Of a stretch of 64,000 nt of DNA, positions 1-64,000 are shown one piece after another; positions within the stretch are counted from its first letter, which is position 1; every line of letters starts with the position of its first letter. The DNA comes from Candidatus Bathyarchaeota archaeon (GTDB lineage Archaea; Thermoproteota; Bathyarchaeia; Bathyarchaeales; Bathycorpusculaceae): positions 1,024,001 through 1,088,000 of the forward strand of contig CAWFFH010000003.1 in NCBI GenBank assembly GCA_963815095.1, in the 5' to 3' direction. Both the position numbers and the translations under genes were made by a program. Under the pieces are notes generated by a model. That model saw only the letters and a list, made by a program, of their open reading frames with translations. It did not search any database and was not told the DNA's origin.

Positions 1-36
1 GTTTAAACCCCAATAGACCTGTGCTGAGGCACAAAG

Positions 37-360
37 GTGAAGAAAGATAATTTTGTATCGTCCATAAAGGAAAGGGAACTTGAGGAAGGCCACATGAAGG
101 CTGTGAGGGTTAAAGGCAAACCTCTTTTGCTTGTGCGACAAGGTGGCGAAGTATTCGGGCTATCAAACCTTTGTCCCCACATGGGTTGCACCTTGCAAGG
201 CGGCATACTGCATGAGTACATTGTTATGTGCCCCTGTCATGGATGGAAATTCGATATAAGAAACGGACAATACGTCGAAAACAAGCAAACCACTCTGCAA
301 ACGTATCGTTGCAAAATCGAAGAAGGAAAAATATTCGTAGAAATTGAAAAACCCAAATAA
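37..360 (+). CDS. Rieske [2Fe-2S] ferredoxin
   Basis: CPH...CPCHGWKF Rieske motifs, 107 aa. Confidence 0.9.
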   Translation: MKKDNFVSSIKERELEEGHMKAVRVKGKPLLLVRQGGEVFGLSNLCPHMGCTLQGGILHEYIVMCPCHGWKFDIRNGQYVENKQTTLQTYRCKIEEGKIFVEIEKPK

Positions 361-848
361 TTAAACCCTTGAGCTTAGACTAATACATAATTCTTATCAT
401 GCTGTTTTTAGGGTAAACCTTGGAATTTAATTACTGAAAAATATTTTTTTGTACATTTTCGTGTTCAATGTAATCAAAAAAATAAGAAACCAACCTTGCA
501 GAAAATGCCGCGACGCAGTTGACATTGCCTATAAGCAGCTTTTGTTCTTAGTGTGGATTCCCGAGGTTGAGAAATTATGTATGCCCCAATTGTGATTGAT
601 TGCCAAACACAAAAAGAAACAGTAAGTTGTGGATATTGTATTGTAAAAGAAAACTGTCATCTCCGACTGCAATTAGAATATAAAATAAAGTCAGTGGAAA
701 TGGTAGAGTTGTCACCAAGTTTGATGGTTCCTCTTCTGCTGATGCGAGTGTAATTATAAGAAATCGGGTTTTGGTAATGCCTTTAAACGTAAGCAACGTA
801 AATACAATAATTCAGGTTAGTTTAGGCTAAGAGCGTTAACTAAGAGAG

Positions 849-3800
849 GTGGGCAATTGGTTGAGTGAGGATGACTTAAATTTAGAGCATTTACACAAAA
901 AAAAGCGAAGCAAAGACTCCTTAACTGCTTCTGGAATCGCAGAGTACATCCGATTCAACTGTTGCCCCAGATTTTTTAAACTAAAGCTCCAAGACAACGA
1001 CGAAACAGACGATCGCAAATGGCCCATTTTCAAGCATATCAGCCCCCTACTCTCCGATGTTGGAAAGGGACTCGAAGAGAAAAAAGTGGAAGAACTCGCA
1101 GCCAAGGCATTGGAATACCACGATTTTAACAAGTACACGGAGAACGAAAAGGCATCTTTCGACAACCTGCGTGAAATCATTGAAAAACATGTTTCCTCAA
1201 AAGAAAACGTCGACGGTAAACCTGTTCTGCTCTATCAGGTTCCAATGATAGGCAAGATTGGAGTTTGGAAAGTTAAGGGCATAGCTGATTTAATAGCTAT
1301 TTGGCAAAGCAAAGAGGGAAAATTGAAGGTAAGAATTTTTGAGCTCAAGTCTTCTTGGCTGGAGCAGACTGCCCACCGAATACAAGTAGCCATCTACGTA
1401 CTGCTCCTATCAAAAGAGTTAGCGAACATACTGCCTAAAATCGAAATCGAAGGCGGAGTAATCAATAGAGAGACTAATTTGGAAAATCTGACTCCAGAAA
1501 TCTTGCCCAAATTCAAGCTCAGCCCCTTAATTCAAGATGTTGAGCGACTGCTTGCAGAAAATGGCGAGTTAAATCGGGTTCATAACACTCCTCTGCCTGA
1601 AGTTGAATATCAGTTATGTTCAAGATGCGACAACTGCGGCTTCAACGAATACTGCATAGTCTACTCGGTTGAAAATGAAAGTATTGCGCTTCTTAATTTG
1701 AGCAGGGGCGAACAGCGAGCGCTTGGGCATTATGGAGTTAAACGGCTTGAGGATTTGGCAAAATTGAAGGTTGTGATGGACTCCAGCGATTTGCGCCCCA
1801 ATGACTTCAAAGGCATCCCAGCCAAGGAGGCAGAGAAATCACGTGAAATCGCCACTGACCGAGTGGTAGGCGCCAAACTGGATTGGCTGGTTCAGCGGGC
1901 CCAGTATATGCTTGGTGGAATCCGACCCAATAGCCCAAACGCTGCCAAAGGCAAGTATATGCCGTGGTTGACGGGAACAGGCTACGGAGGGCTACCAGAG
2001 GATGGTCCATCCAACGGCGTGGATTCTGCGCTACTGTTCCGCCCAGATAGCATGATACGTGTCTACCTTTTCGTTGAACGCGATTACATGCTCGATGTCA
2101 TATCGATGATTAGTGCCAGAGTTGACTGCACCCGCAATAAAGGCGACCCAATTGGTGTATCGCATGTCATTGCCAACCTTCCCGACGACCGACAAGAATG
2201 TTTAGATGAGGAGAAAACGCTGCTGGAATCCTTCTTCAAAGACCTTACTGTCGCCATCACCAAAGTCGCCAACGAAGTCGGCAGCCCCGACGAAGTCCCC
2301 ATCCACTTGTACTTCTTTAGCCGAGGCGAACGAGACGTGCTCATGGAAGCCGTCCGCCGCCAACCATCTTTGAGCAGTCACATGGCGATAAGGGACCTTT
2401 TGGGGTTACGTCAAGCTATAGACCAACCCATGTTCTCAATAATCAAAGACGAAGTAATGCATAGAAAAGCCCTCAAGTTCCACAGCACTGGATTGCTGCC
2501 AATCCTTGAGCAAGCATGTTTCTTCGAGAGGAACCTCGCTTGGAAAGTCACACGCAAAGACGGCTCAACAGTGGATTTAAGCCAGGTTTTCCGCGACGGA
2601 CTCTTCAACTATACCCTTCCTTTCTGCAGAAACCCTGATGGAACAATCCATTTTCTGGAAGGCGGCAAGGGGCGCAGCGAAGGATACTATCCAGCTCGGG
2701 CAAGGTTTGGCAACCAAATCCCCATCGAGTACCTCTGGGCAGCTAAAAACCGCCTAGACGATCCCAAGAAAAGGTTCTGCTTGAAAAACACAAATGGTGC
2801 GACTATCCGCAAAGAACAAGACGCATCACCGATGAAGAATTAAACCTAATGGGTTTAAAGCTTTGCATGGCAATGGAGCTCATAGAGCGGTCATTGTCCA
2901 TCCGAAACAGGCGCCTTGGAAAAAAGCCCATACCTGTTCCCACAATAGCGAATTTCTCTTTGGGCGCAGCGACGTTGAAGCGTGGCTGCTTAGAGATTTT
3001 TGGATTTAGAGTACTTCTCTAAGCGCCAAGAAATGTATCAGCACTACGCTTTGCTTCCCTACCAGAGAGTAGCTTCGGGGCAGGTCGCTGATTTTTGAGT
3101 GCACAGCAATCGCAGAGTACGAGAAAGATTTTGTTGTCAGCGGAAAACTAATCTACGAAGGTATAGGGTTGCCAAAATCAGACTGCATCGCCAACGCCTG
3201 CAGAGTTAAAGGCTGCTGATGGCTCAAGTTCAGGCGACTGGATGGTTGTAACTGAACTTAAACGCAGGGAGACGGGGCAGTTTGAGGAAGCCCAGAAGCG
3301 GTCGCCTGCTGAAGTGGAAAAATCCGCCCGAGCAATAGTTGACAAAGTGGACGTGCGAAAATTCGAAGTAGTCATCAAAGTGGTTACTTGGCCGAGTGGC
3401 AAAGGCAGAAAATACAGCGCCTGGCACAACCTCCCAACCACCGACCCAGAGAAAGCAAAAAGCAACTTTCATGCAACTCTTCGAAGCTGGTCGAATCTAC
3501 ATTCTGGATGAGTTGGCTGATGACATCATTTCGGATAGAGCAGCTAAATGCCTTGACTACGCAGGCAACAACGTGCTATACTGGTTGCTTTCAGATTATC
3601 TTAGCGGGAAATCCGAGTCTTCAGTTCACAAGTGCATTGCCAAGGGATGCCGCTTTGCCTTTTCTTGGTTGGGTTGAAAAAAGGCGTTTTCCGCCTAAAG
3701 CTGAGCAGCAAGGTTTCATCGAGCGGGTTTTCGGTAAGGAGCAGGTTGTTATGCTTGCAGGGTCCACCTGGAACGGGAAAGACTGAGACTTTGCAGTTGG

Positions 3801-5183
3801 CAGTTTTAGCACATGTTGCCGCCCACAGAGCAAATGGCAGGTGCAGGGTGCTTATGGTTGCTCCAACCCACAAGGCAATTCAAGAGTTTGTTAGCAAACT
3901 CGCAAGGTGCTGGCAAGAATACTGCCAAGCAGGCGGCAACGACTTAAAAGACCTGAAAATTTACCGAGTGCTGAGCAGTTCCACTTCATCATGCTAAACC
4001 TATTGACGGAGTGACATACGTCAACTATAATGAAGACGAAGAAACAGTTCAGGAACTCACAGATTGCTTGATGAACCAGGCAACATTAACCTCTAACTCT
4101 TCAGGTTCAGACCCATTGATTTTATGCCTTACTCCTCCAGGCTTATACGGGTTAATGAAGAAAATCGGTGACTCTGAACCTCCTTGGGGTGAGAGCTTCT
4201 TTGACTTGCTCGTAGTAGACGAAGCAAGCATGATGCGTTTGCCCGAACTGATTCTTTCAGGCTCATTCCTGTCAAAGAGTAGCCAGATTCTCGTTGCAGG
4301 AGACCATCGTCAGTTGCCTCCAATTCAAGCGCACAACTGGGAAAAAGAAGACCGCCGAACACTCGAAGAAATGGCCTCTTTCCTCTCAGCCATGGATTTC
4401 CTACGTTTGCTCCGCCAAGAAGACCTCGGCATTGAACGGATTAGTTGTAAACATCCCGCTGACATTCCTGCTGAACGATTGTGTGAAAGCCACCGATGTC
4501 ACTCGGTCGTGGCGGAGTTTTTGCGAGAATGGGTGTACGAAAAGGATAAGATTGATTTTCGCTCCGACCAAAAACAAACTTTGGCAACTTCGAAGCCTAA
4601 GACGGATGGTTTAGGGGTGGTTTTGGAACCAGAAAACGTTTTCGTGTTGATTGTGCATGATGAGGCTGAGAGTTTCCAGTCAAATCTTGTTGAGGCTTTG
4701 ATTGTCGAGGCATTGGTTCGAAACGTGCAAGCTGAGGGTGTAGGAGTGATTACGCCCCATAATGCCCAGAAGGGATTGCTAAAGAATATGCTTTCTGAGG
4801 GTTGCGAAAACGTCCGAATCGACACAGTTGAGCGGTATCAGGGCGGCGAAGCAGACTGCATAATCATCTCATCCACCGTCAGCGACCCCGACTACGTTCG
4901 CAGCGAAAGCGATTTCCTGCTTAATCTAAACAGGATTAACGTTGCTATTTCACGAATGAAGAAAAAACTGATTATTATTGCGAGCAGGTCAATCTTTGAG
5001 TTTATGCCTCAAGACGCCAAGGACTACGACAAGGCTTTGCTGTGGCGAGGGATTTCGCAGACCGTTGGATTTACGGCTGACTCAAAAGCGCAATGGACTG
5101 GGGCTCTCTCAGAGTTTCTGGGGCAAGCAGCTTCTCCAGTAAAAGTTGAAGTCTATGTTAAATCAGAAAAGAAGCCAAAATAA
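849..5183 (+). pseudogene. Cas4/RecB-like PD-(D/E)xK nuclease fused to a Dna2/Nam7-type SF1 helicase, with several frameshifts between about 2770 and 4010
   Basis: N-terminal GIADL..IFELKSS..HRIQVAIY plus Cys (CCPR, CSRCDNC..YC); Walker A QGPPGTGKT (3632 ORF); DEAS, GDHRQLPP, GVITPHNAQ, DTVERYQGGEAD and NRINVAISR (4011 ORF). Coding-like sequence continues across frames in between. Confidence 0.8.
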
Positions 5184-5257
5184 TTCTTAAAACGCTTCAT
5201 TTTCTTCTCCAAAAGCCGTACAAAAGCAATTAAACTAGAAAAAATAATTTACCCATC

Positions 5258-5425
5258 ATGGCTCAAGAGGTTCCAAACGATTTAAATGACCTAATCGTCC
5301 GGTTTGTTCAAACTTACGGCAACATCATTGACTTAGAGCTGGACGAAAACCCTGAACCTAAACTCTGGTTCATGCCACTAAAAACCTATGAGGCCAAAAG
5401 AAAATTCCAATTGTTGTTGTATTGA
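5258..5425 (+). CDS. Small hypothetical protein, 55 aa, possibly a truncated gene
   Basis: Read manually: ATG 5258, MAQEVPNDLNDLIVRFVQTYGNIIDLELD..., TGA 5423-5425. Confidence 0.3.
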   Translation: MAQEVPNDLNDLIVRFVQTYGNIIDLELDENPEPKLWFMPLKTYEAKRKFQLLLY

Positions 5426-5521
5426 CCCATCCACATACCTTTAAACGTTAACTTGAGATCTTTATTGCTAATTATCACCAGATTTTCTTTATAACTAATA
5501 ATCTTTGATAGGTGGAGTTGG

Positions 5522-5905
5522 ATGGACGACGAAAAAAAGCGTATCCTTGTAGTTGATGATGATGTAAATATTTTGAGGGTTTTCAAAAGTATTCTGCAAA
5601 AAGAAGGTTACATAGTTGAGACAGCTGAGACGGGCTTCGCTGCTCTTGAAAAAATTAAGAACGAAAAGTTTAGTGTCTGCATATTTGATGTTAGGCTTCC
5701 TGATATGGATGGAACTGAGCTTCTCTCAAAGATGGCGAATGATTTGGAAACTATCAAAATTATAGTCACTGGCTTCTCCTCCGACGAAGTTGGAAAAAGA
5801 GCTGCTGATTTTGGTGCCGACGACTTTCTAGTTAAACCAGTGAAAGCTGAGGAACTCATAGCTACTGTACGAGACAGGTTAAGCACAAAAGAAAAAGAAA
5901 ACTAA
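5522..5905 (+). CDS. Stand-alone response regulator receiver (CheY-like)
   Basis: ILVVDDD, D-x-x-LPDMDG, T/S switch and KP motifs. Confidence 0.92.
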   Translation: MDDEKKRILVVDDDVNILRVFKSILQKEGYIVETAETGFAALEKIKNEKFSVCIFDVRLPDMDGTELLSKMANDLETIKIIVTGFSSDEVGKRAADFGADDFLVKPVKAEELIATVRDRLSTKEKEN

Positions 5906-6154
5906 ATTTCCTAGGCAACCCGACAATTTTAAGAGTTTGCTCCAATCGTGTTACAAAAAGAACTAAGCTGGTAAAGCGCAACTAGACTTTTTTCGTTCTT
6001 CTTTTAGAAAGCCCTTGACTGCATGAGCTTATTTGGGTAAGACAACTTTTGATTTGTGGTTATTTTATTGGACTGTCTGAATTAGAGTTTTTTCCAAAAA
6101 CATTAAATTACCTTTTCTATTGTGTTATTATGTTCCTGAGTACTCATTAGGAGA

Positions 6155-8074
6155 ATGTTTATGAAAATCATTTCTAAACCTGATTTTCAAGCGTTTGTTA
6201 ATAATTTAATAAAAGATGATTCTTTGGATGTTATTGGCGTGAAAGAGAGAGGCAACAAATTCGCCTTTGCGCCTCTTGAAACAGCCGAGGAACTGCGGCT
6301 AGACTACGATGTCACTTTGCTTCCGCCAAAAAAATATTTCTTTCCCCAACGAGAAACATTGTTCACTTATGCTTTATCGGGCGGATTTTCAGCCAAAAAA
6401 CCCGACGAAGAAAAACCTATGGTGCTAATTGGTGTTCACCCCTATGATATTGTCGCTATGCTTCACATGGACGAAATATTTAGGGAAACAAAATCGGACC
6501 CTTATTACTTCAAGAAACGTGAATCAACCATAATTATAGGTGTTAACATTCAAAAACTGTCAAAATGGAATTTCTCTTCATACATGGGGTCTTCTTCCGT
6601 TGACTATGGCTTCGATCTTATGTTAACCGACTTGGGTAACCGATACGTCGTAAACGTTGGATCTCAAAAAGGTGAAGATCTACTATCCAAATATGCAAAC
6701 AACGTGACCACAGCTTTGGCTCGCGATATACAAGTTGCTGGACAGAAAAAAAATGAAATAATGAACCTCTCACAGCAAAAATTCGACTTTTCCCCAGAAC
6801 TAATTCCAGAACTGCTCAAAGATAGCTATGGGAAAAGCGGATTTTGGGAAAAGCACTCCGAAAAATGTCTCGCTTGCGGCTCATGTGTCCTAGTATGCCC
6901 CACCTGCTACTGCTTTGACGTTAAAGATAACCCTGACCTAACTTTAGAGGCAGGAGAAAGAATCCGAACATGGGATGGTTGTTTACTTGAAGATTTCGCC
7001 AAGATTGCTTCAGGAGAAAACTTCCGTGCGACCAGACCAACAAGGTATCGTCATCGTTACTTCAAAAAAGGAAAATACCTCTTTGACCGCTTCGGATTTG
7101 TCTCCTGCGTCGGATGTGGAAGATGCTCATCTAACTGCCTTCCAAACATAGCCAACCCAGTTGACTTATTCAACGACATGTATCATGAAAGCCAAAACGG
7201 TAGTCAGCTAACACTTTCAGCAGCTCCAGACATCAACATTCAAACTGAAGGAAACATTAACTTCGTACCAAAACTGGCAACCATAGTCAAAAAGACCCCA
7301 ATGACTGCCCTCGAAACACTCTTTGAAATAAAATTAGACGACGAATCAGGGCTTAACCATAAACCAGGCCAGTTCGTTGAAGTTTCAGTGTTCGGCATAG
7401 GCGAAGCACCAATATCCTTGTCCTCTTCACCAACCAAAAAAGACACCTTCGAAATCTGCGTACGAAAACTGGGAAATGTTACCTCAAAATTGCATACACT
7501 CAATGCGGGCGATAAAGTCGGAATCAGAGGACCTTTCGGCAACGGTTTTGATGTTAATTCTCTTAAAAACAAGGACCTAATGTTCATTGCAGGTGGTCTT
7601 GGCATAGCTCCTCTTAGATCACTATTCAACTATGTGTTAGACAATCGGAAAGATTATGGGCGTGTCTTTCTGCTTTACGGTTGCAAAGAACCAAAGGAAT
7701 TGCTTTTCGGTGAAGAAATAGCTGCGTTGGCTTCCAGAAGTGATGTGGAGTTAAAAGCCACTGTTAACTGGTGCCCTGAAAACGAAGCTTGGAGCGGCAG
7801 TATTGGAGTAATCACAACTCTTATTCCCCAGATTTCCTTTGACCCAGAGCACACTCTCGCCATACTTTGCGGTCCCCCAGTTATGTACAAATTCGTAATT
7901 GCAGATCTTAAAGCCAAAAAAGTTCCAGATGACCACATAATAATGTCGCTTGAACGCAGAATGAAATGCGGAGTAGGAAAATGCGGGCACTGCCAAATCA
8001 ACCAAATCTATGTCTGCAAGGATGGTCCTGTGTTTAATTATGCAAAAATAAAAGGTGTTCCGGAGGCGCTATAA
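6155..8074 (+). CDS. hydBG: Group 3b [NiFe]-hydrogenase (sulfhydrogenase) beta-gamma fusion subunit
   Basis: N-half AsrA/HydB with CLACGSCVLVCPTCYC and CVGCGRCSSNC; C-half FAD/NAD-binding (GPFGNGF, AGGLGIAP) with CGVGKCGHC [2Fe-2S] motif. Confidence 0.9.
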   Translation: MFMKIISKPDFQAFVNNLIKDDSLDVIGVKERGNKFAFAPLETAEELRLDYDVTLLPPKKYFFPQRETLFTYALSGGFSAKKPDEEKPMVLIGVHPYDIVAMLHMDEIFRETKSDPYYFKKRESTIIIGVNIQKLSKWNFSSYMGSSSVDYGFDLMLTDLGNRYVVNVGSQKGEDLLSKYANNVTTALARDIQVAGQKKNEIMNLSQQKFDFSPELIPELLKDSYGKSGFWEKHSEKCLACGSCVLVCPTCYCFDVKDNPDLTLEAGERIRTWDGCLLEDFAKIASGENFRATRPTRYRHRYFKKGKYLFDRFGFVSCVGCGRCSSNCLPNIANPVDLFNDMYHESQNGSQLTLSAAPDINIQTEGNINFVPKLATIVKKTPMTALETLFEIKLDDESGLNHKPGQFVEVSVFGIGEAPISLSSSPTKKDTFEICVRKLGNVTSKLHTLNAGDKVGIRGPFGNGFDVNSLKNKDLMFIAGGLGIAPLRSLFNYVLDNRKDYGRVFLLYGCKEPKELLFGEEIAALASRSDVELKATVNWCPENEAWSGSIGVITTLIPQISFDPEHTLAILCGPPVMYKFVIADLKAKKVPDDHIIMSLERRMKCGVGKCGHCQINQIYVCKDGPVFNYAKIKGVPEAL

Positions 8075-8812
8075 ATGAAACCCAAAGTTGCATTCTTTGA
8101 CTTTGCTGGCTGCGAAGGTGACCAGCTGCAAGTCGCAAACCTCGAAGAGGACCTGTTAGCTCTTCTTGGTCAAGTGGAAGTTGTAACTTTCCGAGAAGTT
8201 ATGAAAGAGCAAAGCAACGACTACGCTATTGCGTTCATAGAAGGCTCATGCACCAGACTGCAAGATGAAGATAGACTCAAGCAAATACGGAAAAATGCCA
8301 AAATAGTCGTGGCAATAGGTTCATGTGCTGCTATTGGCGGCATCAACTCTCTTAGAAACTATAAGGATTTAGATGAAGTTAAAAAATTGGTGTACGGCGA
8401 AAACGCGAGGCTATTTGACTCCTATGCAGCAAGACCTATAGACGCCGTAATCCCAGTGGATGCCTATGTTTATGGATGCCCAATCGATAGAGAAGATTTC
8501 TTGCAAGTAGTCAAATCTCTCTTGTTAGGAAAGAAACCTGACACACCAACGTATCCTGTTTGTGTTGAATGCAAGAAAAACGAGAACGTCTGCGCTTTTG
8601 AACGTGGTCAAAACTGCGTTGGAACCGTTACTAGGGCTGGCTGTAATTCATGCTGTGTTAATGAGGGAACGATCTGTTGGGGATGTCGCGGTTTGGTGGA
8701 TAATCCAAATGAGAATTCTCAAAAAGAAGTTTTGATAAAATATGGTCAAACTGTTGATGATGCAATTGCAAAGTTTAGGTTGTATTTTGGTTGGCAGGAG
8801 GCAAAAAGATGA
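8075..8812 (+). CDS. hydD: Group 3b hydrogenase small (delta) subunit
   Basis: GCEGD, GSCA..GG, GCP and C-terminal Cys clusters. Confidence 0.9.
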   Translation: MKPKVAFFDFAGCEGDQLQVANLEEDLLALLGQVEVVTFREVMKEQSNDYAIAFIEGSCTRLQDEDRLKQIRKNAKIVVAIGSCAAIGGINSLRNYKDLDEVKKLVYGENARLFDSYAARPIDAVIPVDAYVYGCPIDREDFLQVVKSLLLGKKPDTPTYPVCVECKKNENVCAFERGQNCVGTVTRAGCNSCCVNEGTICWGCRGLVDNPNENSQKEVLIKYGQTVDDAIAKFRLYFGWQEAKR

Positions 8813-10122
8813 GTGAATCTAAAAATGTCGATGTAAATGTCCATCATATTACAAGAGTTGAAGGACATGGAAACATCAATGTATCCGTCAGGAATGGCGC
8901 CGTGGAAAAATGCGAATGGAGTATACCTGAAGCGCCAAGATTCTTCGAAGCCATGGTTGTGGGAAGATACTGGAATGAACTGCATCATATTACTTCGCGC
9001 ATATGCGGGATCTGCTCTATTGGTCATTCGCTTGCATCCTTGAAAGCCACTGAAGCCGCATTAGGTATCCCGATCAGTGAACAGGACCTTAAACTAAGAA
9101 AGTTAGCTCTGCACGCTGAAAACATGCAAAGCCACATTCTGCATCTGGGTTTTCTGGTTCTTCCAGACTTGATGGGTGTCGGCTCTGTCATCCCTATAGT
9201 CTCGACTAATTTAGCTGAAGTCAAAATTGTCCTTCAACTTCACCGAACTGCAAACGAAATGTCAAAGTTGCTTTGCGGTAGAACGACGCATCCTCAACGA
9301 CTAATCCCAGGTGGCTTCTCCAAAATTCCCTCAATGAAAGAATTGGCAATTATGCGGCAAAAGCTGCAAGATTCCGTTGCGAACCTTCAGGCTGTGGCTG
9401 GACTGTTTAAGAGTTTAGCAGGCAATTTCCCCAATTTTGAGCGCGAAACAGAATTCATAGCCCTAACAAACCCCAACGAATACGCACTCTACGATGGCGA
9501 AATAGCCTCAACTGACACTGGCGTAGCCCCAGCAAAAGAATACCTAACATACACAAACGAATACATTGTTCCCCAATCAACCGCTAAATGGGCCAAACAT
9601 AACCGAGACTCCTACATGGTAGGCGCATTAGCCAGATTAAACATCAACTACAAAAAACTCTCACCCTTAGCTCAAACAGTCGCAGAAATGTTTGACCTCA
9701 AACCAATATGCTACAATCCATTCATGAACAGTATTGCCCAGCTGGTTGAAACGGTACACAGCGTCGAAGACTCAATACGCCTAATCAACGAGCTTGAAGC
9801 CGCGGGACTTAAGACTCAGCCAGACTACAACAATCCGACCATAAAAGTGAAGGCAGGAAGCGGCGTTGGGGCAGTCGAAGTACCAAGAGGAATACTTTTC
9901 CATGATTATACTTACAACGACAAAGGAGTTTGCACCAAAGGCAATTGTGTAATTCCAACAAACCAAAACCACGGCAACATTTCACTTGACATGAAAGCAC
10001 TGCTACCTCAGGTTATCAACAAAACGCAAAAAGAAATCGAACTCACATTAGAAATGTTAGTGCGAGCATACGATCCCTGCATATCTTGCTCAACACACTT
10101 TGTGAAAGTCGATTTAACTTAA
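8809..10122 (+). CDS. hydA: Group 3b [NiFe]-hydrogenase large (alpha) subunit
   Basis: RVEGHG; L1 RICGIC; L2 DPCISCSTH plus 7-aa extension; ATG 8809 overlaps the hydD stop (ATGA). Confidence 0.93.
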   Translation: MSESKNVDVNVHHITRVEGHGNINVSVRNGAVEKCEWSIPEAPRFFEAMVVGRYWNELHHITSRICGICSIGHSLASLKATEAALGIPISEQDLKLRKLALHAENMQSHILHLGFLVLPDLMGVGSVIPIVSTNLAEVKIVLQLHRTANEMSKLLCGRTTHPQRLIPGGFSKIPSMKELAIMRQKLQDSVANLQAVAGLFKSLAGNFPNFERETEFIALTNPNEYALYDGEIASTDTGVAPAKEYLTYTNEYIVPQSTAKWAKHNRDSYMVGALARLNINYKKLSPLAQTVAEMFDLKPICYNPFMNSIAQLVETVHSVEDSIRLINELEAAGLKTQPDYNNPTIKVKAGSGVGAVEVPRGILFHDYTYNDKGVCTKGNCVIPTNQNHGNISLDMKALLPQVINKTQKEIELTLEMLVRAYDPCISCSTHFVKVDLT

Positions 10123-10170
10123 ACCTTTTTTTCTTAATCGAACTCACTAATTATTGGGAAGCGTTGGGTT

Positions 10171-12819
10171 ATGGGAAATCTTAAAGGGTTTTTCAGTCCC
10201 CAAGCAATTGCTGTTATTGGGGCAAGTGAGCGGGCTGATTCCTTAGGAACCCGAATACTTCGCAACTTAATCGGGACATATCAGGGAAAGATTTTTCCAG
10301 TCAATCCTTTTAGGCAAACCGTCCAAGGACTGGGTGCTTATCCCAGTATAGACCGTGTACCATCAAAAGTAGACCTTGCAATCATTGCAACTCCAGCCCA
10401 CACCGTTCCCCAACTTATTGAGGAATGCGCCAAAACAGGCGTATTAAATGCGGTTATTGTTTCCGCTGGTTTTGATGAATGCAGCGCAAACGGTCGGGAA
10501 CTTACACGCAGAATTTTAGATTGTAAACGCACCTATGGCATGAGGATTATAGGACCAAACAGCTTTGGCATTATACGGCCAAATTCAAATCTTTACGCCA
10601 CCTTTGCAGAAAAGAAAGCATGTCCCGGAAAAATTGCTTTCATATCCCAGAGCGGAGCTTTTTGTGGTTCAGCGTTAGATTGGTCTTTGGAGACTCAAGT
10701 TGGACTCAGCGCCGTTGTCTCAACTGGCTCAACGATTGATATTGACTCGAGTGACTTAATCGAATATTTTGGAAATGACCCTCAAACACGAATAATAATG
10801 CTTTATGTTGAGTCGATAAAGAATGCAAGAAACTTCATGAGTGCTGCAAGGGGCTATGCAAAAACAAAACCCATAATCATTGTAAAACCCAACGGAACAA
10901 ATGAAAATCGGCAACCTGCACTCTCGGACACGAGTCAACTAAACGAAGCCCTCCACGATGCAGCATTTCGAAGATGCGGCATAGTTAGGGTTGAAACGAT
11001 TAACGGTCTTTTTGACTGCGCCAAAACTCTATCAATGCAGTCAAGCCCAACTATACCCCACTTAACCATAATAACAAATGCAAGTGGCCCAGCTTTGATG
11101 GCTTTAGACCAGATAAACAGGCGCGGCGGCAAACTCGCAGAAATAAACGATTCAACTTCCCAAGCTCTGAGGAGCATTTTACCCTACTACTGCGTTTTAA
11201 CAAATCCAATCGATCTTTTAGAGGAGGCTCCACCTGAAAGATACCAAAAAGTAATACAGACCTGCATAGGCGATAATTCAAACAGTAGTCTGCTTGTAAT
11301 TTATGCCCCAACAGGCATAACCGACCCACTCAGCTTAGCCAATATTGTCATAAATTCTGCCAAACAAACACGAAAGAATGTCTTTGTTTGCCTCATGGGT
11401 GAAGACCCCAAATGCCAAGAAGCAAGAAGGACTCTGCATAAAAACGGTGTTCCAGCCTTCCGAACCCCTCAAGAAGCCGTCAGAACATTCATGAACATTT
11501 ACGCCCGCACACAAAACTTAGAATTGCTCTATCAAACTCCTGAAGAAATTCTCGTAGACCCGACCTCACCGACCCATCTTAAAGGGATTTTGAGGCATGC
11601 ATTCAGAGAGGGCAGAGAGACTCTGAACTTAACTGAATCTTTCCAGTTCTTGGAAGCCTACAAGATACCTGCCATAAAAACGTTAATCGCTAAAACCGCT
11701 GAAGAATCAGCAGCTTTCGCATCTCAACTTGGTTACCCAGTAGTTGTGAAAAATCTAAATTCACAGTATAGGGTTAAAAGCGAAACTCAAAGTCTTGTCT
11801 ACGATGTTTTTTCTCCTGCGCAACTCAATTTTCACTTTAAACAGTTATTCGATGAGACTGAGAAATCTATGGAGATTCAAGGAGTTGCAATCCAACCAAA
11901 AATTCTGCAAGCTCCATGCAGGTTGTTTTTAGGATCAAGAAAAGACCCTCAGTTTGGTTCAATCATATGTTTGGGAACGGGAGGCGCTTTAATCGAAAAA
12001 GACAGGGAGCTAAGCGTTGGTTTCCCGCCGCTAAATCAGATTCTTGCTCGCCAAATTATGGAAAACACCAAAGCCCTGAAGTACTGCAAAGACGCATGCG
12101 CCACTCAGCTTGAAACCGGACCAATTGAAGAAATCATGATTAAGTTTTCTCAGCTTGTCGTTGATTTTCCTGAGATACGAAAAATTGACATAAACCCCAT
12201 AATCATTAAGGAAGGCAAAGCAGTCGTAGTTGATGCGCAAATCGCCTTAGATTTACAAAGTTTTTTACGCCCAGGAGCCGAACACCCAGAGAACCTTGTT
12301 ATTGCACCCTACCCCAAAAAATACATTACAAAGCGCACCCTAAAAAACGACGTGAAAGTGACTCTTCGACCAATAAAGCCTGAAGACGAAAACCGCTTCA
12401 ATGCACTCTTCAAATCCTTATCCTTGCAAAGTGTACGATTCAGATTCTTTGAGACCATAAAAGAGATGTCGCATGATACTTTATCTAGGTACTGCAATCT
12501 TGATTATGACCGAGAAATCGCAATAGTCGCCGAGCTCGATGATCGAAGTCTCATTGGAGTTGTGAGGTTGATTTTTGATGCGGAAAGAAAAAATGGTGAA
12601 TTCGCTGTTATGGTTAGCGATTCTTGGCATGGGTTAGGGTTGGGTTCAAAACTTGTGGACTATGTCTTAGATATTGGGAAGGACCTGAAATTAGAATCGA
12701 TTTATAGTGATGTTAGTCCTGAAAATACAAAGATGCTTAATTTATGTGGTAACAAAGGCTTCACGGCTAAATCGGAAGATGAATATTCGATTTTTATGTC
12801 TTTGAATTTGGAGCCTTAG
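10171..12819 (+). CDS. Pat/PatZ(YfiQ)-type protein acetyltransferase: NDP-forming acyl-CoA synthetase-like domains plus C-terminal GNAT
   Basis: IAVIGAS, GPNS, SQSG, NPIDL, ATP-grasp DINP, GNAT HGLGLGSKL. Confidence 0.85.
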   Translation: MGNLKGFFSPQAIAVIGASERADSLGTRILRNLIGTYQGKIFPVNPFRQTVQGLGAYPSIDRVPSKVDLAIIATPAHTVPQLIEECAKTGVLNAVIVSAGFDECSANGRELTRRILDCKRTYGMRIIGPNSFGIIRPNSNLYATFAEKKACPGKIAFISQSGAFCGSALDWSLETQVGLSAVVSTGSTIDIDSSDLIEYFGNDPQTRIIMLYVESIKNARNFMSAARGYAKTKPIIIVKPNGTNENRQPALSDTSQLNEALHDAAFRRCGIVRVETINGLFDCAKTLSMQSSPTIPHLTIITNASGPALMALDQINRRGGKLAEINDSTSQALRSILPYYCVLTNPIDLLEEAPPERYQKVIQTCIGDNSNSSLLVIYAPTGITDPLSLANIVINSAKQTRKNVFVCLMGEDPKCQEARRTLHKNGVPAFRTPQEAVRTFMNIYARTQNLELLYQTPEEILVDPTSPTHLKGILRHAFREGRETLNLTESFQFLEAYKIPAIKTLIAKTAEESAAFASQLGYPVVVKNLNSQYRVKSETQSLVYDVFSPAQLNFHFKQLFDETEKSMEIQGVAIQPKILQAPCRLFLGSRKDPQFGSIICLGTGGALIEKDRELSVGFPPLNQILARQIMENTKALKYCKDACATQLETGPIEEIMIKFSQLVVDFPEIRKIDINPIIIKEGKAVVVDAQIALDLQSFLRPGAEHPENLVIAPYPKKYITKRTLKNDVKVTLRPIKPEDENRFNALFKSLSLQSVRFRFFETIKEMSHDTLSRYCNLDYDREIAIVAELDDRSLIGVVRLIFDAERKNGEFAVMVSDSWHGLGLGSKLVDYVLDIGKDLKLESIYSDVSPENTKMLNLCGNKGFTAKSEDEYSIFMSLNLEP

Positions 12820-13133
12820 ATGTTCAGGTCGTTTAGGAACTTCCAAAAATCCTCGATGCAGCTGATAATTCTTAATTCTAGGAAGCGAGCTTCAAAATTG
12901 CCTTTTTCGTCGATGGGGTCTTTAAAGAAACCAACAGTGTGGGGATATCCATTCTCAAACATTGGGCTATCCACTACATCGGCCAAAACTGCGTTGGGGT
13001 TGCTCCGCTTAGTTCTTTTATCGATAAAGTGCACGGCATAGAATAGGTATTTTCTTCCTTCATTTCTCGCGGCTGGAAAACTAATTAACCAATCCATTTC
13101 TTGGAAATAAAATTTTTTAGATCTTGTTTCCAT
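12816..13133 (-). CDS. Hypothetical protein
   Basis: 105-aa ORF with ATG start, convergent with and overlapping the Pat stop. Confidence 0.6.
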   Translation of the reverse strand: METRSKKFYFQEMDWLISFPAARNEGRKYLFYAVHFIDKRTKRSNPNAVLADVVDSPMFENGYPHTVGFFKDPIDEKGNFEARFLELRIISCIEDFWKFLNDLNI

Positions 13134-13212
13134 AGAACCTTATCTCTGATTACTTTGTTAGCACGCAATAATTAATTAATCTTAACAAAAATGGAAAAGG
13201 TTGGGTGGAGGT

Positions 13213-14622
13213 TTAGTTTTTGTCTAACTTGAATTCTTCATGTATTGCTCGGACGACTGCTACCCCGTCTTTCTCTTTGACGACAAAGGAAATGTTGAGT
13301 TCTGAGCTGCCTTGTGCAATCATGCGGATGTTGATGCCTTTCTGGGCGACGATGGAGAATATCTTTGATGCTACACCAAGAGTGCCTTTCATGTTGGCGC
13401 CCATAACCGCGATGACGGCAACATCGTCTTCCGCTGTTACTTCACTTACTACTCCTCCTCTTTCGAGTAACGCTATTTCGAGGTTGCTGATTGCCCTGCC
13501 TAAGAGTCCACGTTTGATTATCATGGAGATGTTGGCTTCTGAAACTGCGGTAGAAATCATCATGACGTTGATGTTGTTTTTTCCGAGGACATCGAAAACT
13601 TTTGCGTAGCTGCCTGGAGCACCTACCATGCCTGCGCCGTTAACGTTTAGCATAGCGACATCTTTTATCATGGCTACGGCTTTGACTGGTTTTGTTTCGT
13701 TGGCTGTGGGGTCCTTAGTGATCAATGTTCCTGGGTTCTCGGGTTGAGCGGTATTTCGGATTCTAACTGGAATATTCTCTTTTATTACTGGTCCCAATGC
13801 GCGTGGATGCATTGCTTTTGCTCCGAAAATCGCCATTTCCGCCGCTTCCTGATAGCTGAGTTGCGGCAACATTCGGGCGGTTGGCACGATTTTGGGGTCG
13901 GTGGTCATTATCCCGTCAACGTCTGTCCATATCCAGACTTCGTCGACTTGTAGTGCCACACCGAGGATAGTTGCGGTGTAGTCTGAGCCTCCGCGGCCAA
14001 CAGTCGTTATTACCCCGTCTTGGTTGGCAGCGATGAAGCCAGTAACAACTGGAATTGTTCCTTTTTCGAACAAAGGTCCGAGTCTTTCGCGGATAAGGTG
14101 AGTAGTGTAGTTCATCAGGGGGTTGGCTTCGCCAAAATTTGAGTCCGTTACTATGCCTGCTTCTTTGCCAGTGAAGCTTTGGCTTTCAAACTTGTGGTCT
14201 CTTATAGCTCCTGAGACAATGGGTGCAGACAAACGTTCTCCAAAAGATGCAACATAATCTTTGGATTTTGGCGTTAGTTCGCCCACGTAGCATATGCCTG
14301 TTAGGACTTTTTCTAATTCAGAGATTGTTCGCTCGGTTGTTTGGGTTACTTCCTTTTGGATTTGCTTACTTGTGATGGCGGTTGAAATTGCCTCTACATG
14401 TTTTTTGAGGAGTTCTTTTGTGAAGGTTTCAATTTGTTTTTCGTCGCTTTTCTTGGCTTGGCAAGCAACTTCAAGCAAATTGTTGGTGACGCCTGCTAAT
14501 GCAGAAACGACAACGGCAACTTTGTAGTCTTTTTTAGCGTATTGTGTAACTGTTTCGGCTACGTGACGTATGTTTTTGCCCGTGCCTACGCTTGTTCCGC
14601 CGAACTTCATCACTATTTTCAT
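13213..14622 (-). CDS. lysC: Aspartate kinase
   Basis: MKFGGTS, GRGGSDYTA, WTDVDG, two ACT domains. Confidence 0.95.
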   Translation of the reverse strand: MKIVMKFGGTSVGTGKNIRHVAETVTQYAKKDYKVAVVVSALAGVTNNLLEVACQAKKSDEKQIETFTKELLKKHVEAISTAITSKQIQKEVTQTTERTISELEKVLTGICYVGELTPKSKDYVASFGERLSAPIVSGAIRDHKFESQSFTGKEAGIVTDSNFGEANPLMNYTTHLIRERLGPLFEKGTIPVVTGFIAANQDGVITTVGRGGSDYTATILGVALQVDEVWIWTDVDGIMTTDPKIVPTARMLPQLSYQEAAEMAIFGAKAMHPRALGPVIKENIPVRIRNTAQPENPGTLITKDPTANETKPVKAVAMIKDVAMLNVNGAGMVGAPGSYAKVFDVLGKNNINVMMISTAVSEANISMIIKRGLLGRAISNLEIALLERGGVVSEVTAEDDVAVIAVMGANMKGTLGVASKIFSIVAQKGINIRMIAQGSSELNISFVVKEKDGVAVVRAIHEEFKLDKN

Positions 14623-14637
14623 TTTTATCAGCTCTTT

Positions 14638-15666
14638 TTAGTTTAGTAGTTTGGTTGCTAACTTACGTCTTATATCTAAAAGGTCCCTTAAAACTGCACT
14701 GGCAGTTTCGATGCCGCCTGCTCCCCTACCGATGAGGGTTTGTTCTGCTGCGTATTCAGTTGAGAAGGTTATTGCGTTTAGGACGCCGCTGACGCATAAG
14801 GGGTTGGTTAATGGAATTTCTGTAGGCTTAACTGTTGCTTTGTCGCCCTCTATTGAACCGATTAGCTTGATGGTGCTGTTTCTTTTGGCGGCTTCCTGAA
14901 GCTGCTCTAGTGTTACTTCTCGGATGCCTGTTCTGTCAATGTTTTTTAAGGTTATTTTTTTGCCCATAATCCAGTTTGACAGAATAACCACTTTGCAAGC
15001 AGTGTCAAACCCATCAATATCCATGGATGGCTCTCGTTCTGCGTAACCAAGTTTCTGCGCATTTGCTAATGCATCTTGGAAGGTTACGTGGTTTTGGGAC
15101 ATTTCGGTTAGTATGTAGTTGGTTGTGCCGTTTAGTATGCCTCGTATGGCAAGGATTCTGTCTCCTGCGAGGCATCGTTTGGCGAATTCAAGCATGGGGG
15201 TGCCGCCGCCGACTGTGCCGCTGAATCGGAGGTAAACGTTGTTGTATTCGGCAAGTTCTGTAAGTGCAGGCATGGCTAAAGCTAATGGTCCTTTGTTAGT
15301 TGTTACAACATGTTTGCCAGTTTTGAAGGCTTTAGTAATGTGGGAAAGGGCTGGTTCACCATTTTTAATGTTAACAGGAGTAACTTCAACAACCACTTCT
15401 GCTTCAACCGATTCAATAACATCCAAAGCAGATATTCCTGGACGACCGAAATCGGGGTCTTTAGAAATTGGGTAACCACGTTGCTTAATTGCTTCCAGTT
15501 TTTCGGGGCTTAAGCCTCTTGGGTTTATTACGGCGCCGTCTATGTCGGCTATGGCGACGATTTTTGGGTTAAACCCTGTGTCCTTTACGTTTTCTGCGTA
15601 TCTGCGAGCCAGAATTGTGGTTACGCCTTTTCCGACTATGCCGTATCCAACTAAAATAATCCTCAT
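14638..15666 (-). CDS. hom: Homoserine dehydrogenase
   Basis: GYGIVG, NKGPLA, GILNGTTNYIL, GRGAG. Confidence 0.95.
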   Translation of the reverse strand: MRIILVGYGIVGKGVTTILARRYAENVKDTGFNPKIVAIADIDGAVINPRGLSPEKLEAIKQRGYPISKDPDFGRPGISALDVIESVEAEVVVEVTPVNIKNGEPALSHITKAFKTGKHVVTTNKGPLALAMPALTELAEYNNVYLRFSGTVGGGTPMLEFAKRCLAGDRILAIRGILNGTTNYILTEMSQNHVTFQDALANAQKLGYAEREPSMDIDGFDTACKVVILSNWIMGKKITLKNIDRTGIREVTLEQLQEAAKRNSTIKLIGSIEGDKATVKPTEIPLTNPLCVSGVLNAITFSTEYAAEQTLIGRGAGGIETASAVLRDLLDIRRKLATKLLN

Positions 15667-15672
15667 GTCAAA

Positions 15673-16923
15673 TCACCGTGCAAGAATCACTTTTTGTTTT
15701 TTTAGGCCCAATGCCTCTTCGATGGCTGTTATGTCGGCATCAACTTCGATTGGTTTCTCACTCATCTTAACTGCTGTGTCGGGGTCTTTGAGTCCATGAC
15801 CTGTAGTAACGCAGACAACGCGTTCATCCTTGCTAATTAAGCCGCTTTGAACCAGTTTCTTTAATCCTGCGATGGATGAAGCGCTTGCCGGCTCCACAAA
15901 AATGCCCTCAATTCTTGCGAGGATTTTTTGTGCATCCAAGATTTCCTCGTCGGTGACGGTTTCAGCGGTTCCGTGGGATTCGTGGATGGCGTTGACAGCT
16001 TTCTTCCAGCTTACAGGTGCACCAATTCGAATAGCTGTTGCAACTGTTTCTGGGTGCTCAACTGGGATGATTTTGTTGCTGTTAGTTTTAATCATCTGAG
16101 CAATTGGTGCAGAACCTGAGGCTTGTATGCCCGTCATTTTGGGCAGCTTTTTTATGTAGCCAAGTTGGTGGAATTCACTTAGGCCTTTCCAGATAGCGCT
16201 GATGTTTCCAGCGTTGCCAACTGGCACGATTATGCGATCGGGAGCATCATTGTTGAGTTGCTCACAAATTTCGTAGCCCAACGATTTTTGGCCTTCAATA
16301 CGGAACGGGTTAATTGAATTTAACAGGTAGATGTTTTTGTGTTTCTCGGCAAGTTTTAGCACGAATTCTAAGGCTTCATCAAAGTTTCCCTTGACTTGGA
16401 GAACTTTGGCGCCGTGAATCATAGCTTGTGAAAGTTTGCCGTACGCGATTTTGCCTGAGGGAATCAGAACGGTGCATCTTATTCCTGCTCTGGCGGCGTA
16501 AGCGGCGAGGCTTGCGGAGGTGTTGCCTGTGGAAGCGCAGATAACGTGTCGTGCACCTAATTCCACGGCTTTGGTTACGCCAACAGTCATGCCTCTGTCT
16601 TTGAAGCTGCCTGTGGGGTTTTCGCCCTCGTTTTTGACGTAGAGGTTTTTGAGTCCCAATTCTGCGCCTAAACGTTCCGAGCGATGCAGACCTGTCCCGC
16701 CTTCGCTTAGGGTTACTACTTTTGTGGCTTCGTGGATGGGCATGAAGTCGCGGTATCGCCAAACCCAGAGTGGTTTGCTCTTCCAGTCGCTTTCTTTGAG
16801 CTTTTCAGCTAACTCTTTGAAATCAAACTTTATCTCCAAAATGTCTCCGCATTTTTTGCAGAAGTAAACAATCTCATCGATACCATAGGTTGTTTTGCAG
16901 TTTATGCATTCTTGGTGTGACAT
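15673..16923 (-). CDS. thrC: Threonine synthase
   Basis: NPTGSFKDRG PLP lysine, ASTGNT, TGHGLKDP, N-terminal Zn ribbon. Confidence 0.95.
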   Translation of the reverse strand: MSHQECINCKTTYGIDEIVYFCKKCGDILEIKFDFKELAEKLKESDWKSKPLWVWRYRDFMPIHEATKVVTLSEGGTGLHRSERLGAELGLKNLYVKNEGENPTGSFKDRGMTVGVTKAVELGARHVICASTGNTSASLAAYAARAGIRCTVLIPSGKIAYGKLSQAMIHGAKVLQVKGNFDEALEFVLKLAEKHKNIYLLNSINPFRIEGQKSLGYEICEQLNNDAPDRIIVPVGNAGNISAIWKGLSEFHQLGYIKKLPKMTGIQASGSAPIAQMIKTNSNKIIPVEHPETVATAIRIGAPVSWKKAVNAIHESHGTAETVTDEEILDAQKILARIEGIFVEPASASSIAGLKKLVQSGLISKDERVVCVTTGHGLKDPDTAVKMSEKPIEVDADITAIEEALGLKKQKVILAR

Positions 16924-17015
16924 GACTTTGCGTCTCCACGTGGTAAGTGCCTTTTCAGATTAACACAAAATACTGACTGTTACATTATTAATTTATCTGC
17001 TTTCGGACTCTGTTC

Positions 17016-17624
17016 TTAACCCACCAAGTTTGACAAAACCTCGTAGGTTTTGAGGCTGTCTTTCTTCTCGACTACCATGATGGTTTCTGTCCAGCAGGAA
17101 ATGAACTCGATGATGTTCACGTTTTGTTCGGCTAGCAGGGTTGCTAGGAACGCGACAACTCCCGGCGTGGCTTCTAATTCCTCGGGCGAGTGAACAACAA
17201 TCATGGTGCAATTGTCATGCTTTACAAGAGTTGTGATTCGCTCAGGTAAATCACTTCGGTCAAGCAAGTAAACAAATTTACCTAGCAAATCCACTTTCAT
17301 TCCTGTTTGAGCAGGGAGTTCTTTGGCGGTTATCATGACGGATTTTCTGTCATAGACTGCTATGTTGCTGCGTTTTAGGAGTTGGAGAACTTTTTCTTCT
17401 CTTTTCTGCTTGTGTTTTTGTAGTTCCTCTGAATAGCGGCGTAAAGCTGCTTTTATGGCGCTGGTGTCTTCGGTTTTTAGTTCTATTTGGATTTGTCTTG
17501 AGAGTTCGCTGAGGTTGACTATGCCTTTTTCTAGGGCTTCGAGTAGGTAGGGTTTGTTTCGCAGGTGGCTTCGAACGTTTTGGGCTACGGTCATGATGTT
17601 CTCTTTGTGTATCAAATGGGACAT
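17016..17624 (-). CDS. ACT-domain protein with N-terminal helical domain, putative amino acid-responsive regulator
   Basis: GIVNLSELSRQI N-terminus; C-terminal ACT-like PGVVAFLATLLAEQNVNIIE. Confidence 0.7.
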   Translation of the reverse strand: MSHLIHKENIMTVAQNVRSHLRNKPYLLEALEKGIVNLSELSRQIQIELKTEDTSAIKAALRRYSEELQKHKQKREEKVLQLLKRSNIAVYDRKSVMITAKELPAQTGMKVDLLGKFVYLLDRSDLPERITTLVKHDNCTMIVVHSPEELEATPGVVAFLATLLAEQNVNIIEFISCWTETIMVVEKKDSLKTYEVLSNLVG

Positions 17625-17722
17625 TTAAAGCTTGTTAAGTAACAAAAAAGTCACAAGGTTTAAAAATACAGCCCTCAAGGTAAGGGAAACAATTTAAAAC
17701 AAAAAAATGGGGGAGCAAGCAA

Positions 17723-18940
17723 ATAACCGATAAATTTGTACTAGCATACTCAGGCGGATTAGACACATCCGTGTTAATCAAGTACCTCCAAGAAAAATGT
17801 AAAGCACAAGTAATCACAGTAACAGTAGACGTTGGCCAAGGCGAAGACCTCAAGGCAGCTGAAGAAAAAGCAAACAAACTTGGCGTAATCAAACACTTCT
17901 CAATTGACGCCAAAGAAGAATTCGTAAAAGAATATATTTTTCCCGCTATCAAAGCCAACGCTCTCTATGAAGGCAAATATCCAATCAGCACAAGCCTCTC
18001 ACGCCCACTCATAGCTAAGAAAATGGTTGAAATCGCCGAGAAAGAAGGCGCAACAGGTTTAGCTCACGGTTGCACAGGCAGAGGAAATGACCAAGTACGC
18101 TTCGATGTAACCTTGGGCGCACTGGCACCAGAAAAACAGATACTTGCTCCAGTACGTGAATGGGGCTTAACGCGCGAAGAAGAAATCGCTTATGCTAAAA
18201 CCAAAGGCATCCCCGTCTCTGACTCCGCAAAGAAATACAGCATCGACTCAAGCGTTTGGGGACGAGCCATCGAATGCGGCTTGCTCGAAGATGCAAGTCA
18301 GGCACCGCCAGATGACGCTTACGAATGGACCATTGCCCCGGAAAAAGCTCCCGACAAGCCAGAAATTGTCACAATAACATTTGAGGCAGGCGTTCCAGTT
18401 GCAGTTAACGGCAAGAAAATGTCGCCCCTTGCACTCATAGAAGAAGTAAACAGAATCGCAGGGAGAAACGGTGTAGGCCGAATTGACCACATCGAAGACC
18501 GTATAGTTGGTTTAAAATCCAGAGAAGTCTACGAATGTCCAGCCGCAACAGTGATTTTGGAAGCCCACAAAGACCTCGAAAAAATGGTCATGACCCGCCA
18601 CCAGGTCCTCTTCAAACAGCAAATCGATGCAGAGTGGGTATTTTTAGCATATGCTGGATTGTGGGTTGACCCCTTAAAAGACGACTTAGACGCGTTCATC
18701 AATAAATCCCAAGAAAATGTCTCTGGCGAAGTCAAACTTAAACTATACAAAGGCAGCCTTTTAGTTATCGGACGCAGCTCACCAAATTCACTCTACGATA
18801 AGAACCTAGCCAACTACAACATCAAAACAAGCTTCAACCAATCCTACAGCAAAGGCTTCATCGAGCTCTGGGGAATGCAGACAAGAATGTACAACTCGCT
18901 CAAGAAGGCCAGCCAAAAGCCAAAGGCAAAGAAAGCCTAA
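17723..18940 (+). CDS. argG: Argininosuccinate synthase (start uncertain, probably ATA at 17723)
   Basis: VLAYSGGLDTS lies in frame upstream of the first GTG (17771); HGCTGRGNDQVRF, KSREVYE. Confidence 0.95.
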   Translation: MTDKFVLAYSGGLDTSVLIKYLQEKCKAQVITVTVDVGQGEDLKAAEEKANKLGVIKHFSIDAKEEFVKEYIFPAIKANALYEGKYPISTSLSRPLIAKKMVEIAEKEGATGLAHGCTGRGNDQVRFDVTLGALAPEKQILAPVREWGLTREEEIAYAKTKGIPVSDSAKKYSIDSSVWGRAIECGLLEDASQAPPDDAYEWTIAPEKAPDKPEIVTITFEAGVPVAVNGKKMSPLALIEEVNRIAGRNGVGRIDHIEDRIVGLKSREVYECPAATVILEAHKDLEKMVMTRHQVLFKQQIDAEWVFLAYAGLWVDPLKDDLDAFINKSQENVSGEVKLKLYKGSLLVIGRSSPNSLYDKNLANYNIKTSFNQSYSKGFIELWGMQTRMYNSLKKASQKPKAKKA

Positions 18941-18958
18941 TTTTTCTTTAATTCAATA

Positions 18959-20491
18959 TTGGACGGAGGGCAAGGAGAAACGTCAAAGATGCTGCATGGA
19001 GGACGACTGGGTAATGTCAGAGAAGACGTTGCAAAGTTTACGTCCTCACGCAAAGATGATGCGCGCTTAGCCGATGCTGTTTTAGCCATCAACAAAGCCC
19101 ACGTAGTCATGCTTATGGAACAAAAAATTATCCAATGGCAAGACGGCGCAAAAATCCTCTCAGCCCTCCAAAAACAAGACAGCCAAAAACTCGACCCCAA
19201 CGCCGAAGACGTCCACATGGCCGTGGAAGAAGCGGTTTTAGCTGAGACGGGTCCTGAGGTTGGCGGAAACCTGCATATTGCCAAAAGCAGAAACGACCAA
19301 GTTACAACAGCAATCCGCATGGCGCTACGCAAAGAGTTGCTCAGCATTATGCAACAAGTGCTCGAAATGCAGGAAAGCCTCCTGGCAACAGCCAGCAAAC
19401 ACGCTGAAACCGTCATTTTAGCCTACACTCACCTACAACCAGCCCAACCAGTCACCTTCGCCCATTACTTACTCTCTCACGTTGATGGGTTGGGACGTGA
19501 CCTGCAAAGATTACAAAGTGTTTACGAACGAGTTAACCTGTGTCCTCTTGGCGCTGGAGCACTTGCAACCACAAGTTTCCCAATAGACCGAAAAACAACC
19601 GCGGAACTTTTAGGCTTCGATGCAGTGTTGGAGAATTCAATTGACGCGGTCGGCAGCCGAGACTTTATACTCGAAACACAATCGGCACTGACCCTGCTTG
19701 CGGTTAACTTGAGTCGTTTAGCTGAGGACCTGATAATCTGGAGTTCGTCAGAATTCGGCACAGTCGAGTTGCCTGACGAGTTCACATCAACCAGCAGTAT
19801 AATGCCGCAAAAGAAGAACCCTGAAGTTCTCGAAGTTATCCGTGCAAGAGCCAGCTACGCCTTGGGCGATTTTGTGACTTCTGCCGCTGCGCTTAAGAGT
19901 TTGCCTTCAACCTACAATCTTGATTTCCAAGAGATAACGCCGAAGCTTTGGGCATCAACCGACAACCTCTCCGCGTCTTTGAGCATATTTGCAAAACTTA
20001 TCCCCAACTTGAAAGTTACCTCAAACGTTGAAGTCAAAGCTGCCGCGGGCTTTGTGGGCGCAACTGAACTTGCCAACATGCTTGTGCGGAAATATAGTGT
20101 TGCTTTCCGAACATCCCACAAGATAGTCGGCGCCTTAGTCAAGGCGTTGATCGATTCTAAACAGACTTTACTTGATGCAACTCCTGAAATGGTACAGAAA
20201 GTAGCTCAGGAAACTGCAGAAGTCAAATTAACGGTCAAAAAATCAGACATACTTGAATGCACAAATCCCCGCAAACTAATCGAAACCTATAAAGTTCAAG
20301 GCGGTCCCTCACCCGCAGAGGTCGAAAGATCAATCACATCAACAACGAAAACTCTATCACAGACAAAGGCAAACATAACTAAACTCCAAGAAAACCTTAC
20401 AAACGCAGAAAATACCCTCAAATCGACCGTGAAATCCCACTCTCAAACGGATTCTTCCAAAAACGGAAGACTTAAAAATTCAAAGTTATAG
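18959..20491 (+). CDS. argH: Argininosuccinate lyase
   Basis: SRNDQV, YTHLQPAQP, SSIMPQKKNP. Confidence 0.95.
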   Translation: MDGGQGETSKMLHGGRLGNVREDVAKFTSSRKDDARLADAVLAINKAHVVMLMEQKIIQWQDGAKILSALQKQDSQKLDPNAEDVHMAVEEAVLAETGPEVGGNLHIAKSRNDQVTTAIRMALRKELLSIMQQVLEMQESLLATASKHAETVILAYTHLQPAQPVTFAHYLLSHVDGLGRDLQRLQSVYERVNLCPLGAGALATTSFPIDRKTTAELLGFDAVLENSIDAVGSRDFILETQSALTLLAVNLSRLAEDLIIWSSSEFGTVELPDEFTSTSSIMPQKKNPEVLEVIRARASYALGDFVTSAAALKSLPSTYNLDFQEITPKLWASTDNLSASLSIFAKLIPNLKVTSNVEVKAAAGFVGATELANMLVRKYSVAFRTSHKIVGALVKALIDSKQTLLDATPEMVQKVAQETAEVKLTVKKSDILECTNPRKLIETYKVQGGPSPAEVERSITSTTKTLSQTKANITKLQENLTNAENTLKSTVKSHSQTDSSKNGRLKNSKL

Positions 20492-20492
20492 G

Positions 20493-21653
20493 TTGAATAG
20501 GGCTTTGGTCCCACAAAATAGCACGTCCAACAATAATAAAAAAGCGATACTGCTTCTTGAAGACGGAACGTCCTTTATCGGTAAAGGTTTTGGTGCAACA
20601 GGAAAAATCTCTGGCGAAGTTGTTTTCTCGACTCAAATGGTTGGTTATCCCGAAGCGTTGACAGATCCGTCGTATAAGGGGCAGATTTTAACTTTCACTT
20701 ATCCGCTTGTAGGTAACTACGGCGTTCCATGCAACGAACAAAACCTCGGATTGCCGCTTTATTTTGAGAGCGACCACATCCAAGTTCAAGGACTCGTTAT
20801 TCATGAGCTTTGTCTTGAACCGTTCCATTGGGCATCCACAAGAACCCTCGACAAATGGTTAGCTGACGAAGGCGTCCCAGGAATCTACGGTATAGACACA
20901 AGACGCTTAACTAAGAAACTTCGCACCCACGGAGTTATGCTGGGTATAATTCAGGTTTTTGAAGCAGGCGAAGAACCCAACTTAGACGCGCTCTTAAAGA
21001 ACGGCAAAAACATCGCTGACCCCAACCTAACTGACCTTGTAAAGGAAGTTTCGGTGAAGAAGCCATGCAAATACACTGTTGAAGGCGCTAAGAAAAGTGT
21101 GGTCTTAATCGACTGTGGCGTTAAATTCAGCATCATTCGCAACCTGCTCAAAAGAGGCATCAACGTAAATCGGGTACCATATGACACATCAGCCAGCGAA
21201 ATCATGGCTTACAACCCTGACGGTGTCTTCTTAAGTAACGGTCCAGGCGACCCAAAGAAATGCACAAAAACAATCGAGGCTATCCGCGAGTTGTCTGAGA
21301 AAGTTCCACTTATGGGCATATGCCTTGGAGCGCAAATACTTGCGTTATCATTAGGCGGAGATACTTACAAACTCAAATTCGGTCATCGCGCCCAAAACCA
21401 ACCTGCCCTTGACCTAAACAGCAGTCGATGCTACATCACCACCCAAAACCACGGCTACGCCATAAACTTGGATTCACTAACAAATACGCCCTTGGAACCA
21501 TGGTTCATCAATCCCAACGACAAAACCACTGAAGGCGTAAAACACAAGTGCAAACCCGTCTTTGCGGTTCAATGGCACCCCGAAGCCTCACCAGGACCAT
21601 ACGACACCGAGTTATTGTTTGATAAATTCGCTAAAACCTTGGAGGTCAAGTAA
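20493..21653 (+). CDS. carA: Carbamoyl-phosphate synthase small subunit
   Basis: LTDPSY, SNGPGDP, GICLG, QNHG, HPEASPGP. Confidence 0.96.
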   Translation: MNRALVPQNSTSNNNKKAILLLEDGTSFIGKGFGATGKISGEVVFSTQMVGYPEALTDPSYKGQILTFTYPLVGNYGVPCNEQNLGLPLYFESDHIQVQGLVIHELCLEPFHWASTRTLDKWLADEGVPGIYGIDTRRLTKKLRTHGVMLGIIQVFEAGEEPNLDALLKNGKNIADPNLTDLVKEVSVKKPCKYTVEGAKKSVVLIDCGVKFSIIRNLLKRGINVNRVPYDTSASEIMAYNPDGVFLSNGPGDPKKCTKTIEAIRELSEKVPLMGICLGAQILALSLGGDTYKLKFGHRAQNQPALDLNSSRCYITTQNHGYAINLDSLTNTPLEPWFINPNDKTTEGVKHKCKPVFAVQWHPEASPGPYDTELLFDKFAKTLEVK

Positions 21654-21654
21654 G

Positions 21655-24600
21655 ATGCCCAAGTTCGATTGGATAAAGAAAGTTCTGGTTCTTGGCAGCG
21701 GCGCCATTAAAATCGGTGAAGCAGCTGAATTCGATTATTCAGGAAGCCAATGTTTAAAGGCTCTGCGAGAAGAGGGCATCGAAACCGTTCTCATTAACCC
21801 CAACATAGCCACCATCCAAACCGACCCCCGACTCTCAGGCAAAGTATACCTTCTCCCAGTCACTCCCGAATTTGTTGAGAAGGTCATAGTTAAAGAACGT
21901 CCAAACGGAATCCTCTTGGGCTTCGGTGGACAAACCGCGCTTAACTGCGGGTTGGAACTTGAAAAGACTGGTATCCTTCAAAAATATAATGTCAAAGTTT
22001 TAGGTACCCCCGTCCAAGCTATAGAGGACACGGGTGACCGTGAAAGATTCCGTCAAGCCATGGAAAAAGCAGGCGTGCCTTTCCTAAAAAGCCGAGCCGC
22101 TACCAGCGTAAAACAGGCGAGCGAGATTGCCGATGAAATCGGTTACCCCGTAATGGTTCGTGTAGCTTACACGTTGGGCGGTAAAGGTGCCGGTGTTGCT
22201 CACGATATCAAAGAACTTAAAGAAATTGTAACAATCGGCATTGCACAGAGCCGTATCAACCAGGTCCTCGTTGAAGAGTATGTGGGGCACTGGAAAGAAG
22301 TTGAATACGAAGTTATGCGTGACTACGCAGATAACTGCTTAACTGTCTGTAACATGGAAAATTTTGATCCCATGGGTATCCACACAGGCGACAGCATCGT
22401 TGTCGCGCCTTCACAGACCATGACTAACCGCGAATACCACCAGATCCGCTCAATATCCATAAACGCTATCCGTAGTCTCGGCATCGTTGGCGAATGCAAC
22501 ATCCAATGGGCGCTACACGCTAAATCCGAGGAATGCCGCGTCATCGAAGTCAACTCACGAATGTCCCGTAGCTCCGCTCTTGCAAGCAAAGTCACAGGAT
22601 ACCCACTTGCTTACATCGCCACAAAACTCACATTAGGCTACACCCTACCCGAACTAATCAACAAAGTCACTGAAGTCACAACCGCGTGCTTCGAACCAGC
22701 ACTCGACTACATAACCGTAAAAATCCCCCGTTGGGACTTACAGAAATTCAAGAACGCTGATCGCCATGTTGGTCCACAGATGCGTTCCGTGGGCGAAGTC
22801 ATGGCTATTGGTAGATGCTTCGAGGAAGCCCTCCAGAAAGCCGTTCGCATGCTTGATACCGGAAAAATAGGTCTCGTTTGTAACCCAGAAGACGCAGAAC
22901 CAGAAACTGAAGAGCGCCTAAGAGACGAAATGGCACATCCCACCGACGAACGTCTCTATAAGATTGCCAAAGCACTCAAAATCGGCATCTCTATAATGGA
23001 GATTTACCGCTTAAGCGGCGTAGACCCCTTCTTCCTACATAAAATTCAAAACATCATAGATATGGAAGCTCAACTTCGCACCCTAAACCTCGCCGAAGCC
23101 TCAGCGCCAGAAATAATCCGGGAAGCGAAACGCCTCGGTTTCTCAGACCAGCAAATAGCTGAATGCCAAACCACAGACGAATTCACGATTAGAGCATTTA
23201 GAAAAAACGCTAACATTATTCCTGCAATCAAACAGATTGACACGTTGGCAGCAGAGTGGCCAGCAAAAACCAATTATCTCTACATGACTTACGGTGGAGA
23301 CGAAGATGACATAGAATTAACAACCACGCAAAGCAAAGTAATTGTCCTCGGTGCAGGCGTTTTCCGTATTGGTTCTAGCGTAGAGTTCGACTGGTGCGGC
23401 GTCAACACAATCTGGGCCCTAAAGAAAAACGGCATAAAAGAAGCTATCATGGTCAACTACAACCCCGAAACCGTCTCCACAGACTATGACATCTCAGACA
23501 AACTTTACTTCGAAGAACTCACCATTGAACGGATTTTGGACATTTATGAAAAAGAAAACCCGTTGGGCGTTATAACAAGCGTGGGTGGGCAAATTCCAAA
23601 TAACCTTGCTATGACCCTCTCGAAAGCAGGCGTAAAACTGCTGGGTACATCGGCGGAGAACGTGGATTTGGCGGAAGATCGCTCGAAATTCAGCGCCCTC
23701 CTCGACCAGCTGGAAATATGCCAGCCGAGCTGGAGCAAGCTCCAATCCATCGAGGAGGCAAAACGGTTTGCACATAAAATCGGTTACCCTGTCCTTGTGC
23801 GCCCAAGCTACGTGCTATCTGGTTCAGCGATGCGAGTTGCCTACAACGAGTCCTCTCTTGAAAACTTCCTCAACTTAGCCGCTAAAGTAGGCCGCGACCA
23901 TCCCGTAGTCATCAGCAAATTCATCACACAAGCAAAAGAAGTCGAAGTAGACGGCGTTTCCGACGGAGAAAACGTGTTTATCGGTGCCATAATGGAGCAC
24001 GTTGAAAATGCGGGAGTTCACAGCGGCGACGCAACTATGACTATTCCGCCTCAAGCCCTAAAAATTGAGGTTCAAAAGAAAATCGAAGAATGCACCCAGA
24101 GCATCGTTAAGGCGCTTCAAATTCACGGGCCCTTCAATATTCAATACCTCGTCAAAGATGATGTAGTCAACGTTATCGAATGTAACCTACGGGCTTCCCG
24201 TTCTATGCCGTTTGTCAGCAAGACTCGGGGCATAAACATGATTGAGCTGGCCACTTTGGCGATGTTGGGCAAAAAAATCGATGGCGTCAAACTCTCACCA
24301 ATGTGTGTTGCACCTCATGTTGGCGTGAAGGTTCCGCAGTTCAGCTTTATGCGCTTAAGCGGTGCCGACCCAGTTTTGGGAGTAGAGATGCTCAGCACGG
24401 GCGAAGTTGCGTGTTTAGGTGAAAACTTTTCAGATGCTTTCAGCAAGGCGTTGCAGGCTGCTGAGTTTACGATTCCGCCCAAAGATGGTAATGTGTTCAT
24501 CAGTGTCGGCGGCGACGGCGCTCGAAAGGCGCGAGTTGTTCCGATTGCAAAAGCGCTGGCTGAAATGGGATTCAAAATTTACGCAACCCAACACACTGCT

Positions 24601-24930
24601 GATGTGCTCATCGCTAACGGCGTAGTTGCCACTGTGCTCTACAAGGTCAAAGATGCCCAGGTTAGCCCCAACATAATGGATTACTTGCAGGAACGCAAAA
24701 TCGACTTAGTAATCAATGTGCCCATGGCGAATAGATCCTCAAGCTTCTCAGACATCTTAACCGACGGCTACATTATCCGACGCCAAGCAGTAGAATTCAA
24801 TATACCCGTCATTACAAACCTACAACTTGCAGCCGCACTCGTCGAAGTCCTAAAAACCAAAGGCAAAAACGGCGACAGCATACGCAGCCTAAACGAATAC
24901 ATGGACGACTTACCCTGGAAACAATGGTAG
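21655..24930 (+). CDS. carB: Carbamoyl-phosphate synthase large subunit
   Basis: ATG 21655 (MPKF); IGEAAEFDYSG, duplicated ATP-grasp, MGS domain. Confidence 0.96.
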   Translation: MPKFDWIKKVLVLGSGAIKIGEAAEFDYSGSQCLKALREEGIETVLINPNIATIQTDPRLSGKVYLLPVTPEFVEKVIVKERPNGILLGFGGQTALNCGLELEKTGILQKYNVKVLGTPVQAIEDTGDRERFRQAMEKAGVPFLKSRAATSVKQASEIADEIGYPVMVRVAYTLGGKGAGVAHDIKELKEIVTIGIAQSRINQVLVEEYVGHWKEVEYEVMRDYADNCLTVCNMENFDPMGIHTGDSIVVAPSQTMTNREYHQIRSISINAIRSLGIVGECNIQWALHAKSEECRVIEVNSRMSRSSALASKVTGYPLAYIATKLTLGYTLPELINKVTEVTTACFEPALDYITVKIPRWDLQKFKNADRHVGPQMRSVGEVMAIGRCFEEALQKAVRMLDTGKIGLVCNPEDAEPETEERLRDEMAHPTDERLYKIAKALKIGISIMEIYRLSGVDPFFLHKIQNIIDMEAQLRTLNLAEASAPEIIREAKRLGFSDQQIAECQTTDEFTIRAFRKNANIIPAIKQIDTLAAEWPAKTNYLYMTYGGDEDDIELTTTQSKVIVLGAGVFRIGSSVEFDWCGVNTIWALKKNGIKEAIMVNYNPETVSTDYDISDKLYFEELTIERILDIYEKENPLGVITSVGGQIPNNLAMTLSKAGVKLLGTSAENVDLAEDRSKFSALLDQLEICQPSWSKLQSIEEAKRFAHKIGYPVLVRPSYVLSGSAMRVAYNESSLENFLNLAAKVGRDHPVVISKFITQAKEVEVDGVSDGENVFIGAIMEHVENAGVHSGDATMTIPPQALKIEVQKKIEECTQSIVKALQIHGPFNIQYLVKDDVVNVIECNLRASRSMPFVSKTRGINMIELATLAMLGKKIDGVKLSPMCVAPHVGVKVPQFSFMRLSGADPVLGVEMLSTGEVACLGENFSDAFSKALQAAEFTIPPKDGNVFISVGGDGARKARVVPIAKALAEMGFKIYATQHTADVLIANGVVATVLYKVKDAQVSPNIMDYLQERKIDLVINVPMANRSSSFSDILTDGYIIRRQAVEFNIPVITNLQLAAALVEVLKTKGKNGDSIRSLNEYMDDLPWKQW

Positions 24931-25089
24931 CCTTCGCTTCCTCTCTATCTTTCTTCAATGAACTTTATTCGGTTCTAATATTATTTCGCTGGTCATCTTA
25001 GCCCATTAAATTAAGTACAATGTTCTCAGTTTTACGCAAAAAATATATTCGTGCGCCACCTTCTCGATTGAGCATCAAGGTAACCTACT

Positions 25090-26592
25090 TTGTCTAACCA
25101 AGCTAAAACTCGGACAGTAGAAGAAATTAACCAGAAAATCCGCAAAGGCGACGCCCAAGTTTTAACCGCTGAAGAAATGAAAAAGCTGGTTGAAAGCAGC
25201 GGCGTCGAAGTTGCCTTCAAAGAAGTAGACGTTGTTACCACCGGCACTTTCGGAGCCATGTGCTCATCAGGTGCTGTGGTGAACCTTGGGCATTCTGACC
25301 CACCCATAAAGATTGAAAAGGCATGGATGAATGATGTGGAAGTTTGTCACCCCGGAGCCGCTGTGGACTTGTTTATTGGGGCTACTTGCATGTCGGACAA
25401 GTTGCCTTTCGAATACGGCGGAGGACATGTAATACAAGATCTGGTCGCGGGAAATGAGGTTGAACTCAGAGCCACCGCGTATGGGACTGACTGTTACCCG
25501 AGAACTTCAGTAAAAACAACCATAACCAAACACGATTTGAACCAGTTTTACCTGCTTAACTTCCGCAACTGCTACCAGCGCTACAACTGCGCCGTGAACA
25601 GCAGCGACGAAATCATCTACACTTACATGAGTAAACTTTTGCCCAGATTCCGAAACGCCACCTTCTCAGGCGCAGGCGAACTCAACCCACTCATGAATGA
25701 CCCTGACTATGAAACGATGGGTATGGGAACCCGAATATTCCTCGGAGGCGCTCAAGGCTACATCATAGGCGAGGGAACGCAGCATAGCCCCAAAAACCTC
25801 AACGGAACCCTGATGGTTAAAGGCGATGCAAAAAAGATGTCACCTGAATTTCTGCAAGGTGCCGCCTTCACAGGGTACGGAACGTCAATGTATGTAGGTT
25901 TAGGTATCCCAATTCCGATTCTAAACGAAGGTTTAGCAAAAAAAACTGCAATTCAGGACAAAGACATCCTAACCGACATCGTCGACTACAGTGTACCCCG
26001 ACGTGACCGCCCCAAGTTTGGGCAAGTCAGCTACAAAGAATTAAAATCAGGTTCCATCACCGTTAACGGCAAAAAAGTCCGTGTAAGCTCACTATCCAGC
26101 CTAAAAATGGCGAAAAAGGTATCTCAAACTCTAAAGTCCTGGATTGATGAAGGCAGTTTCTTGTTAACCTCGCCTGTTGAGCGGTTGCCAACAAACACAG
26201 TTTTTAAGCCCATGCGACAAACAGAGGAAATCCCGTTCGTTGTTAGCGTTATGCACCCGGCAGTTACATGCACAGAGGACGAAGAGATACAAGCCATCGC
26301 AAAACGCATCGTCACCAGATCAGTCAACCACATAGTCGTGGTGGATAGCCTGGGTAAATTGCTTGGAATCGTCACTTCATGGGACGTCACGCGGGCTATG
26401 GCGGAAGGCAAAACAGCATTAGCCGACATAGAATCCCACAACGTCGTCACCGCAAAACCTGACGAGCCATTGGAGATTGCTTCTAAACGCATGGCACAAA
26501 ACAACATCTCAGCACTGCCCGTGATTGACATAGAAAAGAAGGTGCTGGGAATAATTACTGCAGAAGATGTTTCAAAACTGTTAGGACGGTAA
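25090..26592 (+). CDS. L-aspartate semialdehyde sulfurtransferase (DUF39/COG1900 plus CBS pair; MA1821/MJ0100-like)
   Basis: VDVVTTGTFGAMCSSG signature, C-terminal CBS domains. Confidence 0.9.
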   Translation: MSNQAKTRTVEEINQKIRKGDAQVLTAEEMKKLVESSGVEVAFKEVDVVTTGTFGAMCSSGAVVNLGHSDPPIKIEKAWMNDVEVCHPGAAVDLFIGATCMSDKLPFEYGGGHVIQDLVAGNEVELRATAYGTDCYPRTSVKTTITKHDLNQFYLLNFRNCYQRYNCAVNSSDEIIYTYMSKLLPRFRNATFSGAGELNPLMNDPDYETMGMGTRIFLGGAQGYIIGEGTQHSPKNLNGTLMVKGDAKKMSPEFLQGAAFTGYGTSMYVGLGIPIPILNEGLAKKTAIQDKDILTDIVDYSVPRRDRPKFGQVSYKELKSGSITVNGKKVRVSSLSSLKMAKKVSQTLKSWIDEGSFLLTSPVERLPTNTVFKPMRQTEEIPFVVSVMHPAVTCTEDEEIQAIAKRIVTRSVNHIVVVDSLGKLLGIVTSWDVTRAMAEGKTALADIESHNVVTAKPDEPLEIASKRMAQNNISALPVIDIEKKVLGIITAEDVSKLLGR

Positions 26593-26597
26593 ATAGA

Positions 26598-27032
26598 TTG
26601 GCAAGAATTCTCATAAGGTTCGACGAAAATCAAGTTTCAGAGCCCATAGCATCCCAAATTATCATCGAACACAAGGTTCCTATGGCTATTTTGTCGGCTC
26701 ACATTAACTCGAAGGGCGGCGAAATTCTAGCCGAGGTTCCCGATGCGATGGCAGAAAAAGTTGTCAATGCTTTCCGTCAAAGAGGAGTCTCAGTAACTGT
26801 GCCAAAACTAATCGAAGTTGACAGCGACAAATGCTTCAGCTGCGGCAGCTGCATCTCGCTTTGCCCCGTAGAAGCAATCAGCTTAAACAAAGAATCCACA
26901 GTGCAGTTCGATAAGGAGAAGTGTGTGGGTAGCACCTGCAGTATCTGCGTTGATGCCTGTCCTCCCCGAGCCATAAAATCAATAAAACAAAGCAGCCTTG
27001 AAAACTCAGCTAACAGGAAAAAGAAAAGTTGA
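26598..27032 (+). CDS. NIL domain-ferredoxin (MA1822-like partner of the sulfurtransferase)
   Basis: NIL N-terminus; CFSCGSCISLCP and CVGSTCSICVDACP. Confidence 0.88.
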   Translation: MARILIRFDENQVSEPIASQIIIEHKVPMAILSAHINSKGGEILAEVPDAMAEKVVNAFRQRGVSVTVPKLIEVDSDKCFSCGSCISLCPVEAISLNKESTVQFDKEKCVGSTCSICVDACPPRAIKSIKQSSLENSANRKKKS

Positions 27033-27736
27033 CAAGGCAGCAGCTTTTCAAAGTACCCTTTTCCCATAAAGAGTCGCAGTGCACAATTATTTCTGATAAG
27101 CCAAAAGCCATTGAAGCCGCCAAAGAATCCATAAGACGCAACTATTTGGAACTTGAACTCTATGTGCGAGCCAACCCCAAATTTTTACATACATTAACTC
27201 CTATTCCGGCACCAGAAAAACCAATTGTTGCCAAGTTGATGGCATTAGCTGCCGAAAAGGCGGATGTTGGTCCAATGGCGGCAGTTGCAGGCGTCATAGC
27301 AGATCTTGCCGTAGAAGACATGCTCCGCGAGGGTTGCAAGGTGGCTGTTGTGGAGGATGGCGGCGAAATCTCCGCGGTCTCAAACCAACCCGTTGACGTG
27401 GCTGTTGCCGCAGGCGAAGAACCTCTCTCAAACCGCTTCGGCTTCAGGCTTACAGAATTCCCAATCGGCGTCGCCACAAGCTCCGGGCGCTTTAGTCATG
27501 CACTCAGTTTTGGGGATGCAGAAGCAGCGGTTGTTTTCTGCAAGAACGCCTCCTTAGCAGATGCGGCAGCTACTGCGGTTGGTAATGTTGTAAAAGGTGA
27601 GGACTCGAAAGCCGGAATTCAAGCGGGCATCATCAAGGGTTTATCGATTGAAGGTGTTGAAGGAGTACTCATAATTTATCAGGGGCAGGTTGGAACGGCT
27701 GGGAAAATTCCGCAGATGATCAAGATAGCGCCATAA
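27029..27736 (+). CDS. UPF0280/ApbE-like protein (COG2122, MA1715-like)
   Basis: GPMAAVAG, GGEI, ATSSG, SFGDA, ADAAATA. Confidence 0.88.
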   Translation: MTRQQLFKVPFSHKESQCTIISDKPKAIEAAKESIRRNYLELELYVRANPKFLHTLTPIPAPEKPIVAKLMALAAEKADVGPMAAVAGVIADLAVEDMLREGCKVAVVEDGGEISAVSNQPVDVAVAAGEEPLSNRFGFRLTEFPIGVATSSGRFSHALSFGDAEAAVVFCKNASLADAAATAVGNVVKGEDSKAGIQAGIIKGLSIEGVEGVLIIYQGQVGTAGKIPQMIKIAP

Positions 27737-27918
27737 AGAATTCGATCTTTATACACTTGTGAATTGAGAAAGTAACTTTTTAGAACCCCAAATCACGTTT
27801 GAAAGAAGAAGAAAAGGCGCAAATTTTCCAACTTTCTTCTTCTTTTAAGCTGAGTCCATGGACGATGTAGGTATATTTTAAACAAATGTCAGCTTAACCG
27901 TTAAAATTATTGTTTGTT

Positions 27919-28326
27919 TTAAGATAGACATAAGCCATCTTTATTACATAAGCTGGGGGGAAATACTTCTTGCTTTGATGCTTTAAGTTCACTTATTCTT
28001 GTTTGCACCATCTTTAGCAGTTCTTGCCTAAGCTGCTCTCCCGAAATTTCTCGCTGAATAAAACACATTCTGCCGGCTAACACATTGTCTTTTAAAGTAT
28101 CTCTTATCCAAGCCTGGAAATCACCCCTGTGATAATGAAACAAAATAGAGCTATCAACTATGCCATTCAATTTGGCTGCAAAATCCTCCAGACTAATTGC
28201 AGAAACTTTCGTGTAAACTCCCTCTGCAGTGCAAAAAAAGAAAGCCTTCTCCTCGGGCACATTTGACAAAATATTTGAAGCTTCTTGATTTGTAAGATTT
28301 TTACTCATTTCTATTCGCCTTGGCAC
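27919..28326 (-). CDS. DUF5752-like protein (likely start ATG 28308)
   Basis: KAFFF...SLEDF...SILFHYHRGDFQAWIRDTLKD. Confidence 0.7.
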   Translation of the reverse strand: MPRRIEMSKNLTNQEASNILSNVPEEKAFFFCTAEGVYTKVSAISLEDFAAKLNGIVDSSILFHYHRGDFQAWIRDTLKDNVLAGRMCFIQREISGEQLRQELLKMVQTRISELKASKQEVFPPSLCNKDGLCLS

Positions 28327-28613
28327 CCTAAACCTTCGCGAGGCTACCGTATATCCGTTTGTTGTTGGGTTTAGACAGTTACAACGGTGTTAACGGTTCT
28401 TGGCAAAAACAAGTTGTTTCAATTAATACCCTAAATATGGTCCTTAAAGCAAAAGCTTGTTTGTTGGCGCCTAATAGCAGTCACAATCTTAAAATAGATA
28501 CTGAGCTGAACTAAATATGTGAATCTTGAAACATTTTTACTCAACTAGCTTGGGTGAATAACACGATTTTAGGGTTCGGTAGATCTGTTTTTTTGGAGAG
28601 GCGTAATTGTTAG

Positions 28614-28973
28614 ATGTCGGAAAAGATTTCATTAAGGGAAATAATTGGTGCAATTCTAGGTGAGATAAAAGTCATCCTCAAAGAATATATGAATGAAGCG
28701 GAAGCTTCTATTAAGAAACGCCTCAAAAGACTCGTAATCATAAGCGTAATTGGCAGTGTTTTGATGGCTCTGGGAATTTCATTTATCGGTTCAGCTTCCC
28801 TTTTCATACTTATTGGATCGTTCAAGTACCTAAGCACCACCATGCTTGCGTGGGAAGCATTGTACATCATGGGCATCACTTCAGGTATTATAGCCGGTGT
28901 TTTCTTTTTTGGACTTTTCATCATTATACGAAATCAATTGAGATCTCCCAAAAAACCTGATAATCAAAATTAG
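28614..28973 (+). CDS. Small two-TM membrane protein
   Basis: Amphipathic N-terminus plus two hydrophobic segments. Confidence 0.65.
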   Translation: MSEKISLREIIGAILGEIKVILKEYMNEAEASIKKRLKRLVIISVIGSVLMALGISFIGSASLFILIGSFKYLSTTMLAWEALYIMGITSGIIAGVFFFGLFIIIRNQLRSPKKPDNQN

Positions 28974-29019
28974 TCACCGTGTCTTCATTTTCAGAAACTC
29001 CATTTTGCGGATTTTGCGT

Positions 29020-29955
29020 TCAAACGCAGACTTTTGACGCTTCATCTTCACTCAAATATAGTGCTGTTCTAGCAGGAATAACAAAGAGATTTTGCCCAAC
29101 CAAATTCGCTATCAATGCTGGCAAAGCAACAGGCCCCAATACAAGTTCACCAATCACAATTGCTAACGTGGAATTCTTATGACTACTTACCACACTCAAT
29201 GCAATTGCAGCTGGACGGCCAAACCTTCTACCAGAAAAATAGGCAACAACAAAAGTTGCACTTAGAATTAATAAAACAAAAAACAGAAGCAACAAAAATT
29301 CAGTCGGTCTTTGCTCAACAAAAACCGACCCAGGCGCAACAGCCCCCCAAATAAGAAATAACACAAGAGTCTGCTGAATAAGTGGACCGCGAACAACGAT
29401 TTTTTGAGTTTTTTGCGAAAGTAGTTTTCTTAAAGCCTGAGCGGCAACTAGAGGCACCACCAAAATGAAAAATAAATTTGTAAAAATTGCAGTCGAGTCT
29501 ATTTGGGCTACAGTATGCGTCACGAGCAAAATTGTAATTGGAATAGTTACAAGAGCCAAAATATTTGTCATCATACTTATGATGAGAGCTAATGGCGTAT
29601 GACCGTGGAAAACATCACACCAAAAGACAGAGGAAATCGCGGCAGGTGAACTGAATGCAATCACTAACGCGGCAAACTCTACTGGTTTAAAAAGAGATAT
29701 CCCAACAATTGAAAATAGAGGCGGCACTAAAAAGACCAAACATAAAGCAAGAAGAATAATCTTAAAATTTTTTAGTGAGTTTAAAAATTCTCTTGGCTTA
29801 AGATTGAGTGTAACAAAAAACATTATCAATGCGAGAAATATCGAAGTATAGGGGTGCCAAAGTAATCCGATTTTCGGAAGCAGCAACCCTAAAGTTACAG
29901 CAATTAAAGCTACAATTATGGAAGACAATTTTTTAATGAATTCTTTGTAATCCAC
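29020..29955 (-). CDS. Bile acid:sodium symporter (BASS) family transporter
   Basis: About 10 TM; SPAAISS and HKNSTLA motifs. Confidence 0.85.
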   Translation of the reverse strand: MDYKEFIKKLSSIIVALIAVTLGLLLPKIGLLWHPYTSIFLALIMFFVTLNLKPREFLNSLKNFKIILLALCLVFLVPPLFSIVGISLFKPVEFAALVIAFSSPAAISSVFWCDVFHGHTPLALIISMMTNILALVTIPITILLVTHTVAQIDSTAIFTNLFFILVVPLVAAQALRKLLSQKTQKIVVRGPLIQQTLVLFLIWGAVAPGSVFVEQRPTEFLLLLFFVLLILSATFVVAYFSGRRFGRPAAIALSVVSSHKNSTLAIVIGELVLGPVALPALIANLVGQNLFVIPARTALYLSEDEASKVCV

Positions 29956-30003
29956 TTTTGTAGCCTACTAATTAAGATGTATTAAGACTTAAAAAAGGTA
30001 AGT

Positions 30004-30603
30004 CTATACTGAATCCCATAAATCGGCAGCTTGTTTTTCTATCTTTGAATTCTGAAGACGTTTAATATTTGAGTTCGCTTCAATTGATAGTTTGCAAAGT
30101 ATATCGTATTTTTTCATTAGCACCTTCATATCCGTCGACCAATCCAGGCTATCTGGATAATAAGGAATTGGATAAGTTAGGTATGGACTAACATTTTTAT
30201 TATTCCAGATTGAAACTTTGTCATCATAACTTCCTGCTTTAGTTGCAACCTTATAACCATATTCTTCTAAAAGAACGCCTAATTTTCCCAGTCCTTTTCG
30301 AATTGGCTGAGCGATTATCTCAGGGGAGTTAATTCCATTTTGTGAATAAGCGGAAAGGTAATTGTGTCTATTATCTTGTGATAAATGATACCATAAAGAA
30401 TCGGGGAGGAGAAAATCAGCAACATTTTTCTGTGCATTGTCGGTAAGATCTTTTAACCTTGCCTTGAATTGCGCTAACTGGTTTTTGCCCAAACTTATAG
30501 TATTTTGAGAATCGCTAACAATATAATGCCTTGTGGTTGAATTGAACCAAATAGCAGAAAAAGCAACAGTGGCCTTTATGAATAACTGACGAGTAGCTTC
30601 CAT
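30004..30603 (-). CDS. Hypothetical protein; frame stays open upstream to about 30666
   Basis: 199-aa ORF; SD-like AGGAGG at about 30679-30684 on the minus strand. Confidence 0.6.
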   Translation of the reverse strand: MEATRQLFIKATVAFSAIWFNSTTRHYIVSDSQNTISLGKNQLAQFKARLKDLTDNAQKNVADFLLPDSLWYHLSQDNRHNYLSAYSQNGINSPEIIAQPIRKGLGKLGVLLEEYGYKVATKAGSYDDKVSIWNNKNVSPYLTYPIPYYPDSLDWSTDMKVLMKKYDILCKLSIEANSNIKRLQNSKIEKQAADLWDSV

Positions 30604-30712
30604 TTCTATTTTGTATTTCTCTAATTTTTCTTGTTCATTAGATATTGCTAAGTCAATGTTATCAATCGTTTTTCAAAGCCTCCTTAAGATTCGGTTAAAA
30701 AAAAAGAAAAAA

Positions 30713-32323
30713 TTAGAAGTCTAAGATTTTGACTACTGCATCATTTTCAACTTCGTGTGCTAATGGAATGCCTGTAACTTTGGTGGCTATCTCGCTGAGA
30801 CTCATCAGGTCGCCTCGCGTGAGCAAATCAAGCTTCCATTTTCTATTGCCCGCCATTAGTTGTTTCAATCCAACGCCAACTCTGTCGGTTAAGTATGTAT
30901 AAACGCCTACGCTTTCCAACGGAATTTCATCAAAGCCTTTACCATATTTTGCTTTCAGTTCTGGAGTTGCAATGAAGAATTTTTCTGGAGTTCCACCGAA
31001 TTTGTCTACGAAGCTCTTGGGCAATTTACCTTCTTGCGCTAATTGTTTGAAGTAGTTTGCTTTCATAGCTGCTGTTATAGGCGAGCGCCCCATCAAGACT
31101 GCTTTAACAAGTGGTCCTTGACCGAAGTTACTTAATGCGATGGTTTTGAATATTGATGTTTCTTCGATGAATCCGCCTGCCATCACAAGGTCTGGAACAT
31201 GTTTGCCTTTTTTCTTGAGAATTTGGGCACACTGTAAAACTAGCGCTTGTAGATACAGTGTTGGGATGCTCATTTCATCCATCATTGGCACTGGACTCAT
31301 GCCTGTTCCTCCGCCTGCACCGTCAAAGCTCAAGGCATCAATCTTGGCTTCAGAGGCAAACTTCATTGTATACGCCACTGCTGAAGGTCGGTATGCACCT
31401 GTTTTTAGGAAGACTCTCTTTGCACCTTGTTCACGTAGCCATTCAATGTCTTCGATAAAGGATTTTTCTTTTGGTATACCGACTCTGCTGTGCCGCTCAA
31501 AGGTTTGGAACACTCCAGCTTTGAACGCTTGTTGAACGACCAAGTCTTCAGGATCAGGAATAACGATGTAACCACGTTTCTTAAGCAGAATTGCTTTCTC
31601 TATACTTTTGAGGCGAACTTCGCCGCCAATAGCCTTTGCTCCCTGCCCCCATTTACGCTCAATAATGTTAACTTCTAGTTTAGAGAGAGCGTATGCGTCT
31701 ATGCCTAATCTTTGATCTTCAACGTTTGTTTGGATGATGACATCGCCATTTTTTTTGTCCCAGAACTTTCTAAAAGAATCCACTCTTCGTTTTAGTTCAG
31801 GCGAATGGGTAACTTTTCCATTTGATAATTCAGCTTGAATATCCATGCCTGCAATGTTTTCACCGATAGTTACAGATACACCCGACAGAGCTGCACCGAT
31901 AGCAAGAGCATCCCAATTAACACGTGCAACTTCTGTGGATCCAAAAGCACCTGTTAATATTGGAAGTTTAAGAGGCATCCCGCCTACAACTGTTTCCAAG
32001 TTTGCGTTTGGAAAAATGGCGGCTTCTGAGGTCTCTGCAATTCCTTGTGCATCAAACAATCCTGCTTGAATGCTAAAGTGTGACCAGTCTAGACCAAAGT
32101 TTTTGAGAGCTCCTGCAGTGCTGGTTCCGAACTGTACTGGCTCCGGATAGAGTGCTTCTCGTCCTCTGAATGCAGAAAGGCTGATTTCGCACAAAACTGA
32201 ACAATCATGGATGCAAATTGGACACATACCGCTGATTGCGCTTGTGTCTTTTACTCTTGTGTTTGTTCCAACGGTTGATTTTCCATTTAGATACGAACTA
32301 TTATTTTGTGTACGTTCACTCAA
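30713..32323 (-). CDS. FMN-binding glutamate synthase family protein
   Basis: KWGQGAK, DGAGGGTGMSP, N-terminal CPIC..DC...CE. Confidence 0.85.
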   Translation of the reverse strand: MSERTQNNSSYLNGKSTVGTNTRVKDTSAISGMCPICIHDCSVLCEISLSAFRGREALYPEPVQFGTSTAGALKNFGLDWSHFSIQAGLFDAQGIAETSEAAIFPNANLETVVGGMPLKLPILTGAFGSTEVARVNWDALAIGAALSGVSVTIGENIAGMDIQAELSNGKVTHSPELKRRVDSFRKFWDKKNGDVIIQTNVEDQRLGIDAYALSKLEVNIIERKWGQGAKAIGGEVRLKSIEKAILLKKRGYIVIPDPEDLVVQQAFKAGVFQTFERHSRVGIPKEKSFIEDIEWLREQGAKRVFLKTGAYRPSAVAYTMKFASEAKIDALSFDGAGGGTGMSPVPMMDEMSIPTLYLQALVLQCAQILKKKGKHVPDLVMAGGFIEETSIFKTIALSNFGQGPLVKAVLMGRSPITAAMKANYFKQLAQEGKLPKSFVDKFGGTPEKFFIATPELKAKYGKGFDEIPLESVGVYTYLTDRVGVGLKQLMAGNRKWKLDLLTRGDLMSLSEIATKVTGIPLAHEVENDAVVKILDF

Positions 32324-32375
32324 TTTTTTATTTCCCCCACTTTTAGTTCTTTTATGGATGACTAGTTAGTCGATA

Positions 32376-32440
32376 GTATTGCCTGGTATGATTATTTAAC
32401 GTTTGTCAATATTGGGTATTACCTGGTCACATAAACGTTT
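32376..32440. promoter_or_regulatory. Direct repeats in the divergent promoter, putative operator
   Basis: GTATTGCCTGGT (32376) and GTATTACCTGGT (32416), each followed by AACGTTT (32398, 32434). Confidence 0.5.
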
Positions 32441-32477
32441 AAGTGCATTCTTATAAGATAAGGTAGTTTGACAGTTA

Positions 32478-32657
32478 ATGAAGAAAAAGAAAATCGCAAT
32501 CAGTATAGATCAAGAACTCTACGACTGGCTTAAGGGTGAAGTGGACTCTGAGGAGAGAACATTCGCTTCAATGAGTCATGCCATTGAATACTGTATTGCT
32601 TATTTGAAGAAAGACTACGATTTTGAACTAACCAAAAAAAGTAAAAAGTCACAATAA
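32478..32657 (+). CDS. Ribbon-helix-helix (CopG/MetJ-like) regulator, 59 aa, not in the ORF track
   Basis: MKKKKIAISIDQELYDWLKGEV...FASMSHAIEYCI has an RHH pattern; divergent from the glutamate synthase gene. Confidence 0.75.
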   Translation: MKKKKIAISIDQELYDWLKGEVDSEERTFASMSHAIEYCIAYLKKDYDFELTKKSKKSQ

Positions 32658-32932
32658 CATTTTAGATACCCAAAAAATAATGTTGAGGATGCCCTGATTA
32701 ACAGGGCAACTAGACCCAATCAGCAGACCTTTGTGGTGGCGACTAATTTTTGGACGTTTTTTGACACGGTTAATCTGTGTATCTTACACATACATTGAAT
32801 ATGGCTAACAAAACCATTACGATAATAATTATGCTTTTTTGGGTCTTGAAATCGTACATTAATATTCCCAAATTACTTTTCACCCTAAAATCTTAAACCT
32901 TAAAAGCAGTTGGCAGCATACAGAAACTCATC

Positions 32933-34045
32933 ATGAAGCACAAATCGTTAGGGCGACAAGTTCTTGAAAACAAGAAATTGTCGATTCTTTTATGTGTTCT
33001 TTTACTTGTTCTGCCGCTTGCCAGCCAAACTTGTAGCGCTCAGACAACCCCGCGACTGCAGAACAAGGCGTTAATGTTTCTTACTGACGTGATAGGAGTT
33101 GACACATCAAACTATAGGATTTCATTGTATGACAACCGATCCATTCAGGGGCAAGATTACCTCTTTTACAGCCTCGAACCGACCAAAGGGTCCATATTCG
33201 CTGTAGGAGGTAATGTCGGCTTCAACTTCTACAATGACTCTTTAGGGTCATGCAGTTTTGACCCAGGCACCATTAATCAACCTTACCTACATCCGCGCAG
33301 CGACCGCTTCAACGACACATTAGCCATAATGCAAAGGTACTATGGATGGACCAACGACACTCAAGTTCAGCAAATGATTGATCTTATGAAGAAAGTCGGT
33401 TCCGAAAAGAACTTACTTGAAGTCTCTGGCAATTTATCGCTTCGAATTTCAATACATTCACTCCTGGCCGAATATCGATTCAGCAATTACCTCAATGGAG
33501 TCGAGTACACAGGAGTGACTGTCAGCATGGGAAATTCTAGCGGAGACGTTTTCTTTGACGATAACCGAGTATGGCAAAAAATAGGAAATACAAGCATCAA
33601 CATAACCCAAGACCAAGCCATACGCATAGCCGAGGACGCAGCCAAAAGGTACTCTTATAATCATAATTTCGGGAATGGAACCGTAGTGACTATTTCTAAC
33701 CTCAATGTTACGGGCATTTATAGAACAAGCCTCTCAAGTACGTTGAGGGATAATTCAACACTTTATCCCATCTACAACATAGAATTGAACGTCACAGGCT
33801 TGCCCTCGAAGTATGTCGGTATTGGCGTATTTGTTTGGGCAAATGACGGAAAAATTCAATCTGTCTACCAATATATTTATCCAAGCTCTCCTTTTGTTGA
33901 TTCGATTTTCAACTTAATATTCTTCCAAACACTTTTTGGCTCATTGATAGACCTTGTTTTGGTATTGTGCCTTTTTGTGGCAGTCATAGTTATTGTGCTG
34001 GTAGTGGTTCTGAGAAGCAAGAAAGCGAACTCAAATAGTGGTTAA
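32933..34045 (+). CDS. Secreted, C-terminally anchored surface protein
   Basis: Signal peptide, many N-x-S/T sequons, C-terminal TM plus basic tail. Confidence 0.75.
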   Translation: MKHKSLGRQVLENKKLSILLCVLLLVLPLASQTCSAQTTPRLQNKALMFLTDVIGVDTSNYRISLYDNRSIQGQDYLFYSLEPTKGSIFAVGGNVGFNFYNDSLGSCSFDPGTINQPYLHPRSDRFNDTLAIMQRYYGWTNDTQVQQMIDLMKKVGSEKNLLEVSGNLSLRISIHSLLAEYRFSNYLNGVEYTGVTVSMGNSSGDVFFDDNRVWQKIGNTSINITQDQAIRIAEDAAKRYSYNHNFGNGTVVTISNLNVTGIYRTSLSSTLRDNSTLYPIYNIELNVTGLPSKYVGIGVFVWANDGKIQSVYQYIYPSSPFVDSIFNLIFFQTLFGSLIDLVLVLCLFVAVIVIVLVVVLRSKKANSNSG

Positions 34046-34138
34046 TGGATAACCAGGTGATATCTTCATTCACTGAGGTTCGATGTAACGGATGCTCAAC
34101 TCGATAGGGGCTTTATCTTCTATCTCCTGTACAAAGAC

Positions 34139-34210
34139 TTAGTCAAGAAACTTTGACCAGAAAAAGGGGGTTTAGTTCAGAAACCTTGACAAGAACCCTT
34201 TTATTGCAAA
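34139..34210 (+). repeat. TAGTCAAGAAA element, copy 1 (bipartite)
   Basis: TTAGTCAAGAAACTTTGAC..GGGTTTAGTTCAGAAACCTTGACAAGAACCCTTTTATTGCAAA. Confidence 0.85.
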
Positions 34211-34226
34211 CCATTTCAACATAGAT

Positions 34227-35555
34227 TTGGTGATTATGAGAAAAGGTTTGGTCTTAGCGGTTGTTCTCGTCTTCCTAACAGCATCATCCACAATCTTGGC
34301 TTTGCCTGTTTCTGGAGCTTCTGCCAATGAGAATACTTGGGTAGATTTAGCACCTATGCATATAGCAAGAGCATGGTTGGGAGTCGCAGCAGTAAACGAA
34401 AAAATCTATGCAATTGGCGGTTCAACCGCAAGCGGATTTGAACCAGCGTCATTTCCTTATGGAAATATTAATGCAGACCATTTTGTCGCCACAAACGAAG
34501 AATATGACCCGACCAATAATATTTGGAGTTACAAAGCACCAATGCCTACTCCCCGAATGGCTTTCGCGATAGCCGAATTTCAAGGCAAAATTTACTGTAT
34601 AGGCGGCAGAAGTGTAGCTGGTATGTCAGGCGGTTATACTTCTGTAAATGAAGTGTATGACCCAGTTACCAATACTTGGGGAAACAAAGCTCCAATGCCA
34701 GTTGCCAATGGTTGGATAGAAGCAAAAGTCATTGACAATAAAATCTATATCAGAAACAGTCTTCCAAATACCTCAGGCATAAATTATGTTTATGACCCAA
34801 CATCCGATAAATGGAATAGTTCAGTCCCAACTCCACAAGACGGAAAATTATTGCTAGATTACATTCCTAATGGTTATGAAACTACAGGGATAATGTCTCC
34901 TAAGATGGTTTACACTTTTAATAGAGATTTTAGTTCAAACATTGACGTTTATAATCCTGAAAACGACAGTTGGAAAAATGGTGTTCCGAGACCTTTAGAA
35001 CGTTATGGGTTCGGGGTGGCAGTTTCGAATGACATCTTTTATGTTGTAGGAGGTTACACTTACAGTTTCATTGGCAACTTTGCTCCCTTAACGGCAAACG
35101 AGGAATACATTCCATTTGGCTATGGTACCCCTGATTCGACATATGTGCTGGAGCATGCTCCACCTGAAATGACATTTAGGTCACCGCTAAACCAAACTTA
35201 TAACGATTCAATCATTCCGATCATTTACACAGTTAACAAGAATTTAACATCTTCAGATTACAGTTTGGACGGGCAACAGAACATTACCATAACTGGCAAT
35301 ACTACACTCACAAGAATACCTAATGGCACACACAACCTAGCAATCTACGCTAATGATTCATATGGAAATACAGGCAGTCAAACAATCAATTTCACAGTTG
35401 AGAAACCAGAGTCAAAGTCCTCTCCTACCGGTTCAGTTGCTGTTATTTCTGGAATAACGGCTGTAGTTGTTGTTATTGTTGCTGCTAGTTTGCTGTTGAT
35501 CTACTACAAGCGCAAACGTAGTTTAGTCAAGAAACCTTTACGAAAAACCTCTTAA
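34227..35555 (+). CDS. Kelch-repeat surface protein with Ig-like domain and TM anchor
   Basis: Repeated KIYxIGG...EEYDP...W...APMP; YSLDG..N.TI.GN domain; C-terminal TM. Confidence 0.85.
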   Translation: MVIMRKGLVLAVVLVFLTASSTILALPVSGASANENTWVDLAPMHIARAWLGVAAVNEKIYAIGGSTASGFEPASFPYGNINADHFVATNEEYDPTNNIWSYKAPMPTPRMAFAIAEFQGKIYCIGGRSVAGMSGGYTSVNEVYDPVTNTWGNKAPMPVANGWIEAKVIDNKIYIRNSLPNTSGINYVYDPTSDKWNSSVPTPQDGKLLLDYIPNGYETTGIMSPKMVYTFNRDFSSNIDVYNPENDSWKNGVPRPLERYGFGVAVSNDIFYVVGGYTYSFIGNFAPLTANEEYIPFGYGTPDSTYVLEHAPPEMTFRSPLNQTYNDSIIPIIYTVNKNLTSSDYSLDGQQNITITGNTTLTRIPNGTHNLAIYANDSYGNTGSQTINFTVEKPESKSSPTGSVAVISGITAVVVVIVAASLLLIYYKRKRSLVKKPLRKTS

Positions 35556-35556
35556 G
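35522..35556 (+). repeat. TAGTCAAGAAA element, copy 2 (overlaps the kelch gene end and encodes LVKKP)
   Basis: TTTAGTCAAGAAACCTTTACGAAAAACCTCTTAAG. Confidence 0.8.
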
Positions 35557-35599
35557 ATAGAAAGTTCTGAGGGATTAAGCAACTCAGGGCAGTATTACA

Positions 35600-36853
35600 T
35601 TGAAGAAAAAGGCTATAGGCATATCGTTGGTCTTAGCGCTTCTATTTTCATTAGCAGCTGGAACGTCACTTGTTGATTTAACATACGCTAATCCCATCGC
35701 ACCACGCAGTTATCCTCAAATAACAATTAACAGTGATGGTAGCATAACACCACCAACTGCGCCCATAAACCGCACTGGAAACGTTTACACGCTTGCAGAA
35801 GATTTGCTTGAACAAACAATTGTGATATATCGGAGTGATATAGTGTTTGAAGGAGCCGAACACACTATTAGTGTCCCGGAAAAGCCGGGGAGCGGTTTTG
35901 TTTATCAAACGATTGGCATATGGCTGATGCCAGACGAGCATGCAGCTGGTGTAATTAATAGAAAAAATGTAATTATAAGAAACCTGACGGTTCTGGGGAC
36001 TGTTGAAGTTTATTGTGGGGATAACTGTCAAATCGAAAAAGTCAATGCAAAAAATATTTGGGTAGATGGCAATTCCAACACGATAAAAGATAGCGCCTGC
36101 GGAGTAGGATTAAGCAATAACGCAAGAAATAATGTGATTACAAGAAACAACATAAACTCTTTGTGGGTCGGCAATGATTGTTACTCTAATAAATTTTATC
36201 TAAACAATTTCAATCTAACTGAATACCCAGGAGTATTCAGCACGATTTCTTGGGATAATGGGGACATCGGCAATTTTTGGAGCAACTACACAATAAAGTA
36301 TCCTGATGCCATAGAATTAGGCAATTCTGGAATCGGTAACATACCATACACTATCGAAAAAGAGTACCTTACAAGTCAATTAGAAAGACAATATGGAGGG
36401 CTAGCTAACGTCACATTTATGAGTCTTGGTTATGTCCCGCTTGTTGATCGTTTTCCACTAATCTATCAATGGGGAGCTCCACGAGTGATTCTACTCAACC
36501 TTGAAAATCTTACATCCTCTGAGCCTCTTGCCCTCAACTTTTCAGTCAGCAAGCCAGTTGTTTGGACAGGATATAGTCTTAATGGCGGAGAAAACACAAC
36601 TATCGCAGGCAACACTACTATCAACAGCTTAACAACAGGTTCTCATAACATAACAATCTACGCTAAAGACACCTCTGGAAATATTGGCGCTTCAGAAACT
36701 TTCAGATTTGAAGTTGCCCCAGAGTCCATTTTAGCCGGAGCCTCAGAGTCCTTGCCAATTTTAACGGTTGTCGCTGTTTCCGTAGTTGCTTTTGCTTTGG
36801 TGGCTTCTGGTTTGTTGCTTTTTAGACTATATGAAAGACGAGTGAGAAAGTAA
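35600..36853 (+). CDS. Right-handed beta-helix (NosD/CASH-like) surface protein with Ig-like domain and TM anchor; native tail displaced by the IS
   Basis: ITINSDGSI..APINRTGNVYTL, WDNG.IGNFWSNY, DRFPL; native end RHRKLVELRKLEN* is at 38101-38142. Confidence 0.85.
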   Translation: MKKKAIGISLVLALLFSLAAGTSLVDLTYANPIAPRSYPQITINSDGSITPPTAPINRTGNVYTLAEDLLEQTIVIYRSDIVFEGAEHTISVPEKPGSGFVYQTIGIWLMPDEHAAGVINRKNVIIRNLTVLGTVEVYCGDNCQIEKVNAKNIWVDGNSNTIKDSACGVGLSNNARNNVITRNNINSLWVGNDCYSNKFYLNNFNLTEYPGVFSTISWDNGDIGNFWSNYTIKYPDAIELGNSGIGNIPYTIEKEYLTSQLERQYGGLANVTFMSLGYVPLVDRFPLIYQWGAPRVILLNLENLTSSEPLALNFSVSKPVVWTGYSLNGGENTTIAGNTTINSLTTGSHNITIYAKDTSGNIGASETFRFEVAPESILAGASESLPILTVVAVSVVAFALVASGLLLFRLYERRVRK

Positions 36854-36979
36854 CTCTTGCTGGCTAGTCCGGTGCCTTCTTGGCCCTTGCGGCCGATTTT
36901 TAGACTGGGCTTGACCTGAGCTGCTATAGAACTGGGCATTCGCCCGTATGAGAGATTGCAGCCTGAAAGCCAGCAGGAG
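36854..36979 (+). ncRNA. Predicted bridge RNA/seekRNA of the IS110-family element
   Basis: Closing stem plus two internal-loop hairpins whose loops match the target (8/8 and 8/8) and the donor junction (8/8 and 5 nt). Confidence 0.85.
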
Positions 36980-36990
36980 AAAGAAAAAAA

Positions 36991-38037
36991 ATGGTGAGAT
37001 ATGTAGGAGTAGATGTTGGCAAAGCCAAATGCAGAGCAGCAATAATGAATCAAACCGGCGCCATCGAGAGCGAATTCTTCTTTGAAAACAACACTAAAGG
37101 AATAGAGTCTTTGACGTCTATGCTAACTGTTGAGGATCAGGTTGTTATGGAATCTACAGGGAATTTGTGGCTAAGCATATACGATGCATTGGATAATAGA
37201 AGCATTAAGGTAGTGCTGGCTAATCCATTGAAGACTAAAGTGATAGCTTCAGCGAAAATAAAAACTGATAAGGTGGATGCTAGGATTTTGGCGCATTTGC
37301 TGAGAGCTGATCTTGTTGCTGAAAGCTATGTTCCGCAAGGAAGCATACGTGAAATGCGAGGTTTAGTTAGGCATAGGCTGAGCTTGGTTAGAATGCGCAC
37401 GGCTATAAAGAACAAGGCACATGCAATCGTTGACAAGTATAGTTATCGTTGTGAATTCTCAGATATGTTCGGTAAAGGTGGAATTGCTTGGATGAGGTCA
37501 CTGATACTTAATGAGCTTGATAGACTGATTTTGGAAAACCATCTTTCGCTGATTGAATCTATTAACTTGCAGGTCGGGATGGTGGATAAAGCTATTCGAA
37601 AAATCGCTTGTGAGGATGAGGATGTTCGGTTGCTACTTAGCTTGACTGGTGTTGATGTTTATGGTGCATTGTTGATTCATAGTGAAATTGGTCCGATAAC
37701 GCGGTTTAGTAGTTATAAGAAGTTGATTTCTTGGGCTGGTTTGGCTCCGTCGGTGCATCAATCTGGGAATGTTGAGTATACTGGTAGGATTACTAAGCGT
37801 GGTTCTAGCTTGTTGAGGTGGGTTATGGTTGAGGCTGCGAGGACTGCTGTGCAGTATCATGAGAAATTGGCTGGGTTTTATGAGCGTGTGAGGGCTAGGC
37901 GTGGTGATCAGAAGGCTGCTGTTGCTGTTGCTTGTAAGATGCTTAAGATTGTTTGGTTCATGCTAAGTAGGCGTGAGGTCTATAGCTGTGCTAATACGAG
38001 GCGTTATGGAGAAAAGCTAAAAAAGATTGGTGCGTAG
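36991..38037 (+). CDS. IS110-family transposase/recombinase
   Basis: DEDD RuvC-like motifs (VGVDVGK, MESTG, KTDKVDA) and Tnp20 domain AGLAPSVHQSG. Confidence 0.96.
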   Translation: MVRYVGVDVGKAKCRAAIMNQTGAIESEFFFENNTKGIESLTSMLTVEDQVVMESTGNLWLSIYDALDNRSIKVVLANPLKTKVIASAKIKTDKVDARILAHLLRADLVAESYVPQGSIREMRGLVRHRLSLVRMRTAIKNKAHAIVDKYSYRCEFSDMFGKGGIAWMRSLILNELDRLILENHLSLIESINLQVGMVDKAIRKIACEDEDVRLLLSLTGVDVYGALLIHSEIGPITRFSSYKKLISWAGLAPSVHQSGNVEYTGRITKRGSSLLRWVMVEAARTAVQYHEKLAGFYERVRARRGDQKAAVAVACKMLKIVWFMLSRREVYSCANTRRYGEKLKKIGA

Positions 38038-38153
38038 TTTGGTTTACTGGCTTTCAGGATAAGTTGGTCGCTGGCTTAGAGAACCGTCTTTCATGAGAGA
38101 AGGCATCGAAAACTCGTTGAATTGAGGAAGTTAGAGAATTAAACCCAAGTTAA

Positions 38154-39638
38154 TCAAATACATTGATGCATTGGCAGTCGGTGTCTTCTTTGCACAATTA
38201 TTAACAAAGCGGCTATTGTAACCAGGGCAACAATAATTAGCGACAAAGCTTCATTAGGCATTTCTGGAACCGAAGAAGCCTCAGGCATATCTGGCACCGA
38301 AGAAATCTTTGCCCCGCTCAGATCGAACATTATATTGTGTGAGCTATGGTGATAGTAAAAGTGCAGTATCCAGCTGTCCTCTGTTGAGGTTACAGTATAG
38401 GAAACTGGGTTATCATCAATATAGGCTTGGATGGATGAAACATTCTCAACAAGGCTTCTGCTAACACAGACATCGGCATACCCCATAGTTCCACTCAGCC
38501 CCGTTACTGAGAAGCTTAACTGGGCATTAGCCGAATCAAACGATAGGTTAGCCACGGTAGAGTTGGAGTCCACTGAAAATACAGTTTGTGATTGATTGCC
38601 GCTTGGGGCTGTGATTAGAACGGGAACGGCTTTGAAGACAAAGCTAGTTGTTGAGCTTCCCCAATAGGTTGCGTTAATCAGGTAGTTGCCTTCCGTTGAA
38701 GGTGACCAGTCGATGGAGTAGCTTCCATTTGTGGAAGTGTTTGTAGAGCCGATAAAACGCCATATTGGTTCGCCGATTTGTTGATAGGAGAATTCTATGA
38801 TTGCCTGCGGTATACCTGTGCCATATAATGATAGGGTGCCGAAAACTTGTATGTTGCCATTGGAGCCTTCACTCTGGCAGTTAACCGATAACGAGGACAT
38901 TCCAGGGTGAGAAGAGTCAACTGTTGGGGGCGGCATCACGGAGGAGTTGCCTTGTCCCGAAGCGTAAATTGCAACAACCTCGTTGTCGATGTATTGTAAG
39001 GAACTCAAAGTTGAGGGGAACGAGGTGCTGTTTAAATTGCATCTTGCACGCTGGGAAGATTCTACGAATTGGTCTTCGTTTATATGAATATTGGGGCCTT
39101 GCACAACAGCAGCCAACCAGTATGTACCTGCCTGTAGAGATATGGGGGATGCGAAATTTAGTGTTTGGAATTCGTCTAGTGTCAATGCAATGTTGTCAAC
39201 TGGTTTGCTGATAGTGTCCAATTCGGTTTGCCCAATTAGTTCTCCTATTTGTCCGTTGTTGTCACTATAAATTGCAAACCGGTAAGTGCTGTCTTCATCC
39301 TTTTCGTTGATAGAGTACCCAATGTACATTTGGCATGACATAGAAGTGATTGTTGCAGCCCCGTTGAGCTGGAAGAGTGAAGCACTAAAATTTTCGTTGT
39401 CCCCTCCATGAGCCAAATAAGGATAACCAAGGATGGGTTTATCGCCCTGTGCAGAGGTACCTTGTATAACGCCAAATGCTGCGGATACCAAAAGTAAGGC
39501 AACTAAGAATGCAGGAGACCATGAATGGTTATTCAAGTTTGTTTTCTCACTGTACTTTCTTGTGACGTTAGTAATACATTTTACTGTAGAACCAATATAA
39601 CAAAGAAAAATGGGGGTTGCGCGGGTGGATTTCTCCAT
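38154..39638 (-). CDS. Secreted surface protein with Ig-like domains and PEF-CTERM-like anchor (true start probably about 100 nt inside)
   Basis: Signal peptide AFLVALLLVSAAFG; VPDMP/VPEMP, then TM and basic tail. Confidence 0.75.
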   Translation of the reverse strand: MEKSTRATPIFLCYIGSTVKCITNVTRKYSEKTNLNNHSWSPAFLVALLLVSAAFGVIQGTSAQGDKPILGYPYLAHGGDNENFSASLFQLNGAATITSMSCQMYIGYSINEKDEDSTYRFAIYSDNNGQIGELIGQTELDTISKPVDNIALTLDEFQTLNFASPISLQAGTYWLAAVVQGPNIHINEDQFVESSQRARCNLNSTSFPSTLSSLQYIDNEVVAIYASGQGNSSVMPPPTVDSSHPGMSSLSVNCQSEGSNGNIQVFGTLSLYGTGIPQAIIEFSYQQIGEPIWRFIGSTNTSTNGSYSIDWSPSTEGNYLINATYWGSSTTSFVFKAVPVLITAPSGNQSQTVFSVDSNSTVANLSFDSANAQLSFSVTGLSGTMGYADVCVSRSLVENVSSIQAYIDDNPVSYTVTSTEDSWILHFYYHHSSHNIMFDLSGAKISSVPDMPEASSVPEMPNEALSLIIVALVTIAALLIIVQRRHRLPMHQCI

Positions 39639-39717
39639 TTGTACAGGGTTCGAGATAACGGTTGCTCAAAATGCCAGAGGTTGTGGCGTCTATTTTCTTG
39701 CAGAAAGCATCAAAGCA

Positions 39718-39782
39718 TAGTCAAGAAAACTTGACTTGGAAAGGACGGGTTTAGTTTAGAAACATAGCCAAGAACCTTTTTT
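39718..39782 (+). repeat. TAGTCAAGAAA element, copy 3 (bipartite)
   Basis: TAGTCAAGAAAACTTGACT..GGGTTTAGTTTAGAAACATAGCCAAGAACCTTTT aligns with copy 1 over about 65 bp. Confidence 0.85.
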
Positions 39783-39936
39783 GGTAAATTGAGCTTGGTA
39801 TCCTGCAAGCTAATAATTAGTTTAACATATTCTTTTGGTTCTGTAGTTTCAGGGCTTAACCGTTTGTGGTAGGCATAGAACAAGCACATATACTTAACTT
39901 AACTGCTGAGTTTGAAATTCTAAACTAAAGAGTTGT

Positions 39937-40344
39937 TTGAAATTGGATCACACAGTTGTTCATTTTGAAATTCCTGCAAATGATGTTAAGAAATTGCAAA
40001 AATTCTATGAAAATGTCCTCGGATGGAAAATAACCAAATCCCCTATGCCAGATGTAGAATATTATATAATAGCTACTGTCCCTACCGACGACAAAGGAAT
40101 GCTTCAACGCCCAGGCGTAAACGGCGGCTTATACCCGCGAACTTCAGATATGCAAAACGCTCCTCAAATCAATTACGTCAGCGTAGAAGACATCGACAAG
40201 TACGCAGATATGGTTACCAAAGAAGGCGGAAAGATCTTGGTTCCAAAAAGACAGATACCAAAGGTCGGATGGTTTGCAATAGCCTCGGACCCAGAAGGCA
40301 ACTCATTTGGCCTTCTGCAGCCGGACATGTCACCGAAAACATAA
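39937..40344 (+). CDS. VOC/glyoxalase family protein
   Basis: VVHFEIPA, FYENVLGW, DPEGN. Confidence 0.9.
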   Translation: MKLDHTVVHFEIPANDVKKLQKFYENVLGWKITKSPMPDVEYYIIATVPTDDKGMLQRPGVNGGLYPRTSDMQNAPQINYVSVEDIDKYADMVTKEGGKILVPKRQIPKVGWFAIASDPEGNSFGLLQPDMSPKT

Positions 40345-40571
40345 AGCCAACTTAGAGAGACCATTTGCCTAAATCGTATTTTTTTGATTTCTTACTCTTT
40401 TTTTAGTTGATGGATCCTTGTTTGTTCGAAAGTACGCTCTCAATTTGTAAAATTAACTATTTTCATCATTTATAGGAAGTGCCATTTTCGAATAAGTGAA
40501 TCGATTATTGACCAGAAAATTTTTCTTAGCATACGCGTTTGCTATCTTAGAAACTTTCCAAAGCTTTCTTT

Positions 40572-41354
40572 TCAGAAGGTCTGTGCCGGCGGTGGAGGCG
40601 GTGGTGGTAGTGTTCTTGCTTTCATCGAATAGTAATAGAGTGTTATGGCTATTGCGAAGATTGGTGTTATCAGAGCTGTCAAAATGCCCGATATAAGGGG
40701 GCTTACTACGCCAAATGGAAAGGCGATTAATACAAAGACCCCGTTAAATATGGCAACAATGATGCCAAGCAAAAGCAATAAGCCGAAGGTTTTTTGCCAT
40801 CTATTGCTAACGAGCACGCGACTTCTTGAGAGGCTCCCTAAAACACCTGTACCCTCAAGCATGATGGCTGGGTAAATAAGCGAAAACATAAGCGCTATGA
40901 TTAATCCGGGAACAACAAACGCAATAAATCCCAGGACAATAAGAATACCCGTGATAATGCTTGCTGCTAACAAGGAAAGTAGTTTTAGCAATGTGAAATT
41001 GAAGGCTGTCTGCAGGTTTGCTTGTCCTCTCTCCAGTATATCTGAAGTAAATTTTACAGCTATTCCTGTGGTAACGCTGCTGGCGATCCAGCTTACGATT
41101 CCAGATAAAAATAGAGACGTTACGGTTGCTGCTAGGTAGGTTGGAAACCATGCCAAAAGCTGTTGCGATGTGGGATGGATTGGTGCTGCAGGGATGATTA
41201 TTGTTGATCTCACAGCTATTGTTACCAAGCCTGTTAGGATTCCTGCAGCTAAGAATGGAATCACGTACTGTACAAAATTTCGCGAATACAAATTGAAGGT
41301 TTGTGATAATATTTCGCCGATGGAGAGTTCGCGTAGGAGATTTTTGCTTTCCAC
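40572..41354 (-). CDS. Multi-pass membrane protein
   Basis: LSIGEILSQTFNLY, SLSRSRVLV, about 6 TM, poly-Pro tail. Confidence 0.75.
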   Translation of the reverse strand: MESKNLLRELSIGEILSQTFNLYSRNFVQYVIPFLAAGILTGLVTIAVRSTIIIPAAPIHPTSQQLLAWFPTYLAATVTSLFLSGIVSWIASSVTTGIAVKFTSDILERGQANLQTAFNFTLLKLLSLLAASIITGILIVLGFIAFVVPGLIIALMFSLIYPAIMLEGTGVLGSLSRSRVLVSNRWQKTFGLLLLLGIIVAIFNGVFVLIAFPFGVVSPLISGILTALITPIFAIAITLYYYSMKARTLPPPPPPPAQTF

Positions 41355-41535
41355 TAACTTGACCTCAGTTTGTCGATATACTGTTTGAGCTTATTAATTT
41401 TGTCAGGAGTTGAATTTCCTTCCATCGGCCAATTGGGAACGTTTGGATTTGAACTCTTTACCTGTTGAGACATCTGCTGCTCTTTAGCGAATTCTACTTT
41501 TCAAATGTTTTTGATGCATTATTTGTTTTCGTAAG

Positions 41536-42300
41536 TCATAACCTCAAAGCTCGCCTTTGTCTAAAACGGTATATGAATTCTGAAATAGCAACGCCGAGGA
41601 AGGAAGAAAATAAGCCGAAGAGGACTACTGTGGTAAGACTGTTTGGTATTAGAATGGTTTCTGTGTGTTTCCAACCTATGCCGCTTTCATTCAATACCTG
41701 AATTTTTGCGATAGCAAAGATGGTAAAGTGAAAAACCAACCCTGCGACAAAAAGTGGCACAAGCATGGCAAGAGTCATCATTGGACCTTTGTACAGGTCA
41801 TATGAGCTATGAGAATGGGATCTTCTGATTGTTAGTTTCCACATTAAGGCTCCAGGCAAAATTAAGCTGAAAATAAAAGTCAAAAGTTGTAGTGCCATAA
41901 AGAATGGAATCGATTTAATACCAACTGCTACAGCAACGAAAAATGACCAAAAGGCTGGGTTCGCGAGAGTTAACACAAACCCCGCAAAACCAATAAGCAA
42001 TCCATCTGCCATACTCAAACTAGAAGGTTCAACGCCCTTCTCTTTGAAGGTTAAGAGAAATTGAGTCGCCAACTGCCCCTTCTCAGTCAACAAATATTTA
42101 CCATCAGAATCCTTCTGGATTAAGTCAGCTAATATCTTTAAGTGATAGTTGAATTTTCCCGTGTTTGATGCCTCAACTGCACCCATAAGATCCATGTAAG
42201 AGAGGCTCCCGCTTTGCCTTAACGTCAAAATTATTTTGCGGCGGATTGGGTGGTTGAGGACTTTTTGGAAGGAATCTATGTCAACGCTCATTTCTTTCAC
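41536..42300 (-). CDS. Winged-helix (ArsR-like) regulator fused to a membrane domain
   Basis: LNHPIRRKIIL...GKFNYHLKIL..Y.LTEKG plus about 4 TM. Confidence 0.8.
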   Translation of the reverse strand: MKEMSVDIDSFQKVLNHPIRRKIILTLRQSGSLSYMDLMGAVEASNTGKFNYHLKILADLIQKDSDGKYLLTEKGQLATQFLLTFKEKGVEPSSLSMADGLLIGFAGFVLTLANPAFWSFFVAVAVGIKSIPFFMALQLLTFIFSLILPGALMWKLTIRRSHSHSSYDLYKGPMMTLAMLVPLFVAGLVFHFTIFAIAKIQVLNESGIGWKHTETILIPNSLTTVVLFGLFSSFLGVAISEFIYRFRQRRALRL

Positions 42301-42329
42301 TGCTTAACATTTAAGAACTCGGAGATGTT

Positions 42330-42614
42330 GTGGGCGCTATTGCTGACCTTGCCAAAAACATCAAGGGCGTAATAGAAGTGCATAGCATCCGATTAAGGAA
42401 GCTTGGACCTTACATGACGGGTGACATGCATATCGTAGTCGAAGGTGATATGTTTGTGAAAGAAGCTGATGAAATAGCCACAGAAGTAGAAGAGAAAATA
42501 AAACAAGAATTTGAAGGTGTTATAGACATTAAGGTTAGAATAGAATCAAACATAGCTCATGACCGGCATTCGACAGATATAGAAATTAAAAAAGAGGAAT
42601 CAAAAGAAAAGTGA
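42330..42614 (+). CDS. Isolated CDF cation-efflux C-terminal dimerisation domain, probably a gene fragment
   Basis: VHSIRLRKLG...DMHIVV...EADEIA; no upstream TM domain. Confidence 0.65.
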   Translation: MGAIADLAKNIKGVIEVHSIRLRKLGPYMTGDMHIVVEGDMFVKEADEIATEVEEKIKQEFEGVIDIKVRIESNIAHDRHSTDIEIKKEESKEK

Positions 42615-42844
42615 ATTTTTGATAGGAGCTGATTTGAAAATAAGCTGTTTCACATTTACTTCAGAAGGACCTCAAAATATTTTCCATGTTGCCTATTTAG
42701 TGCTTTTTTAAGAAATTGAATTTATGAAGGGAAGAAACGTTGTTGAAGAGGGCCATTAACGATCCAGCCCCTGGTTGTAGCAACGTCATGCAATCACATA
42801 TATATTAATTCAAAGATTTCCAGTATAATTTTGAGGCGTTTAAA

Positions 42845-43135
42845 ATGAAGATTAGCGAATTACTTGAAAAAAATGTTTATGCTGAAGACTTAAATGTGGG
42901 AAAAATCACCGATATCGTTGTGGATATGGAAGAATTAAAAATAACTCATTTTGAACTTGAACTATCAAAAGAAGCCAGCGAACAAGTATTGGGAGTGACA
43001 CCCGGTTTACTTAAACCAGCTAAAAACATATTGGCAGTTTCAGCTATGGAAAAAGGGACAGCTTGCTGTAATGATAAAGGTGTTCAACTCAAAGTCTCGA
43101 AAGGGCAACTTGCAATCTATCTAAGACCAACGTAG
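42845..43135 (+). CDS. PRC-barrel domain protein
   Basis: ISELLEKNVY...VGKITDIVVD. Confidence 0.75.
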   Translation: MKISELLEKNVYAEDLNVGKITDIVVDMEELKITHFELELSKEASEQVLGVTPGLLKPAKNILAVSAMEKGTACCNDKGVQLKVSKGQLAIYLRPT

Positions 43136-43293
43136 AAATATTTCCAGATATAGAAAAGTTTTCAGAAAATTTTTGGCACTTAGGACTTATGCACTGTTCT
43201 AGATTGCATTTGAGTGGTTTGCCTAAAAAAATAAAGTTACCCATATGCAAGACTGATTTGTTTTCAATGTTTCACTGGAGGTGAAGATTAAGT

Positions 43294-43686
43294 ATGAGGA
43301 TTGGAGATTTAATTCAGGAATCAGACTGGAAAACTGAGAAACATGTGCCCGTAATTGATAGCCCAGATGTGGTTAAGAAAGATGAGTTCTTCGAGGTTAC
43401 CGCAACCATTGGCAAAGAGGTTGCTCACCCAAACACCACTGCTCACCATATTAGCTGGATAACACTATATTTCCTTCCTGACGGCGAAAAGTTTCCTTAC
43501 CAGATAGGGAAGTTTGATTTTAACGCTCATGGAGCTTCAGCTCAAGGACCTGAAACCAGCACAGTATACACAAATCACAAAGTAACTGCATGGATGAAAA
43601 CAAGTAAGCCAGGAGTAATATTCGCAGTATCACTTTGCAATATACATGGCCTCTGGGAATATTCAAAGCAAATCAAAATAGAATAA
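43294..43686 (+). CDS. sor: Superoxide reductase (neelaredoxin, 1Fe-SOR)
   Basis: EKHVP, HPNT..HHI and CNIHG ligands. Confidence 0.92.
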   Translation: MRIGDLIQESDWKTEKHVPVIDSPDVVKKDEFFEVTATIGKEVAHPNTTAHHISWITLYFLPDGEKFPYQIGKFDFNAHGASAQGPETSTVYTNHKVTAWMKTSKPGVIFAVSLCNIHGLWEYSKQIKIE

Positions 43687-43864
43687 AAAGGTACATTTCT
43701 GCCTAAGTTCCAAACAGGCTTAGACGAAGCTTGTATCCTCCCTTTTCATTTATTCAAAACTAAGTTTTTGATCAAAGTGTCAGAAATGTTTGTTAGTTGT
43801 AGGTGATTGCTGACTACAGAGTTTTATATTAATCTTCAAAATCACTATACAACAGGTGAATTGA

Positions 43865-44119
43865 TTGACTTGGGATAAAACAGATGATTATATTCGCAGT
43901 GTCCACGGTGATAAAAGTAAGTATGACTCGGACAGCTTCAGAACCATCACTATAGATGAAAAGGAAGGAATAAAAGCTATAATTGGCTGCCCCAAGGGAC
44001 ACTTTAAAGATGGACAATGCGAAACTGGAACTGAAATCGAGTCCTTTTTGTTCTCATTAGAAAACGGGTGGACTATGGAGAAAGCCAAAGACTGGTTTGA
44101 AAAGCACGAAAAAGGATAA
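43865..44119 (+). CDS. Small hypothetical protein
   Basis: 84 aa, SD AGGTGA before TTG. Confidence 0.7.
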   Translation: MTWDKTDDYIRSVHGDKSKYDSDSFRTITIDEKEGIKAIIGCPKGHFKDGQCETGTEIESFLFSLENGWTMEKAKDWFEKHEKG

Positions 44120-44248
44120 GAAAATAGAATGTAGAATCTGCGTACCTTTTTTCCTTACCAAAGCGGGAGTCTCCCTGCAAGTCACAAAGAAATATGCTAC
44201 TTGGAATCTATGAAACGTTTGTAATCTCAACTTTTTGAAGAGTTCCAG

Positions 44249-45250
44249 TTAAATGTTTAGGAAAAACACGATAGCACTTAAAACGCCAAAAAGCACTGCG
44301 AGAATTGCTATGGAGTACGCAAATTTTATTCTAACTTCTCCTTTCTTGTAGTAATGTCTTGGCGAAACGCCTCTGATCCTTAGTATAACGCTAGAGCCCA
44401 ACTCCAATCCAATCAAATATACGAATGTCAGAGTCAAGGCGCCGACAAAAAGACCAGCGTTTTCCAAAGCCAAACCTATTCCAGCAACCGTGGCAGGAGG
44501 AACAAGGGCAACAGCGATTGCGACTCCAACCAGCAATTCGGGAAGAGCCACAAACAAGGCCAATCCTCCCGCAAGCCCTATTACCAATGCAATTCCAATG
44601 TCGGAAAGAGAAGCATGCATACGCAAAACTATTTGACCCGAATTCAAAGGCACACTAACAAATTGTGAAACAAGAAAAGTTGTGACAGCAGACAAAATGA
44701 TTATAGCGCCTAAAAGACCAAGAATAGACAACTGACTAATGGCGACTTTGCGAAGTCTCCCTAAATTCGTATTGACTGCAAAGGCGTTTAAAGGACCCAG
44801 AAGAGGAGAAAGAAGCATGGCACCAATTACAATAGCAACATTGTCCAAAACAAGCCCGGCGAAAGCTACAAGAGTCGCAAACAACGCCATAGCTAACGTA
44901 TCTTTGTTTAGCCGTACGTGTTTGTCTGTCTGGCTAATCAGTCTTTCCAAAGGGTTCTTTTTGGATTTCTCCTTAGCGGCTTTCTCTGTGACTTTGTCAA
45001 GTGCAGTAGAAACAAAAGACTCTACGTCATAAACGCTAATTACATTTTCTTTAATTCGCAAGTCTATGTTTTTCGTTAACTCATCGATAGAATTGTCTAC
45101 AAGTTCGTCAGGCACAAGCACCGAAAAATTGCTCACAGTCTTGCCATCTTGAGTTCCAACTGAAGCAAAGACTGGGACATTTAGTTTTTCAAATGCTTCT
45201 TGAACCTTTTCAGCATGGTCTGTGGTTACCGTGACATTTATTCTCTTCAA
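44249..45250 (-). CDS. TIGR00341/DUF389 membrane protein
   Basis: IGAMLLSPLLGP, GVAIAVALVPPA. Confidence 0.88.
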   Translation of the reverse strand: MKRINVTVTTDHAEKVQEAFEKLNVPVFASVGTQDGKTVSNFSVLVPDELVDNSIDELTKNIDLRIKENVISVYDVESFVSTALDKVTEKAAKEKSKKNPLERLISQTDKHVRLNKDTLAMALFATLVAFAGLVLDNVAIVIGAMLLSPLLGPLNAFAVNTNLGRLRKVAISQLSILGLLGAIIILSAVTTFLVSQFVSVPLNSGQIVLRMHASLSDIGIALVIGLAGGLALFVALPELLVGVAIAVALVPPATVAGIGLALENAGLFVGALTLTFVYLIGLELGSSVILRIRGVSPRHYYKKGEVRIKFAYSIAILAVLFGVLSAIVFFLNI

Positions 45251-45421
45251 AAAACATCATATCTTTCTAGTTATGGAAGAATAAGAATCTTTTCAAGGCT
45301 TAAGATTATAAACAGTGGACTCGAATTTGGGGAAAGTCTTTTCATCTTTTGAGGCTTACAAACGACGATAAATTTTAAATATGAAGCCAGCTAAGCTCAT
45401 TTTGTTAGTCTGGAATTCAAC

Positions 45422-47323
45422 ATGGACTTTGAAATATTTTTCTTGTTTGCGGCTTGTCTTCTAATACTAATAGACATTGCTCTTTTGTCAAGAACGAAAT
45501 TAACCTCTAGCCGAAAAAGAATATGTCCCTTTTTTGCGGCTTTTTTTGCGTTTGCTTTAGTAATTGCCTCTTATTTGATGCTTCTTCAAGCTTTTATTAA
45601 CAACGATTTTTCCTTTGTTGGCGTGTACTCTTCCAGCTCTTCAAGTGCTTCTTTAATGTCAAAAATTTACTCTAGTTGGGCTGGAGCTGGAGGCTCGATG
45701 CTTTTCTTAACTGTTTTGCTAAGCATTTTTTATTTTGTATTGAGAATTTTAGGATTCAAAAAACCTAACAAACTTAACGCAATAACCTGCCAGGTCTTCG
45801 GCGTAGTTCTCTTTGTTTTCATAATTGTTTGTTTACTAAGAAATCCATTCGAACGTTTTTCCACTGCACCAATGGAAGGTATAGGTCTTAACCCGCAGTT
45901 GCAAAGTGTATGGATGGCGATTCATCCCCCAATTGTGTTTTCAGCATACGCGTTTGTGGTTTTGGCCTTTGCGTTAACGATAGCAAGTATGAAAACTGAT
46001 AGAGAACCTGATGATTCAAGACTATTCAAAGTTTCAACCTACGCGGCTTGGGGGCTTCTTACAATTGGGATAGCCCTCGGAGGGCTTTGGGCTTATGAAG
46101 TCTTAGGGTGGGGTGGATACTGGGCTTGGGATCCAGTTGAAACTGCTTCACTGTTGCCTTGGCTTTTTTTGGTGGCGTATTTTGTATTGAAAAATATCTC
46201 CAGTGCCAAGAAGAGCTTAACCCGGGAATTAATGATTATGATAGTATTTTCCAGCCTAGTTTTTTTGAGTGCCCTAACCCGTGGAGGATTGACTCAGTCA
46301 GTTCATTCCTATGCGGTATCGGCAATTGGTCCCATAATGCTCACTTTTGCGGTGGGAATGATTGTTTACTTCTTTTATGTAGCAAAAAGTAAAAGGAAAT
46401 CTCTTTTCCAATTGGAAGTTGATAAGTCATCTTTATCATCGCGTTCTTCCTATTTGGGCTTCTGGGCACTGATTCTAATATCCCTCGTCTGCCTAATAGG
46501 ACTGGCTTTTCCAGGTTTCGCCTTTAACTATTGGACCTACCCGTTTGTCGTTTTATTCGTCGTGGCTTTAATCGGATATAGCTTCAACGAGAAGACGCAT
46601 TACGCTCGCCAACTCCTAATAGTGGCTATTTCGTTAGTCGCGGGAGTAGCTATCTCGTTGATTGGATTTGCGTCTGTAAATATCCTTGTAACATTGACAG
46701 TTCCTCTTTTGATAGTGGCGTTTTTTTGCATAATCTACAAGCTGGCTAGAACCATTCGTCAGAGATCTTTACTTGGACAAAGAATATTCGCGTTAGCCGT
46801 AATTGTTTTACTCTTGGGAGTTTTTATGAGTGCGGGCGCAAAAACCGCAGTTACCTTAAATGACGTGAAAATCAACACACCACAAAAAACAATACAATCA
46901 GATATAGTGATTACGGGTATACAAATTGAAAACAGTACCACACAGGTTTACAATTCAGAAGCCAACGCCACTATACCCGAATATTCGTTTATAAAAGCTG
47001 ACATCACAATGCGAGATTCTGACAAAACTTATCAAGGAAGCCTTTATGCTATCTTATACCCAAACTACGGATTGGTAATTAAACCTCTAATAATCACGAC
47101 TGAAACTGGTGATCTTTATCTCCATGTCGAATTCACGGAATCGCTGTACGATACTCTATTGCAAACATTAAATGGAAATAGTGTTGCACCCAATGAAGTG
47201 TCAATTTCGGTTCAAAATAGTCCTCTTATCTACTTAGTTTGGGTAGGAGTTGTGCTTATGGCAGTCGGTATATCAATCCAGTTCGCGAGCGATCTATTTT
47301 CAAAAAGAGGATTGCGCTCTTAA
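45422..47323 (+). CDS. ccmF: Cytochrome c maturation heme lyase CcmF
   Basis: HPP, WGGYWAWDPVETASLLPW and SVHSY motifs. Confidence 0.9.
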   Translation: MDFEIFFLFAACLLILIDIALLSRTKLTSSRKRICPFFAAFFAFALVIASYLMLLQAFINNDFSFVGVYSSSSSSASLMSKIYSSWAGAGGSMLFLTVLLSIFYFVLRILGFKKPNKLNAITCQVFGVVLFVFIIVCLLRNPFERFSTAPMEGIGLNPQLQSVWMAIHPPIVFSAYAFVVLAFALTIASMKTDREPDDSRLFKVSTYAAWGLLTIGIALGGLWAYEVLGWGGYWAWDPVETASLLPWLFLVAYFVLKNISSAKKSLTRELMIMIVFSSLVFLSALTRGGLTQSVHSYAVSAIGPIMLTFAVGMIVYFFYVAKSKRKSLFQLEVDKSSLSSRSSYLGFWALILISLVCLIGLAFPGFAFNYWTYPFVVLFVVALIGYSFNEKTHYARQLLIVAISLVAGVAISLIGFASVNILVTLTVPLLIVAFFCIIYKLARTIRQRSLLGQRIFALAVIVLLLGVFMSAGAKTAVTLNDVKINTPQKTIQSDIVITGIQIENSTTQVYNSEANATIPEYSFIKADITMRDSDKTYQGSLYAILYPNYGLVIKPLIITTETGDLYLHVEFTESLYDTLLQTLNGNSVAPNEVSISVQNSPLIYLVWVGVVLMAVGISIQFASDLFSKRGLRS

Positions 47324-47528
47324 GGTTGTTGTTTATTCAAATTTAAGCGGAGAATATGATTTAATCGTAATTAGTGCAACAACGCCAACAAATTCTTGGA
47401 TGGATTGCCGAACAAACCTTTAGAGTTAAAAGGCAAGCCCTAATAAGACAATGTTGTAGCTAGCTCGGTACAGCATAGCTTTAAAAGGAAAACGTAAGAG
47501 AAGTTTCTTAGGCAGTTAGTGGTTTTTA

Positions 47529-48971
47529 ATGGCCGATGCGGAATCAAAGAAAAAAGTAGTTACAAATGGGTTAGAACCTGCTGATCTTAAGAGTGCCGAC
47601 TCTGTAGCTAAGTATTGGCTTTATTCTGCTGTCCTTTGGTTCCCAATTTTTGCAACGTTTGGAATGATAATGGCAATAAAGTTTTTTGTTCCAACGTTCC
47701 TTGTGGATTCTTCCTTCGACACATTCGGTAGAATCAGGCCCGCCCACGTCAATGGATTGCTTTTTGGTTTCTTATCTTCAGGCCTAATAGGCGCCATGTA
47801 TTACGTGGCTCCGAGATTATCCAATGTTTCTCTATACAAACCACTTCTCGGAAAGATTTCTGCAGTATTATGGAATGTCGGAGTCTTGGCGGGTGTGCTC
47901 TTGATCATGAGTGGAGATACGCAAGCTAGAGAATATGCGGAATTTCCATGGATTATAGATGTCATGATTATGATAACACTAATCATAATAGGCATCACAA
48001 TAATTGGCACAATAATAAAAAGAAATGAACGCAAACTCTATGTGAGTCTTTGGTTCTTTGCAGCTATATTTCTTTGGTTCCCAATTGTGTACTTCATAGG
48101 AAACGTAATGTGGCGTCCTCCAACAGGAGCGCTTTTCGGCTTAACAGATGCCATAGTTAACTGGTTTTACGGACACAACGTTTTGGGACTCTGGTTCACG
48201 CCCTTCGGGTTGGCGCTATGGTATTACTTTATACCTAAACTCTCAAAGCGAGCCCTCTATAGCGTTACTTTGTCTTTAATTAGCTTCTTCGCTCTAGCAT
48301 TCTTCTATACCGGAGTAGGAGGTCATCACTTGCTCCAATCCTCAATTCCAGAATGGCTAAAAACTATAGCCGTTGCAACAAGTGGACTAATGATGATTTC
48401 AGTCTTAACATTTGCCACAAACATAGGTATGACCCTTCGAGGAGCTTGGCACTCTATTTTAAGTAACGTCCCTTTAAGGTTCATCGTTTTCGGGTTCATT
48501 AACTACATACTTGTTTCAATTCAAGGCACTTTTCAGGCATTTCGCGATATGAACTTGTACTTACATTACTCGCAATGGCCAGTAATGCACTCCCATTTGG
48601 CCCTTTACGCATCTTTTGGAATTACGATAATGGGCTTAATGTATTGGCTGATACCAAGAATCTCAGGAAAGAAGCTCTGGAGCAAGAAATTAATGGATGT
48701 TAGTTGGTGGGTTACGCTTTTAGGTTTCATAATTTTTATGGCTGGGATGATGCTAGCTGGTTTAGTAGCCAACGCTAGTTGGTTCACCCATCAGACCATC
48801 GCTCAAGCCTTGCCAACATTGACACCTTACTTCATCGTAAGAGCAATTGGCGGTGGGATTGTTGTTGTTTCGGCTTTCCTTTTCGCGATTGATATCATAA
48901 TGACTATCTTGTCAAAACCATTATCATCTAATGAAAATTTGGAAACTGTTGGAGGTGTCCACAAAGAATGA
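47529..48971 (+). CDS. ccoN: cbb3-type (C-family) heme-copper oxidase subunit I
   Basis: FGRIRPAHVN, WFYGHNVLG, FYTGVGGHHL (helix VII Tyr), HSHLAL. Confidence 0.9.
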   Translation: MADAESKKKVVTNGLEPADLKSADSVAKYWLYSAVLWFPIFATFGMIMAIKFFVPTFLVDSSFDTFGRIRPAHVNGLLFGFLSSGLIGAMYYVAPRLSNVSLYKPLLGKISAVLWNVGVLAGVLLIMSGDTQAREYAEFPWIIDVMIMITLIIIGITIIGTIIKRNERKLYVSLWFFAAIFLWFPIVYFIGNVMWRPPTGALFGLTDAIVNWFYGHNVLGLWFTPFGLALWYYFIPKLSKRALYSVTLSLISFFALAFFYTGVGGHHLLQSSIPEWLKTIAVATSGLMMISVLTFATNIGMTLRGAWHSILSNVPLRFIVFGFINYILVSIQGTFQAFRDMNLYLHYSQWPVMHSHLALYASFGITIMGLMYWLIPRISGKKLWSKKLMDVSWWVTLLGFIIFMAGMMLAGLVANASWFTHQTIAQALPTLTPYFIVRAIGGGIVVVSAFLFAIDIIMTILSKPLSSNENLETVGGVHKE

Positions 48972-50581
48972 GCGATGCTGAAAAGAAGTTTGAGGACACA
49001 TTAGAGAAACTGGAAAAGAATGCTGAGCGAAAAGTAAAAATAATTAGGAAAAAAACTCAATATAAGAATTTGTTCCCACTTGTCGCAGGTGGAGTAGCAG
49101 TTTTTCTACTCATGGTAAGCATGGTTGTAGTAGCTCCATACATGTTTCTTTTGAACGTTCCTCCAAGCGAAACCGCTCACGTGTACACAACTCAACAAGC
49201 AGAAGGACGAAACTTGTTCATGACTTTGGGTTGCTTTTACTGCCACTCTCAACAAGTCAGACCTAGCGATTGGGGAATCGGCAATGTCTCTCAAGAAGGA
49301 GACTACGTGTACGATAGTCCCGCTGCCTTAGGTACAGAAAGGACTGGTCCCGATCTTGCACAAATCGGGGGAATGCGCCCAACCATCTGGCACCAAATGC
49401 ATGACAGAGACCCACGAAGCGTCAGCCCAGGTTCGTTAATGCCCAATTTCGGGTTCTTGAGTGACGCACAAATAGATGCGCTAACGGCCTATATTCAAAA
49501 TCTAGGTCAAGAAAACCTCCAAGTTGAAACTTCAATCACTAACGGATCCTCCTATCACCCTGCTGTACCGGATGAATATGTAAACGCAACAAACCAATTT
49601 ACACCAATGTTAATGACTGCCTTAGCGCAATATGACGTAGAAAATGACGCCTACGATGGAAACGCTACATTTGGAGATCAATGGGGCCTACTCTTTGATT
49701 CTGCTAAAGCTGATTATACACAGTTCTGCCTATCTTGCCATGGATGTTCAGGAAATGCACAAGGTCCATATGCTCGCCATGTAACAACTCAACCTGCAAA
49801 TCTGCATGAGCGTATAGCAACATTTCCTGGAGATAGCTATGATATCTGGCGAGTGAGCGGTGGAGTTCCTGGAACAGCTATGCCTGCATGGGACCTGACG
49901 CTAAATGCCACTCAAATCAGGCTCTTAGCAGCTTATGAGTTAAGTTTTGTTTTTGGTTCAGCTAGGACAATTTCAGGTGATATTTCCGACGCTGAAGGAG
50001 ACAACTTCGCTCAGACAGTTCTTAACACACCACCGATAAGTGGAACAATGCAGGATTACCAATCGGGAAAGAGTCTATACACCTTGTACTGCGCCCAATG
50101 CCACGGTAACGATGGACAGGGCGACGGACCTGCCTCAAGCAAGGTTCAAGGTGGCTACATTGTTCCAGTACCTGCCAACTTTACTGAGTCAGGGAGCGAT
50201 TTCATGTATTATGGTCGATACGTTTGGAAAGCGCAACAAGGCGTTGAAACAACAAACATGCCGCCATGGAAGTATGTTATGACTGACAACGAAATCTACC
50301 AACTGGTCTTCTACGTACAAACCTTCGCAACAGCCGAAGACTACAATACGAAATGGGCACCGCAATATACCGATCAATTTGCCCAAAACCTAAAAGGTGG
50401 TGTGGTCCAAGGGAGTCTGTTCACGAATCTGGGAACAAATCCAGCGGGCGCATTAGTAGCTTTCATCGCGGTTCTACTTTGGGATCGTAATTTTGGGCAA
50501 CTAAAAAAGCTCTACCAAACTTTGTGGATACAAAAATCATTTAGAAGCATAAAATTATGGAGGTTGATTCCGTGGACATAG
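48968..50581 (+). CDS. ccoO: CcoO fused to two further cytochrome c domains (triheme)
   Basis: GCFYCHSQQVR..GTERTGPDL (CcoO), plus CLSCH and CAQCH each with a downstream MP. Confidence 0.85.
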   Translation: MSDAEKKFEDTLEKLEKNAERKVKIIRKKTQYKNLFPLVAGGVAVFLLMVSMVVVAPYMFLLNVPPSETAHVYTTQQAEGRNLFMTLGCFYCHSQQVRPSDWGIGNVSQEGDYVYDSPAALGTERTGPDLAQIGGMRPTIWHQMHDRDPRSVSPGSLMPNFGFLSDAQIDALTAYIQNLGQENLQVETSITNGSSYHPAVPDEYVNATNQFTPMLMTALAQYDVENDAYDGNATFGDQWGLLFDSAKADYTQFCLSCHGCSGNAQGPYARHVTTQPANLHERIATFPGDSYDIWRVSGGVPGTAMPAWDLTLNATQIRLLAAYELSFVFGSARTISGDISDAEGDNFAQTVLNTPPISGTMQDYQSGKSLYTLYCAQCHGNDGQGDGPASSKVQGGYIVPVPANFTESGSDFMYYGRYVWKAQQGVETTNMPPWKYVMTDNEIYQLVFYVQTFATAEDYNTKWAPQYTDQFAQNLKGGVVQGSLFTNLGTNPAGALVAFIAVLLWDRNFGQLKKLYQTLWIQKSFRSIKLWRLIPWT

Positions 50582-50724
50582 ACATGCTGATCTACATCAT
50601 CGGTGCATTAGGAATCACTTTCATAACTGCGGGTTTTGTGGTCTGGAGTTTTATAACCAAAGCGTATGAAGACAATGAGAATTTGAGGTTTAAACCGCTT
50701 GAGGAGGATGCAACAGAGCAATGA
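50572..50724 (+). CDS. ccoS: CcoS/FixS-like assembly protein, 50 aa, not in the ORF track
   Basis: GGAGG then GTG; one TM followed by VWSFITKAYEDNENLRFKPLEED. Confidence 0.65.
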   Translation: MDIDMLIYIIGALGITFITAGFVVWSFITKAYEDNENLRFKPLEEDATEQ

Positions 50725-51014
50725 ACTGGAACTATCTATTTGCAACCGCCAAGATTGTTTTTGTGAATCCCACTTATGCCTACTTAGCCCTAGTACTGAT
50801 TGGGGCAGCAGTACTTGTCATTTACTTGATTGTTAGAAGCTCGGATGAGTTTTCGGTGGAAGACACTGAAGCTAACTCTGAAGATTTTGCTGGCGTAATA
50901 CGTGACTCAAAGGGTCCAGTAACCAAGTGGCTTTGGGCGGTTTACATCGCTTTAGCAGTATGGGCAATAGCTTATCTAATTCAGCATTGGGGAGAATTCG
51001 CCAGTTTTCCATAA
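50721..51014 (+). CDS. Two-TM protein resembling the CcoP N-terminal domain
   Basis: DFAGVIRDSKGPVTKWLWAVY..WAIAYL resembles the FixP_N motif; coupled to ccoS by an ATGA overlap. Confidence 0.55.
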   Translation: MNWNYLFATAKIVFVNPTYAYLALVLIGAAVLVIYLIVRSSDEFSVEDTEANSEDFAGVIRDSKGPVTKWLWAVYIALAVWAIAYLIQHWGEFASFP

Positions 51015-51407
51015 AAAATATTCATTCTATTACCAAAGCTTGAACCATTGTTCTTCGACAAACTTCCATTCTTAATAAAATAGCGCGAAGTCCAAACGAT
51101 TCCAATTTACTCATAGAATTCTGGGTTAACCAAAAGGTTAGGGAAAAAAGTTGACGAACGTATCCTGAAGAGATTGGCAGCGGTTTTGACAAATTTTTGT
51201 ATTTGAAGTGTGGGCAAAACATGCTTCGTTAATAATTGTTCTGTTGATGCCCTTTGCGTCTATCGAGGTATTTATCTCGATTTATGCAAAAGAAACATTA
51301 AGTGATCAGGAAAAAATGAAATAGAAACTGTTTTATTAGTTTTTCAGATTATTCAGTCAATTGGAGAGCATTGCAAGACGGTCACTTATACTGAAGTTCA
51401 TGAATGG

Positions 51408-51821
51408 ATGTCGCAGGCAAATCTAATCATTTTAGTTGTTGTTCTAAGTTTGCTAATAATTTTAAGTATTGTTCTTCAAAGGAGAAAGAAGTTTGTTTGG
51501 CATGGAAACTCTATGATGGTTGTCGTGATGATTGCAACCTTACTAACTATTGCTCATATGGGGCCTTCTTTTGTTCGGGTTGTGACAGAAACGGTTCAAG
51601 ACTTCAATGTTGTTGCACTTTTAGGAGTCGTTCACGGTGTTATAGGTTTGGTAACAATTTCTCTTGGTATTTGGCTAGTTGGTAAGTGGGCGTTGGGCGA
51701 ATCTAGCGAAACGCGTTTCTGCGCGCCACGGAAAAAGTTGATGTGGGAAATCCTGGCAGTATGGATAATAACCCTTGGACTTGGCCTTGCTTATTATCCA
51801 CTACATCTTATCTTTAGCTAA
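51408..51821 (+). CDS. DUF420-like four-TM membrane protein
   Basis: Four TM with His residues (WHG, AHM, VHG). Confidence 0.6.
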   Translation: MSQANLIILVVVLSLLIILSIVLQRRKKFVWHGNSMMVVVMIATLLTIAHMGPSFVRVVTETVQDFNVVALLGVVHGVIGLVTISLGIWLVGKWALGESSETRFCAPRKKLMWEILAVWIITLGLGLAYYPLHLIFS

Positions 51822-51997
51822 AGTTAAGCACACGCTGCAGATAAGAAGCGATGCCTGTTTGAGGTAAGTCCATTCACGTTCAATTGTTGCCAAGAAGGTT
51901 TGCCCCAAATTTATTTGGGTTTCGCATAATTGTTTAAACGAATCCAATGGACCCGCCACTCCCGAGGGACTATGTACTTTTTTTAAGTGAGTTAGAC

Positions 51998-52020
51998 TTA
52001 GTCAAGAAACCTTACTCAAG
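51998..52020 (+). repeat. TAGTCAAGAAA element, copy 4
   Basis: TTAGTCAAGAAACCTTACTCAAG. Confidence 0.8.
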
Positions 52021-52211
52021 TAAAACCCAAATTCATATTGACACCAAACTGCTTTCTTCTTATCCAAAAATTAGTGCATCCAACTCATAAGGCTGTTGAA
52101 TGCGATTTAAAATTAGGTTTTGTGACTGATATTTAGCTACCACAAACCAGTATAAAGTCAGCCAGTGTTGACTTTGTAGTTGATAATTCAACCTGCCCGA
52201 GGCTACCTTAA

Positions 52212-52910
52212 ATGGACGATAAGAAAGAGCTCCAAACAAAGAACAACTCTGAGAAGCCCAAGCAAAAAAACGACTATAGCAAATCAAGTGTAATTTCACC
52301 TCTTCAACGTTTCGAGAAGAGCATGCACATTACTTATGAAATGTGGCATGATGGTGCAGGGTATGATATGGATGCGTTAAAGTCAACTTCTACGACTGAA
52401 CGTAAAATAATTGAGCAAATGTTAATACATCGTAGCCCTCGGGACTGGCGAGATATCGAAGCGCTTGCAGAAATCGACACAAAAAGCGCCCGAGAAGCCA
52501 TTAAAAACGCGATGAAAGACCCCAACCCAGATGTCCGAGTTGCAGTTACAAGATTCGCAACTACTTTGATAACGAACAGTGAACGAAGCAAGTCCAACAT
52601 AAACGCGCTACAGCATGCAGAAGTATTCAGTGGCCTCTCACAGGTGCTTGACGATATAGAGGATTACCATCCAACTGAAGTCAAGGAAGCACTTATACAG
52701 GGACTGCTAAGTCGAAAAGGCGATGTCGCAGTTCTATTCGCTGCAATGCTATTCTATCTCTATAGAAAGGCAGACGAACCCTTCGATATGATGCAGCGCC
52801 CTTTCTTTCTGCGTTTTAACACAGAAAACAAGTAGGAACGAGTAAAAGTATTTCGAGAATTATGCATTCAACTGAATATCAACCCTGAAAAATTTTTGTC
52901 ATCAAAATAA
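52212..52910 (+). pseudogene. HEAT-repeat protein with an in-frame TAG at 52833
   Basis: IEALAEI..AREAIKNAMKDPNPDVRVAV; the frame continues ERVKVFRELCIQLNINPEKFLSSK to TAA 52908-52910. Confidence 0.6.
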
Positions 52911-53000
52911 ACTTGGACTTTTAATAGTTAAGTCTAGAACTAAGTTCTCCACAAATCTTTTCGACTCATTACGGATTTGAAGTTTGGTTATGAGACAGGT

Positions 53001-53687
53001 TTAATTTAGAGTTACTTTCCAAGTCTTTTTTAATCTAACTAAGAGTGCAACTGATAGTGTGAAGATGAATAGGGGTAAAATCATTAACCAAGAAAACTCG
53101 GGAACTGTAGGTGTTGGGTTTGGTGTGGGTGAGGTTGAAGTGGAAGTTTCTGGTATGGTTATTGTATGGGTGTTGCTCCAATCACTTGTATTCACTGCAA
53201 TTACAGGATAGTCATTTGGGTCTATAATGTATGGTATTGGTGCAACAAAAGGAGCGGTGAAATTTGAATATCCATTGATTGCACGAATTTGCATATCGAG
53301 TAGATGACTATTTGAGCTGCCTAATATTTCGTAATAACTGTTGAGTGGGACAATTGTTCTTGTGACGCCAGTAGTGCCTGTTTCAATGATGTATTGACCA
53401 TTCTTTGTTGGGTCAGGTTCGGGATGAATCCAGTTTGTTGATTCATGCCATTTATACCTAAAATCAAAAAAAATCAAAGGGTAATCATGACCATTATCGA
53501 TAACATATTGATTTGAAATTACAATTTCCAGACCACCACCTACTACATAATCTACGATTCTAAGAGTGAATCCGGGAGTAGATAGTTTAGGTATTGTCTG
53601 AGCACTTGCAGATTCAACGATTATTAGGTTTGAACCTGCTAAGATAACTACAAGAAGTAACGAGAACCCCTTGCTAATGCCACCCAT
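53001..53687 (-). CDS. Secreted protein with PEF-CTERM sorting signal
   Basis: Signal peptide; Thr/Pro linker, VPEF, TM, basic tail. Confidence 0.8.
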   Translation of the reverse strand: MGGISKGFSLLLVVILAGSNLIIVESASAQTIPKLSTPGFTLRIVDYVVGGGLEIVISNQYVIDNGHDYPLIFFDFRYKWHESTNWIHPEPDPTKNGQYIIETGTTGVTRTIVPLNSYYEILGSSNSHLLDMQIRAINGYSNFTAPFVAPIPYIIDPNDYPVIAVNTSDWSNTHTITIPETSTSTSPTPNPTPTVPEFSWLMILPLFIFTLSVALLVRLKKTWKVTLN

Positions 53688-53706
53688 ATTTTACTCTTAG
53701 GATTAC

Positions 53707-53770
53707 TTTGCAATAAAAGACTTCTCGTAAAGCTCTCTTGAATAAGCCCAGTCAAAGTTTCTTGACTAAG
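53707..53770 (-). repeat. TAGTCAAGAAA element, copy 5 (inverted, bipartite)
   Basis: Minus strand CTTAGTCAAGAAACTTTGAC (20/20 identical to copy 1) then TTATTCAAGAGAGCTTTACGAGAAGTCTTTTATTGCAAA. Confidence 0.85.
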
Positions 53771-54084
53771 CTATCCAGTGGCTTTTCAGGTAAATCTGCA
53801 GAAGCAGCCTCATCCAAGCCATAATCTATAGCATAGCGGGATCGATGACAGAACTATAGAAGTTGTTGTTGTTGCTGCTGCAACTGAATTCTGCACACCA
53901 GTTGCAACAACAATCAAACACAAACCCAAATTACCAAGTTTACTCTTAACTGAAACACAAATCAGACCCATAGAAGATAATGATGATGATAATGCAACCC
54001 AATTTGCAAACAACAGTATCATCAATCAAAGAATAAAAATTACAAAATTTTTTTGCAGATGCCTAAGTTTTGGTTAGCCCTATT

Positions 54085-54100
54085 CCGAAACGCTTATATT
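54085..54100 (+). promoter_or_regulatory. BRE/TATA-like promoter of the aromatic operon leader
   Basis: CCGAAACGCTTATATT about 35 nt upstream of the leader ATG. Confidence 0.55.
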
Positions 54101-54135
54101 TTTTGGCATATGACTGTTTGAACAGGTTCGAAGCA

Positions 54136-54222
54136 ATGTCTATTGCTGAAAGCAAAAATGGTCTCGCAGGTTCACAGTTTCCTAGCTTCGACTACTACTT
54201 TTATTATTACCATTTTCCTTAG
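54136..54222 (+). CDS. Putative Tyr/Phe leader peptide MSIAESKNGLAGSQFPSFDYYFYYYHFP
   Basis: 9 of the last 14 residues are Tyr or Phe; lies directly upstream of the aromatic amino acid operon. Confidence 0.8.
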   Translation: MSIAESKNGLAGSQFPSFDYYFYYYHFP

Positions 54223-54260
54223 GCCCAGAACTGAAAAATTTTTTGGGAGCGGTTCTGGGC
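54223..54260 (+). promoter_or_regulatory. Attenuator-like hairpin enclosing a T6 tract
   Basis: GCCCAGAACTG pairs with CGGTTCTGGGC (11 bp, one G-U); loop AAAAATTTTTTGGGAG. Confidence 0.7.
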
Positions 54261-54279
54261 GAAACAAGGGTGTACCAAC

Positions 54280-55515
54280 ATGCAAAGTAACAAAAAAATA
54301 GTTGTAAAATTCGGTGGCTCTAGCCTCGCTGACCATGAAAGACTCCTTAAAGCGGTTGTTGCCGTAGTTAATGAAGCTAAAAAAGGCACCAAAATCGCCG
54401 TTGTAGTTTCCGCCATGGGCAAAACCACCGATGTTCTCATGTCCACAGCCAAAAACACATCCAACGGCAAACTTGAAAAACACGAATTAGACGACATCCT
54501 CTCGATGGGTGAACGCACAAGCGTCCGCATATTCTCCGCTGCCTTGAGAAGCAACGGGGCAAACTCCTGTTACTTTGACCCCATCGACAACAACTGGCCC
54601 ATAATTACCGACGCCTTATTCCAAAACGCTAACCCACTTCTAAAAGAATGCGAAAAAAGCATCAGAGAATGTATCTTGCCAATCGTAGAAAAAGGCACCA
54701 TACCCGTCATAGCAGGGTTCGTGGGCAAAACCAAAGACGGCAAAATCACCACGCTTGGCAGAGGAGGAAGCGACACCACAGCATTCATATTAGCAGAATC
54801 CTTAGGCGCCGACCAAGTTGTACTAGTAACCGACGCAGATGGAATTATGTCCGGTGACCCAAAAATCATTGTAAACCCCCAAAGACTCAAAGAAATCGAT
54901 GTTAACACACTCGTGGGTTTAGCAGATTCAGGCGCCAAATTCATCCACAGCAAAGCCTTAAAATACAAGCCAAAAAACATCGATGTCAAAGTCATCAGCA
55001 ACACCCAGAGCGATTTGAGCAGAGAAGGAACCTTAATCACAGGAGCATTAGCTTCGGAACTGGACGCAGAAATAGCGCATCCAACCCCAGTCGCGGAAAT
55101 AACTGTGATTGGAAACGGCATATCAGCAAACCCACAAGTTCTCACGGAAATGGTGGAAAAAGTAAAAGAAAACTCCACCTTACTGGGTATGTCAATGAAC
55201 ACTAACTCGGTAATCCTCTATGTTCCTCAAGAAAAAAACATCGAAACTCTCCTAAATCAAATCCACACGTTAACAATCAGTAACAAAGAAACCATAGCGA
55301 TGGCCGTCAAAAAAGACCTTGTTTTCCTCAAAACCAGCGGAGTGGGACTCGAAGAAACACACGGCATAATCGGCAAAATCAGCGAAGACCTACGAGTCAA
55401 CGGCATAAACATATCAGGCATATTAACTATAACGTCAAGTATCCTGTTGTTTGTAGATTGGAATGAGAAAGAAAAAGCATTAAAGTTAATTAAAAACTCA
55501 CTAAAAACACGTTAA
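54280..55515 (+). CDS. lysC: Second aspartate kinase, heading the aromatic operon
   Basis: VKFGGSS, SAMGKTTD, GRGGSDTTA, ACT-like C-terminus. Confidence 0.9.
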   Translation: MQSNKKIVVKFGGSSLADHERLLKAVVAVVNEAKKGTKIAVVVSAMGKTTDVLMSTAKNTSNGKLEKHELDDILSMGERTSVRIFSAALRSNGANSCYFDPIDNNWPIITDALFQNANPLLKECEKSIRECILPIVEKGTIPVIAGFVGKTKDGKITTLGRGGSDTTAFILAESLGADQVVLVTDADGIMSGDPKIIVNPQRLKEIDVNTLVGLADSGAKFIHSKALKYKPKNIDVKVISNTQSDLSREGTLITGALASELDAEIAHPTPVAEITVIGNGISANPQVLTEMVEKVKENSTLLGMSMNTNSVILYVPQEKNIETLLNQIHTLTISNKETIAMAVKKDLVFLKTSGVGLEETHGIIGKISEDLRVNGINISGILTITSSILLFVDWNEKEKALKLIKNSLKTR

Positions 55516-55524
55516 GGTGAAAAA

Positions 55525-56316
55525 ATGAATTCAGGAAAAACCCGCAGACTAAGAAGAATCATGCAGCAAGATAACCGTACAGTAATTGTGCCTATGGACC
55601 ATGGCGTAACCGTGGGACCCATCCAAGGCATAACCAACATGCAAACCATAACTGACCAGCTGGTCATAGGCGGAGTTGACGCAATCCTAGTCCACAAAGG
55701 CATCGCACAACGTGTCAATACTAACGGAGTAGGATTAATTGTTATGTTATCAGGCATGTCCAACCTCAGCCCCAACATAAACGGCAAAGTCCAAGTATGC
55801 AGCGTGCAGGAAGCCGTACACATCGGCGCAGACGCAGTTGCCGTGCATGTGAACGTTGGTGCGCAAGACGAAGACAAAATGCTTCAGAACCTGGGTAAAG
55901 TCGCCGAAGAATGTGAAGCATTCGGTTTACCACTTTTAGCGATGATGTACCCGCGGGGTCCAAAAATTCCAAGCGAACACGCACCCGAAGTGGTGGCTCA
56001 CGCAGCTAGAATCGGAGCGGAACTTGGCGCAGACATCATCAAAACAAACTACACAGGCAACATTGACACCTTCAAAACGGTAATCGAAAGCTGCCCAGTC
56101 CCAGTGGTCATTGCGGGCGGACCAAAATGCAAATCCCTACAGGAAGTGCTTCAAACCACGAGCGACGCATTGAAAGCAGGCGCCGCAGGGTTATCCATCG
56201 GGCGCAATGTGTTTCAATGTGATAGTCCAATGCAACTTTCAAAAGCGCTCTCTGTCATCGTTCACAAAGGCGCATCTGTTGAGCAAGCTCTAAAAATTCT
56301 CGGTGAAAAACGTTGA
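55525..56316 (+). CDS. aroA': 2-amino-3,7-dideoxy-D-threo-hept-6-ulosonate synthase (MJ0400-like)
   Basis: PMDHG, MMYPRG, GADIIKTNY, GRNVFQ; adjacent to DHQ synthase II. Confidence 0.9.
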   Translation: MNSGKTRRLRRIMQQDNRTVIVPMDHGVTVGPIQGITNMQTITDQLVIGGVDAILVHKGIAQRVNTNGVGLIVMLSGMSNLSPNINGKVQVCSVQEAVHIGADAVAVHVNVGAQDEDKMLQNLGKVAEECEAFGLPLLAMMYPRGPKIPSEHAPEVVAHAARIGAELGADIIKTNYTGNIDTFKTVIESCPVPVVIAGGPKCKSLQEVLQTTSDALKAGAAGLSIGRNVFQCDSPMQLSKALSVIVHKGASVEQALKILGEKR

Positions 56317-57353
56317 AGGAACTCTGGCTAGAAATAGATCCAAATGCATCGCCTCAAGAAAAGGAGGGTTTACTTAGCCTTGCTCTCGAAAATGCTGACG
56401 TAGTTTTAGAAAATAACCAAGCTACCAATCGTAATGGCAAATTAGACATAACTTTTCTTTCGGATTTAAATGAGAAAAAAATCACTCAACTAAAAAAAGA
56501 AGGCAAGAAAACCGCCCTTCATGTAGTTATCCAAGGCAAAGAGGATGAGAACAGAGCAGCCAAAGCTGCAGAACTTAGTGTTAACTATGTAATAATAAAC
56601 TGCCTTGATTGGCGAGTGATTCCTCTTGAAAACTTAATTGCGAAAGGCAGAGGAAAAAGCGTCCTAATTGCTGAGGTAAATACAGCAGAGGATGCCAAGG
56701 TGGTTTTGGAGGCACTTGAACTGGGAACTGACGGAGTGCTCCTTAAGACTGGGAAACTAAATGAATTGGAAAAAACCATAAAAATCATCAAAGCACAAGC
56801 GCAAAAGATGGCGTTAACGCCAGCGAAGATTTTGTCCATAAAGCCAATTGGTTCAGGAGCAAGAGTTTGTGTTGATACTGTTGATTTGATGTGTCCCGGC
56901 GAAGGAATGCTTGTGGGTTGCCAGTCTGCTGGCTTCTTTTTAGTTGAAGCTGAAGTAAACGAGAACCCCTACGTACAGTCTCGACCTTTCCGCGTGAACG
57001 CTGGACCAGCATCACACTACACTTTAACTTCAACGCAGAGCACACGTTACCTCTCCGAACTCAAGGCAGGAGACGAAGTTTTAATTGTCAACCGAGAAGG
57101 CAAAGTCAGATTAACAAACGTTGGCAGATCCAAAATAGAGTTCCGTCCCCTAATCCTAATCGAAGCCCAAGCCGACGACACAAAAATCAAAACCATCCTT
57201 CAAAACGCCGAAACCATTCGCCTAGTCACACCAAAAGCATCTAAACCCGTCACAGAACTAAAACCCAATGATGAAGTCCTTGTGCATTTATCGGCGAAGG
57301 GAGGAAGACACTTCGGCATATCTGTGCCTGAAGAAACGGTGATAGAAAAGTGA
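56313..57353 (+). CDS. aroB': 3-dehydroquinate synthase II (MJ1249-like)
   Basis: WRVIPLENLIA, RVCVDT, RPFRVNAG, LQNAETIRL. Confidence 0.95.
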   Translation: MKELWLEIDPNASPQEKEGLLSLALENADVVLENNQATNRNGKLDITFLSDLNEKKITQLKKEGKKTALHVVIQGKEDENRAAKAAELSVNYVIINCLDWRVIPLENLIAKGRGKSVLIAEVNTAEDAKVVLEALELGTDGVLLKTGKLNELEKTIKIIKAQAQKMALTPAKILSIKPIGSGARVCVDTVDLMCPGEGMLVGCQSAGFFLVEAEVNENPYVQSRPFRVNAGPASHYTLTSTQSTRYLSELKAGDEVLIVNREGKVRLTNVGRSKIEFRPLILIEAQADDTKIKTILQNAETIRLVTPKASKPVTELKPNDEVLVHLSAKGGRHFGISVPEETVIEK

Positions 57354-58033
57354 CCCCGAGAATCTGCGTTTCGATTCTCACAAAAAACAACATAGACGCA
57401 TTAAAACTAATTGAGCAAGCAGAACAAGCCAAAGCCGACCTAATCGAAATAAGGCTTGACCGTTTCGAAATTTCCCGCAGACTATCTGATCTTTCTGCAA
57501 GCACAAAAATTCCCCTAATCGCCACCAATAAACTTCAAAGCGAAAAAGGCTTCTTCACTGGAACTGAGTCTGAACGGCAACAAACCCTTCTTAACGCCGC
57601 CAAGAACGAATTTGAATACGTTGACATTGACCTGTCAAGCCCAAAATACAAAGAAACCATTGAGAAACTAAAGCAGTCTGGCACCAAAACAATCGCTTCC
57701 TACCACAAATTCAACGGCACACTCAACGTATCTGCAATGGAGGCAGTTCTTGACGAGGAGATTGCAAGCGGCGCCAGCATATGCAAAATTGTAACAACCG
57801 CCAAACAAATCGAAGACAACCTTCCTGCTTTGAGCTTTGTCTCATTTGCCTCAAGCAAAGCTAAACTGGTGTGTTTCTGCATGGGCGAACACGGCAAAAC
57901 CTCAAGGCTCCTATCGCCGCTTTTCGGTGCATTTTTTACTTTCGCTTCACTTGAACAAGGTAATGAAACAGCGGCTGGGCAGATGAGCATCAGCGAAATG
58001 AGGGCTGCATACAGTCTCTTGGGGATAAAATAA
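57350..58033 (+). CDS. aroD: Type I 3-dehydroquinate dehydratase
   Basis: IEIRLD, SYH, CKIV, MGEHGKTSR, AAGQ. Confidence 0.92.
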   Translation: MTPRICVSILTKNNIDALKLIEQAEQAKADLIEIRLDRFEISRRLSDLSASTKIPLIATNKLQSEKGFFTGTESERQQTLLNAAKNEFEYVDIDLSSPKYKETIEKLKQSGTKTIASYHKFNGTLNVSAMEAVLDEEIASGASICKIVTTAKQIEDNLPALSFVSFASSKAKLVCFCMGEHGKTSRLLSPLFGAFFTFASLEQGNETAAGQMSISEMRAAYSLLGIK

Positions 58034-58896
58034 TGGATATCTCGGGAAAAACACGTGTTTGTGGAGTTATTGGCGACCCAATAGAACACACTCTCAGCCC
58101 AATAATGCAAAATGCCGCATTCAACTCCCTTAAACTGGACAGCACATTCTTAGCCTTCAAGGTTAAGCCTGCTGAGCTCGAAAACGCAGTAAACGGTATG
58201 CGCGCCCTAAACATCCGGGGATTAAACGTAACCATGCCGCATAAAAGCGCAATTCTAAAATTTTTAGACAGAGTCGACTTATCAGCCCAAATCATAAACT
58301 CCGTCAATACCGTCTTGAACAAGGAAAGCAAACTTTTCGGCTTCAACACAGACGGCGTAGGCGCATTAAAGGCACTAAGAGAAAATGGTGTGGAACTGAA
58401 AGGCAGAAAAGTTTTGTTGCTCGGTGCAGGAGGATCTGCAAGAGCCATAGCATACGCAATGGCTAAAGAATCCGATGAACTCGCAGTTTTGAACCGAACT
58501 CTAAAACCAGCCCAAGAATTAGCAAAACTACTTGAAAAAACGGCTAACAAAAAAATAGTTGCAGGCTCACTCTCGCCAAAGGAAATCCAGCACAACCTCC
58601 AAGACTCAGACATTCTAATCAATGCTACATCTGTTGGAATGAAACCGAAAGCCGACGAAAGCCTTGTTGCTCCGAAACTTTTGAGATCTAATTTAGCAGT
58701 ATTGGACATTGTTTATAATCCGATTGAGACAAAACTGGCGAAAGAAGCTAAAGTAGCAGGAGCTAAAGTGGTCAGCGGAGTTGAGATGCTGATTTATCAG
58801 GGCGCTGCGTCCTTTGAAATCTGGACAGGAAAATCTGCTCCAGTTGAAGTTATGAGGCAGGCAGCACTTAATCATTTGCAGAAGGTGCAACTTTGA
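58033..58896 (+). CDS. aroE: Shikimate dehydrogenase
   Basis: HTLSP, NVTMPHK, NTDG, GAGGSA. Confidence 0.95.
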   Translation: MDISGKTRVCGVIGDPIEHTLSPIMQNAAFNSLKLDSTFLAFKVKPAELENAVNGMRALNIRGLNVTMPHKSAILKFLDRVDLSAQIINSVNTVLNKESKLFGFNTDGVGALKALRENGVELKGRKVLLLGAGGSARAIAYAMAKESDELAVLNRTLKPAQELAKLLEKTANKKIVAGSLSPKEIQHNLQDSDILINATSVGMKPKADESLVAPKLLRSNLAVLDIVYNPIETKLAKEAKVAGAKVVSGVEMLIYQGAASFEIWTGKSAPVEVMRQAALNHLQKVQL

Positions 58897-59762
58897 ATGG
58901 GAAAGCAATAGCTATTGCTCATGGGGCTGCAACAATCGTAAACGCGATTGCACTGGGGAAAGGTGCAGCGTTTGGAGTTGATTTATGGACTCGAGCAGAA
59001 GTTCAATTAACCAATGAACCAGGTCTTTTCCGAGCTGAAATTGTATCTGACCCAAAAGAAAGCACGCTTCTAATAGAAAAAACCGCGGCAAGAATTCTTC
59101 AAAGGTTTAATTTAGAGAAGAATTTTGGCGCAAAAATAAAAACACTATCAAACATCCCAATCGCAAGGGGACTCAAAAGCAGCAGCGTAGCAGCAAACGC
59201 CACAGCACTCGCAACTACGGCAGCTCTTGACAAAACCCTTGACGACCTCGAGATTGTAAAGTTGGGTGTCGAGGCGGCTTTTGATGCTAAAGTTACCATT
59301 ACCGGCGCATTTGACGATGCATGTGCCTCATACTTCGGCGGGATAGTAATTACCGATAACTTCAAACGGGAAATAATCAAACAGTTGCCGTTCCCCAAAA
59401 ACTTAGTGGTGCTATTCCATGTTCCGACCCAAAAGGCCTACACTGCTGACTCTAATGTAAATAGACTAAAAACCCTCAAACCGTTGGTTGAAGTCGCCTA
59501 CGAGAAAGCTTTGGAGGGAAAAGTTTGGGAAGCCCTAACTCTTAACGGGTTAATTTATTCTTCAGCTTCCAGTTTTAACACAAAAATTGCCATTGATGCG
59601 TTAGCTGCTGGAGCAGTTGCGGCTGGACTTTGCGGCAAAGGACCCGCTATCTCTGCAGTGGTCCCAAACGACAAAGTCGATGAGGTAAAAGTTGCCTTGC
59701 AAAAATATGAAGGCGAAATATTGCAGTCGCAATTAAATTGTGAGAAAGCCAAGGTGCTATAG
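58893..59762 (+). CDS. aroK: Archaeal (GHMP) shikimate kinase
   Basis: TIVNAIA, IPIARGLKSSS, GAFDDA. Confidence 0.93.
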   Translation: MNGKAIAIAHGAATIVNAIALGKGAAFGVDLWTRAEVQLTNEPGLFRAEIVSDPKESTLLIEKTAARILQRFNLEKNFGAKIKTLSNIPIARGLKSSSVAANATALATTAALDKTLDDLEIVKLGVEAAFDAKVTITGAFDDACASYFGGIVITDNFKREIIKQLPFPKNLVVLFHVPTQKAYTADSNVNRLKTLKPLVEVAYEKALEGKVWEALTLNGLIYSSASSFNTKIAIDALAAGAVAAGLCGKGPAISAVVPNDKVDEVKVALQKYEGEILQSQLNCEKAKVL

Positions 59763-59765
59763 AAA

Positions 59766-61064
59766 ATGGTAGATGTATCAATTAAGAAAACTGAAAAGTT
59801 GACCGGTCAAGTTTGTGCGCCATCCTCTAAGTCTTATACACAAAGAATGGTAATCGCCTCTGCCCTCTCTAATGGTACATCAAGAATTTCTAATCCCTTA
59901 TTGTCTGAGGACACAGAAGCCACGTTACGTGCTATCACAGCTTTGGGCGCAAAAACAACGGTCGCGGAAAACTGCTGGATAATCGAAGGCGCTAAAACAC
60001 TGAAGGGCTCAAAAGATCCAATTGACTGCGGCGAATCGGGAGCTACACTTCGTTTCATGATTCCCATAGCTGCATTGGCAACTAATTCTTCCACTTTACT
60101 ATTTAGAGGCTCCATCGAAAAACGACCCGTAGAACCCTTACTTAAAAGCCTCAAAGAACTCGGCGCTAACGCATATGTTGGAAAAATCGACGGGAAAGAT
60201 GCAGTTTTTGTGGAAGGCAGCGGCATAGTTGGAGGCGAAACATCAATTTCAGGAGATATTAGTTCCCAGTTCATTTCTGGTTTAATGTTTGCTTGCCCAA
60301 AGGCTGAGGTGGACACGGAAATTATGCTAACTTCCCCTTTGGAGTCAGCAGACTATGTTAAGATGACTCAAGTGGTTCTGGCTGAACATAAAATTAAAGT
60401 GCCCGCACACGAAAATCACGTTCATATCCCCGCAAACCAAACCTACATACCCAAAGATGGTGGAGTCCCAGGCGATTTCTCTTCCGCTGCTTTTCTTCTC
60501 GCTGCCGCAGCAATAACCAACTCTAAAGTCCAACTAAACAACCTCAATTATGGCAGCATTCAGGGCGATAAAGCCATCATGGGCACCCTCAAGCACATGG
60601 GCGTTGAGGGAAAAGTCTGCAACGACAGTGTTGAAATTGGAGGCACTGGCAACTTACTCAAACCCGTTGAGGTCGATGCAAAAAATATTCCTGATCTTGT
60701 CCCAGCTATAGCTGTGCTGGCATCTTACGCAAAAGGTACCTCTCATATCTTTGGTGCTCACAGGCTTCGGCTTAAAGAATCTGATCGTCTTGAATCGCTT
60801 TACCTTGAATTAACGAAGATGGGAGCAAAAATTGCTATCAACAATGATGGTTTAATAATTGAGGGCGGTTCACCCTTACACGGTGCAGTTATAGATCCTC
60901 ATAATGACCATCGAATCGCCATGGCATGCGCAGTTGCCGCTTTAGGTGCAGAAGGCGAAACCATAATCCAAAATGCAGAGTGCGTCAGAAAGTCTTATCC
61001 ACAATTCTTCATTCATCTAAAACAGTTAGGAGTTGACTTAGTTGGCGGGAAATTCGATAGGTAA
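59766..61064 (+). CDS. aroA: EPSP synthase
   Basis: SKSYTQR, SSQF, LRLKESDR, DHRIAM. Confidence 0.96.
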   Translation: MVDVSIKKTEKLTGQVCAPSSKSYTQRMVIASALSNGTSRISNPLLSEDTEATLRAITALGAKTTVAENCWIIEGAKTLKGSKDPIDCGESGATLRFMIPIAALATNSSTLLFRGSIEKRPVEPLLKSLKELGANAYVGKIDGKDAVFVEGSGIVGGETSISGDISSQFISGLMFACPKAEVDTEIMLTSPLESADYVKMTQVVLAEHKIKVPAHENHVHIPANQTYIPKDGGVPGDFSSAAFLLAAAAITNSKVQLNNLNYGSIQGDKAIMGTLKHMGVEGKVCNDSVEIGGTGNLLKPVEVDAKNIPDLVPAIAVLASYAKGTSHIFGAHRLRLKESDRLESLYLELTKMGAKIAINNDGLIIEGGSPLHGAVIDPHNDHRIAMACAVAALGAEGETIIQNAECVRKSYPQFFIHLKQLGVDLVGGKFDR

Positions 61065-62145
61065 AGAATTCATTGTTACAACGTTTGGCGAGAGCCATGG
61101 CAAAGTTGTTGGCGTAGTTGTGGATGGTTGTCCAGCTGGCTTGCCACTTTCCGAAGCTGATTTTCAGGAGGAGCTTGACCGCAGGATTCCAGCAGAACCC
61201 AAAATTGTTTCTGAACGAGTCGAAAAGGACGTTGCCAGGATTCAAAGTGGGGTTTTTAATGGTTTCACAACTGGCGCTCCAATCGCGATGATGGTTGAAA
61301 ACAAAGAAACCAACTCAAGCGACTACGAAGCCATCAAAGACCTGCCAAGACCCGGACACTCCGATTACCCAGCCCGCATCAAATACGGCGGCTTTAACGA
61401 CTACCGAGGTGGTGGACGCTTCTCAGGCAGAGTCACAGTAGCACTAATCATGGCAGGCACTATAGCCAAAAAACTACTTGGCAGATATAACATCGACGTT
61501 TTAGCTTATACCCAATCGATAGGCGCAATAAAAACTGATAAAAAATTCAGCGCCACAGAAATCCGCAAAAACAAAGAAGCAGCCGCAACCAGGTGTCCAG
61601 ATTTAGAGTGTGCGGAGAAGATGGAGGAAGCCATAATCAACGCGCGAAAAGAAGGTGAGAGTCTTGGCGGAATTATCGAATGTATGGGGCTGAATATGCC
61701 TCCAGGAATTGGTGAGCCACTGTTTGACTCGTTGGACGCAGATTTGGCGAAAGCAATATTTTCGGTTCCCGCAGTGAAGGGCGTGGAATTTGGAGCTGGG
61801 TTTAAGGCAGCAGAGTTGACAGGTTCACAAAACAACGACTCTTTCCTATTAAAAGACGGCAAAGTTTTGACTTCCACCGAGAATGCAGGTGGAATACTAG
61901 GCGGCTTATCCAGCGGCATGACCATCGTGATGCGTGTGGCCATTAAACCGACGCCTTCGATATCAAAAGAACAGAAGACCGTTAACCTATCCTCGATGCA
62001 GAATGCTGCCATAAGCGTTAAAGGCAGACACGACCCCTGCGTAGTTCCAAAAGCCGTCCCAGCTATCGAAGCAGCAGTTGCCATAACCTTAGCTGACCAC
62101 ATGATACGCTCAGGTTACATACCTAAAGCCCTCAAGGAGCACTAA
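61042..62145 (+). CDS. aroC: Chorismate synthase
   Basis: FGESHG, PRPGHSD, GRHDPC. Confidence 0.96.
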   Translation: MAGNSIGKEFIVTTFGESHGKVVGVVVDGCPAGLPLSEADFQEELDRRIPAEPKIVSERVEKDVARIQSGVFNGFTTGAPIAMMVENKETNSSDYEAIKDLPRPGHSDYPARIKYGGFNDYRGGGRFSGRVTVALIMAGTIAKKLLGRYNIDVLAYTQSIGAIKTDKKFSATEIRKNKEAAATRCPDLECAEKMEEAIINARKEGESLGGIIECMGLNMPPGIGEPLFDSLDADLAKAIFSVPAVKGVEFGAGFKAAELTGSQNNDSFLLKDGKVLTSTENAGGILGGLSSGMTIVMRVAIKPTPSISKEQKTVNLSSMQNAAISVKGRHDPCVVPKAVPAIEAAVAITLADHMIRSGYIPKALKEH

Positions 62146-62147
62146 GC

Positions 62148-62408
62148 ATGGCTGAAATCCCACAGCTAAGAAAAAAAGTGGACGAAGTCGATGACCAAAT
62201 CTTAACAGCACTTTGCGAAAGAGTCAAAATTTGTAAGGCAATTGGCAACGCGAAGAAAAAGCAAGGTTTGCCAATTAAAGATACGTCGAGGGAGAATGAT
62301 GTTTACAAACGCATCAGTGAAAAAGGTACCCAATTAGGGCTTGATTCAGGTCAGGTTGAAGCGGTTTACCGCGAAATAGTTAATATGTGCAGTGCCGTTC
62401 AAGAATAA
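62148..62408 (+). CDS. Chorismate mutase (AroQ type)
   Basis: LRKKVDEVDDQIL..ER..IG..K...D.SRE. Confidence 0.9.
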   Translation: MAEIPQLRKKVDEVDDQILTALCERVKICKAIGNAKKKQGLPIKDTSRENDVYKRISEKGTQLGLDSGQVEAVYREIVNMCSAVQE

Positions 62409-63519
62409 AGCGCTCTTAACGGAGAGTCCAAACTGTATGCTCTACGAGATAAACGAGAAAGCCCTCAAATTGGAAAGTGAAGGAAAAAAGATAATTCGAT
62501 TAAACCTTGGCGACCCAGACATGGCTACGCCGCCTGAAATCGTGGAAGCAGCATACGCTTCTATGAAAGCTGGAAAAACCAAGTATTCCTCTTCATATGG
62601 CGAGTTGAAGCTACGACAGAAAATCGCTGAAGTTCATGGCGTTAAAGCAGAAAACGTGGTTATTACGCCTGGTTCAAAATGGGGCATATTCGCCACGATG
62701 TTTTTGATGCTCAAAAACGGCGGCAACGTAATAATTCCCACGCCATACTGGACAGCTTACGATTTAATAGCAAAAAGCTTCGGCGCAAAAACAAAATTGC
62801 TTCGAACAGAAATGGCAGACGGCTGGAAAATCGACCTCGACAAGCTAGAAGGGTTAATTGACAAAGAAACCAAAATGATTATTCTTAATAACCCAAACAA
62901 CCCAACCAGCAAAGTCATAGACAACAAAACCCTCGACGGCATTGTGGAGTTGGCAAACAAAAAAGGCGTCAACATACTCTCAGACGAAGTTTACGGCGCA
63001 ATCAGCTTTGTTAAAACCAAAAGTATTCTCGACTATGATGGCGAATGCAAACATGTTCTCTCAAACGGGTTCTCAAAAACCTTCACCATGACGGGTTGGC
63101 GCATCGGCTACTTAGTAGCAAACAAAATGCTCGTTGACAACATAACCAAACTCAACCAAATCACCATAAACAACGTACCTGTCTTTATCCAAGACGCAGC
63201 CCTCAAAGGCTTAGAACTGCACAAACAAATCGCCTCCTCAATCAAAGCCAAATACAAGACACGCGCGGACCTCGCCAGCACTAAACTCTCCACCGCAGGA
63301 CTAAAATTCACCAAACCCGACGCACCCTTCTACGTCTTCCCCAAACTTGATGGTTTAGACGGCGACAAATTCACGCTAAACCTGCTCGATAAAGGCGTTG
63401 CAGTGGCTCCCGGCTCATCGTTTGGAGACTATCGCGAACACTTCCGCATCTCCCTAACCGCACCAGACGACCAAATCGAACAAGGTCTGAATAAAATCTG
63501 CGAGGCCATTGCTAAATGA
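62392..63519 (+). CDS. PLP-dependent class I/II aminotransferase (aromatic/aspartate)
   Basis: NNPNNPT, DEVY, FSKTFTMTGWRIG. Confidence 0.92.
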   Translation: MPFKNKALLTESPNCMLYEINEKALKLESEGKKIIRLNLGDPDMATPPEIVEAAYASMKAGKTKYSSSYGELKLRQKIAEVHGVKAENVVITPGSKWGIFATMFLMLKNGGNVIIPTPYWTAYDLIAKSFGAKTKLLRTEMADGWKIDLDKLEGLIDKETKMIILNNPNNPTSKVIDNKTLDGIVELANKKGVNILSDEVYGAISFVKTKSILDYDGECKHVLSNGFSKTFTMTGWRIGYLVANKMLVDNITKLNQITINNVPVFIQDAALKGLELHKQIASSIKAKYKTRADLASTKLSTAGLKFTKPDAPFYVFPKLDGLDGDKFTLNLLDKGVAVAPGSSFGDYREHFRISLTAPDDQIEQGLNKICEAIAK

Positions 63520-64000
63520 GGATTGCCGTAATCGGCGCGGGAAAAATGGGCGTTTGGTTCGCCAAATTCTTTCTCGCTAAAGATTACGATGTTGTATTGG
63601 CTGATCGAAACAAACAGAAACTCGAGAATCTGAAAGATTTGCTTGTGGATTTAACGACCAACTTCCAAGAAGCCGCAACGGACGCTGACCAAATCTACCT
63701 TTGCGTATCCATAAACGCAATTGAGGAAGTCGTTAAAACAATCAGTCCAGTCCTGCATGAAGGTCAGGTCGTTATGGACATATGCTCAATCAAAGATGCC
63801 CCGGTCAAAACCATGCATCAATACATCAAGGGCGCAACTGTGTTGGGGACGCACCCTGTTTTTGGTCCAGGAAGCAACGGCGTTAAACACAAAGCCTATG
63901 TTTTTACGCCTACAAATTCCGAAGAGAATGAGTTAGCTGAGCATTACAAACAGTGGCTTGCGAAGGAAGGAGCAAACGTTTTCATTATGACTCCTAAAAA
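63516..64000 (+). CDS. tyrA: Prephenate dehydrogenase, partial (runs off the window)
   Basis: ATG 63516 MRIAVIGAGKMGVWFA; DICSIK and GTHPVFGP motifs. Confidence 0.9.
   Translation, partial: MRIAVIGAGKMGVWFAKFFLAKDYDVVLADRNKQKLENLKDLLVDLTTNFQEAATDADQIYLCVSINAIEEVVKTISPVLHEGQVVMDICSIKDAPVKTMHQYIKGATVLGTHPVFGPGSNGVKHKAYVFTPTNSEENELAEHYKQWLAKEGANVFIMTPK

Follow-up and report, generated by a model that had tools for sequence, protein, structure and literature searches.

Does an insertion sequence in the genome of an archaeon carry, upstream of its recombinase gene, an RNA that specifies both the site it enters and the ends it joins? The question is raised by a 64,000-nucleotide stretch of a Candidatus Bathyarchaeota assembly (GCA_963815095.1, contig CAWFFH010000003.1, positions 1,024,001 to 1,088,000; hereafter the window), in which the initial annotation had read an archaeal IS110-family element whose upstream two-loop RNA corresponds to its target and to its donor. 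The letters and coordinates given there are all correct, and the reading as a whole is borne out by four insertions and by covariation among orthologs. The host is archaeal, as supposed: in the clan competition its SSU rRNA is assigned to RF01959, with 1486 bits. We find that the IS110-family element in the window is autonomous, and we hold it very probable that it moves by bridge-RNA-guided recombination. This central reading is strongly supported because four insertions are concordant and because guides and flanks covary in about 80 orthologs.

The element occupies 36826-38097 (1272 bp; this and all features below are on the + strand) and is flanked on each side by a 2-bp core, AG, at 36824-36825 and 38098-38099. 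The left target half (36818-36823) lies within the LLLFR codons of a surface-protein gene, and the right copy of the core is followed by the right target half AAGGCA, which ends at 38105. At the left end, the terminal extension ACTAT (36826-36830) precedes the sub-terminal inverted repeat ATGAAAGACG (36831-36840), which in a repeat search matches 38085-38094 at 10 of 10 positions. The right repeat CGTCTTTCAT, together with its 3-nt terminal extension GAG, fills 38085-38097. Counting the core, the extensions are therefore 7 nt on the left (AG plus ACTAT) and 3 nt on the right, around a perfect 10-bp repeat that orthologs keep on the left as TATGAAAGRC. The core had been drawn as the three letters AGA; orthologs show instead a 2-nt AG, directly after which the first element base, A (36826), is conserved.

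The recombinase gene (36991-38037) leaves a non-coding stretch of only 60 nt downstream (38038-38097). It encodes a 348-aa protein with a DEDD RuvC-like domain, a coiled coil and a Tnp domain, recognized as PF01548 (E 4.6e-28; 98.4 bits, cut-off 29) and PF02371 (E 1.2e-21; 77.3 bits, cut-off 21.3), that is, DEDD and Transposase_20. The protein matches IS621 (8wt6) at E 7.5e-15 and ISCro4 (9t56) at E 3.1e-14. Its catalytic D-E-D-D residues and conserved SG serine are present: D8, E54, D93, D96 and S258, the latter in HQSGN, align with D11, E60, D102, D105 and S241 of IS621 (in GiDtak, iEatG, ktDtvDa and yeSGs), whose roles are described in PMC11208158.

Upstream of this gene lies a putative bridge RNA, a covariance-model match of 127 nt at 36852-36978, in keeping with the earlier estimate of a compact system of 348 aa plus about 126 nt. 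An outer stem (36854-36865 with 36968-36979), recovered by folding and by repeat search, encloses a target module (36866-36911) and a donor module (36920-36962), each built of stem, internal loop and hairpin. The minimum-free-energy fold of 36827-36990 (-54.3 kcal/mol; z = -2.61; equalled by 2 of 200 shuffles) gives the outer stem and both modules as the initial annotation had drawn them. The covariance model R1 scores 123.2 bits on the window (E 4.7e-35). Of 100 archaeal or metagenomic sources, 81 have a match to it on the + strand, directly ahead of the recombinase gene. In 11 of the 19 sources without a match the locus is truncated within the gene; the other 8 (L016-L023) are mainly Methanomassiliicoccales and Thermoplasmatales records. 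Among 60 sources that are mostly bacterial, R1 has matches in 11 at E<0.01; the RNA architecture is therefore no archaeal speciality.

In the MAFFT alignment A1 the 3' end is out of register by 1 nt, and RNAalifold therefore did not recover the outer stem there. The stem was entered manually in model R1 and is supported by the realigned A2. In A2, 98.0% of cells are paired, against 22-41% in slid controls, and 15 of 26 pairs show compensatory changes; 0 of 500 shuffles do as well, the pairing counts being favoured by the fit of A2 to the structure of the model. The donor loop was located by the covariance model, strict regular expressions having missed most loci. A search of Rfam 15 over 36500-38400 at E up to 10 returned no bridge-RNA family and four chance-level miRNA, snoRNA or lncRNA matches. 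The non-coding end holds a structured RNA whose stems are conserved and whose loop strands vary. A TATATG / TTTATG sequence in the left end, about 23 nt upstream of the start of the RNA, may serve as a TATA box.

Which strands of this RNA correspond to the target? The 5' guide of the target loop, TGCCTTCT (36873-36880), is the reverse complement of 38098-38105 at 8 of 8 positions, and its 3' guide, TTTTTAGA (36897-36904), that is TTTTTAG followed by A, equals 36819-36826. By our own arithmetic, the chance of meeting one given 8-mer in a 127-nt RNA is about 0.002; three such 8-mers are present, each in a loop strand, and the guide matches in the window exceed chance. Likewise, in orthologs the 5' guide matches the element's own flank at a mean of 6.49 of 8 positions (null 3.20) and the 3' guide at 6.57 of 8 (null 3.09). 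Taking a match as at least 6 of 8, we find 44 of 53 unique guide-flank combinations on the right side, against 43 of 2594 mismatched pairings, and 54 of 61 on the left, against 35 of 3076. As many as 43 distinct target guides occur on each side, so that the loop strands complement both target strands and change with the target. The remaining combinations, 9 of 53 on the right and 7 of 61 on the left, match their flanks poorly and count against a bridge-RNA reading; they include L084, which carries the window's own guides, and L009. Also counting against it, the complement of the core in the 5' target guide agrees in 52 of 80 rows, a shortfall due partly to alignment offsets.

The second loop is where the closest alternative arises. 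The 3' guide of the donor loop, ATGAGAGA (36948-36955), reads ATGAG-AG-A and equals 38093-38100; it is predicted, from its letters, to correspond to the circle joint, where the right end is followed by the core and then by the first base of the left end. The 5' guide, TATAG (36925-36929), complements at 5 of 5 positions the right-donor stretch CTATA (36827-36831), which is bases 2-6 of the element. This match is 5 nt long and leaves the core uncovered, the three nucleotides directly after TATAG, AAC, having no pairing to the core, and it counts against the bridge-RNA reading. In orthologs the 5' guide tracks left-end bases 2-6 weakly (3.9 of 5 positions, null 2.6 of 5). The RNA might accordingly guide the choice of target alone, recognizing the target halves that flank the resident copy, with the protein reading the ends through the sub-terminal repeats and the second loop being structural or a guide in part. 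Such a division of labour fits the short and weak match of the 5' donor guide, and it fits the repeat TATGAAAGRC / GYCTTTCATGAG, which stays nearly invariant across 43 target guides, as a protein site would. PMC11187229 frames IS1111-type RNAs by their target matches and gives the flanking target halves a part in excision. We nevertheless judge it unlikely, since the 3' donor strand follows the right end of the element: in 60 of 62 rows its 5-mer is identical to the actual right end, whether ATGAG, ATAGG or ATAGA. The same strand follows the core, which is identical in the 3' guides of the target and donor loops in 81 of 81 rows. AG is found in 51 rows and TG in 30, the switch from AG to TG being concerted, and the core of the 3' donor guide agrees with the left flank in 75 of 77 orthologous rows and with the right flank in 60 of 62. 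Even the 5' donor guide shifts with the left end in several lineages (TATAG/CTATA, TAAAA/TTTTA, TAAGG/CCTTA, TACCT/AGGTA). The second loop is therefore complementary to the donor joint, clearly in its 3' strand and weakly in its 5' strand, and we retain the bridge-RNA reading with guides for both target and donor.

A further question is whether the element is still mobile in this genome. The 2.69-Mb assembly contains four copies that are 100% identical across 1271 bp and whose ORFs and guides are intact, and has no PF01548 gene other than those of the copies themselves. The initial annotation had proposed to look at other copies for the same target, and all four indeed lie in TTTTTAG|AAGGC, in the same orientation, with AG at both joints and with unrelated flanks beyond. 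The shared flank is at least 7+7 nt; on the left, 36818-36825, itself a minimum span, has the same letters in the four copies, and AGAAGGC is common to all of them. Insertion is thus site-specific and oriented, with a short shared core and no classical target duplication. The site falls on the codons for LLLFR|RHRK, at the cytoplasmic end of the C-terminal anchors that hold surface proteins in the membrane. In three of the four cases the element sits within this same coding motif of paralogous anchors, and for annotation it matters that three surface-protein genes have been cut short or given a new tail by the four copies.

The copies and their RNA could be left over from a past burst, the element now being immobile here. 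[quoted passage not shown] These four are the best of 20 listed runs, and contigs drop rare forms, so they are uninformative on circles and empty sites; their loose contig ends are the flanks of other copies. The one run on record as RNA, among the 20 listed, contained 0.05 of the sampled words. A free site with one mismatch is present on contig C4, and the full identity of four copies with intact ORFs and guides speaks against a relic, which we consider very unlikely; the element has been recently active. That the protein alone recognizes the site, the likeness of non-coding region and flank being a by-product in which RNA plays no part, is scarcely credible: nothing specific favours it, it leaves unexplained how 43 loop sequences track their own flanks while the stems pair through compensatory changes, and the family has been shown experimentally to use such RNAs (PMC11208160, PMC11187229, as described there).

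In the bridge-RNA mechanism that we infer, the left end (36852-36978) would produce an RNA of about 127 nt that folds into an outer stem around two modules. By analogy with IS621, the 348-aa DEDD/serine recombinase would bind this RNA as a tetramer. The element would form an excised circle, whose joint (...CATGAG-AG-ACTATATG...) the recombinase would pair with the site TTTTTAG|AAGGCA. Strand exchange at the AG core would then yield a simple insertion of fixed orientation, bordered by AG at either end.

How does this arrangement compare with known systems? The mechanism is known from bacteria, and the layout mixes features of two described subtypes. As described for IS621 (PMC11208160, PMC11208158), that element shares with ours the two Pfam domains and the aligned DEDD and Ser residues, an RNA upstream in the left end with target loop first and donor loop second, guides that carry the 2-nt core, and a donor that is the joint of right and left ends. 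According to the same descriptions, IS621 differs in the order of the guides, which is reversed in both loops, in its sub-terminal repeats (2-3 bp, against 10 bp here) and in its core (CT, against AG or TG in the window's clade); similarity to the window recombinase is low (E 7.5e-15). On the one hand, therefore, the window element has the upstream left-end RNA of the IS110 group (IS621 / ISEc21 type); on the other hand, it has neither the 5' loop strand that pairs with the bottom strand nor the absent or 2-3-bp repeats of that group. ISEc21, as portrayed in its description, likewise has an upstream RNA and a target within a coding motif that is conserved in a family of paralogous genes; its guide order is opposite, and it lacks long sub-terminal repeats.

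The remaining features resemble the IS1111 group (ISEc11, ISKpn4, ISPa11, IS4321/IS5075). In the account of PMC11187229, its members usually have sub-terminal repeats of 11-13 bp with extensions of 7 bp on the left and 3 bp on the right, the same asymmetry as in the window. By our own measurement, IS4321 is 1327 bp long under this 7/3 rule. In the published account, too, the guide complementary to the top strand lies 5' of the other guide. The initial annotation had taken this right-guide-first order to be unusual; it is the IS1111 norm, and we reproduce it in an IS5075-like copy. As further described, recombinases of the class span 330-350 aa, a range that includes the 348 aa found here, and a repeated sequence serves as the target, as in the window. 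Unlike these elements, whose RNA is described as lying downstream of the recombinase gene, ours has its RNA upstream, and its recombinase lacks full-length kinship with the group, falling outside the IS4321 clade and aligning with IS4321 in part. The pairing of 7/3 repeats with an upstream non-coding region had also been called unusual. This holds in that the upstream RNA is an IS110-type trait, and fails in that the 7/3 spacing is the IS1111 norm and that ISMtsp17, which PMC11187229 gives as an exception within the IS1111 cluster having an upstream non-coding region, is a precedent. The same paper describes ISHvo10, which is archaeal, and ISAcp5 as diverged elements with long non-coding regions on both sides. 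All three share sub-terminal repeats and an upstream non-coding region with the window element, a comparison made by description only, and section 6 of the paper gives them without guide analysis.

Nor is an archaeal host in itself exceptional, as had been thought: besides ISHvo10, a preprint (10.1101/2024.06.21.599552) catalogues 662 archaeal IS110 recombinases, which its text ascribes to several horizontal transfers. On archaeal bridge RNAs our literature search returned nothing beyond the works cited; members of this clade may already be listed, and ISMtsp17, ISHvo10 and ISAcp5 placed, in the supplements of PMC11208160 and PMC11187229. We thus regard the window element as a real bridge-RNA element that departs modestly from known layouts. 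The mechanism being established, its main value is comparative. The clade supplies some 43 natural "reprogrammings" of one compact system (348 aa plus 127 nt), whose rules are simple: a core of 2 nt, flanked to left and right by about 6-7 nt. Its hosts are uncultured archaea of soils and sediments.

A protein search returned 1612 relatives at E<=1e-20, whose sole name is the generic 'IS110 family transposase', and one match in a tblastn search of plasmids was called IS1328-like by its depositor. The nearest relatives are Bathyarchaeia MAGs; copies on haloarchaeal plasmids are 37-46% identical to the window protein, and in bacterial relatives the core gene has long stretches on each side. With IS4321, BLASTP aligns residues 118-331 only (61 bits). 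A quick tree of 37 rows joins IS4321, the IS5075-like copy, ISShdy1 and relatives in one clade (99% SH-aLRT) and places the window in a 26-row clade at 98% support, a 95% branch splitting the IS4321/ISShdy1 clade from it; the tree has few anchors, a quick search, long branches and a midpoint root, and leaves out IS1111, ISMtsp17 and ISHvo10. In this small tree, the recombinase appears to fall outside the canonical IS1111 cluster. In the clade, guide order is coupled to long sub-terminal repeats irrespective of the position of the RNA gene and, in the same small tree, of the canonical IS1111 recombinase cluster. The clade helps to trace how one of the two described subtypes gave rise to the other.

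It is possible, and we propose it tentatively as one joint reading that may well prove wrong, that these elements represent a third, uncharacterized bridge-RNA layout. It would unite IS1111-type geometry and sub-terminal repeats with an RNA upstream of the recombinase, in a separate recombinase lineage spread across Bathyarchaeia, haloarchaea and several bacterial phyla, and with a right-end segment able to take the place of the outer stem's 5' strand. That segment is the motif CTGGCTTTCAGG (38047-38058), which in a repeat search complements 36962-36973 at 12 of 12 positions, a stretch made up of the linker of the bridge RNA and the 3' strand of the outer stem. As part of the same tentative reading, the pairing might form in transcripts that cross the circle joint, or within the recombinase mRNA, where 5' untranslated sequence would pair with 3' untranslated sequence. 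By displacing the 5' strand of the outer stem, the right-end segment could switch RNA maturation or recombinase translation according to the state of the element. The complementarity is kept in orthologs, whose own pairs reach -22.1 kcal/mol against -10.5 kcal/mol for shuffled sequences, and this conserved pairing of the right end with the 3' segment of the RNA is a concrete candidate for regulation.

The insertion sequence at 36826-38097 (1272 bp) is a genuine, recently active bridge-RNA-guided element and varies only modestly from a system already known; it is not a new system. Its own genome (2.69 Mb in nine contigs, 98% complete, SSU rRNA fitted best by the archaeal model) carries four copies that are 100% identical, and no further PF01548 gene was found there. 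The left flank of all four reads ...(T)TTGCTTTTTAG and the right flank AAGGC(A/G)..., while farther from the insertion site the flanks are unrelated. Given the shared motif and the unrelated sequence farther out, the four copies represent independent insertions into one motif; the initial annotation had proposed checking other copies for such targets. No unoccupied exact 13-mer site is left in this genome, and 16 sites differ from it by one base. One of these, an unoccupied near-cognate site, lies on the minus strand of contig C4 at about position 5461; its downstream codons agree with those at the right flank of genomic copy L003.

Three of the four insertions fall within codons for LLLFR|RHRK, where the C-terminal membrane anchor of a Pfam-less surface protein ends; the fourth interrupts a remnant of this motif that is non-coding. 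Three adjacent genes at this copy, 34227-35555 (plus strand), 35600-36853 (plus strand) and 38154-39638 (minus strand), encode Pfam-less secreted or surface-type proteins, each with a signal-like N-terminus and a C-terminal membrane anchor followed by a basic tail; the middle gene is re-tailed by the insertion. Because the left end of the element adds in-frame LYERRVRK and a stop codon to that gene, its product retains a basic tail.

The recombinase, 348 aa long and encoded at 36991-38037, has two domains, DEDD_Tnp_IS110 (E 4.6e-28) and Transposase_20 (E 1.2e-21). Its closest solved structures are IS621 (8wt6, E 7.5e-15) and ISCro4 (9t56, E 3.1e-14), and the IS621 catalytic residues D11, E60, D102, D105 and S241, whose roles are described in PMC11208158, align with D8, E54, D93, D96 and S258. 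The 164-nt stretch that separates the left boundary from the ATG folds at -54.3 kcal/mol (z -2.61). Every coordinate and letter of the initial annotation was correct on rechecking, and its drawing of the bridge RNA (36852-36978), an outer stem around two stem/internal-loop/hairpin modules, coincides exactly with the computed fold. [quoted passage not shown]

Do the guides predict where related elements sit? In each locus the sub-terminal repeat marked the left end, and the repeat together with CATGAG marked the right end; a diverged branch has CATAG and one further base instead. Right flanks match the reverse complement of the target-loop 5' strand (36873-80 in the window) at a mean of 6.49/8 over 53 unique combinations, compared with 3.20 for mismatched pairings; at least 6/8 bases match in 44/53 own versus 43/2594 mismatched pairings. 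Left flanks match the target-loop 3' strand (36897-904) at a mean of 6.57/8 over 61 combinations (mismatched pairings 3.09), with at least 6/8 in 54/61 versus 35/3076, and each side is represented by 43 distinct guides. Poor matches number nine combinations on the right and seven on the left, L084 and L009 among them. L084 (299-425 and flanks), with a protein 98% identical and the guides of the window element, occupies a weaker site (left 6/8, right 4/8); it may have inserted off target, or its flank may have changed since. At the right junctions of L117 and L009, 4-5 additional bases separate the right end from the match to the target-loop 5' guide; the core positions of that guide are, in L009, also at odds with the other three guides.

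The anatomy initially proposed is borne out except for the core, annotated as AGA, which ortholog comparison sets at 2 nt. It is AG in 51 rows, TG in another 30, and is followed by a conserved first element base, usually A. The cores written in the target 3' and donor 3' guides are the same in 81/81 rows, and agree with the left flank in 75/77 and with the right flank in 60/62. The donor 3' guide (36948-55) also spells the true right-end 5-mer in 60/62 rows, ATAGG and ATAGA lineages included. The donor 5' guide (36925-29) pairs with element bases 2-6 only, and tracks them weakly (3.9/5 versus 2.6/5). The geometry recurs in an acidobacterial pair, where the core is TA and the sub-terminal repeat differs.

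The protein search returned 1612 recombinase relatives at E<=1e-20. The closest (57-75% identity) come from Bathyarchaeia and MAGs labelled "Nitrososphaerota", a second tier (about 40%) from Thermoplasmatota and haloarchaea, and a third (33-37%) from planctomycetes, acidobacteria, actinobacteria and others. Scanning metagenomes yielded another 80 loci, 40-98% identical. Covariance model R1, built from 56 distinct aligned upstream RNAs with the outer stem supplied by hand, matches 81 of the 100 sources that are archaeal or metagenomic; every hit is on the plus strand, immediately 5' of the gene. Of the 19 others, 11 loci end inside the gene and eight (L016-L023) are chiefly Methanomassiliicoccales and Thermoplasmatales records. 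In alignment A2, which was fitted to R1 itself and thereby favours pairing, 98.0% of cells pair and 15/26 pairs have compensatory changes; 0/500 shuffles were as good, and sliding the partners lowered pairing to 22-41%. Mostly bacterial sources match R1 in 11/60 cases at E<0.01; bacterial members are bigger (proteins of 400-480 aa, elements of 1.9-2.8 kb), and relatives L025-L083 carry a C-terminal extension of 50-130 aa. The recombinases of L056 (MAG labelled Methanocellaceae) and L058 (MAG labelled Bryobacterales) are identical, through either a binning error or very recent transfer. The preprint 10.1101/2024.06.21.599552 puts archaeal IS110 recombinases (n = 662) down to several transfers, and 10.64898/2026.10.21.760802 describes large bridge-RNA variant atlases covering bacterial and archaeal intergenic DNA.

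As described in PMC11187229, IS1111-type elements have sub-terminal repeats of 11-13 bp with 7/3 extensions, a downstream RNA and a guide order reverse to that seen in IS621-type elements. Among the few exceptions, ISMtsp17 has its non-coding region upstream, and ISHvo10 and ISAcp5 have long ones on either side. The insertion sequence at 36826-38097 resembles the IS1111 type in repeat pattern (10 bp; 7/3 with the core counted left) and guide order, but differs in that its RNA lies upstream. As controls, an IS4321 copy measures 1327 bp under the 7/3 rule, and in the downstream region of an IS5075-like copy the match to the top-strand complement lies 5' of the other match. A quick maximum-likelihood tree built from 37 recombinases groups IS4321, the IS5075-like copy, ISShdy1 and relatives in one clade (99% support); the 26-row clade of the window element (98%) falls on the IS1000A side, parted from the IS4321 clade by a 95% branch. 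Since anchors are few, branches long and the root a midpoint, the tree only hints that this 26-row clade is not canonical IS1111. Our literature search, confined to main article texts, returned no paper analysing either a bridge RNA from archaea or a mosaic layout of this kind.

Most orthologs begin with A-CTATATG or A-CTTTATG, some 23 nt ahead of where the RNA starts; judged by sequence, this left-end stretch (36826-36853) resembles an archaeal TATA box overlapping the sub-terminal repeat. At the other end, the linker and outer-stem 3' strand of the bridge RNA (36962-73) have a perfect 12-base complement just 3' of the stop codon (38047-58). The segment could close the RNA in transcripts across the right-end/left-end joint, could bring the two untranslated regions (5' and 3') of the mRNA together, or may act as a DNA site. 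The longest exact complement between right end and RNA lies at the same place in 26/50 orthologs. In alignment A3, duplexes of the right-end and RNA 3' segments average -22.1 kcal/mol for own pairs, -19.5 for foreign pairs and -10.5 for shuffled right ends, with -12 or better in 47/48 own pairs versus 319/960 shuffles. When the right end is joined through the core to the left end and RNA and all are folded as one molecule, a long-range closing helix forms in 8/9 cases tried.

What the first reader, a model, noticed from the sequence alone, without database searches (positions are those of the whole stretch)
54085..54279. Tyr/Phe-rich leader peptide plus hairpin: candidate ribosome-mediated attenuation of an archaeal aromatic amino acid operon
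Seen: BRE/TATA, then a 28-codon ORF ending FPSFDYYFYYYHFP* (5 Tyr, 4 Phe, no Trp). An 11-bp hairpin starts on the base after the stop, with an A5/T6 tract in its loop, followed by an SD and the operon leading to chorismate mutase, aminotransferase and TyrA. Established: runs of cognate codons define bacterial attenuator leaders (pheL, trpL, hisL); archaea couple transcription and translation and terminate at U-tracts or via aCPSF1/FttA. To my knowledge such leaders are scarcely documented in archaea. Inference: a ribosome reaching the stop masks the 5' arm and exposes the U-tract (termination), whereas stalling on Tyr/Phe codons lets the hairpin form (read-through). This layout differs from the bacterial terminator/antiterminator scheme.
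Basis: partly seen in the sequence, partly recalled or inferred. Interest (0 to 1): 0.92.

Follow-up and report, generated by a model that had tools for sequence, protein, structure and literature searches.

The report
Archaeal Tyr/Phe leader peptide before aro operon
A tiny upstream reading frame packed with tyrosine and phenylalanine codons, followed at once by an RNA hairpin, sits before the aromatic amino acid operon of a Bathyarchaeia archaeon and of many related archaea, and looks like an archaeal version of the bacterial leader-peptide switches that sense amino acid supply.

Summary
A 28-codon uORF (54136-54222, MSIAESKNGLAGSQFPSFDYYFYYYHFP*) follows a BRE/TATA-like element. An 11-bp hairpin (54223-54233 / 54250-54260, A5T6 in the loop) follows it, then an SD and an archaeal aro operon.

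The organism is a Bathyarchaeia archaeon. The uORF is in 27 of 27 orthologous loci and 43 of 43 evaluable loci. By a fixed rule it is in 34 of 59 loci from other genera, families and classes, against 6 of 2176 intergenic sORFs in the window's own genome. The N-terminus drifts. The Tyr/Phe-rich C-terminus, the frame and the length stay.

A hairpin starts 1-5 nt after the stop in 29 of 29 lineages, with different sequences. I read this as a Tyr/Phe-sensing leader peptide, probability about 0.75.

The read-out is not settled. The loop T-run is specific to this family: at least 5 T in 44 of 62 leaders, but in only 7 of 29 lineages overall. There is no bacterial-type terminator. SD sequestration was not supported.

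No archaeal case turned up in six literature searches. No expression data could be used.

The parts
54085..54105 (+). BRE/TATA-like promoter element (CCGAAA CGC TTATATTTTTT)
   Evidence: Sequence. Nearly invariant in 62 of 62 family leaders. That it is a promoter, and the TSS near 54124 (about 26 nt after the TATA centre), are inferred from the recalled archaeal promoter consensus and were not measured.
54124..54127 (+). SD-like AGGT of the uORF
   Evidence: It matches GGAGGUGAUCC, the complement of the genome's own 16S 3' end ...GGAUCACCUCCU. It lies 8 nt before ATG 54136, the same spacing as GGT 54269-54271 before ATG 54280.
54128..54134 (+). P1 5' strand (within the conserved GGTTCGAAGC, 54125-54134)
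   Evidence: RNAalifold consensus helix on 62 sequences. The columns are at least 90% conserved.
54136..54222 (+). Leader uORF, 28 codons plus TAG
54185..54191 (+). P1 3' strand (GCTTCGA, codons Ser-Phe-Asp just before the Tyr run)
54187..54216 (+). Aromatic codon run F-D-Y-Y-F-Y-Y-Y-H-F. It occupies most of the roughly 30-nt unpaired stretch between P1 and P2.
   Evidence: Aromatic identity is kept with both synonymous codons in use: TAT 186 / TAC 107, TTT 142 / TTC 124 in 65 leaders.
54223..54260 (+). P2 hairpin: arms 54223-54233 and 54250-54260, loop 54234-54249 with A5 (54234-54238) and T6 (54239-54244)
54266..54272 (+). SD (AAGGGTG) of the first operon gene
54280..55515 (+). First gene of the regulated operon: aspartate-kinase-like protein (AA_kinase plus ACT). 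The operon continues to at least 63998.
   Evidence: Pfam. Orthologues lead AK(-ASD)-ADHS-DHQSII-DHQase operons in 9 of 9 other lineages checked.

Best explanation
The element is a ribosome-mediated sensor of Tyr/Phe supply for the aro operon. Transcription starts about 12 nt before the uORF (inferred). A ribosome loads on the SD-like AGGT and ATG 54136 and translates a 28-codon leader whose last 11 codons hold 5 Tyr and 3 Phe.

When charged tRNA-Tyr or tRNA-Phe is scarce, the ribosome stalls inside the roughly 30-nt unpaired run between helix P1 and hairpin P2. P2 is then free to fold. When supply is good, the ribosome runs to the stop codon. There its footprint covers the 5' arm of P2, which begins on the next base. 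So ribosome position decides whether P2 forms. This much follows from the anatomy and from known ribosome footprints. It is not shown.

For the read-out in this family I favour premature termination. With P2 held open, the T6 tract and the 3' arm stay single-stranded. RNA polymerase, now uncoupled after the leader stop, is then terminated at or after the U-tract, probably with FttA/aCPSF1. With P2 folded, transcription continues into the AK-like gene.

Probabilities: Tyr/Phe-responsive leader-peptide control, about 0.75. Given that, a transcriptional read-out of this kind, about 0.4. A translational read-out, about 0.35. Other, for example mRNA stability, for the rest. The confidence figure below is for the sensor claim.
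For: (1) Conservation in the genus. 24 of 24 same-genus genomes carry the AK orthologue. 27 of 27 orthologous loci (L001-L027) carry the uORF at about -144 to -57, and 0 of 3 paralogue contexts (L028-L030) do. 43 of 43 evaluable loci carry it.

(2) Pattern of selection. In 65 unique leaders the length is 23-29 codons. 6-9 of the last 12 residues are aromatic. Mean pairwise identity is 0.20 at the N-terminus against 0.37 at the C-terminus. Both synonymous Tyr and Phe codons are used. The other two frames carry stops in 27 and 58 of 65.

(3) Recurrence with unrelated sequences. 34 of 59 loci from other genera, families and classes meet a fixed rule (at least 5 F/Y/W in the last 10 residues, ORF end 20-110 nt before the gene). 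That is Bathyarchaeia 25 of 42 and other classes of the phylum 9 of 17, against 6 of 2176 sORFs in the window's own genome. Examples are ...FFDFFYYYFYFE...NPYYYYYYYCFF and ...FGYFYFYYFGP.

(4) Always before aro operons: 9 of 9 lineages checked.

(5) A hairpin starts 1-5 nt after the stop in 29 of 29 lineages, with different sequences. 27 of 29 have at least 10 pairs and a start of 5 or less, against 12.6 expected from shuffles.

(6) RNAalifold on 62 family leaders predicts exactly P1 and P2, with few broken pairs.

(7) The uORF has an SD-like element at the same 8-nt spacing as the main gene, and it matches the genome's own anti-SD.

(8) The T-run inside P2 is non-random here (T6, 0 of 500 shuffles reach it). 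It is at least 4 T in 55 of 62 and at least 5 T in 44 of 62 family leaders.

(9) Archaeal RNAP terminates at oligo(dT), and FttA prefers U-rich nascent RNA (passages of PMC13681488).
Against: There are no expression data. The only RNA run held one 183-nt contig from a relative, covering 54054-54219. It includes the promoter region and says nothing about starts or ends.

No mutually exclusive terminator/antiterminator pairing was found in this family, only two separate helices. No U-tract follows P2; the next bases are GAAACAAGGG.

The polymerase passes the loop T6 before the 3' arm exists. P2 therefore cannot influence intrinsic termination at that tract, only a delayed, factor-type event.

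T-runs of 5 or more occur in only 7 of 29 lineages. They are under 4 T in 7 of 62 family leaders. So the proposed read-out cannot be universal.

Within the family both arms of P1 and P2 are almost invariant. Covariation is therefore weak: 2 of 16 pairs show double changes.

A severely starved ribosome would stall at the first aromatic codons. Whether uncoupling there favours or disfavours FttA is unknown.

25 of 59 loci elsewhere lack a leader by my rule, including families f26 (0 of 6) and f35 (0 of 5). No cognate-codon leader was seen before the trp, his or ilvC genes of this genome.
Confidence: 0.72

Rival explanations
1. Same sensor, translational read-out, as in cat/erm leaders or the mycobacterial poly-Cys uORFs. 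The position or dwell time of the leader ribosome remodels P2 and its flanks, so that the SD/AUG of the AK-like gene is exposed only during stalling.
For: In every lineage the SD follows the hairpin by only 3-13 nt.

In the window the MFE fold extends P2 by pairing UCCUU (54216-54220, the last leader codons) with AAGGG of the SD.

In families f58 and f62 the last codons GGT CCC, the stop and GGGGACC form a small alternative hairpin. It competes with P2 and is removed when a ribosome sits 3 codons before the stop.

The last aromatic codon lies 1-3 codons from the stop in all lineages, so a stalled ribosome can reach the 5' arm.

The mycobacterial poly-Cys leaders work this way (passages of bioRxiv 10.1101/834739).
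Against: Complementarity between the leader's 3' end and the AK initiation region is no better than in cross-lineage pairs or shuffles: own -10.31 against cross -10.37 kcal/mol, mean z +0.25, 22 lineages.

Sliding a ribosome-sized mask along the leader changes the predicted accessibility of the initiation region by 0.03 or less on average.

The UCCUU:AAGGG pairing is not conserved in the family alignment.

P1 would block repeated loading on the uORF, which fits a single co-transcriptional decision better.
Confidence: 0.26
2. The conserved RNA is the regulator and the ORF is secondary. The UAY/UUY triplet run between two helices would be bound by a Tyr/Phe-responsive protein, in the manner of TRAP. 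Alternatively the leader is a ligand- or tRNA-sensing RNA.
For: P1 and P2 arms are almost invariant in sequence across the family, which hints at constraints beyond pairing.

The aromatic run is a set of U/A-rich triplets held single-stranded between two helices.
Against: In all 65 unique family leaders an ATG with an SD-like element opens the frame 23-29 codons before a stop at the homologous place, although the N-terminal codons are scrambled.

Other families keep composition, not sequence or triplet order.

No Rfam family matches: the best hits are chance miRNA models upstream, E at least 0.14.
Confidence: 0.08
3. It is a constitutive 5' leader. The uORF and hairpins only set mRNA stability, or couple translation of the first gene, and sense no amino acid. 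Alternatively the peptide is a functional small protein.
For: A hairpin at the uORF stop brings stop and SD close in space, which could serve termination-reinitiation. No experiment shows a response to Tyr/Phe.
Against: It does not explain why the composition is Tyr/Phe in every lineage, or why the element is tied to aro operons. Extreme runs such as seven Tyr in a row (L113), with no conserved sequence, argue against a folded or targeted peptide.
Confidence: 0.07

Closest known systems
Classical bacterial leader-peptide transcription attenuators (pheL/pheA, trpL, hisL; recalled, and the abstract of PMC3082878 in the listing)
   Same: A short ORF with its own RBS lies upstream of a biosynthetic operon. 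It carries a run of codons for the pathway's end products near its 3' end. RNA helices flank the run. The regulatory codons are conserved while the rest of the peptide drifts.
   Different: The domain is Archaea. No mutually exclusive terminator/antiterminator helices were found in this family. No hairpin-plus-U-tract terminator is present: the T6 sits inside the hairpin loop. The hairpin abuts the stop codon, so the terminating ribosome, not the stalled one, covers it. Archaeal RNAP is not known to need hairpins for termination (recalled; passages).
Mycobacterial poly-Cys leaderless sORF attenuators (bioRxiv 10.1101/834739; passages seen)
   Same: Cognate codons cluster at the 3' end of a small upstream ORF. 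Ribosome dwell time there is read out without a classical terminator/antiterminator pair. The operon lies in the same pathway.
   Different: There the Cys tract pairs with the downstream SD and control is translational. Here such pairing is not above background, the uORF has a short leader with an SD, and a separate hairpin lies between uORF and SD.
Factor-dependent leader control, such as tnaC with Rho in E. coli (recalled)
   Same: A leader ORF whose stop codon lies next to RNA that a termination factor would need. Ribosome occupancy at the stop decides access.
   Different: The factor would be FttA/aCPSF1, not Rho. The logic is biosynthetic (off when supply is good). The signal would be hungry codons, not a ligand-dependent arrest peptide. 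None of this is tested.

Membership tests
Ribosome-mediated (leader-peptide) transcription attenuator | Short leader ORF with start codon and RBS between promoter and first biosynthetic gene | tested here: met
   uORF 54136-54222. AGGT lies 8 nt upstream and matches the genome's own anti-SD. A conserved BRE/TATA lies upstream.
Ribosome-mediated (leader-peptide) transcription attenuator | Run or enrichment of codons for the pathway's end products, conserved among relatives while other codons vary | tested here: met
   5 Tyr and 4 Phe in the peptide. 6-9 aromatic residues in the last 12 in 65 of 65 family leaders. 34 of 59 loci elsewhere against 6 of 2176 background.
Ribosome-mediated (leader-peptide) transcription attenuator | Mutually exclusive antiterminator and terminator helices, chosen by ribosome position | tested here: not met
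   In the window's family only two independent helices, P1 and P2, are predicted. I found no conserved alternative partner. An alternative hairpin competing with P2 exists in families f58 and f62 only.
Ribosome-mediated (leader-peptide) transcription attenuator | Intrinsic terminator (hairpin followed directly by a U-tract) before the first gene | tested here: not met
   The consensus scan found none on the + strand. T6 is in the loop and GAAACAAGGG follows the stem. A T-run after the hairpin is seen in some other lineages only, for example L095 with T6 and L113 with T5.
Ribosome-mediated (leader-peptide) transcription attenuator | Operon expression responds to charged tRNA of the cognate amino acids through leader translation | not testable with these tools
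   There are no cultures. One RNA run had a small share and was uninformative.
Translational attenuation (cat/erm type; poly-Cys uORF type) | RNA pairing that hides the downstream SD/AUG and is opened by the stalled leader ribosome | tested here: inconclusive
   A 5-bp UCCUU:AAGGG pairing appears in the window's MFE fold. There is no excess complementarity and no consistent change in accessibility. These are thermodynamic models only.
Known Rfam RNA families | Match to a curated covariance model | tested here: not met
   No hit in 54085-54279. Only weak chance matches lie upstream.

The most novel reading that the evidence does not exclude
This is the first amino-acid-sensing leader-peptide attenuator described in Archaea. 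It is old and widespread in Thermoproteota: Bathyarchaeia and at least six families of other classes. It is built differently from the bacterial scheme. A single hairpin abuts the leader stop codon, and its folding, gated by the ribosome, protects the nascent RNA from U-tract/FttA-dependent termination after transcription and translation uncouple. That would make leader-ORF polarity a regulated switch in archaea.
Probability: 0.3. Interest if true: 0.92.

Novelty: new variant of a known kind. Interest (0 to 1): 0.82.

Why it matters
Leader-peptide attenuation is the textbook proof that bacteria couple transcription and translation for regulation. For archaea, coupling and FttA-dependent polarity are established (passages of PMC13681488). 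I found no described amino-acid-sensing leader in six full-text searches. Subscription journals and supplements were not searched.

This element gives a concrete, phylogenetically broad test case. It offers dozens of natural sequence variants of one design, tied to one pathway. They can be used to ask how an archaeal ribosome talks to RNA polymerase, to termination factors or to a downstream initiation site.

It also gives a practical annotation rule for aro operons of uncultured Thermoproteota. And it supports the idea that the AK-like gene, with ASD in some lineages, feeds aspartate semialdehyde into the archaeal DHQ route.

Tried and rejected
1. SD sequestration by the leader's 3' end (poly-Cys type). 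Duplex energies between the last 11 codons plus stop and the AK initiation region were no better than cross-lineage pairs or shuffles: own -10.31, cross -10.37 kcal/mol, mean z +0.25, 22 lineages. Both nulls keep the pyrimidine/purine bias, so they are conservative.

2. Ribosome-mask scan. Predicted accessibility of the AK initiation region changed by 0.03 or less on average at any leader codon (single states).

3. Bacterial-type terminator. None was found on the + strand in 53600-54600.

4. Other leaders in the window's own genome. The crude genome-wide scan and a look at its top candidates found none convincing. The regions upstream of trpE, hisG-hisD and ilvC show no cognate-codon uORF. The second aromatic sORF on contig C4 has no hairpin and precedes an unrelated gene.

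5. Expression data. One RNA run held a 0.05 share of the words. Laid on the window, it gave a single 183-nt contig of a relative over 54054-54219. I draw no conclusion from it.

6. Alternative partners for the P2 arms were sought by eye: region 1 GGTTC with AGAAC of the 5' arm, and CAGTTC within the uORF. They give at most 5-6 bp, are not general, and are not counted as evidence.

7. An anti-SD at the 3' end of P2 pairing with the SD, as L095, L111 and L118 suggested by eye, is not borne out by the folds.

8. P1 outside the family is only moderately supported: mean z -1.16, with 7 of 22 below -2.

Full report
**What is there.** One search shows, on the + strand:
- CCGAAACGCTTATATTTTTT at 54085-54105;
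- a conserved GGTTCGAAGC at 54125-54134;
- ATG at 54136;
- 28 sense codons giving MSIAESKNGLAGSQFPSFDYYFYYYHFP;
- TAG at 54220-54222.

On the next base an 11-bp hairpin begins, which I call P2. Its arms are 54223-54233 and 54250-54260, with one G-U pair. Its 16-nt loop holds A5 (54234-54238) and T6 (54239-54244). AAGGGTG (54266-54272) precedes ATG 54280.

ViennaRNA predicts P2, and also a helix P1 between the 5' leader and the Ser-Phe-Asp codons. The whole 181-nt region is not unusually stable (z -0.45). The 57-nt spacer alone is (-20.8 kcal/mol, z -4.0).

Pfam names the downstream genes: an amino acid kinase with ACT domains, a DeoC-type aldolase, DHQ synthase II, DHQase I, shikimate dehydrogenase, a GHMP kinase, EPSP synthase, chorismate synthase, chorismate mutase, an aminotransferase and prephenate dehydrogenase. 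This is an archaeal aro operon of the aldolase/DHQS-II type. Its link to aspartate semialdehyde is recalled knowledge.

**Is it more than chance?** I scored 2176 intergenic ATG-sORFs lying within 250 nt upstream of a long ORF in the window's own 2.69-Mb genome. The leader ranks second for enrichment of a single residue (Tyr 5 of 6, binomial 1.9e-7). Only 6 of the 2176, the leader among them, have at least 5 aromatic residues in their last 10 and end 30-100 nt before a gene. The P2 motif occurs once in the genome.

**Organism.** Record titles of the closest loci name Bathyarchaeota/Bathyarchaeia MAGs, including Bathy-6 and Candidatus Bathycorpusculum. A few carry other archaeal labels, and two are weak bacterial hits. 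The genome has 41.7% G+C. Its 16S rRNA ends ...GGAUCACCUCCU.

The leader's AGGT (54124-54127) and the main gene's GGGTG both match the complement of that tail. In both, the GGT lies 8 nt before the ATG. The uORF therefore has a plausible ribosome binding site.

**Conservation in the genus and family.** The AK-like protein has an orthologue of 76-94% identity in 24 of 24 same-genus genomes.
- 27 of 27 orthologous loci (L001-L027) have an ATG-uORF ending in an aromatic run at about -144 to -57 from the gene. The 3 of 3 loci holding a 35-39% paralogue in another context do not.
- Of the loci, 43 of 43 with a complete gene start and enough upstream DNA have it. Five partial matches and one locus with 23 nt of flank were left out.

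An alignment of 62 unique family leaders shows near-invariant BRE/TATA, GGTTCGAAGC, ATG, AGCTTCGA, the Tyr/Phe codons, the stop, GCCCAGAAC, GTTCTGGGC and GGGTG. The 14 or so N-terminal codons are scrambled.

In 65 unique leaders:
- the ORF is 23-29 codons long;
- 6-9 of the last 12 residues are aromatic;
- mean pairwise identity is 0.20 for residues 2-13 and 0.37 for the last 12;
- Tyr is written TAT 186 times and TAC 107 times, and Phe TTT 142 and TTC 124 times;
- the +1 and +2 frames carry stops in 27 and 58 of 65.

This is the signature of selection on an open frame and on aromatic codon identity, not on a particular peptide.

**Recurrence elsewhere.** I fetched the upstream DNA of AK orthologues from 40 further Bathyarchaeia genomes and 20 genomes found in the phylum search. 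Of those 20, 17 are of other classes and 3 are Bathyarchaeia of family f17.

The fixed rule was at least 5 F/Y/W in the last 10 residues and an ORF end 20-110 nt before the gene. 34 of 59 evaluable loci are positive.
- In Bathyarchaeia: f1 10 of 10, f7 3 of 3, f30 3 of 3, f27 3 of 3, f14 2 of 2, and f32, f19, f34 and f37 1 of 1 each.
- Negative in Bathyarchaeia: f26 0 of 6, f35 0 of 5, f11 0 of 2 (these have 4 of 10 aromatic), f15 0 of 1 and f17 0 of 3.
- In other classes: f58 3 of 3, f62 2 of 2, f47 1 of 4, and f66, f44 and f53 1 of 1 each. Negative: f52 0 of 3, f71 0 of 1 and f48 0 of 1.

The rule for these loci allowed GTG and TTG starts. The background count used ATG only, so the contrast is somewhat flattered.

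The peptides share composition, not sequence: ...FFDFFYYYFYFE, ...NPYYYYYYYCFF, ...FGYFYFYYFK, ...FYGCFYYYFFKN, ...FGFFYGFYFYFYFGP, MAYFFFSY.

In 9 of 9 lineages checked, the AK gene is followed by the aldolase, DHQS II and DHQase. In the 7 of these with a gap of about 1.1 kb after AK, another gene lies between. In the one I scanned it is aspartate-semialdehyde dehydrogenase. The leader thus tracks the aro operon across at least 15 families.

**The hairpin.** In 29 of 29 lineages analysed, the largest predicted stem-loop of the spacer starts 1-5 nt after the leader stop. Arm sequences differ completely between families. 27 of 29 have at least 10 pairs and a start of 5 or less, against 12.6 expected from shuffled spacers. 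Lineages are related, so this is not a clean probability. The SD follows the hairpin by 3-13 nt everywhere.

Within the family, RNAalifold predicts only P1 (7 bp) and P2 (9 bp). Only 2 of 16 pairs show double changes, and most variation is G-U compatible. Support for P2 therefore comes mainly from comparison between families.

A P1-like helix joins the start of the uORF to the beginning of the aromatic run. It is strong in some lineages (15-17 perfect pairs in L089-L091). Overall it is only moderately supported: mean z -1.16, with 7 of 22 below -2.

In the window, P1 and P2 leave about 30 nt unpaired. That is roughly one ribosome footprint, and it holds YYFYYYHFP and the stop.

**How it most likely works.**
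- Shown: the anatomy and its conservation.
- Inferred from established ribosome footprints (recalled): a ribosome with the stop codon in its A site must open the first bases of P2. A ribosome stalled in the main Tyr run does not.

So P2 folds when Tyr- or Phe-tRNA is short, and is held open, at least briefly, when supply is good.

For the read-out I considered three routes.

(a) Termination. In this family the P2 interior holds a T-run of at least 5 in 44 of 62 leaders and at least 4 in 55 of 62. T6 in the window is reached by 0 of 500 shuffles. Archaeal RNAP terminates at oligo(dT), and FttA prefers U-rich nascent RNA.

The polymerase passes T6 before the 3' arm exists. Only a delayed, factor-type event could therefore depend on P2. 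It gives the right logic, but it is untested.

(b) Translation. The SD lies tight against P2. An alternative hairpin is formed by the last codons GGT CCC, TAA and GGGGACC in f58 and f62. The last aromatic codon lies 1-3 codons from the stop in all lineages. All three are suggestive.

Two tests failed to show general SD sequestration.

(c) mRNA stability. I have no evidence either way.

Models in which a closely following ribosome simply helps the polymerase, or in which P2 plus a U-run is a bacterial terminator, give the wrong sign for a biosynthetic operon.

**What argues against.**
- No TSS, 3'-end or ribosome data exist for this organism in what I could reach. The one RNA run was uninformative.
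- The T-run is specific to this family: at least 5 T in 7 of 29 lineages.
- 25 of 59 loci elsewhere lack a leader by my rule.
- The trp, his and ilvC genes of the window's own genome show no analogous leader, so this is not a general device in this organism.

**Comparison with what is known.** It works like a bacterial leader-peptide attenuator in its sensor. It fails two defining features of that family as tested here: no exclusive terminator/antiterminator pair and no hairpin-plus-U terminator. I therefore do not file it as a member.

It resembles the mycobacterial poly-Cys uORFs (passages read) in placing the cognate codons at the 3' end. It lacks their tract-to-SD pairing.

Rfam has nothing here.

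Six full-text searches found no archaeal leader-peptide attenuator. I read listings and abstracts only, plus passages of three papers. Papers outside the held library and all supplements were not seen, and an earlier description there cannot be excluded.

**Verdict.** The regulatory-leader reading is well supported by comparison, at about 0.75. The read-out mechanism is open. It is a new variant of a known kind, and the interest is high.

Noticed in passing
window 54280-55515; L142:2429-3505 (-): The first gene of the aro operon is an aspartate-kinase-like protein with ACT domains. In 7 of 9 other lineages a gap of about 1.1 kb separates it from the aldolase. In the one lineage I scanned, the gap holds aspartate-semialdehyde dehydrogenase. 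This suggests a dedicated supply of aspartate semialdehyde for the archaeal DHQ route.
   Followed up: partly
own genome contig C3:1088800-1089618 (-), just past the window end: Prephenate dehydratase (PDT) is not in the leader-controlled operon. It lies on the opposite strand in another gene string. I did not examine its upstream region for a leader.
   Followed up: no
L122-L126 (families f58, f62), leader 3' ends: These leaders all end in ...FGP. GGTCCC, TAA and GGGGACC form a 6-bp hairpin with the stop codon in its loop, and it competes with the larger post-stop hairpin. This is a classical alternative-pairing layout that the window's family lacks.
   Followed up: partly
L097-L098 (f26) and L105-L108 (f35), about 60-175 nt upstream of the AK gene: Families without an aromatic-run leader carry short conserved sORFs of another type in the same place: MGDxLFGDGVY... 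in f26, and GGHIYGD... or MGGHLYW... in f35. Their meaning is unknown.
   Followed up: no
window 53858-53962: A GTT/GCT-rich imperfect inverted repeat lies upstream of the promoter. It draws only weak, chance-level miRNA and snoRNA matches in Rfam, E at least 0.14.
   Followed up: no
window 54125-54134: The invariant 5' leader motif GGTTCGAAGC contains GGTTCGAA, which resembles the T-arm consensus of tRNAs (recalled). I found no tRNA-like fold and did not pursue it.
   Followed up: no
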